A stretch of 11,830 nucleotides of DNA from a virus. The stretch lies in the IMG/VR virus record IMGVR_UViG_3300006057_000043; one strand, written 5' to 3'. Numbering within the stretch: position 1 is the first letter of the stretch; every line of letters starts with the position of its first letter. Below, piece by piece: positions 1 through 11,830 of this stretch. The notes below the pieces were generated by a model that did no database searches, was not told where the DNA came from, and saw nothing but the letters and a program-made list of their open reading frames with translations. Position numbers and translations under genes: made by a program.

Positions 1-11
1 GTAGAGGGTGC

Positions 12-485
12 TCATCGTCCTACTAGCTCCGGTCCGTACTCGTAGTCCTTGCCGCAGGCGTAGTCGGGGTACCCGCTGCAGGTCTTGTGGTCCACGAGGG
101 GGTTGGTCCCGTGGTGGTTGTGGCTCACGAAGTTGAGCCCCATCAGGCCGTAGAAGACCCAGTCGGCATGACCCATACAGAGCGCCTGGGTCACCTCGGC
201 GTAGCCCTCCTCGCCGGGCGAGGTCAGCACCTTGATGTAGATGAGCGTGGGCCAGCCCTCGTCTTCGGCGGTCCGCTCGCAGCCAGGCCACGAGCACGTG
301 TCGGTCTCGCGCTCGATCCCATCCCAGGGCTCGGCGTCGCACTGCGGGCGCTCGGGCTCCTCGTTGTGGTTGGCCACGAAGCAGCGAGGCGGGCAGGGCA
401 CGATCCGCACCTCCTTGGAGGGGGACATGCACCGGCACTGGGTAACCAGGATGCCGTGCTCGCACTCTTCTCTGAAGTGGCTCAT
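12..485 (-). CDS. hypothetical Cys/His-rich protein (157 aa)
   Basis: Intact ORF ending in TGA. GC3-rich codon usage like the other minus-strand genes. A leaderless promoter sits directly upstream. No family recognised. Confidence 0.5.
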   Translation of the reverse strand: MSHFREECEHGILVTQCRCMSPSKEVRIVPCPPRCFVANHNEEPERPQCDAEPWDGIERETDTCSWPGCERTAEDEGWPTLIYIKVLTSPGEEGYAEVTQALCMGHADWVFYGLMGLNFVSHNHHGTNPLVDHKTCSGYPDYACGKDYEYGPELVGR

Positions 486-491
486 GGCGTG

Positions 492-520
492 ACCTTAGCA
501 GAGTAGACGCTGTTGGTCAA
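492..520 (-). promoter_or_regulatory. sigma-A-type promoter: TTGACC-N17-TAAGGT, 5 nt before the ATG at 485
   Basis: Minus strand reads TTGACC AACAGCGTCTACTCTGC TAAGGT CACGC ATG. One of nine copies of the same architecture. The -35 overlaps the CCA end of the upstream tRNA-like RNA. Confidence 0.5.
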
Positions 521-521
521 G

Positions 522-675
522 TTGGTGGGCCGGGGAGGCAATGATCCTCCCATCCGTGAGGGGGAAACCGCAGCGGCTCGCTTCGGGTTCTAGACCCCTC
601 AGCGACCGAAGCCAGCTCCTTCCCTTTGTCAGCTACCCGTCGGTAGCCTGCGCTCTACCCTTGAGCTACGGCCCT
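522..675 (-). ncRNA. atypical ~155-nt tRNA-like RNA (tRNA-type ends, long internal insertion)
   Basis: 5' GGGCCGU with D-arm GCUC-AAGGGUA-GAGC. 3' end is T-arm GGGAGG-AUCAUUG-CCUCCC, then CGGCCC-A-CCA, which pairs with the 5' strand. About 95 nt of hairpin-rich sequence replaces a normal anticodon/variable region. Confidence 0.3.
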
Positions 676-708
676 TGGCCCCCGGTCGAGATTTGACCCC
701 GACCGGGG
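676..708 (-). ncRNA. tRNA acceptor/T-arm minihelix H1 (11-bp stem, loop GUCAAAU, 3' GCCA)
   Basis: RNA CCCCGGUCGGG GUCAAAU CUCGACCGGGG GCCA. 11 contiguous pairs, a 7-nt T-loop-like loop, then discriminator+CCA. It abuts the neighbouring elements with no spacer. Confidence 0.5.
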
Positions 709-855
709 ATGGTCCACACGCAAGGGGTTGAACCCCGGCCCACGGTACCCCCCTCCTGGCGCTTGCAATCGCCATCGGGCTTCTTCCGTGGGTGTCACCT
801 CCACTCCACGTCCCCGGCGTCGACACCGGAGGGCTTATGTGGCTGACCATGTGGT

Positions 856-889
856 TGGTGGCCGGCCAGGCTTTGACACCTGACCGACC
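856..889 (-). ncRNA. tRNA-like minihelix H2 (11-bp stem, loop UGUCAAAG, 3' ACCA)
   Basis: RNA GGUCGGUCAGG UGUCAAAG CCUGGCCGGCC ACCA. 11 bp including two G-U pairs. Immediately 3' of the CUA tRNA. Confidence 0.5.
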
Positions 890-890
890 A

Positions 891-966
891 TGGCGCCCCT
901 CGTGGGACTTGAACCCACAACCAAGACTTTTAGGGAGTCCTGCTCTGCCAGTTGAGCTAGAGGAGC
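891..966 (-). tRNA. tRNA, anticodon CUA (amber/UAG-reading; putative suppressor), CCA encoded
   Basis: 76-nt cloverleaf: acceptor GCUCCUC/GAGGGGC, D-arm GCUC-AACUGGCA-GAGC, anticodon arm GGACU-CCCUAAA-AGUCU, T-arm GUGGG-UUCAAGU-CCCAC, G73, CCA. Positions 34-36 are CUA. Position 33 is C rather than the usual U. Confidence 0.6.
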
Positions 967-967
967 T

Positions 968-1001
968 TGGTCGCCGGCCAGGATTTGACCCCTGACCGGC
1001 G
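968..1001 (-). ncRNA. tRNA-like minihelix H3 (11-bp stem, loop GGUCAAAU, 3' ACCA)
   Basis: RNA CGCCGGUCAGG GGUCAAAU CCUGGCCGGCG ACCA. Confidence 0.5.
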
Positions 1002-1002
1002 T

Positions 1003-1036
1003 TGGTGCCGGGGCAGGCTTTGACTCCTACCCCAGC
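1003..1036 (-). ncRNA. tRNA-like minihelix H4 (11-bp stem, loop AGUCAAAG, 3' ACCA)
   Basis: RNA GCUGGGGUAGG AGUCAAAG CCUGCCCCGGC ACCA. Confidence 0.5.
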
Positions 1037-1037
1037 A

Positions 1038-1109
1038 TGGCTCCCCTGGCAAGTCGTGACCTTGCGTCTCCTCACTGATGTGAGGCGCTCTACTCTGAGC
1101 TACAGGGGA
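1038..1109 (-). ncRNA. degenerate tRNA-like RNA (72 nt, U1-A72, G73-CCA, non-canonical anticodon and T loops)
   Basis: Acceptor UCCCCUG/CAGGGGA. D-arm GCUC-AGAGUA-GAGC. Anticodon-position hairpin CCUCAC-AUCA-GUGAGG (4-nt loop). T-position arm GCAAG-GUCACGA-CUUGC. Ends G-CCA. Confidence 0.35.
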
Positions 1110-1149
1110 ATGGTGGGTGGCCCGTGCTTGCCCACGGACCACCCAGGAC

Positions 1150-1551
1150 TTACACCGCGACCCCCTTCCTGAGGATCGTCTCCCGCTCCCAGCGCGAGTC
1201 GCTGGTGTCCCGAAGGGCGAGGGGGAGGGTGTCGAGCGCAGCGCCGATGTCGTCGTCGGCGAACAGGGCGATGGCAGTCAGCTCATCACCGATGTCGGGC
1301 TCGTAGAACGGGGTGACTGGAAGCCCCTGGCCGGCGGCGTAGTCGAAGAACTGCCGAAGCTGCTCTTCGTTCTCCACGGCGAGGAGGACCAGCGAGTTCG
1401 AGGCGGCTTCCCACTCTCGGACCATGTGTTGCTGTTCACTGGCAAACGCGATGCCAGCGTGGGTGGCCATGGTGGCCTGGTACCCAGGGCTCAGATCCTG
1501 ACGGGTCAGAACGTAGAGCTTGGGTCGGTGAGTCTAGGTGAACGTTTCCAT
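1150..1551 (-). CDS. PTH2-like (peptidyl-tRNA hydrolase 2 / Pth2-fold) protein; in-frame TAG at 1534-1536 (codon 6)
   Basis: From ATG 1551 the frame reads METFT*THRPKLYVLTRQDLSPGYQATMATHAGIAFASEQQHMVREWEAASNSLVLLAVENEEQLRQ... This is collinear with the Pth2 motifs KMVIVVRxDL...AAQxxHAA...WE...KVVVKV.DEE.L. The stretch KLYVLTRQDL lies between the TAG and the next ATG (1470), so it is translated only if the TAG is read through. The promoter at 1596-1624 places the transcription start upstream of ATG 1551. Terminates with TAA. Confidence 0.45.
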
Positions 1552-1595
1552 GATGATGGGATGTCCTTGGGGTTGTGGTTGGTGGAACGAGAGAG

Positions 1596-1624
1596 AACCT
1601 AGCACGGCCCGAGGGCCGTGTCAA
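1596..1624 (-). promoter_or_regulatory. sigma-A-type promoter: TTGACA-N17-TAGGTT
   Basis: Minus strand reads TTGACA CGGCCCTCGGGCCGTGC TAGGTT, with the spacer ending GTGC as in the other copies. Predicted start about 1585-1590, roughly 35 nt before ATG 1551. Confidence 0.45.
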
Positions 1625-1873
1625 GTCAGCCGTCCAGAAAGAGGATGAAGAAGAAGATGAAGAACATGCCGGCCATGCTACACCCGCAGGCGCGGGGTCT
1701 GTCAACCTGGCCCGGCTAGATCCGGCGAGCGACGGCCAGGATCAGGAGAACAACGAGGAGGACGATGAGCAGTGTGAAGAGCATCTCCCCACCCTACTCG
1801 ACTCAGTCGACCTCGATGAAGATGCGAATTGTTCCAGACCCGTTGGTCTTCCTTGTCCCGGTCTTACTCATGT

Positions 1874-2137
1874 TTATTCATCTTCTACGATGTATATACA
1901 TTCACCCGGGCAATCCTCAGCCGACTCGATGCAGGCGTCCAGGAGCTGGTCGGGCACCTCGGCGAGCCCCCAAGCCATCTTGTAGACGGGGACACCCGGA
2001 CCCGCTGGGGTCACGTCGGCCCAGTCGGCTTCCTTGACATAGGCGAGGCCATCCGAGTGCATGGCGAAGAGTTCGGGGCAGATTTCGCTGCAAATTCCGT
2101 CGCCCGTGCATAGGTCTTGGTCAATGTAGACCTTCAT
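1874..2137 (-). CDS. ferredoxin (small 3Fe-4S/4Fe-4S type)
   Basis: MKVYIDQDLCTGDGICSEICPELF...CPGECIYIV. CxxGxC...CP plus a distal CP cysteine, as in actinobacterial/archaeal single-cluster ferredoxins. Ends in TAA. The ATG follows the upstream gene's TAG after GGTGAGATC. Confidence 0.8.
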   Translation of the reverse strand: MKVYIDQDLCTGDGICSEICPELFAMHSDGLAYVKEADWADVTPAGPGVPVYKMAWGLAEVPDQLLDACIESAEDCPGECIYIVEDE

Positions 2138-2146
2138 GATCTCACC

Positions 2147-2542
2147 CTACCTCGACTTCGACATCACCGAGGAGTTCTTGCGGATCTTCTCGATCGTGAC
2201 CCGGTAGTCGGCCCCCACCTCGAAGTGGTCCAGGAGGTCGGGGTTGTTGACCGTCAAGCTCAGCTCGCCGGCCGGCGTGTAGGACGCCCAGTCGCGGTTC
2301 GGGTCATCGACCTCGTCCCTTGCTGAGACCGCCGTGAAGCACACGGCAGTGGAAGAGTGGCCCGTGATGCTCCTGATGGCCACGGCGTCACGCAGCCACG
2401 GCGGCAGGCCGTAGTAACCGTTGAAGGCCTCCGGCGGCTCGGCATCGGGATGATCCGGGCTGCACGCTACCCATACTGCCCCACCCCGCGCCTCGGACTT
2501 GCTGCACATCATCTTCGCCACAACAGCCATCGAAATCTCCAT
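2147..2542 (-). CDS. hypothetical protein (131 aa)
   Basis: Intact ORF ending in TAG. No family recognised. Confidence 0.5.
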   Translation of the reverse strand: MEISMAVVAKMMCSKSEARGGAVWVACSPDHPDAEPPEAFNGYYGLPPWLRDAVAIRSITGHSSTAVCFTAVSARDEVDDPNRDWASYTPAGELSLTVNNPDLLDHFEVGADYRVTIEKIRKNSSVMSKSR

Positions 2543-2625
2543 TCTGTAGGAATGAGATCATCCTAGGCGGTTTCGAGGGTGAAATAGTGGATCTTGGGGG
2601 TGATTTCTCTGGATTCAGGATTTGG

Positions 2626-2699
2626 TGGCTCCCCCGCCTCGATTCGAACAAGGTCTCTGAGCTTCAAAGGCTCCGGTGCTGCCGTTACACCACAGGGGA
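2626..2699 (-). tRNA. tRNA-Gln (anticodon UUG), CCA encoded
   Basis: U1-A72, G73. Anticodon loop CUUUGAA. T-arm CCUUG-UUCGAAU-CGAGG. Confidence 0.6.
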
Positions 2700-2725
2700 C
2701 TGGCACCGGAGGTAGGGCTCCGGTA

Positions 2726-2800
2726 TGGCTCTCCCGCAGGGACTCGAACCCCGAACTAGCGGTTAACAGCCGCTCGCGTTTCCAATTACGCCACAAGAGA
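2726..2800 (-). tRNA. tRNA-Asn (anticodon GUU), CCA encoded
   Basis: Anticodon arm AGCGG-CUGUUAA-CCGCU. T-arm CGGGG-UUCGAGU-CCCUG. Confidence 0.6.
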
Positions 2801-2815
2801 ATGTGTATTTCTGCG

Positions 2816-2899
2816 TGTCCACGGGGGGACTTGAACCCCCAAGCTCTTTCGAGCACCAGCCCCTCAAGCTGGCGTGTTTACCAATTTCACCACATGGAC
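2816..2899 (-). tRNA. tRNA-Leu (anticodon GAG), class II
   Basis: Anticodon arm CCAGC-UUGAGGG-GCUGG. Long variable hairpin GCUC-GAAA-GAGC. T-arm GGGGG-UUCAAGU-CCCCC. A73. No CCA. Confidence 0.6.
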
Positions 2900-2900
2900 T

Positions 2901-2985
2901 TGGTCTCGGAGGCGGGACTTGAACCCGCATGACTTTCGTCGGCCGGGTTTGAACCGGCTGCGTCTACCGTTTTCACCACTCCGAG
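2901..2985 (-). tRNA. tRNA-Leu (anticodon CAA), class II, CCA encoded
   Basis: Acceptor CUCGGAG/CUCCGAG. Anticodon arm GCCGG-UUCAAAC-CCGGC. Long variable arm. T-arm GCGGG-UUCAAGU-CCCGC. Confidence 0.6.
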
Positions 2986-2986
2986 T

Positions 2987-3073
2987 TGGTGGGCCAGGAG
3001 GGAGTTGAACCCTCACGACATTTCTGCCGGCGGCTTCTGAGGCCGCTGCGTCTACCAGTTTCACCACTGGCCC
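2987..3073 (-). tRNA. tRNA-Leu (anticodon CAG), class II, CCA encoded
   Basis: Acceptor GGGCCAG/CUGGCCC. Anticodon arm GCGGC-CUCAGAA-GCCGC. Long variable arm. T-arm GAGGG-UUCAACU-CCCUC. Confidence 0.6.
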
Positions 3074-3074
3074 A

Positions 3075-3151
3075 TGGTCCCCGCCCTCGGATTCGAACCG
3101 AGAACCTCACAGACCTGAGCCGTGCGCCTCTGCCAGTTGGGCTAAGCGGGG
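3075..3151 (-). tRNA. tRNA, anticodon CAG by fold, but class I (short variable arm); identity uncertain
   Basis: Acceptor CCCCGCU/GGCGGGG. Anticodon arm CACGG-CUCAGGU-CUGUG. T-arm CUCGG-UUCGAAU-CCGAG. A73-CCA. A Leu anticodon on a class-I body is unusual. Confidence 0.45.
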
Positions 3152-3303
3152 AGGATGCTTGAAGCCACTCCCCGGCGCCCGTCACTGCGCCCGCTAGGGG
3201 CTACAGATTGACCGGGCCGCGTTGGAGCGGCAGGCTAAGTAGCAATCGGATCGAGAACGATCCCTGCGACTGGTTGGAGGCGGTCTTGCGCTGCATGGAT
3301 GGA

Positions 3304-3332
3304 ACCCTACCTGGTCCAGGACGCCATGTCAA
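3304..3332 (-). promoter_or_regulatory. sigma-A-type promoter TTGACA-N17-TAGGGT for the 6-tRNA array
   Basis: Minus strand reads TTGACA TGGCGTCCTGGACCAGG TAGGGT. It is about 145 nt upstream of the first tRNA 5' end. Its -35 context (TTGACATGGC) matches the promoter of the other tRNA array. Confidence 0.5.
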
Positions 3333-3360
3333 GTCTTTTCCCAAGATTCTCGCTGGCCGA

Positions 3361-3618
3361 CTAGCGGCTGGCATCCATCTCCACGAAAAAGGGAGGCTCC
3401 TCGGTGGCTCGCCTAGCCAACACCTGAGTGCCCATCTCGAAGATGTCGCCGCAAGTGGGGCATTTGAGGTGGTGGGCGAAGTAACCGTCGAAGTGGCAAT
3501 GCTGGCCGCACGGGCACCAGAAGTCGATGCAGAGATTAGTCCCCTTCCATTGAATGAACATCTCAGCATCGGTACCGGGGACGGCCGTGAAGGGAAACTC
3601 TTGGTTCTTGCCGGCCAT
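3361..3618 (-). CDS. small Zn-ribbon protein (85 aa)
   Basis: CPCGQHCH...CPTCG motif. AGGAGG Shine-Dalgarno inside the end of the upstream gene. The ATG is the codon immediately after the upstream TAG (TAG-ATG, in frame). Ends in TAG. Confidence 0.55.
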   Translation of the reverse strand: MAGKNQEFPFTAVPGTDAEMFIQWKGTNLCIDFWCPCGQHCHFDGYFAHHLKCPTCGDIFEMGTQVLARRATEEPPFFVEMDASR

Positions 3619-3993
3619 CTAGGCCTCCTGGGGGTTGAGCAGGACGGCGCCGCAGAGGGCGGACAGTTCCTCGATGCCGACGCGCCTGGTGTTGTAGTAG
3701 GGCGACAGGGCGGCCATCATGCGGTCGCCGGCCGGGGCGTTGATCGTGTGGACCATGATCTGGCCGACCCAGTAGGGGTTCTCGTGGTAGGCCGTTTCCT
3801 CCAGCCAATTCACGATGGGCTCGATCGTGTCGTCATCCCCGAGGTCGTGGTCGAGCCACAGCTCGTCGAGGCGCAGGCCGGCGGAGCGCAACACGACCAT
3901 CAACTGCTCGCCGAACCAAGAGGTCCGGGCGTGGTTGACCTCACCCTCTAGCTTGAGGGTCCGCTCATCGTCGATGACCAGGATGCGCTTCAT
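3619..3993 (-). CDS. receiver-like (CheY-fold) domain protein, CPR-like (cyclic-phosphate-processing receiver family)
   Basis: MKRILVIDDERTL...LWLDHDLGDDDT...VNWLEE...VHTINAPAGDRM. Matches the ILxDDER / LDHDLG / WL..E / HSxNPxGR pattern of the phage-borne, RNA-repair-associated receiver family. Leaderless promoter. Ends in TAG. Confidence 0.55.
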   Translation of the reverse strand: MKRILVIDDERTLKLEGEVNHARTSWFGEQLMVVLRSAGLRLDELWLDHDLGDDDTIEPIVNWLEETAYHENPYWVGQIMVHTINAPAGDRMMAALSPYYNTRRVGIEELSALCGAVLLNPQEA

Positions 3994-3999
3994 CCAGCA

Positions 4000-4028
4000 T
4001 GTGTAGCACGGGCAGCCACGAACTGCAA
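4000..4028 (-). promoter_or_regulatory. sigma-A-type promoter TTGCAG-N17-TACACA, 6 nt before the ATG at 3993
   Basis: Minus strand reads TTGCAG TTCGTGGCTGCCCGTGC TACACA TGCTGG ATG. Confidence 0.45.
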
Positions 4029-4030
4029 GT

Positions 4031-4107
4031 TGGCATCCCGTCTAGGCTTCGAACCCAGAAACTCTAGCGTCAGAGGCTAGCGACTTTACCAGTTTATCTA
4101 ACGGGAT
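4031..4107 (-). tRNA. tRNA-Gln-like (anticodon CUG), A1-U72, G73-CCA
   Basis: Anticodon arm CUAGC-CUCUGAC-GCUAG. T-arm CUGGG-UUCGAAG-CCUAG. Confidence 0.55.
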
Positions 4108-4108
4108 A

Positions 4109-4183
4109 TGGCTCAGGGGGAAGGGTTCGAACCTCCGACGGCAGGGTCAGAACCTGCTGTGTTACCGACTACACTACCCCTGA
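4109..4183 (-). tRNA. tRNA-Gln (anticodon CUG), U1-A72, G73-CCA
   Basis: D-arm GUGU-AGUCGGUA-ACAC. Anticodon arm GCAGG-UUCUGAC-CCUGC. T-arm GGAGG-UUCGAAC-CCUUC. Confidence 0.6.
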
Positions 4184-4319
4184 ATGTGCCGCCAACTTCT
4201 GCCAGTAACCCCTTGCGGTGTTCAAGAACCCGGCCGTTGGGGCGACGCTCCTCAAACATGCCCCCTTCCCAGGGGACTTCAACATAGCTCCAGTATCTAG
4301 TCGTGGGGCCATGCTACAG

Positions 4320-4394
4320 CAGGGGTGCCAGGAATCGAACCTGGTCGTGTATCAAGAGTTTTGGAGACTCTCCGGCTACCTCAGCCTCACCCCT
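4320..4394 (-). tRNA. tRNA-Trp (anticodon CCA)
   Basis: Acceptor AGGGGUG/CACCCCU. Anticodon arm AGAGU-CUCCAAA-ACUCU. T-arm CCAGG-UUCGAUU-CCUGG. G73. No CCA. Atypically long variable segment. Confidence 0.5.
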
Positions 4395-4429
4395 TCGGGT
4401 TACTGCTGGCAGCTCCGGCGTCTACTGTG

Positions 4430-4502
4430 TCGGGCGGGTGGGATTCGAACCCACGACCACTCGGTTCCGAGCCGAGTACGCTGACCGCTGCGCTACCGCC
4501 CG
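4430..4502 (-). tRNA. tRNA-Pro (anticodon CGG), C1-G72, A73
   Basis: Acceptor CGGGCGG/CCGCCCG. D-arm GCGC-AGCGGUCA-GCGU. Anticodon arm CUCGG-CUCGGAA-CCGAG. T-arm GUGGG-UUCGAAU-CCCAC. C1-G72 with A73 is the bacterial proline identity signature. Confidence 0.65.
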
Positions 4503-4539
4503 TGGTGGGCTGGTAGGCTCCGCTGCGCGACGTGCCCTA

Positions 4540-4608
4540 CTAGGGCTGCTGTCGGAACGGAGCCACAGTAGGCTCCGGAGCATTGGTGCGCCATCGGTCG
4601 TTCTTCAT
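4540..4608 (-). CDS. possible leaderless 22-aa ORF in the tRNA-array leader (MKNDRWRTNAPEPTVAPFRQQP)
   Basis: The ATG sits 7 nt after the -10 of the promoter. The ORF spans a perfect 7-bp hairpin CGGAGCC-ACAGTA-GGCTCCG (4558-4577). Ends in TAG. It may simply be transcript leader. Confidence 0.2.
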   Translation of the reverse strand: MKNDRWRTNAPEPTVAPFRQQP

Positions 4609-4615
4609 GTGGAGC

Positions 4616-4644
4616 ACCGTAGCAGGGCCACGGAGCCATGTCAA
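4616..4644 (-). promoter_or_regulatory. sigma-A-type promoter TTGACA-N17-TACGGT for the 4-tRNA array
   Basis: Minus strand reads TTGACA TGGCTCCGTGGCCCTGC TACGGT GCTCCAC ATG. Confidence 0.5.
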
Positions 4645-4655
4645 GTACATTCTCC

Positions 4656-4689
4656 AAAAAGATGAAAGGCGGGACCCGAAGGCCCCGCC
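4656..4689 (-). terminator. intrinsic terminator downstream of the MVP-like gene
   Basis: Minus-strand RNA GGCGGGGCC-UUCG-GGUCCCGCC (9-bp stem, UUCG tetraloop) followed by UUUCAUCUUUUU. Confidence 0.7.
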
Positions 4690-4713
4690 CAACATCCCCC
4701 ACTCCCCCTGGGA

Positions 4714-11830: not shown

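Follow-up and report, generated by a model that had tools for sequence, protein, structure and literature searches.

The distal end of the bacteriophage T4 tRNA cluster encodes two small stable RNAs, species 1 RNA (rnaC, 139 nt) and species 2 RNA (rnaD, 119 nt), both of which lie on the tRNA strand and only a few bases from the last tRNA. In rnaC, a canonical T-arm (CCGGG-UUCGAAU-CCCGG) abuts the helix formed by the 5' and 3' ends of the molecule, and the large middle portion is not tRNA-like. The T4 record gives no function for rnaC or rnaD, and neither is known to have one. Two further kinds of tRNA-shaped RNA, mascRNA and the 3' tRNA-like structures of plant viruses, use tRNA processing or charging enzymes without decoding. 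YrlA (Rfam RF02553), a family of Y-RNA-like noncoding RNAs of about 150 nt from bacteria and mycobacteriophages, joins D, T, and acceptor modules resembling those of tRNA to an extended helix that binds protein (Chen et al. 2014, PMC4201824). The M. smegmatis YrlA, which is 147 nt in length, is cut by RNase P at its acceptor hairpin and gains CCA in vivo while bound to Ro60, and it provides a precedent, within this host group, for the maturation of a tRNA-like noncoding RNA by tRNA enzymes (PMC4201824).

The RNA described here, which we refer to as the candidate RNA, is closest in kind to T4 species 1 RNA, and YrlA is the closest known RNA in mechanism. As with rnaC and rnaD, the candidate lies on the tRNA strand within a few bases of the last tRNA, and it shares with species 1 RNA a position at the end of the cluster, a length in the range of about 120-150 nt, and a predicted architecture in which a T-arm adjoins a terminal helix and the interior is not tRNA-like. 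In contrast to rnaC, which lacks both a canonical D-arm and an encoded CCA, the candidate has both, together with a hairpin closed by a tetraloop. There is no sequence similarity between them, and a covariance model of the candidate (model R1) produced no match at rnaC or rnaD when it was applied to the T4 region. The mascRNA and plant-virus mimics are unrelated to the candidate in sequence and in origin, and they are not units of a tRNA gene array.

The candidate lies in a window of 11,830 nucleotides, by which we mean the whole stretch of DNA that was analyzed, and all RNA genes in this window are on the minus strand. From position 1144 to position 523, the minus strand tiles into nine CCA-ending units that are delimited by helices closing onto N-CCA and separated by spacers of exactly 1 nt. 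The array and the protein genes and promoter-like sequences around it are as follows:

4714-7311: major-vault-protein (MVP) homologue, approximately 4 kb upstream of the candidate.
1596..1624, minus strand: promoter-like sequence TTGACA-N17-TAGGTT upstream of the Pth2-like gene, the putative start of the transcription unit.
1150..1470, minus strand: Pth2-like gene (106 aa), with its stop codon 6 nt before the array begins.
1144-1111, minus strand: unit 1, a minihelix (from the tiling).
1109-1038, minus strand: unit 2, a tRNA-like RNA with an AUCA tetraloop in place of the anticodon loop (from the tiling).
1036-1003, minus strand: unit 3, a minihelix (from the tiling).
1001-968, minus strand: unit 4, a minihelix (from the tiling).
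966-891, minus strand: unit 5, tRNA(CUA), an amber suppressor (called by ARAGORN and Rfam).
889-856, minus strand: unit 6, a minihelix (from the tiling).
854-710, minus strand: unit 7, a 145-nt RNA with a tRNA acceptor and T-arm and without a D-arm (from the tiling).
708-676, minus strand: unit 8, a minihelix (from the tiling).
674-523, minus strand: unit 9, the candidate RNA, last of the array (from the tiling).
492..520, minus strand: promoter-like sequence TTGACC-N17-TAAGGT of the next gene, beginning 2 nt past the CCA of the candidate and conserved in a related locus, L007.

The five minihelices are hairpins of 11-12 bp with T-loop-like loops (GUCAAAU/G) followed by N-CCA. Since the bona fide tRNA-Leu genes of the window (3151-2815) are likewise 1 nt apart, the candidate is laid out in the same manner as the real tRNAs of this genome. 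The initial annotation had described an RNA of about 155 nt at positions 522-675. This RNA is real, and its limits are corrected here to 674-523 on the minus strand, a length of 152 nt. The promoter-like sequences belong to a custom, lineage-specific pattern (TTGAC[AC]-N17-TAnnnT) that has six copies in the window, all of them on the minus strand, and the copy at 520-492 marks the 3' limit of the candidate RNA unit. A generic scan of the window for sigma-70 promoters and terminators found nothing.

The protein encoded immediately upstream of the array gives weak but consistent PTH2 matches in Pfam, NCBIfam, and PHROGs, all of them below the curated cut-offs, and it is 44-47% identical to the annotated "peptidyl tRNA hydrolase" of the cluster C mycobacteriophages Myrna and Phabba. 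Phages of this cluster are the source of its closest homologues in the phage collection. A comparison with PDB sequences produced no match, and the AlphaFold model of the protein is poor (pLDDT 48). Elsewhere, the window encodes many tRNAs and a protein with a cREC (cyclic-phosphate RNA-repair) domain, and its MVP homologue is approximately 41% identical to proteins encoded by huge phages.

The order of elements in the candidate RNA is GGGCCG-UA-GCUC-AAGGGUA-GAGC-GCA-GGCUACC-GACG-GGUAGCU-GACAA-[67-nt arm]-CACGGAU-GGGAGG-AUCAUUG-CCUCCC-CGGCCC-A-CCA. Its parts are listed below with their positions in the RNA, which convert to window coordinates as 675 minus the RNA position:

523..674, minus strand: candidate RNA, unit 9 of the array, 152 nt, identified by its sequence, its fold, a descriptor match, and a homologue at L007:474-624.
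669..674, minus strand: acceptor 5' strand GGGCCG (RNA 1-6), pairing with 527-532; invariant in L007.
652..666, minus strand: D-arm GCUC-AAGGGUA-GAGC (RNA 9-23), with a 4-bp stem that is invariant and a loop that has 2 differences in L007.
631..648, minus strand: hairpin H1, GGCUACC-GACG-GGUAGCU (RNA 27-44), 7 bp and a GACG tetraloop; identical in L007.
559..625, minus strand: long arm (RNA 50-116), 67 nt, with four helical segments and internal loops, on which both minimum free energy (MFE) folds and RNAalifold agree.
578..607, minus strand: arm core GGUCGCUGAGGGGUCUAGAACCCGAAGCGA (RNA 68-97), identical in L007 at 29 of 30 positions.
533..551, minus strand: T-arm GGGAGG-AUCAUUG-CCUCCC (RNA 124-142), with a compensatory change of G126-C140 to A-U in L007.
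523..532, minus strand: acceptor 3' strand CGGCCC, discriminator A149, and encoded CCA (RNA 150-152); invariant in L007.

The acceptor helix is formed by 6 bp between RNA positions 1-6 (GGGCCG) and 143-148 (CGGCCC), and its 5' strand starts 1 nt past the CCA of the preceding minihelix. Two bases, U7 and A8, which resemble the UA at positions 8 and 9 of a tRNA, separate this strand from a canonical D-arm that unit 2 has in nearly identical form. The T stem (6 bp, with a 7-nt loop) abuts the acceptor helix to give a tRNA-like coaxial stack of 12 bp. The acceptor closure, the D-arm, the T-arm, and the terminal A-CCA that had been proposed are all read directly from the sequence and recovered in the MFE fold. 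Hairpin H1, one of the hairpins cited by the initial annotation, fills the position of the anticodon arm, and it is part of the MFE fold. Because H1 consists of 7 bp closed by a tetraloop, with no 7-nt loop, the candidate has no anticodon. The G27.U44 wobble of H1 is compatible with transcription of the minus strand only.

The long arm occupies the position of the variable arm, as in class II tRNAs, and its apical loop of 8 nt sits atop approximately 25 bp of arm. The consensus of the arm core between the window and L007 is GGUCGCYGAGGGGUCUAGAACCCGAAGCGA. The conserved pairing consists of GGUCGC with GCGA(G)CC, a tandem G-A/G-A internal loop, and GGG with CCC capped by the apical loop G-UCUAGA-A, which contains a 6-nt palindrome. 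A second helix described by the initial annotation, GCUUCGG...CCGAAGC, is complementary in the window but appears in neither the MFE fold nor the consensus, and the 5' strand in L007, GCAAAGG, breaks the pairing. At -74.2 kcal/mol (z = -2.9), the MFE fold of the whole candidate corresponds exactly to the five-way tRNA-like architecture; of 200 shuffled sequences, 1 was as stable.

Class II tRNAs (Leu, Ser, and Tyr) share with the candidate the acceptor/T stack, the D-arm, the discriminator followed by CCA, and the presence of an extra arm. The candidate differs from them in having a 4-nt rather than a 7-nt loop at the anticodon position and an extra arm of 67 nt rather than roughly 10-20 nt. 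The T-loop, AUCAUUG, had been regarded as anomalous, yet genuine tRNAs of related phages carry loops of the same kind: AUCGUAA in the tRNA-Gly and tRNA-Asp of phage Alice, and AUCAUAC in the tRNA-CUA of the related locus L019. The L007 homologue of the candidate has AUCGUUG. The AUCRU type of T-loop is a habit of this lineage.

The specificity of this architecture was measured with a strict descriptor that permits Watson-Crick pairs only and specifies the 12-bp acceptor and T stack, a 7-nt T-loop, NCCA, a 4-bp D-stem at +2, and a total length of 100-200 nt. Its sole match in the window is 674-523, it matches 1 of 1000 dinucleotide shuffles, and it has 0 matches in 722 kb of unrelated metagenomic DNA, namely the 119 chance matches of an over-loose metagenome pattern (L020-L138). 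A looser descriptor, in which G.U pairs and one mismatch are allowed, is unspecific, with 0.7 matches per shuffled window. The 152 nt of the candidate are identical in two independent assemblies, L005 (SRR5581436) and L006 (ERZ27247944).

The L007 locus matches the window in all nine units and in their spacing, with a homologue of the candidate among them, and its downstream protein is 90% identical to that of the window. The two candidate sequences differ at 23 of 152 positions (85% identity). This is the identity of synonymous third positions in the neighboring gene, so that constraint is visible only in the distribution of the changes. None of the differences falls in the acceptor helix, the D stem, or H1, and one falls in the 30-nt arm core, as compared with 18 in the flanks of the core. 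When the differences are placed at random, about 2% of the placements leave two unchanged stretches of such length (chance ~0.02). Where the sequences do differ, pairing is retained. The T stem carries the compensatory change already listed, the outer arm helices vary with U61-G106 becoming C-G and an A-U pair becoming G-U, and A58-U109 becomes G-C after a shift of one alignment gap, which is our own reading of the alignment. In the MAFFT columns as they stand, with two sequences, there is one double change. Standard pairs occupy 98.8% of the L007 pair cells, as opposed to 37-51% when the partners are slid by 1-3 columns, and RNAalifold independently predicts the same structure from the window and L007. 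This comparative alignment, which the initial annotation had proposed, thus shows that L007 keeps the fold and that the GCUUCGG/CCGAAGC helix is not conserved. The D-loop of L007 lacks the GG expected for an elbow contact. As a pattern drawn from two diverged sequences, the conservation supports the predicted fold without amounting to proof of it. The anticodon-less, tRNA-shaped RNA gene itself is real and conserved.

Beyond L007, the Pth-like gene is followed by arrays of the same kind in L017/L018 (Pth-like protein 71% identical) and in L019 (65% identical), which contain minihelices, tetraloop tRNA-like RNAs, CUA tRNAs, and an RNA of the 145-nt type. No homologue of the candidate was detected in the L017/L018 or L019 arrays, which indicates that the candidate is not essential to the array. 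A 106-nt RNA at L019:1835-1940 resembles the candidate in layout and has CACGGAUGG in common with it. Its score with model R1 is 7 bits, which is too low, and it was rejected as a homologue. Model R1 was run on L001-L019, T4, Alice, and Phabba without identifying a further homologue, and its weak matches are ordinary tRNAs aligned through their local ends. Likewise, there was no match in a nucleotide comparison of the array with 50,697 phage records, in IMG/VR with exact and gapped patterns of the candidate and a pattern of the array start, in JGI metagenomes with a pattern of the core, or in pattern scans of genome contigs. Homologues of the downstream 157-aa protein led to one syntenic locus, L007, and were not syntenic at P0002, P0003, P0007, and P0008. 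Homologues of the MVP gene led to bacterial loci or to contigs that end before any array. We attempted an alignment of four homologues designated rna2, and it was too poor to read.

Although the acceptor, D-arm, T-arm, discriminator, and CCA are all present and in the native tRNA order, the anticodon arm ends in the GACG tetraloop rather than a 7-nt loop, and no tRNA was called on the candidate by ARAGORN with default settings or by Rfam at the gathering score or at E <= 10. The Rfam scan that had been suggested at the outset likewise yielded no tmRNA or intron match at either setting. Neither rnaC nor rnaD is covered by Rfam, and given that T4 rnaC is absent from it, the silence of Rfam on the candidate says little about RNAs of this type. 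With ARAGORN relaxed to an 80% threshold and introns allowed, the exact ends of the candidate were returned as a tRNA-Gly(acc) with a 65-nt intron. This raises the alternative that the locus is a disrupted or intron-containing tRNA gene, either a decoder once spliced or a decaying pseudogene, and the overall divergence, which is similar to that of synonymous sites, would be in keeping with such decay. The proposed GCAGG/GCUGC stem, however, contains a G.G mismatch, destroys H1, and cannot form in L007, and the tRNA-plus-intron call is rejected. No Rfam intron family matches, and approximately 95 nt is too short for a group I or group II intron. Furthermore, all of the helices stay paired with compensatory changes, and three phages have sister units in which a tetraloop likewise stands in for the anticodon loop. 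We therefore regard a broken or interrupted tRNA gene, one of the possibilities that had been raised for this RNA, as extremely unlikely. A permuted tRNA had been raised as well, and it is at odds with the native order of the elements.

The recurrence of the tetraloop is seen in unit 2, where the anticodon position is occupied by AUCA in the window, UUCG in L007, and UCCG in L019, and it follows that loss of decoding is a selected feature of these arrays. The acceptor 5' strand of unit 2 (UCCCCUG) and its G73 are in common with the phage tRNA-Gln(UUG), just as the acceptor of the candidate (GGGCC...GGCCC-A-CCA) is in common with the phage tRNA-Leu(CAG).

The hallmarks of tmRNA are a G3.U70 alanine identity pair, the absence of a D stem, a tag frame, pseudoknots, and a length that is usually >250 nt. 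The candidate shares tRNA-like ends with tmRNA and differs from it in having a D stem. Neither ARAGORN -m at an 80% threshold nor Rfam called a tmRNA, in agreement with the original view that the RNA is too short for one and has no visible tag frame. A tmRNA assignment is rejected given the G3-C70 pair, the canonical D stem, the length of 152 nt, and the absence of a tag ORF and of pseudoknots.

The likeness to tRNA-Leu(CAG) brings in a related alternative, in which the candidate would be an aminoacylatable carrier, charged for instance by LeuRS, that donates or sequesters an amino acid outside of decoding or enters the ribosome in a tmRNA-like manner. LeuRS requires A73 and the tRNA core and does not require the anticodon, and the candidate has A73, the GGGCC/GGCCC acceptor, an extra arm like that of class II tRNAs, and an encoded CCA; the same operon includes a gene for a Pth2-like ester hydrolase. 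On the other hand, the acceptor likeness amounts to 5 G/C pairs only, the D-arm is of the class I type, and the tag frame, the G3.U70 pair, and any tmRNA call at relaxed thresholds are lacking. On balance, we consider a role as a charged carrier to be quite improbable.

A weak Rfam match to YrlA (RF02553; 15.8 bits, E = 3, against a gathering score of 69) covers positions 652-702, which correspond to the T-like half of the fifth minihelix (unit 8) together with the 5' strand and D-arm of the candidate. The match is an artifact of the junction between two units, and false positives from tandem tRNAs of just this kind are described by the YrlA authors (PMC4201824). The two RNAs are similar in size (147 and 152 nt), the D-arm of the candidate matches the YrlA consensus GUAGCUCA..GGUAGAGC, and processing gives YrlA the open acceptor end that is encoded directly in the candidate. 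The order of the candidate (D-arm, small hairpin, long helix, T-arm, open acceptor with CCA) is a circular permutation of that of YrlA. In YrlA, the 5' strand of the terminal stem is followed by the T-arm, a closed acceptor hairpin, the D-arm, and the 3' strand of the terminal stem. The termini of YrlA lie in its long helix, whereas those of the candidate lie in the acceptor stem. The elements of the candidate follow the order of a native tRNA, and its acceptor stem is open and its long arm closed.

These likenesses admit the alternative that the candidate is a Y-RNA-like adaptor, in effect a permuted YrlA in native order, whose arm would dock a Ro60/TROVE- or vault-type protein while its end recruits a second factor. 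Its module order is that of YrlA after the RNase P cut and CCA addition, at a similar size (PMC4201824). Related cluster C mycobacteriophages encode both Ro60 and YrlA, and the MVP gene lies approximately 4 kb upstream, a proximity that is the one link observed between the candidate and vault RNA. In addition, the arm core contains CCCGAAG (RNA 88-94), which after permutation falls where YrlA has GNCGAA(N)G. This sequence agrees with the YrlA motif at 6 of 7 positions, but its first base departs from the motif, and CCGAAG occurs frequently in the window (14 matches, with 9 expected). No TROVE/Ro60 protein was found with Pfam among the 15 larger ORFs of the window or among the scanned ORFs of L017/L019, and among the window ORFs scanned there is no same-strand Ro60/TROVE gene within approximately 4 kb. 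Together with the far sub-threshold Rfam score, these results leave the Y-RNA-like adaptor as an improbable reading. An extension of it, which we likewise consider very doubtful, holds that the permuted-YrlA adaptor would join Ro60, TROVE, or vault proteins at its arm to a tRNA enzyme at its CCA end, and that the array as a whole would be an anti-immunity toolkit of tRNA-end mimics. If this were true, the array would counter host immunity directed at tRNA 3' ends.

A structured RNA that borrows tRNA ends was among the original suggestions, and it fits both the 1-nt register with eight other CCA-ending units and the absence of a 7-nt anticodon loop. The tRNA-like acceptor ends, and the recurrence of the tetraloop in sister units, are the grounds on which we read the candidate as a tRNA mimic. 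With moderate confidence, we propose from these sequence features that it may be a non-decoding tRNA mimic that is matured by tRNA enzymes, with the hairpin and the arm forming a second surface, and that it acts as an adaptor or high-affinity decoy. Transcription of the array together with the Pth2-like gene would start from the promoter at 1624-1596, RNase P would release each unit at its 5' end, and a 3' exonuclease would remove the single spacer base. The mature candidate should be unable to read codons because its anticodon arm is sealed and its sole 8-nt loop lies at the tip of the ~25-bp arm. Possible partners of its acceptor/T/D end are proteins that recognize the ends of tRNAs (an aminoacyl-tRNA synthetase, the CCA enzyme, Pth, or EF-Tu, for example); host toxins that act on the CCA end or the acceptor stem, by modification or cleavage, are other possible targets. 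The invariant H1 and arm core would provide a second, specific binding surface, such that during infection the RNA would be an adaptor or a high-affinity decoy and not a passive spacer.

A simpler role is suggested by the five minihelices of this array, which resemble the candidate in their 12-bp stack, T-like loop, and NCCA. In this role, the candidate would be a passive acceptor-end decoy or processing module that, for example, titrates host enzymes acting on tRNA 3' ends by modification or cleavage, or that guides RNase P. In that case, only the acceptor/T stack and the CCA would matter, and the arm would be ballast. Similar minihelices follow the Pth-like gene of Phabba, and the outer arm evolves rapidly. 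It is difficult to reconcile this role with 18 nt of H1 that are invariant and an arm core with a single change beside flanks with 18, or with the retention of a canonical D-arm, for which a minihelix decoy would have no need. We thus consider a purely passive decoy to be unlikely. The candidate is also not simply another minihelix, an outcome that the initial annotation had allowed for: the CACGGAU on the 5' side of the T-arm cannot pair with CGGCCC, and only the distal 5' end can do so.

The candidate is a further form of the little-understood, tRNA-like stable RNAs found in phage tRNA clusters. Such clusters are usually seen as a supply of codon-reading capacity or as spares against nucleases, and a compact operon of RNAs that retain all tRNA features apart from decoding, located beside a Pth-like gene, suggests that tRNA mimicry serves a function of its own. 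As a second, independent example with clearer tRNA anatomy, the candidate may also help with the puzzle of the T4 species 1 and 2 RNAs. We found no description of such units in the searchable literature, and annotation pipelines either miss them or label them "tRNA-undetermined". Similar units are nevertheless present in cultured phages of M. smegmatis (Phabba and Alice), which opens the class to experiment. Myrna carries a homologous Pth gene. Downstream of the Pth gene in Alice lie tRNA-ended RNAs, with a CUA suppressor tRNA after them. Within a few bases downstream of the Phabba Pth gene, a minihelix-ACCA begins a block that continues with a D-less tRNA-like RNA ending in ACCA, a second minihelix-ACCA, and then tRNA-Arg, and the Phabba annotation labels part of this block "tRNA-undetermined (NNN)".

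Five minihelices are interspersed among the larger units of the array, and the spacers between units measure exactly 1 nt. The features of the array, together with further features of the window, are as follows.

Window 1144-676, minus strand: five minihelices of acceptor/T-arm type, each with 11-12 bp in 33-34 nt and with an N-CCA end
Window 1109-1038, minus strand: 72-nt tRNA-like RNA with a tetraloop in place of the anticodon loop
Window 966-891, minus strand: amber-suppressor tRNA, anticodon CUA
Window 854-710, minus strand: 145-nt RNA lacking a D-arm; it combines the acceptor stem of a tRNA with a UUCAACC T-arm and ACCA
Window 2724-2701, minus strand: 24-nt microhelix ACCGGAG-CCCUAC-CUCCGGU-G-CCA, between tRNA-Asn and tRNA-Gln
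Window 4318-4184 and about 4600-4503, minus strand: two unassigned segments within the tRNA cluster, each roughly 100-135 nt long

The minihelix loops read GUCAAAU, GUCAAAG or GGCAAG. When the window is compared with L007, a locus from another sample with the same nine units, two of the five minihelices are 100% identical and minihelix 1 has only 74% identity. The microhelix is separated by 1 nt from the tRNA on either side.

The 72-nt tRNA-like RNA is called by neither ARAGORN nor Rfam. Its tetraloop is AUCA in the window, UUCG in L007 and UCCG in L019, which like L017 is a related phage locus with a similar array. We observed the same acceptor 5' strand, UCCCCUG, and the same G73 in the phage tRNA-Gln(UUG) at 2699-2626, which is followed by a second CCA (2631-2623, minus strand), such that the encoded end reads ...GCCACCA. 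The 145-nt RNA, for which Rfam gives no match, is 96% identical to its L007 copy, contains a conserved Shine-Dalgarno-like GGAGGUGA, and has counterparts in L019 and L017. The two stretches inside the tRNA cluster may be further tRNA-ended RNAs; the one at about 4600-4503 has the 3' end ...GCCCACCA directly before tRNA-Pro.

An amber-suppressor tRNA is present in every related array, with two copies in L019, and the window tRNA carries C33 rather than the universal U33. The gene for cREC, an RNA-repair domain protein, terminates at a TAG codon at window 3619, indicating no global reassignment of the amber codon. Related features outside the window are listed here.

L007:183-257, L017:3867-3942, L019:2157-2231 and L019:2352-2423: CUA tRNAs
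L019:1-28: tmRNA 3' end at the start of the contig (Rfam E = 5e-4)
L019:7948-8015: sub-threshold YrlA-like match (33 bits) within a second tRNA cluster
Phabba L140:4283-4407 (NC_054714, 32796-32920): minihelix-ACCA and tRNA-like-ACCA units directly after the Pth gene
Alice L141:3798-4046: minihelix-ACCA and tRNA-like-ACCA units directly after the Pth gene

Phabba and Alice are cultured cluster C mycobacteriophages, and their units after the peptidyl-tRNA hydrolase-like (Pth) gene are of the same kind as those in the window array. In cultured cluster C mycobacteriophages, such units are labelled 'tRNA-undetermined (NNN)' or carry no annotation.

The window also encodes a major vault protein (MVP) homologue and promoter-like motifs.

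Window 4714-7311, minus strand: 865-aa MVP homologue (MVP shoulder domain, E = 1.5e-25)
Window 8074-8046, 7378-7349, 4644-4616, 3332-3304, 1624-1596 and 520-492, minus strand: six promoter-like motifs, TTGAC[AC]-N17-TAnnnT

The homologue shares about 41% identity with proteins of 'huge phage' genomes (462-735 kb) and about 60% with proteins from bacterial genome assemblies. MVP genes adjoin tRNA or tRNA-like genes in the window and in two other loci, L014 and L001. Beside the L001 phage MVP gene (L001:9300-9900), tRNA-Val is flanked by two stretches that can be read as permuted tRNA modules, each preceded by a repeated GGTTACATG motif. Both would have the YrlA-like order of T-arm, closed acceptor hairpin and D-arm, and neither receives an Rfam call at gathering score.

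The promoter-like motif has zero copies on the window plus strand, and its copies mostly end in ...TGCTAnnnT. Several lie only about 6-10 nt upstream of a start codon, a distance suggestive of leaderless mRNAs like those of Actinobacteria.

Follow-up and report, generated by a model that had tools for sequence, protein, structure and literature searches.

The 11,830-nucleotide stretch of viral DNA analysed here (the window; IMG/VR record IMGVR_UViG_3300006057_000043) carries on its minus strand a chain of five hairpins, one tRNA with anticodon CUA and three non-decoding tRNA-like units. Each hairpin has an 11-bp stem, a loop of 7-8 nt (consensus NGUCAAAN) and an RCCA tail, and the same family has members in two Mycobacterium phages, Myrna and Phabba, and in about six GC-rich lineages of uncultured phages. 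We propose that the five hairpins are genes for tRNA-derived 'minihelix' RNAs of about 34 nt, each of which would consist of an acceptor-arm-like helix of 11 pairs and a variable twelfth layer, the consensus loop, and an encoded, single-stranded RCCA end. On the reading that we prefer, the minihelices would be RNase P substrates that punctuate the transcript, and their excision would yield stable acceptor-arm mimics. We judge this interpretation, drawn from the sequence and its conservation, to be about evenly poised between right and wrong.

Layout of the array

A sequence-only reading had recognised four of the hairpins (H1-H4). All four are real by direct reading of the sequence and by a pattern scan, all lie on the minus strand, which is the strand of every tRNA in the window, and the architecture described for them is indeed shared across copies. 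A fifth hairpin, H5, had been missed (1144..1111), and it lies on the same strand. The reading had also placed the hairpins against their neighbours with spacers of 0-1 nt; the units do abut, but there are no 0-nt spacers, and each one read from the sequence is exactly 1 nt (U or A). These spacers, and the lack of any promoter- or terminator-like site in positions 1-2200, support the proposed co-transcription of the minihelices with the flanking tRNA and tRNA-likes.

Table 1. The PTH2-like gene and the units of the array, in minus-strand order
Feature	Coordinates (strand)	Sequence (5' arm / loop / 3' arm / tail) or elements	Energy (kcal/mol)	z	Covariance model (bits)	Remarks
PTH2-type peptidyl-tRNA hydrolase gene	1150..1551 (-)	ATG 1551..1549; in-frame amber TAG 1536..1534 (codon 6); stop TAA 1152..1150				
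Minihelix H5	1111..1144 (-)	GGGUGGUCCGU / GGGCAAGC / ACGGGCCACCC / ACCA	-26.7	-4.55	39.9	U at -1
tRNA-like A	1038..1109 (-)	7-bp acceptor stem; D arm; anticodon arm with 4-nt loop AUCA; T arm loop GUCACGA; GCCA tail				72 nt
Minihelix H4	1003..1036 (-)	GCUGGGGUAGG / AGUCAAAG / CCUGCCCCGGC / ACCA	-23.2	-4.59	46.5	
Minihelix H3	968..1001 (-)	CGCCGGUCAGG / GGUCAAAU / CCUGGCCGGCG / ACCA			45.6	ends 1 nt before suppressor tRNA
Amber-suppressor tRNA	891..966 (-)	anticodon CUA; CCA encoded				ARAGORN call; Rfam tRNA 56.8 bits
Minihelix H2	856..889 (-)	GGUCGGUCAGG / UGUCAAAG / CCUGGCCGGCC / ACCA	-24.2	-5.83	49	starts 1 nt after suppressor tRNA
Long tRNA-like B	710..854 (-)	acceptor stem CCACAUG/CGUGUGG; large internal insertions; ACCA end				145 nt
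Minihelix H1	676..708 (-)	CCCCGGUCGGG / GUCAAAU / CUCGACCGGGG / GCCA	-24.5	-4.4	21 (E = 0.035-0.18)	33 nt; 7-nt loop
Long tRNA-like C	523..674 (-)	acceptor GGGCCG/CGGCCC; D arm GCUC-AAGGGUA-GAGC; T arm GGGAGG-AUCAUUG-CCUCCC; ACCA tail				152 nt

The tRNA-CUA is the sole decoding-competent tRNA of the array. tRNA-like A is without an anticodon because its anticodon arm is capped by the 4-nt loop, and it is called by neither ARAGORN nor Rfam; tRNA-like B matches no Rfam family. Three open reading frames that cross the array (629-1075, 792-995 and 957-1142) have no Pfam match, and a protein-coding reading of them was rejected.

An array of this kind is far above the chance level. A scan for stems of at least 9 bp followed by NCCA returned the five distinct hairpins plus two nested sub-hits, all on one strand and within 470 nt, and just one further match in the whole window. 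Mononucleotide shuffles of the window gave a mean of 0.5 matches and a maximum of 3.

Structure and strand of the minihelices

Each minihelix folds at -23 to -27 kcal/mol with a z-score of -4.4 to -5.8, whereas the opposite strand, with A.C mismatches in place of the G.U pairs, reaches just -11 to -19 kcal/mol. The tRNA sense is thus the only one in which the hairpins fold. When the complete array of 661 nt is folded, the minimum-energy structure (z = -6.4) retains all five. At the minihelix coordinates, ARAGORN and the Rfam tRNA model (RF00005) make no tRNA call even at E <= 10. These are single helices of 33-34 nt without a cloverleaf, which excludes canonical tRNAs, and no Rfam family matches them, YrlA included.

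The likeness of the loop to a T-loop, noted earlier from its GUCAAA motif, is approximate. The loop is one of 8 nt, or of 6 nt plus a variable closing pair (7 nt in H1), and a canonical 7-nt T-loop closed by G53-C61 does not fit the covarying register. When the 3' partner is moved by the 1-3 columns that such a T-loop calls for, pairing drops from 100% to 35-55%, and the canonical register was rejected. Some members have U.G, G.U or G-C as the twelfth layer of the helix, while others have G.G, A.G or A.C. In the window the helix is followed by a single-stranded discriminator and CCA, the discriminator being A in four copies and G in H1. An RCCA tail is present in every member of the family, and it follows 14 of the 16 GTCAAA-loop hairpins found by a scan that was blind to the tail. 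G occupies position +1 in 18 of 20 members, and U occupies position -1 in 11 of 18.

These properties make it scarcely credible that the hairpins are elements acting at the level of DNA or transcription, whether as protein-binding palindromes, intrinsic terminators or promoters that use the TTGAC of the plus-strand loop. Although the plus-strand loops read (C/A)TTTGAC, which is -35-like, and inverted repeats can bind dimeric proteins, the arm sequences differ between copies, the G.U pairs are A.C mismatches in a cruciform as well as on the other strand, and the orientation and CCA tail always track the tRNA strand. No T-tract follows the hairpins. A plus-strand promoter or an intrinsic terminator was rejected, given that positions 1-2200 hold no such site and that the ACCA tails run into the next structured unit.

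Recurrence, covariation and selection

A loop-independent scan (hairpin plus NCCA) recovered Myrna M1 and M2, L100a-c and L104a. These Myrna, L100 and L104 finds sit downstream of PTH2-like genes with only 36-48% identity to that of the window. There are five copies per array in the window, three in L100 and two in Myrna, and L074 has a lone copy between two protein-coding genes (6393-6426).

The family is rare, and most PTH2-like loci, or phages with PTH2 and tRNA-CUA, are without a minihelix. A blastn search of the array against 50,697 phage records gave no match, exact and near-exact H2/H3 patterns gave none or chance matches in IMG/VR, and single-protein searches of IMG/VR with two flanking ORFs gave no match. 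An exact-protein look-up returned only two short contigs, which are identical to the window. Relatives of the MVP-like protein in the AT-rich huge phages LR756500 and LR756501 have no minihelices or tRNAs nearby, and AT-rich PTH2-like loci yielded no minihelix by covariance model or hairpin scan. Among the first 120 pattern matches listed from bacterial and archaeal genomes, none exceeds 10 paired positions out of 11. The lack of a CCA tail excludes from the family a hairpin of a Mesorhizobium phage that has the loop GGUUGAAG.

The minihelix family is not in Rfam, GenBank annotation or the literature searched, where nothing relevant on phage minihelices was found. Current annotation misses or misnames these RNAs: Myrna gene 85, annotated as 'tRNA-Ser', joins half a minihelix to a D-armless tRNA-like. 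The Phabba annotation implies that Myrna M1 and the D-armless unit form one composite tRNA, a candidate that we rejected on finding that the equivalent pairing is absent in L015.

Covariation was assessed in 20 covariance-model matches from the window and nine other loci, a set ascertained on the basis of hairpins. All 20 are 100% paired, 10 of the 11 pairs change on both sides, and 20 cells of the alignment are G.U; no shuffle or slid register approaches the real alignment. Among 16-base pattern matches in IMG/VR, either 3-9 or all 11 of 11 positions pair, with none between. Stem sequences differ but compensate, as the sequence-only reading had noted from the window, and the covariation across phages supports the view that structure, not sequence, is under selection. 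Stem sequences vary while length, loop and ACCA are kept. Within the window, H2 and H3 are nonetheless close paralogues.

These data bear on whether the minihelices are decaying tRNA genes that lost their D and anticodon arms by internal deletion and are kept, without a function of their own, by their location in a tRNA operon. Such an origin has some appeal, given the range of truncated forms in the same interval of related phages, where D-armless and anticodon-armless tRNA-likes occur and C1 phages have bulged minihelices with a normal T-loop. Moreover, the position after the PTH2 stop is occupied by a minihelix in L160 and by a larger form in L154 and L104, all with the same acceptor stem (GUCCCGG/CCGGGGC). 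We nevertheless consider simple decay improbable. Every stem is perfectly paired and covaries as above, and the 34-nt length and ACCA are fixed across phages with PTH2-like proteins of only about 40-50% identity. Furthermore, CCA is encoded in every minihelix but in only 2 of the 44 canonical tRNA genes counted in the minihelix loci outside the window (Myrna, L100, L104, L107, L154, L160 and L173). Perfect pairing, covariation, fixed length and tail, and retained CCA together indicate purifying selection.

Synteny with a PTH2-like gene and a suppressor tRNA

In minus-strand order, the PTH2-like gene comes first in the putative transcription unit to which the minihelices belong. Its translation starts METFT*THRPKLYVLTRQDLSPG, and the part after the TAG (1153-1533) scores 26.1 bits against Pfam PTH2 (cut-off 23; profile positions 2-78), compared with only 19.6 bits for the ORF from ATG 1470. 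The family profile matches human Bit1/PTH2 (1q7s, E = 9e-10) and archaeal PTH2 structures.

A conserved module emerges in which a PTH2-type gene with an in-frame UAG near its start is followed by minihelices and truncated tRNA-likes and then by an amber-suppressor tRNA. The first minihelix begins 5-8 nt past the PTH2-like stop codon in the window (5 nt, for H5), Myrna, L100, L107, L160 and L122. Four loci (the window, Myrna, L015 and L100) have a minihelix that stops 1 nt short of tRNA-CUA. In other lineages tRNA-CUA itself begins 1-40 nt after the PTH2-like stop. Of the two neighbouring genes to which the sequence-only reading had linked the hairpins, the PTH2-like one is borne out by this conserved synteny in several phage lineages, whereas the link to the cREC ('CPR-like') gene of the window was not found elsewhere. 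The Myrna neighbourhood holds a CCA-adding enzyme, an RNA ligase, a second PTH and an RF2-like gene.

This arrangement raises the question of whether the minihelices are aminoacylated mini-tRNAs, or ligands of the ribosome or its factors, that work with the amber-gated hydrolase and the suppressor tRNA, for example as peptidyl acceptors or PTH2 substrates in the rescue of ribosomes stalled by readthrough. Synteny with both partners is strict wherever the flanks are known, except in L074, and synthetases, EF-Tu, the peptidyl-transferase centre and Pth all make use of the R73-CCA end of a tRNA, as established by minihelix biochemistry. However, there is no conserved identity set: G3.U70 is absent, the first three pairs vary, and the stems fit no isoacceptor, so that mimicry of a particular isoacceptor acceptor stem or synthetase identity set was rejected on stem comparison. 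The nearest natural analogues, the t-elements of plant mitochondria, are CCA-tailed and yet not aminoacylated (bioRxiv 10.1101/2024.09.09.612099). We regard aminoacylated or ribosome-directed mini-tRNAs as distinctly unlikely.

Comparison with known RNAs

The phage elements resemble synthetic acceptor/T-psi-C minihelices in their coaxial helix of about 12 layers, loop cap, single-stranded N73-CCA and length of 34-35 nt. The synthetic forms are model substrates of RNase P, the CCA-adding enzyme, EF-Tu and some synthetases. In contrast, the phage elements are natural, genome-encoded and arrayed in an operon, their helix has 11 Watson-Crick or G.U pairs and a variable twelfth layer, paired in some members, where the biochemical definition has a continuous 12 bp (a 7-bp acceptor stem plus a 5-bp T stem), and their loop is the 8-nt consensus, with a register that excludes G53-C61 closure, rather than a 7-nt UUCRANY.

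Several natural RNAs share individual features. Signals of the t-element and mascRNA type abut an mRNA or lncRNA, and cleavage by RNase P or RNase Z sets the end of that RNA and frees a small CCA-ended one (PMC1920247; bioRxiv 10.1101/2024.09.09.612099). H5 and its counterparts resemble them in position, at a putative mRNA end just past the PTH2-like stop. Whereas t-elements have a cloverleaf-like fold and receive CCA post-transcriptionally, the phage elements are bare hairpins with encoded CCA that also occur in tandem and between tRNAs. Precursor 4.5S/SRP RNA, the C4 antisense RNA of P1 and P7 and the tRNA-like domain of pre-tmRNA share U(-1)/G(+1), a long helix and 3' RCCA with no full cloverleaf (PMC10731613), and C4 RNA is phage-encoded too. 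However, these show no sequence or covariance-model similarity to the minihelices, and they carry functional bodies, while a minihelix consists of the hairpin alone.

Theta (minimal HDV-like) ribozymes adjoin phage tRNAs, are enriched at suppressor tRNAs and have been proposed to process tRNA ends (bioRxiv 10.1101/2023.06.13.544163). They share with the minihelices the character of a small structured RNA directly beside phage suppressor tRNAs, but they self-cleave and lie 3' of the tRNA, whereas the minihelices, which would rely on RNase P, show no ribozyme fold and flank the tRNA on either side.

Non-decoding tRNA mimics are known from the T4 tRNA cluster, namely the species 1 and species 2 RNAs. 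YrlA and the bacterial Y RNAs are also non-decoding tRNA mimics, and RNase P cleaves the YrlA of M. smegmatis, to which CCA is added (PMC4201824). Unlike the minihelices, YrlA is at least 100 nt long, has a Ro-binding helix and lies next to rsr. The best match to the YrlA model (RF02553) scores 15.8 bits (E = 3.4) against a gathering score of 69; it is the sole database match of tRNA-like C and is at chance level. No TROVE/Ro gene was found among the ten largest window ORFs scanned.

Proposed RNase P processing and possible roles of the released RNAs

On our preferred reading, a single minus-strand precursor would begin with the PTH2-like mRNA and continue through H5 and all further units to tRNA-like C, in the order of Table 1. 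RNase P would cleave each unit at its 5' end and so leave the one upstream as ...CCA plus 1 nt, and a 3' exonuclease would remove the extra nucleotide. The cut at H5 would fix the 3' end of the PTH2-like mRNA 5 nt past its stop codon, and the minihelices would ensure that the odd tRNA-likes and the suppressor tRNA end precisely in CCA. Once released, they would be very stable, non-decoding mimics of the acceptor arm.

Bacterial RNase P recognises a stem of 12 nt with its loop, together with a 3' RCCA that pairs with L15, and it prefers U(-1)/G(+1) (PMC10731613). The units carry this set, with a loop-capped helix of about 12 layers, 3' RCCA, G at +1 and, in most cases, U at -1. The placement of minihelices just past the PTH2-like stop, 1 nt ahead of tRNA-CUA and, in L074, alone between two protein-coding genes is consistent with punctuation. 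However, pairing of the leader with RCCA is listed as an anti-determinant (PMC10731613), and the ability of the minihelix U(-1) to pair with A73 counts against the RNase P reading. Pure punctuation also leaves the tandem H4-H3 and the five copies unexplained, because the neighbouring tRNA-likes are themselves potential RNase P substrates, and the rarity of the family likewise counts against the reading. We know of no need of RNase P for the GUCAAA loop sequence, and another partner may therefore read the conserved loop.

Such a partner is central to the proposal that the released CCA-ended mimics, abundant on this view, serve to sponge up or distract a protein which recognises or attacks the 3' ends of tRNAs, with processing only delivering them. 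Possible targets are host nucleotidyltransferase toxins of the MenT/AbiEii type, nucleases that trim CCA or cut the acceptor stem, tRNA-acetylating toxins, and the phage's own PTH2-like or CCA-adding enzymes; mycobacterial MenT toxins modify tRNA acceptor ends. Decoys would account for several copies per array, a tandem pair without obvious processing use, and conservation of the NGUCAAAN loop and A73-CCA tail beyond known RNase P needs. The minihelices always lie within a tRNA-repair or translation-rescue neighbourhood, such as the PTH2-like and cREC genes of the window or the Myrna genes named above, and the accompanying tRNA-likes are also without a usable anticodon, yet their CCA ends are kept. 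We rate the proposal as somewhat unlikely all the same: there is no candidate partner to point to, the acceptor stems mimic no single tRNA isoacceptor, and most phages with the PTH2/tRNA-CUA module have no family member.

Among the roles that the sequence-only reading had put forward, processing punctuation gains the most indirect support from the comparative data, in which a minihelix or, in other lineages, a tRNA follows the PTH2-like stop. The minihelices may possibly act as acceptor-end decoys or mini-substrates, whereas the lack of an anticodon arm rules them out as decoys for anticodon nucleases.

Implications

A broader interpretation, speculative and in our view rather unlikely, is that the minihelices and the anticodon-less tRNA-likes are acceptor-arm decoys or effectors in a new circuit for translational take-over. 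In this circuit, the PTH2-type hydrolase would be made only when the phage amber-suppressor tRNA, cut from the same transcript, reads the conserved UAG near the start of the gene. The CCA-ended mini-RNAs would titrate or engage a factor acting at tRNA 3' ends, such as a host CCA-modifying or CCA-trimming toxin, RNase P, the CCA-adding enzyme or the ribosome.

For decades, acceptor/T-arm minihelices have been known as constructs made in the laboratory and as a hypothetical ancestor of tRNA. A natural, conserved family of CCA-encoded minihelix genes would show this minimal form in use in present-day biology. As Myrna infects M. smegmatis, it offers a tractable way to find the tRNA-binding machines with which a bare acceptor arm interacts in vivo. 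The minihelices also mark a conserved phage module of amber-gated PTH2 gene, suppressor tRNA and truncated tRNA-likes, one that ties together stop-codon suppression, peptidyl-tRNA hydrolysis and tRNA mimicry and that bears on how large phages may rewire or protect host translation.

Organization of the minihelix array

The tRNA genes of the window lie without exception on the minus strand, and from 1551 to 523, read in the sense of that strand, the units listed in the table form a single unbroken chain. This chain opens with a gene for a PTH2-type peptidyl-tRNA hydrolase (PTH2-like), and every RNA unit in it has RCCA as its 3' end and is set off from the next by exactly 1 nt. Five of these units (H1 to H5) are minihelices, hairpins of ~34 nt with an 11-bp stem, a 7-8-nt loop and an RCCA tail. 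Only the amber-suppressor tRNA with anticodon CUA (tRNA-CUA) is capable of decoding. The three tRNA-like units are non-decoding, RCCA-ended and without a match to any Rfam family: unit A folds as a cloverleaf of 72 nt in which a 4-nt loop replaces the anticodon loop, and units B and C (145 and 152 nt) carry large insertions. No site resembling a promoter or a terminator breaks the array region, and ORFs overlapping the array match no known family.

Units of the PTH2-like/minihelix array, in minus-strand order
Unit	Coordinates	Strand	3' junction
PTH2-like ORF	1551..1150	minus	5-nt gap 3' of ORF
H5	1144..1111	minus	spacer U1110
tRNA-like A	1109..1038	minus	spacer U1037
H4	1036..1003	minus	spacer A1002
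H3	1001..968	minus	spacer A967
tRNA-CUA	966..891	minus	spacer U890
H2	889..856	minus	spacer A855
tRNA-like B	854..710	minus	spacer U709
H1	708..676	minus	spacer A675
tRNA-like C	674..523	minus	chain end

The sequence-only reading had described four hairpins, H1 to H4, all of them correctly, and had overlooked H5. A scan for NCCA preceded by a stem of 9 bp or more yields five hairpins on one strand within 470 nt, compared with a mean of 0.5 hits in shuffled windows. Each has a folding energy of -23 to -27 kcal/mol (z-scores -4.4 to -5.8). The complementary strand reaches only -11 to -19 kcal/mol, with two of the five no different from shuffles, because U.G pairs turn into C.A mismatches. When the whole 661-nt transcript is folded, the five hairpins all persist, as do the cloverleaf-like units (z = -6.4), and the hairpins therefore survive the check for alternative long-range pairing.

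Relatives in other phages

Nucleotide searches for relatives of the array failed, and the route to Mycobacterium phages of cluster C was provided by the flanking PTH2-like protein. The order in Myrna and Phabba is gp84 (PTH2-like), 4 nt, minihelix M1 (GUCGGGGGAGG-GGUCAAAG-CCUCCCCCGGC-ACCA), a 54-nt D-armless tRNA-like, minihelix M2 (GCCCCGGCUGG-GGUCAAAG-CCAGCCGGGGC-ACCA), 1 nt, and a tRNA whose anticodon loop, UUCUAAA, gives CUA. The same gene order is found on an IMG/VR contig of 51% GC (L015, the same contig as L107), which has a PTH2-like gene, a CCA-ended hairpin, the 54-nt D-armless tRNA-like, GGGAGAGAGGG-UGUCAAAG-CCCUCUCUCCC-ACCA and tRNA-CUA. The D-armless unit, ACCA-ended and placed between two minihelices, lies at 33432-33485 in Myrna (L008 8319-8372) and at 3960-4013 in L015.

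When 35 viral and 80 metagenomic loci with a PTH2-like gene were scanned and a covariance model of the family (R1) was applied, further members emerged at loci L100 (three copies), L104, L154, L160 and L173. Locus L108 has a longer variant, and L074 has two copies, one of them alone between protein genes. Across 50,697 deposited phage genomes, matches occur in Myrna and Phabba only, and M2 is unannotated in both deposits.

GenBank fuses half of M1 with the D-armless unit, a mis-call labelled 'tRNA-Ser' (Myrna gene 85) or 'tRNA-undetermined' (Phabba), and labels the CUA suppressor tRNA-Ser or tRNA-Arg(tct). In mycobacteriophages of cluster C1 the PTH gene is followed by a bulged acceptor/T-arm element of 40 nt (L009 8340-8381 in Alice; L121 3396-3437, GCCGGUCGGUCAGGAGGUUCGAGACCUCCCUCCGGCACCA, with a canonical UUCGAGA T-loop), an element that resembles a form midway between a tRNA and a clean minihelix.

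Evidence for selection on structure

That the stems compensate, as had been claimed from the four window copies, holds across phages: 10 of the 11 stem pairs are changed on both sides. A position shows as many as four types of pair, and 20 cells are wobbles. Pairing at all 11 positions is 100% in 12 hand-aligned members and in 20 model-aligned matches, a value that is partly built in, since the methods used to find members demanded pairing. No shuffle or slid register came near the observed pairing or covariation values. Several features are independent of the pairing requirement, namely the constant position (immediately past the stop codon of the PTH2-like gene and immediately 5' of tRNA-CUA), the constant length of 34 nt, the same loop in members found without use of loop sequence, and the bimodal distribution of pattern matches (3-9 or 11/11 pairs). 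Among the matches listed from cellular genomes (the first 120), none is fully paired.

A tail-blind scan found RCCA 3' of 14 of 16 GTCAAA-loop hairpins, and at minihelix-bearing loci outside the window (including L089, L100, L104, L154 and L173) every minihelix encodes CCA, as against 2 of the 44 ordinary tRNA genes. Of the 11 minus-strand tRNA genes in the window (2626-4502 and 891-966), 8 encode it. Myrna has its own tRNA nucleotidyltransferase, gp28.

The corresponding interval of related phages holds an assortment of truncated tRNA-likes, which clearly points to tRNA genes as the source of the minihelix family. Simple decay of such genes is argued against by the selection visible in the covariation and in the constant length, position and loop.

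Apparent amber gating of the PTH2-like gene

The PTH2 assignment is sound as judged by sequence profile, with matches to human and archaeal PTH2 structures (E = 9e-10 to 3e-6). In the window gene, codon 6 is an in-frame UAG (1534-1536, minus strand; METFT*THRPKLY...), and the ORF rises above the Pfam cut-off only if the residues from this TAG up to the next ATG are counted. We surveyed 100 evaluable non-identical homologues (loci L091-L203), whose nearest upstream in-frame stop is TAG in 79 and TGA or TAA in 21. In 51 of the 79, the stretch from the TAG to the conserved core contains no ATG, GTG or TTG, and a start codon is present 1-8 codons 5' of the TAG in 50 of these 51. With no later start, yet a start just before the TAG, hydrolase production appears to depend on amber suppression. 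An alternative is termination followed by reinitiation at a GUN or AUH codon 3' of the TAG.

A tRNA-CUA is found no more than 2 kb downstream in ~45 of 103 non-identical PTH2-like loci, many of which are truncated. This synteny is strong across phages of 25-72% GC, contigs of 200-500 kb among them (the window and L097-L203). Elsewhere in the window TAG serves as an ordinary stop codon, which rules out genome-wide recoding and makes the putative gating gene-specific. The base 3' of the conserved TAG is nearly always a purine. In the L105 lineage the in-frame TAG is absent and the suppressor is of the ochre type (UUA).

Iyer et al. regard PTH2 of jumbo phages as a ribosome-rescue enzyme and mention neither amber gating nor suppressor linkage (PMC7824862). 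We found no description of the PTH2-like/suppressor-tRNA linkage in the literature searched.

Other features of the window

An 865-aa protein (4714-7311, minus) has the shoulder and repeat domains of the major vault protein (MVP; Pfam E = 1.5e-25). Such a vault-like protein is unusual for a phage; here its gene, which has a TAG stop, has tRNA genes and a cREC_REC gene (3619-3993) for neighbours, and relatives ~41% identical to it are encoded by huge uncultured phages (462-735 kb). A 131-aa ORF (2147-2542, minus) also ends in TAG, in frame with a ferredoxin ORF (1874-2137) that starts three codons later, and readthrough by tRNA-CUA would fuse the two. Directly 3' of the array (492-520, minus), TTGACC (520-515) and TAAGGT (497-492) are separated by a 17-nt spacer, the latter 6 nt upstream of the ATG at 485 of a 157-aa cysteine-rich ORF (12-485). 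This pair could be the promoter of a leaderless mRNA; a consensus promoter scanner did not report it.

Possible roles of the minihelices

Bacterial RNase P recognizes a loop-capped helix of ~12 layers, RCCA at the 3' end, G(+1) and U(-1) (PMC10731613). The conserved features of the minihelices are all on this list: the ~12-layer helix, the loop, RCCA and G(+1), plus U(-1) in the majority of members. From these features we infer transcription and cleavage, and give roughly even chances that the array is an RNase P processing module. Cleavage at each 5' end would, given the 1-nt spacers, leave 1 nt beyond the CCA of the unit upstream. The cut at the first minihelix would end the PTH2-like mRNA 5-8 nt past its stop codon, and the last minihelix would supply the 5' side of the suppressor tRNA. 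In lineages that lack minihelices, the suppressor tRNA often occupies that post-stop place. Plant mitochondrial t-elements and mascRNA share the proposed processing logic.

Punctuation of this kind makes the tandem pair H4-H3 superfluous, as it does the five copies in a single array and a loop sequence that is kept though PTH2-like proteins share only 36-48% identity. These features suggest that the minihelix RNAs, once released, have an importance of their own, serving as decoys or ligands of a reader of tRNA 3' ends. We found no partner for them and no sign that they imitate a particular isoacceptor or identity set.

The minihelices match no Rfam family and are covered by no existing annotation, and our literature search for phage minihelices found no paper. 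As a kind of element, tRNA-like RNase P substrates and processing signals are already known. What is new is a bare, CCA-encoding hairpin that forms an array within an operon and is linked to a module of suppressor tRNA and apparently amber-gated PTH2.

What the first reader, a model, noticed from the sequence alone, without database searches (positions are those of the whole stretch)
891..1551. Amber-reading tRNA (anticodon CUA) ~600 nt from a PTH2-like gene that needs UAG read-through
The tRNA at 891-966 folds into a canonical cloverleaf with CUA at positions 34-36, so it would decode UAG. About 600 nt further along the minus strand there is a dedicated promoter (TTGACA-N17-TAGGTT). It drives a transcript whose first ATG (1551) opens METFT-TAG-THRPKLYVLTRQDLSPGYQATMATHAGIAF...

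The conserved Pth2-fold N-terminal strand and helix (KLYVLTRQDL...THAGIAF, matching KMVIVVRNDL...CSHAAV) lie after the TAG and before the next ATG (1470). No in-frame ATG/GTG/TTG start can capture them unless the TAG is decoded.

TAG is also a frequent stop in this window: 7 of 18 genes, including the MVP-like gene, the CPR-like gene and the HNH gene. So suppression, if real, must be partial or context-dependent. A tRNA-processing-related enzyme gated by an amber codon next to its own suppressor tRNA looks like a regulatory circuit. Full-length enzyme would be made only when the phage tRNA is expressed.
Basis: partly seen in the sequence, partly recalled or inferred. Interest (0 to 1): 0.85.

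Follow-up and report, generated by a model that had tools for sequence, protein, structure and literature searches.

The report
Amber-gated phage Pth2 gene with suppressor tRNA
A phage gene for a peptidyl-tRNA-hydrolase-like enzyme can only be translated in full if a stop codon six codons in is read by a suppressor tRNA encoded 184 bases downstream, and the same gene-plus-tRNA arrangement recurs in about a hundred unrelated phages, which gives many "orphan" phage suppressor tRNAs a concrete target.

Summary
Window 891-966 (-) is a solid tRNA with anticodon CUA (ARAGORN; Rfam 56.8 bits, cut-off 29), though it has C33. The minus-strand ORF starts at ATG 1551 and reads METFT-TAG(1534-1536)-THRPKLYVLTRQDL... 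There is no ATG/GTG/TTG before ATG 1470. ATG 1470 lies inside helix 1 of a confidently modelled Pth2 fold.

The TAG is not an error. It is identical in three assemblies and kept in two diverged lineages (65-71% identity). The TAG-to-ATG stretch changes mostly synonymously.

The architecture is family-wide. Of 117 non-redundant phage or metagenome loci, 95 have ATG, 0-9 codons, a stop, then 0-13 codons before the first Pth2 strand. The stop is TAG in 92, TGA in 2 and TAA in 1. A suppressor tRNA lies nearby in 53 of 58 loci with enough flank, and its anticodon always fits the leader stop. Cultured phages show the leader TAG too (Arash, ME3, GAP32, Serratia BF, RsoM2USA, XacN1), and the gene is often unannotated or truncated.

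Best reading: programmed read-through gates the enzyme on suppressor activity. This is computational only; the enzyme's role is inferred. I found no prior description.

The parts
1596..1624 (-). Promoter-like element TTGACA-N17-(TGC)TAGGTT, with an inverted repeat in the spacer
   Evidence: Motif search. The same motif occurs at 4644 and 3332 in the window and upstream of the homologous gene in L003 and L005. It is not called by the strict sigma-70 scan. Function is inferred.
1564..1568 (-). Shine-Dalgarno-like AAGGA, 12 nt before ATG 1551
   Evidence: Read. The spacing is long here. It is clearer in relatives, for example L003 AAGGAGAG-N6-ATG and the cultured phages.
1537..1551 (-). Five-codon leader ATG GAA ACG TTC ACC (METFT)
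   Evidence: Equivalent leaders of 1-10 codons occur in 95 of 117 related loci.
1534..1536 (-). In-frame amber codon TAG, followed by A (ACT)
   Evidence: Identical in three assemblies. Conserved in L003/L004 and L005. The +4 base is a purine in 89 of 92 leader TAGs, against 60 of 106 terminating TAGs.
1150..1533 (-). Pth2-like coding region after the TAG (127 codons plus TAA). The full CDS is proposed as 1551..1150 with read-through.
   Evidence: Pfam PTH2. Profile against PDB Pth2 structures. AF2 model with pLDDT 90.8. Foldseek top 13 hits are all Pth2.
1468..1470 (-). Internal ATG (Met22 of the post-TAG protein). This is the start used by gene callers, and it lies inside helix 1.
   Evidence: ORF 1150..1470. 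P0001 was called as 106 aa. The model has strand 5-11 and helix 16-33.
1111..1147 (-). 13-bp hairpin ending in ACCA just after the stop codon, with no U-run. Probably a processing or stability element, not a terminator.
   Evidence: Fold -27.3 kcal/mol, z = -3.85. Conserved in L003 and L005.
1038..1109 (-). tRNA-like cloverleaf whose anticodon arm is a 6-bp stem capped by a tetraloop (no anticodon), ending G-CCA
   Evidence: Fold. Conserved with compensatory changes in L005 and L015. No Rfam hit.
968..1036 (-). Two acceptor/T-arm minihelices (1003-1036 and 968-1001), each ending ACCA
   Evidence: Folds at -23.2 and -24.5 kcal/mol, z = -4.6 and -5.5.
891..966 (-). Amber suppressor tRNA. Anticodon CUA, loop CCCUAAA (C33), G73, encoded CCA.
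   Evidence: ARAGORN. Rfam tRNA 56.8 bits. Its nearest relatives are suppressor tRNAs of other Pth2-like loci, up to 81% identity.
856..890 (-). Third minihelix, directly after the tRNA
   Evidence: Fold -24.6 kcal/mol, z = -6.2.

Best explanation
This is a two-part phage module: a Pth2-fold ester hydrolase gene whose translation is gated by a stop codon, and the suppressor tRNA that opens the gate.

Proposed sequence of events in the window:

1. A promoter at 1624-1596 drives one transcript. It carries the gene, a tRNA-like element, minihelices and tRNA-CUA (co-transcription is inferred).
2. Ribosomes initiate at ATG 1551 and make Met-Glu-Thr-Phe-Thr.
3. They meet UAG at codon 6. If RF1 wins, only a pentapeptide is released.
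4. If charged phage tRNA-CUA (891-966) wins, translation continues through the first beta-strand (KLYVLTR) and the rest of the 133-residue enzyme.

Output of the enzyme is therefore proportional to amber-suppression efficiency in the infected cell. Placing the gate at the extreme N-terminus makes failed attempts cheap and harmless.

What the sequences show: the gate, its conservation, its covariation with the tRNA anticodon, and the Pth2 fold.

What is inferred: that read-through is the actual mechanism, and what the gating is for. My preferred reading is that the enzyme recycles peptidyl- or N-blocked aminoacyl-tRNA produced as a by-product of suppressor activity. On that reading the phage makes it in step with suppression. 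A negative-feedback role on the suppressor itself is the alternative.
For: In the window:

- There is no canonical start between TAG and ATG 1470.
- ATG 1470 falls inside helix 1, after strand 1, of a pLDDT-90.8 Pth2 model. PDB Pth2 proteins align from residue 1 onto KLYV.

The TAG-to-ATG stretch is translated:

- Across its 18 codons, window vs L003 differ at 8 synonymous and 1 non-synonymous codons. Window vs L005 is 7 and 3, and L003 vs L005 is 5 and 2.
- The TAG is identical in three assemblies.
- It is kept in L003/L004 (MV*LHRNKLYV) and L005 (MSTEFT*THR...KLYC).

Across the family:

- 95 of 117 non-redundant loci, with GC from 0.23 to 0.64, have the architecture.
- All 95 have an in-frame ATG leader of at most 12 codons. 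The background for other ORFs is about 10%.
- The leader stop is TAG in 92, although TAG is the rarest terminator in these loci (106 of 802).
- A suppressor tRNA is present in 53 of 58 loci with at least 2 kb on both sides. 77 of 78 are on the same strand, at a median distance of 596 nt.
- Anticodons fit the leader stop: TAG-CUA 67, TAG-UUA 1, TGA-UCA 2, and no mismatch.

Context and initiation:

- The base after leader TAGs is a purine in 89 of 92 and never T. For terminating TAGs it is a purine in 60 of 106 and T in 24 of 106.
- SD motifs sit before the leader ATG in GC-moderate loci and in cultured phages.

Other support:

- Most loci show no sign of global TAG reassignment. TAG terminates at least 5 genes in the window.
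- The normal-start homologue P0007 has the same N-terminal length, a sense codon (Pro) at the aligned position, and a tRNA-CUA 15 nt downstream.
Against: - There are no expression, proteomic or ribosome-profiling data.
- The window's tRNA has C33 instead of the near-universal U33, so it may be a weak suppressor.
- 58 of 95 codons after the stop are Ile codons (ATT, ATA, ATC). These are near-cognate starts, so re-initiation cannot be excluded for those loci. However, Ile is also internal in normal-start homologues (IKxGDKLY).
- One TAA-leader locus (L044) has no detectable suppressor tRNA in 1.9 kb.
- 5 of 58 well-flanked loci lack a detected suppressor.
- One of the two TGA-leader lineages (L095/L107) is from a phage that looks globally TGA-recoded. 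That makes it weaker as evidence for a specific gate.
- In cluster C mycobacteriophages a GTG follows the TAG directly and is the annotated start, so the gate may be bypassed there.
- The background frequency of suppressor tRNAs in unrelated phage loci was not measured here.
Confidence: 0.75

Rival explanations
1. Mini-ORF with re-initiation. The short leader (ATG...stop) is a start-stop or upstream mini-ORF. The ribosome terminates at the stop and re-initiates on the next, non-canonical codon. The neighbouring suppressor tRNA is not involved.
For: 58 of 95 codons after the stop are ATT, ATA or ATC, which are near-cognate starts, and 3 relatives have GTG there. Leaders are very short, most often 2 codons. 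In Cane17 the SD-like GAAGG is well spaced for the GTG after the TAG.
Against: - The window (ACT), L003 (CTG), L005 (ACT) and others (AAA, GGT, AGC, GAA, GGC, ACA) have codons after the stop that are poor or impossible starts.
- The stop type covaries with the neighbouring tRNA anticodon, and TAG is chosen in 92 of 95 leaders although TAA is the common stop.
- The Ile after the stop is an internal residue in normal-start homologues (MFQPIKEGD).
- This model does not explain why a suppressor tRNA sits next to the gene in 53 of 58 loci.
Confidence: 0.1
2. Global recoding. The phage as a whole reads TAG as a sense codon (code 15-like), and the TAG in this gene is just one of many recoded codons with no specific regulatory meaning.
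For: Phage TAG-to-Gln recoding with suppressor tRNAs is well documented (bioRxiv 10.1101/2021.08.26.457843). Some related loci do look recoded: L007 for TAG and L095 for TGA. Gene callers chose code 15 for two short contigs.
Against: - In the window, TAG ends at least 5 genes. One is the 865-aa MVP-like gene, whose TAG is followed by a terminator hairpin.
- No other conserved domain in the window is interrupted by a TAG.
- Across 63 loci, internal TAGs in long ORFs (20 of 136) are rarer than the TGA (38 of 150) and TAA (82 of 186) controls.
- The TAG sits at one specific place, 0-13 codons before strand 1, in 92 loci. Random recoding would not produce that.
Confidence: 0.05
3. Dead or truncated gene, or an artefact. 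The TAG is a nonsense mutation or sequencing error, and either nothing or only the 106-aa product from ATG 1470 is made.
For: Gene callers report the 106-aa ORF. The tRNA has an atypical C33.
Against: - The sequence is identical in three assemblies.
- The TAG is conserved across 65-74%-identical lineages and about 90 more distant ones.
- The stretch upstream of ATG 1470 is under purifying selection.
- A 106-aa product would lack strand 1 and half of helix 1 of the fold.
Confidence: 0.02
4. bar-like minigene. The leader is a lambda bar-type minigene whose di- to penta-peptidyl-tRNA drops off at the stop. It acts as a sensor or sink linked to Pth activity. Downstream translation starts by some unknown drop-off and resume mechanism.
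For: Two-codon leaders dominate (51 of 95), and the downstream gene is Pth-like. The toxicity of bar minigenes in pth-deficient E. coli is established knowledge (my own recollection, not checked here).
Against: No known mechanism lets a ribosome resume in frame after drop-off. The model does not explain the preference for TAG or the anticodon covariation.
Confidence: 0.03

Closest known systems
Stop-codon recoding in phages through phage-encoded suppressor tRNAs (crAss-like, Lak, Jade and Agate phages; Borges et al., bioRxiv 10.1101/2021.08.26.457843; Yutin et al., PMC7886860)
   Same: A phage-encoded suppressor tRNA decodes in-frame stop codons in phage genes in a standard-code host. The decoding is proposed to act as a regulatory switch.
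   Different: In those phages, many in-frame stops are spread through late, structural and lysis genes of low-GC gut phages, and the stop is depleted as a terminator. Here there is a single stop at a fixed N-terminal position in one or two specific tRNA-related gene families, in otherwise standard-code phages with GC from 0.23 to 0.64. The stop is physically linked to the tRNA, and TAG remains a frequent terminator. Pth2 is not mentioned in that work.
prfB (RF2) autoregulation by an early in-frame UGA
   Same: A translation-factor gene carries an early in-frame stop, and the fate of that stop sets the output of the gene.
   Different: prfB uses a +1 frameshift and senses the factor it encodes. 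Here the frame is kept, and the signal sensed is a tRNA encoded next door. Whether the enzyme feeds back on suppression is unknown.
Programmed read-through in viruses (Q-beta A1 protein, MuLV gag-pol)
   Same: Partial read-through of a stop codon yields a functionally needed product.
   Different: Those cases use host near-cognate tRNAs to extend the C-terminus of a complete protein. Here a dedicated suppressor tRNA is used, and the stop precedes the whole functional domain.
Archaeal/eukaryotic peptidyl-tRNA hydrolase Pth2 (PF01981; PDB 2zv3, 3erj, 1q7s, 1wn2, 1xty)
   Same: Same fold, with TM 0.65-0.74 and rmsd 2.4-3.3 A over about 110 residues. The sequence profile matches full length.
   Different: This is a phage-specific subfamily: 318 hits in IMG/VR against 2 in 185,579 species genomes. 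The GKGK loop is replaced by SPGYQ. It has an EPD...TA motif and, in the window clade, an extra C-terminal helix. Activity is untested.
Orphan suppressor tRNAs of cultured large phages (XacN1, PMC5852040; ME3; cluster C mycobacteriophages)
   Same: The same kind of tRNA-CUA in standard-code phages. The XacN1 authors looked for targets by extending ORFs past amber stops and found none.
   Different: The target proposed here lies upstream of the annotated start, not downstream of an annotated stop, which would explain why it was missed. In XacN1 the Pth2-like domain is fused to an HD-like domain (ORF364) behind an ATG AAG TAG leader.
Lambda bar minigenes and the pth(rap) phenotype
   Same: A two-codon ORF plus a stop in a phage, functionally tied to peptidyl-tRNA hydrolase.
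   Different: bar minigenes are stand-alone and toxic in pth-deficient hosts. Here the mini-ORF is in frame with, and continuous with, a Pth-like gene. This link rests on my own recollection and was not tested.

Membership tests
Pth2 peptidyl-tRNA hydrolase (PF01981) | Sequence matches the family HMM above the curated threshold | tested here: met
   26.1 bits against a cut-off of 23, E = 1e-5, residues 5-75 on profile positions 2-78. The family profile against PDB Pth2 chains gives E = 3e-8 to 1e-3, full length.
Pth2 peptidyl-tRNA hydrolase (PF01981) | Pth2 alpha/beta fold (four-stranded sheet with flanking helices) | tested here: met
   AF2 model with pLDDT 90.8 and pTM 0.82. The Foldseek PDB top 13 hits are all Pth2 structures, probability 1.00, TM 0.65-0.74.
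Pth2 peptidyl-tRNA hydrolase (PF01981) | Conserved catalytic residues (Lys at the start of strand 1, Asp and Thr in the D-x-G-x-T region, as I recall from work on the Sulfolobus enzyme) | tested here: inconclusive
   K5, H25, E78-P79-D80 and T86 are invariant in the phage subfamily. The D region aligns with a one-residue offset and an indel relative to 2zv3. No structural superposition of side chains was done.
Pth2 peptidyl-tRNA hydrolase (PF01981) | Hydrolyses the ester bond of peptidyl- or N-acyl-aminoacyl-tRNA | not testable with these tools
   Needs biochemistry.
Amber suppressor tRNA | Canonical cloverleaf with CUA at positions 34-36 | tested here: met
   ARAGORN. Rfam RF00005 56.8 bits. 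The MFE fold gives a 7-nt loop CCCUAAA.
Amber suppressor tRNA | U33 and purine 37 in the anticodon loop | tested here: not met
   A37 is present, but position 33 is C. 91 of 93 related suppressor tRNAs have U33, and only the window and L067 have C33. This lowers confidence in efficiency, not in identity.
Amber suppressor tRNA | Is aminoacylated and inserts an amino acid at UAG | not testable with these tools
   The amino-acid identity is undetermined. The discriminator is G73 and the tRNA has no close non-suppressor paralogue in the loci.
tRNA-Pyl (ARAGORN's label) | Atypical architecture (short D-loop without G18G19, 6-bp anticodon stem, 3-nt variable loop) and a pylS partner | tested here: not met
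   Read directly from the sequence: an 8-nt D-loop with GG, a 5-bp anticodon stem, a 5-nt variable loop and a TTCAAGT T-loop. No PylS-like gene in the window. The label only reflects the CUA anticodon.
Initiator tRNA reading UAG as a start | Three consecutive G-C pairs in the anticodon stem and an unpaired 1:72 | tested here: not met
   The anticodon stem is GGACU/AGUCU and G1-C72 is paired.
Stop-codon-recoded phage (code 15) | Many in-frame TAGs inside conserved genes, and TAG depleted as a terminator | tested here: not met
   In the window, one in-frame TAG and at least 5 TAG terminators. In related loci, internal TAGs are rarer than the controls. Only 11.8 kb of this genome is available.
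Programmed stop-codon read-through | A conserved in-frame stop with coding sequence under selection on both sides, and a read-through-favouring context | tested here: met
   Conservation and synonymous drift. The +4 base is a purine in 89 of 92 leader TAGs, against 60 of 106 terminating TAGs. Anticodon covariation.

The most novel reading that the evidence does not exclude
Many 'orphan' suppressor tRNAs of standard-code phages may not be tools for genome-wide recoding. They may be dedicated keys for a small amber-locked regulon of tRNA-maintenance enzymes: the Pth2-like hydrolase and, in many phages, an adjacent or fused HD-like protein. On this reading the lock is a 1-10-codon leader ending in the matching stop codon. 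It makes enzyme output a direct read-out of suppressor activity against release-factor activity, which would be a translational servo loop conserved from actinophages to enterobacterial jumbo phages. It would also mean that this gene is systematically missing or truncated in phage annotation.
Probability: 0.55. Interest if true: 0.9.

Novelty: new variant of a known kind. Interest (0 to 1): 0.82.

Why it matters
1. It gives a specific natural target for phage suppressor tRNAs whose function has been an open question. The XacN1 authors state that they found no target (PMC5852040).

2. It defines a conserved gene-plus-tRNA module that spans very different phages and hosts. This points to a functional dependency between stop-codon suppression and peptidyl-tRNA hydrolysis that is not part of current models of phage translation takeover.

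3. It exposes a systematic annotation error. The gene is absent in the GenBank records of RsoM2USA and Serratia BF and truncated in GAP32 and Arash. Arash's tRNA-CUA is labelled tRNA-Phe. Short metagenomic contigs get assigned code 15 because of this single codon.

4. It is directly testable in cultured systems: Salmonella phage Arash, Acinetobacter ME3, Cronobacter GAP32, Xanthomonas XacN1 and cluster C mycobacteriophages.

5. A compact tRNA-and-leader lock and key that works across hosts could be useful as an orthogonal translational switch.

Tried and rejected
- **Megablast of the window against INPHARED:** no match. Relatives had to be found through the protein.

- **'Q' at the TAG position:** several called homologues read M-x-Q-I/N..., which looked like a sense codon (Gln) in place of the TAG. 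The DNA of P0004 and P0006 showed these are TAG codons translated under an alternative code by the gene caller. I dropped this as evidence. Only P0007 (Pro at the aligned position) was verified at DNA level.

- **ORF coverage under alternative codes:** a crude comparison was uninformative, because removing any stop inflates coverage. I replaced it with counts of internal stops in long ORFs, with TGA and TAA as controls.

- **In-frame TAG junctions 3619/3618 and 2147/2137:** I considered these as possible read-through fusions. They look like ordinary gene junctions, each with its own SD and ATG. Not pursued.

- **UAG as an initiation codon read by an initiator-like tRNA-CUA:** rejected on tRNA features, and because the SD is placed for the leader ATG.

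- **ARAGORN's tRNA-Pyl label:** rejected on architecture.

- **Strict sigma-70 scan:** it finds no promoter. The promoter claim rests on a repeated actinobacterial-type motif.

- **tRNA-CUA in GAP32-like phages:** a blastn search with Arash's tRNA found only XacN1-type relatives. Whole genomes were not scanned.

- **Amino-acid identity of the suppressor:** could not be determined from sequence.
Full report
**1. Checking the observation**

ARAGORN finds 12 tRNAs in the window. The one at 891-966 (-) has anticodon CTA. The Rfam tRNA model scores it 56.8 bits against a gathering score of 29.

On the minus strand, ATG 1551 opens M-E-T-F-T. TAG is at 1536-1534. Then comes T-H-R-P-K-L-Y-V-L-T-R-Q-D-L-S-P-G-Y-Q-A-T, then Met at ATG 1470, and the frame ends at TAA 1152-1150. 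The mechanical ORF list gives 1150..1470 as the only ORF in that frame, so no ATG, GTG or TTG lies between the TAG and 1470.

Pfam PTH2 matches above its threshold, and the match begins at K of KLYV.

TTGACA-N17-TAGGTT lies at 1624-1596. It is one of three copies of TTGACA-N17-TGCTAnnnT on the gene strand; the other two precede tRNA arrays. A strict sigma-70 scan does not call it.

TAG terminates at least 5 of about 15 plausible genes.

**2. Is the TAG real, and is the stretch behind it translated?**

The leader region is base-for-base identical in three assemblies: the window, Logan SRR5581436 and ENA ERZ27247944.

Two diverged lineages were found through the protein. They keep an in-frame TAG at the same place:
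- L003/L004, 71% identity: AAGGAGAG-N6-ATG GTC TAG CTG CAC..., which reads MV*LHRNKLYV.
- L005, 65% identity: MSTEFT*THRDDLRSKLYC.

In both, gene callers again report the truncated 106-aa ORF.

I compared the 18 codons from K to the internal Met:

| Pair | Synonymous codon differences | Non-synonymous |
|---|---|---|
| window vs L003 | 8 | 1 |
| window vs L005 | 7 | 3 |
| L003 vs L005 | 5 | 2 |

This stretch therefore evolves as coding sequence in this frame.

**3. What the protein is**

A profile of the family matches solved archaeal and human Pth2 structures over their full length. The KLYV strand aligns to residues 1-7 of M. jannaschii Pth2.

An AlphaFold2 model has pLDDT 90.8. It places KLYVLTR as strand 5-11 and puts Met22 (ATG 1470) in the middle of helix 16-33. 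The 13 best Foldseek matches in the PDB are all Pth2 proteins, with TM 0.65-0.74. A product starting at ATG 1470 would lack the first strand and half of the first helix.

The subfamily is essentially phage-specific. IMG/VR gives 318 confirmed hits against 2 in one genome each of 185,579 species. A scan of 1.84 billion representative proteins finds 243 clusters at 50% identity with E <= 1e-10.

**4. The architecture is family-wide**

I collected 135 loci: the window, two mycobacteriophages, and ENA, JGI, Logan and IMG/VR contigs. In each I walked upstream in frame from the codon aligned to K.

Of 117 non-duplicate loci, 95 (81%) show this layout: in-frame ATG, 0-9 further codons, a stop, 0-13 codons, then the conserved KL[YIF]V[IV]TR strand. 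None of the 95 has a canonical start before the strand.

- The stop is TAG in 92, TGA in 2 and TAA in 1. Yet TAG is the rarest terminator of long ORFs in the same loci (106 of 802).
- The commonest leader has two codons (MT or MK; 51 of 95).
- All 95 have the in-frame ATG leader. For other long ORFs bounded upstream by TAA or TGA the figure is 8.5-10.6%.
- GC content ranges from 0.23 to 0.64.

**5. The suppressor tRNA travels with the gene and matches its stop**

Among leader-stop loci with at least 2 kb on both sides, 53 of 58 contain a suppressor tRNA. 77 of 78 such tRNAs are on the gene's strand, at a median distance of 596 nt. In many loci it is the only tRNA present.

Anticodons fit the leader stop:

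| Leader stop | Anticodon | Loci |
|---|---|---|
| TAG | CUA | 67 |
| TAG | UUA | 1 |
| TGA | UCA | 2 (L015; L095/L107) |
| any | mismatched | 0 |

The closest relatives of the window's tRNA-CUA are the suppressor tRNAs of other Pth2-like loci, not the other tRNAs in the window.

The consensus anticodon loop is CUCUAAA (53 of 93). U33 is present in 91 of 93.

Loci with an ordinary start often keep the tRNA as well (13 of 19). P0007 is one example, with a tRNA-CUA 15 nt after the gene. The enzyme-tRNA link is therefore more basic than the gate.

**6. Context**

The base after leader TAGs is A in 66, G in 23, C in 3 and T in 0. For TAGs that terminate long ORFs in the same loci the counts are A 31, G 29, C 22 and T 24. 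Fisher tests give p = 4e-12 for purine and p = 1e-7 for T.

In the window, three of the five terminating TAGs are followed by T. The leader TAG is followed by A.

A purine, especially A, after UAG is the classical favourable context for amber suppression. This is my own knowledge of the Bossi and Miller context-effect work, not checked here. One caveat applies: the +4 base is also constrained by the conserved Ile, Val or Thr that follows.

SD-like motifs precede the leader ATG in 21 of 41 loci with GC >= 0.35, against a 15% background. They are clear in the cultured phages.

**7. Not global recoding**

In 63 loci of at least 6 kb, I allowed TAG read-through and looked at long ORFs. Internal TAGs appear in 20 of 136. 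The control figures are 38 of 150 for TGA and 82 of 186 for TAA.

There are two exceptions:
- L007 is possibly TAG-recoded.
- L095 is clearly TGA-recoded, and its leader stop is TGA.

The second exception weakens one of the two TGA covariation cases as evidence for a specific gate.

**8. Cultured phages and annotation**

The same leader-TAG precedes the homologue in these phages:

| Phage | Leader | GenBank status |
|---|---|---|
| Ralstonia RsoM2USA | AAAGGAG-N7-ATG TTG TAG ATT | gene not annotated |
| Serratia BF | MTH* | gene not annotated |
| Cronobacter GAP32 | MAQ* | GAP32_397 truncated |
| Salmonella Arash | ML* | gp84c truncated to 50 aa |
| Acinetobacter ME3 | MT* | tRNA with anticodon CTA about 420 nt upstream of the leader |
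| Xanthomonas XacN1 | GAGGA-N8-ATG AAG TAG | annotated from a later ATG |

In Arash, a tRNA annotated as Phe has anticodon CUA.

Homologues also occur in Erwinia, Yersinia, Pectobacterium and Klebsiella jumbo phages.

The XacN1 paper reports two tRNA-CUA genes and says no target could be found by extending ORFs past amber stops (PMC5852040).

In cluster C mycobacteriophages, a tRNA-CUA follows the annotated 'peptidyl tRNA hydrolase'. The annotated GTG start is immediately preceded by ATG TAG in Cane17 and by GTG TAG in Phabba. A TTGACA...TAnnnT promoter ends 6-7 nt before that start-stop. This is compatible with a leaderless AUG-UAG mRNA, but GTG initiation cannot be excluded.

**9. A second gated family**

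A ~190-aa protein lies directly upstream of the Pth2-like gene in 11 loci. It matches phrog_14850 (function unknown) and has H...HD-like motifs. It carries its own M-x(1-6)-TAG leader. In XacN1 it is fused to the Pth2-like domain. The gate is therefore a device applied to a small set of functionally linked genes.

**10. How it most likely works**

*Shown by sequence:*
- a conserved, position-specific in-frame stop that precedes the whole catalytic domain;
- coding constraint on both sides of the stop;
- a co-located suppressor tRNA with a matching anticodon;
- a Pth2 fold.

*Inferred:*
- Ribosomes start at the leader ATG.
- RF1 and the charged suppressor compete at codon 6.
- Only suppression yields enzyme, so enzyme level tracks suppression efficiency.
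- Gene and tRNA share one transcript. There is no promoter motif or U-rich terminator between them, and the post-stop hairpin ends in ACCA without a U-run.

The N-terminal position means that a failed pass costs only a short peptide.

*Why gate this enzyme?* I favour a compensating role. Read-through at natural TAG terminators would send ribosomes into 3' regions and raise stalling and peptidyl-tRNA drop-off. The window has at least five such terminators, with extensions of 9-91 codons. A hydrolase made in proportion to suppression would recycle those tRNAs.

A negative-feedback role, with the enzyme acting on the acylated suppressor, is equally compatible with the data.

The RNA-repair flavour of the neighbourhood is noted but not interpreted. 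It includes cREC_REC, a metallophosphoesterase, an MVP/SPFH-like protein, tRNA arrays and tRNA-like decoys.

**11. Rivals**

- *Re-initiation on the codon after the stop.* It fits the excess of Ile codons. It does not fit ACT, CTG, AAA or GGT after the stop, the choice of TAG, or the anticodon covariation. The Ile is internal in normal-start homologues.
- *Global recoding, pseudogene or error, initiator tRNA, and tRNA-Pyl.* These are each contradicted, as listed in the membership table.

**12. Novelty**

Full-text searches combined phage, suppressor tRNA, Pth2 or peptidyl-tRNA hydrolase, recoding and actinobacteriophage. None found a description of this module. The main recoding paper does not mention a hydrolase. 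The library is incomplete, so earlier mention elsewhere cannot be excluded.

I class the finding as a new variant of a known kind: programmed read-through by phage suppressor tRNAs. Its breadth is unusual, and it leads to clear experiments.

Noticed in passing
window 1038-1109 (-); L005:1614-1686; L015:2170-2248: A tRNA-like cloverleaf sits between the Pth2-like gene and the suppressor tRNA. It has an acceptor stem, D arm, T arm and G-CCA end, but its anticodon arm is a 6-8-bp stem capped by a tetraloop, so it has no anticodon. It is conserved in three GC-rich loci, and 10 of 22 pairs show compensatory changes. There is no Rfam match.
   Followed up: partly
window 1003-1036, 968-1001, 856-890 (-): Three 34-35-nt acceptor/T-arm minihelices ending in (A)CCA flank the tRNA-CUA (z = -4.6 to -6.2). 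Similar elements occur in L005, and possibly as degenerate mini-tRNAs in L044, one with a UUA-like loop. They may be processing signals, decoys or enzyme substrates.
   Followed up: partly
window 1111-1147 (-): A 13-bp GC-rich hairpin ending in ACCA lies directly after the Pth2-like stop codon. It is conserved in L003 and L005 (CCTGGGTGG...CCACCCACCATTCC). It has no U-run, so it is probably an mRNA 3'-end or processing element, not a terminator.
   Followed up: partly
window 4644, 3332, 1624 (-): There are three copies of TTGACA-N17-TGCTAnnnT, each with an inverted repeat in the spacer. They head the two tRNA arrays and the Pth2-like/tRNA-CUA unit. The same motif occurs in L003, L005 and in Cane17 and Phabba.
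   Followed up: partly
L042, L054, L063, L075, L080, L082, L085, L086, L110, L125, L129 (gene directly upstream of the Pth2-like gene); L138 (XacN1 ORF364): A second gene family (~190 aa, phrog_14850, H...HD-like motifs, no Pfam hit) also starts with an M-x(1-6)-TAG leader. In XacN1 it is fused to the Pth2-like domain.
   Followed up: partly
L055:1936-2691, L070:1715-2452, L074:3243-3986, L088:3244-3996: These ORFs begin with a leader-TAG and a copy of the Pth2-like N-terminus (MT*INHKLIIITRRDLHPGYQAV) and then continue into a NUMOD3 homing-endonuclease-like protein. They sit just upstream of the intact Pth2-like gene. This looks like a homing endonuclease insertion that duplicated the gene's 5' end.
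   Followed up: no
L137 (RsoM2USA), L141 (Serratia BF), L139 (GAP32_397), L142 (Arash gp84c and tRNA at 3810-3884): GenBank annotation misses or truncates the Pth2-like gene because of the leader TAG. Arash's tRNA labelled Phe has anticodon CUA according to ARAGORN.
   Followed up: yes
L145 (P0004), L146 (P0006): Public gene calls translate the leader TAG as Q. An alternative code was applied to these short contigs, apparently because of this single codon. This produces a false 'Gln at that position' signal in protein databases.
   Followed up: yes
L095/L107; L007: L095 looks globally TGA-recoded: 18 internal TGAs in 5 of 6 long ORFs. It has a TGA leader and a tRNA-UCA. L007 may be TAG-recoded, yet it has an ordinary start on its Pth2-like gene.
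   Followed up: partly
L005:2157-2231, 2352-2423, 5541-6218: The closest GC-rich relative carries two different tRNA-CUA genes. It also has a second, longer Pth2-domain protein (225 aa, PF01981 E = 4.5e-8).
   Followed up: no
window 4416-4486 (+) / 4429-4502 (-); 4319-4394 (-): ARAGORN's plus-strand tRNA-Arg overlaps the minus-strand tRNA-Pro. Rfam supports only the minus-strand gene (70.8 bits). The tRNA-Trp at 4319-4394 barely passes the Rfam threshold (33.2 bits against 29) and has an unusual D region.
   Followed up: partly
window 3619-3993, 4714-7311, 9210-10064, 8479-9213, 1874-2137, 10054-10608 (-): The neighbourhood has an RNA-repair or stress flavour. It contains a cREC_REC domain protein, an 865-aa MVP-shoulder/SPFH-like protein, a metallophosphoesterase, an N6/N4 DNA methylase, a 4Fe-4S ferredoxin and a cysteine-dioxygenase-like phrog.
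   Followed up: partly
window 3619/3618 and 2147/2137 (-): Two TAG-terminated genes are followed in frame by the next gene: TAG-ATG directly, and TAG plus 2 codons then ATG. Amber suppression would therefore produce fusion proteins (cREC_REC plus the 85-aa protein; the 131-aa protein plus ferredoxin). This may be chance, at about 1 in 3 each.
   Followed up: partly
L002:2936-2980 (Cane17); L001:2934-2980 (Phabba): In cluster C mycobacteriophages the promoter's -10 element ends 6-7 nt before ATG TAG GTG or GTG TAG GTG. This suggests a leaderless transcript that begins with a start codon followed by an amber codon, directly ahead of the annotated GTG start.
   Followed up: partly
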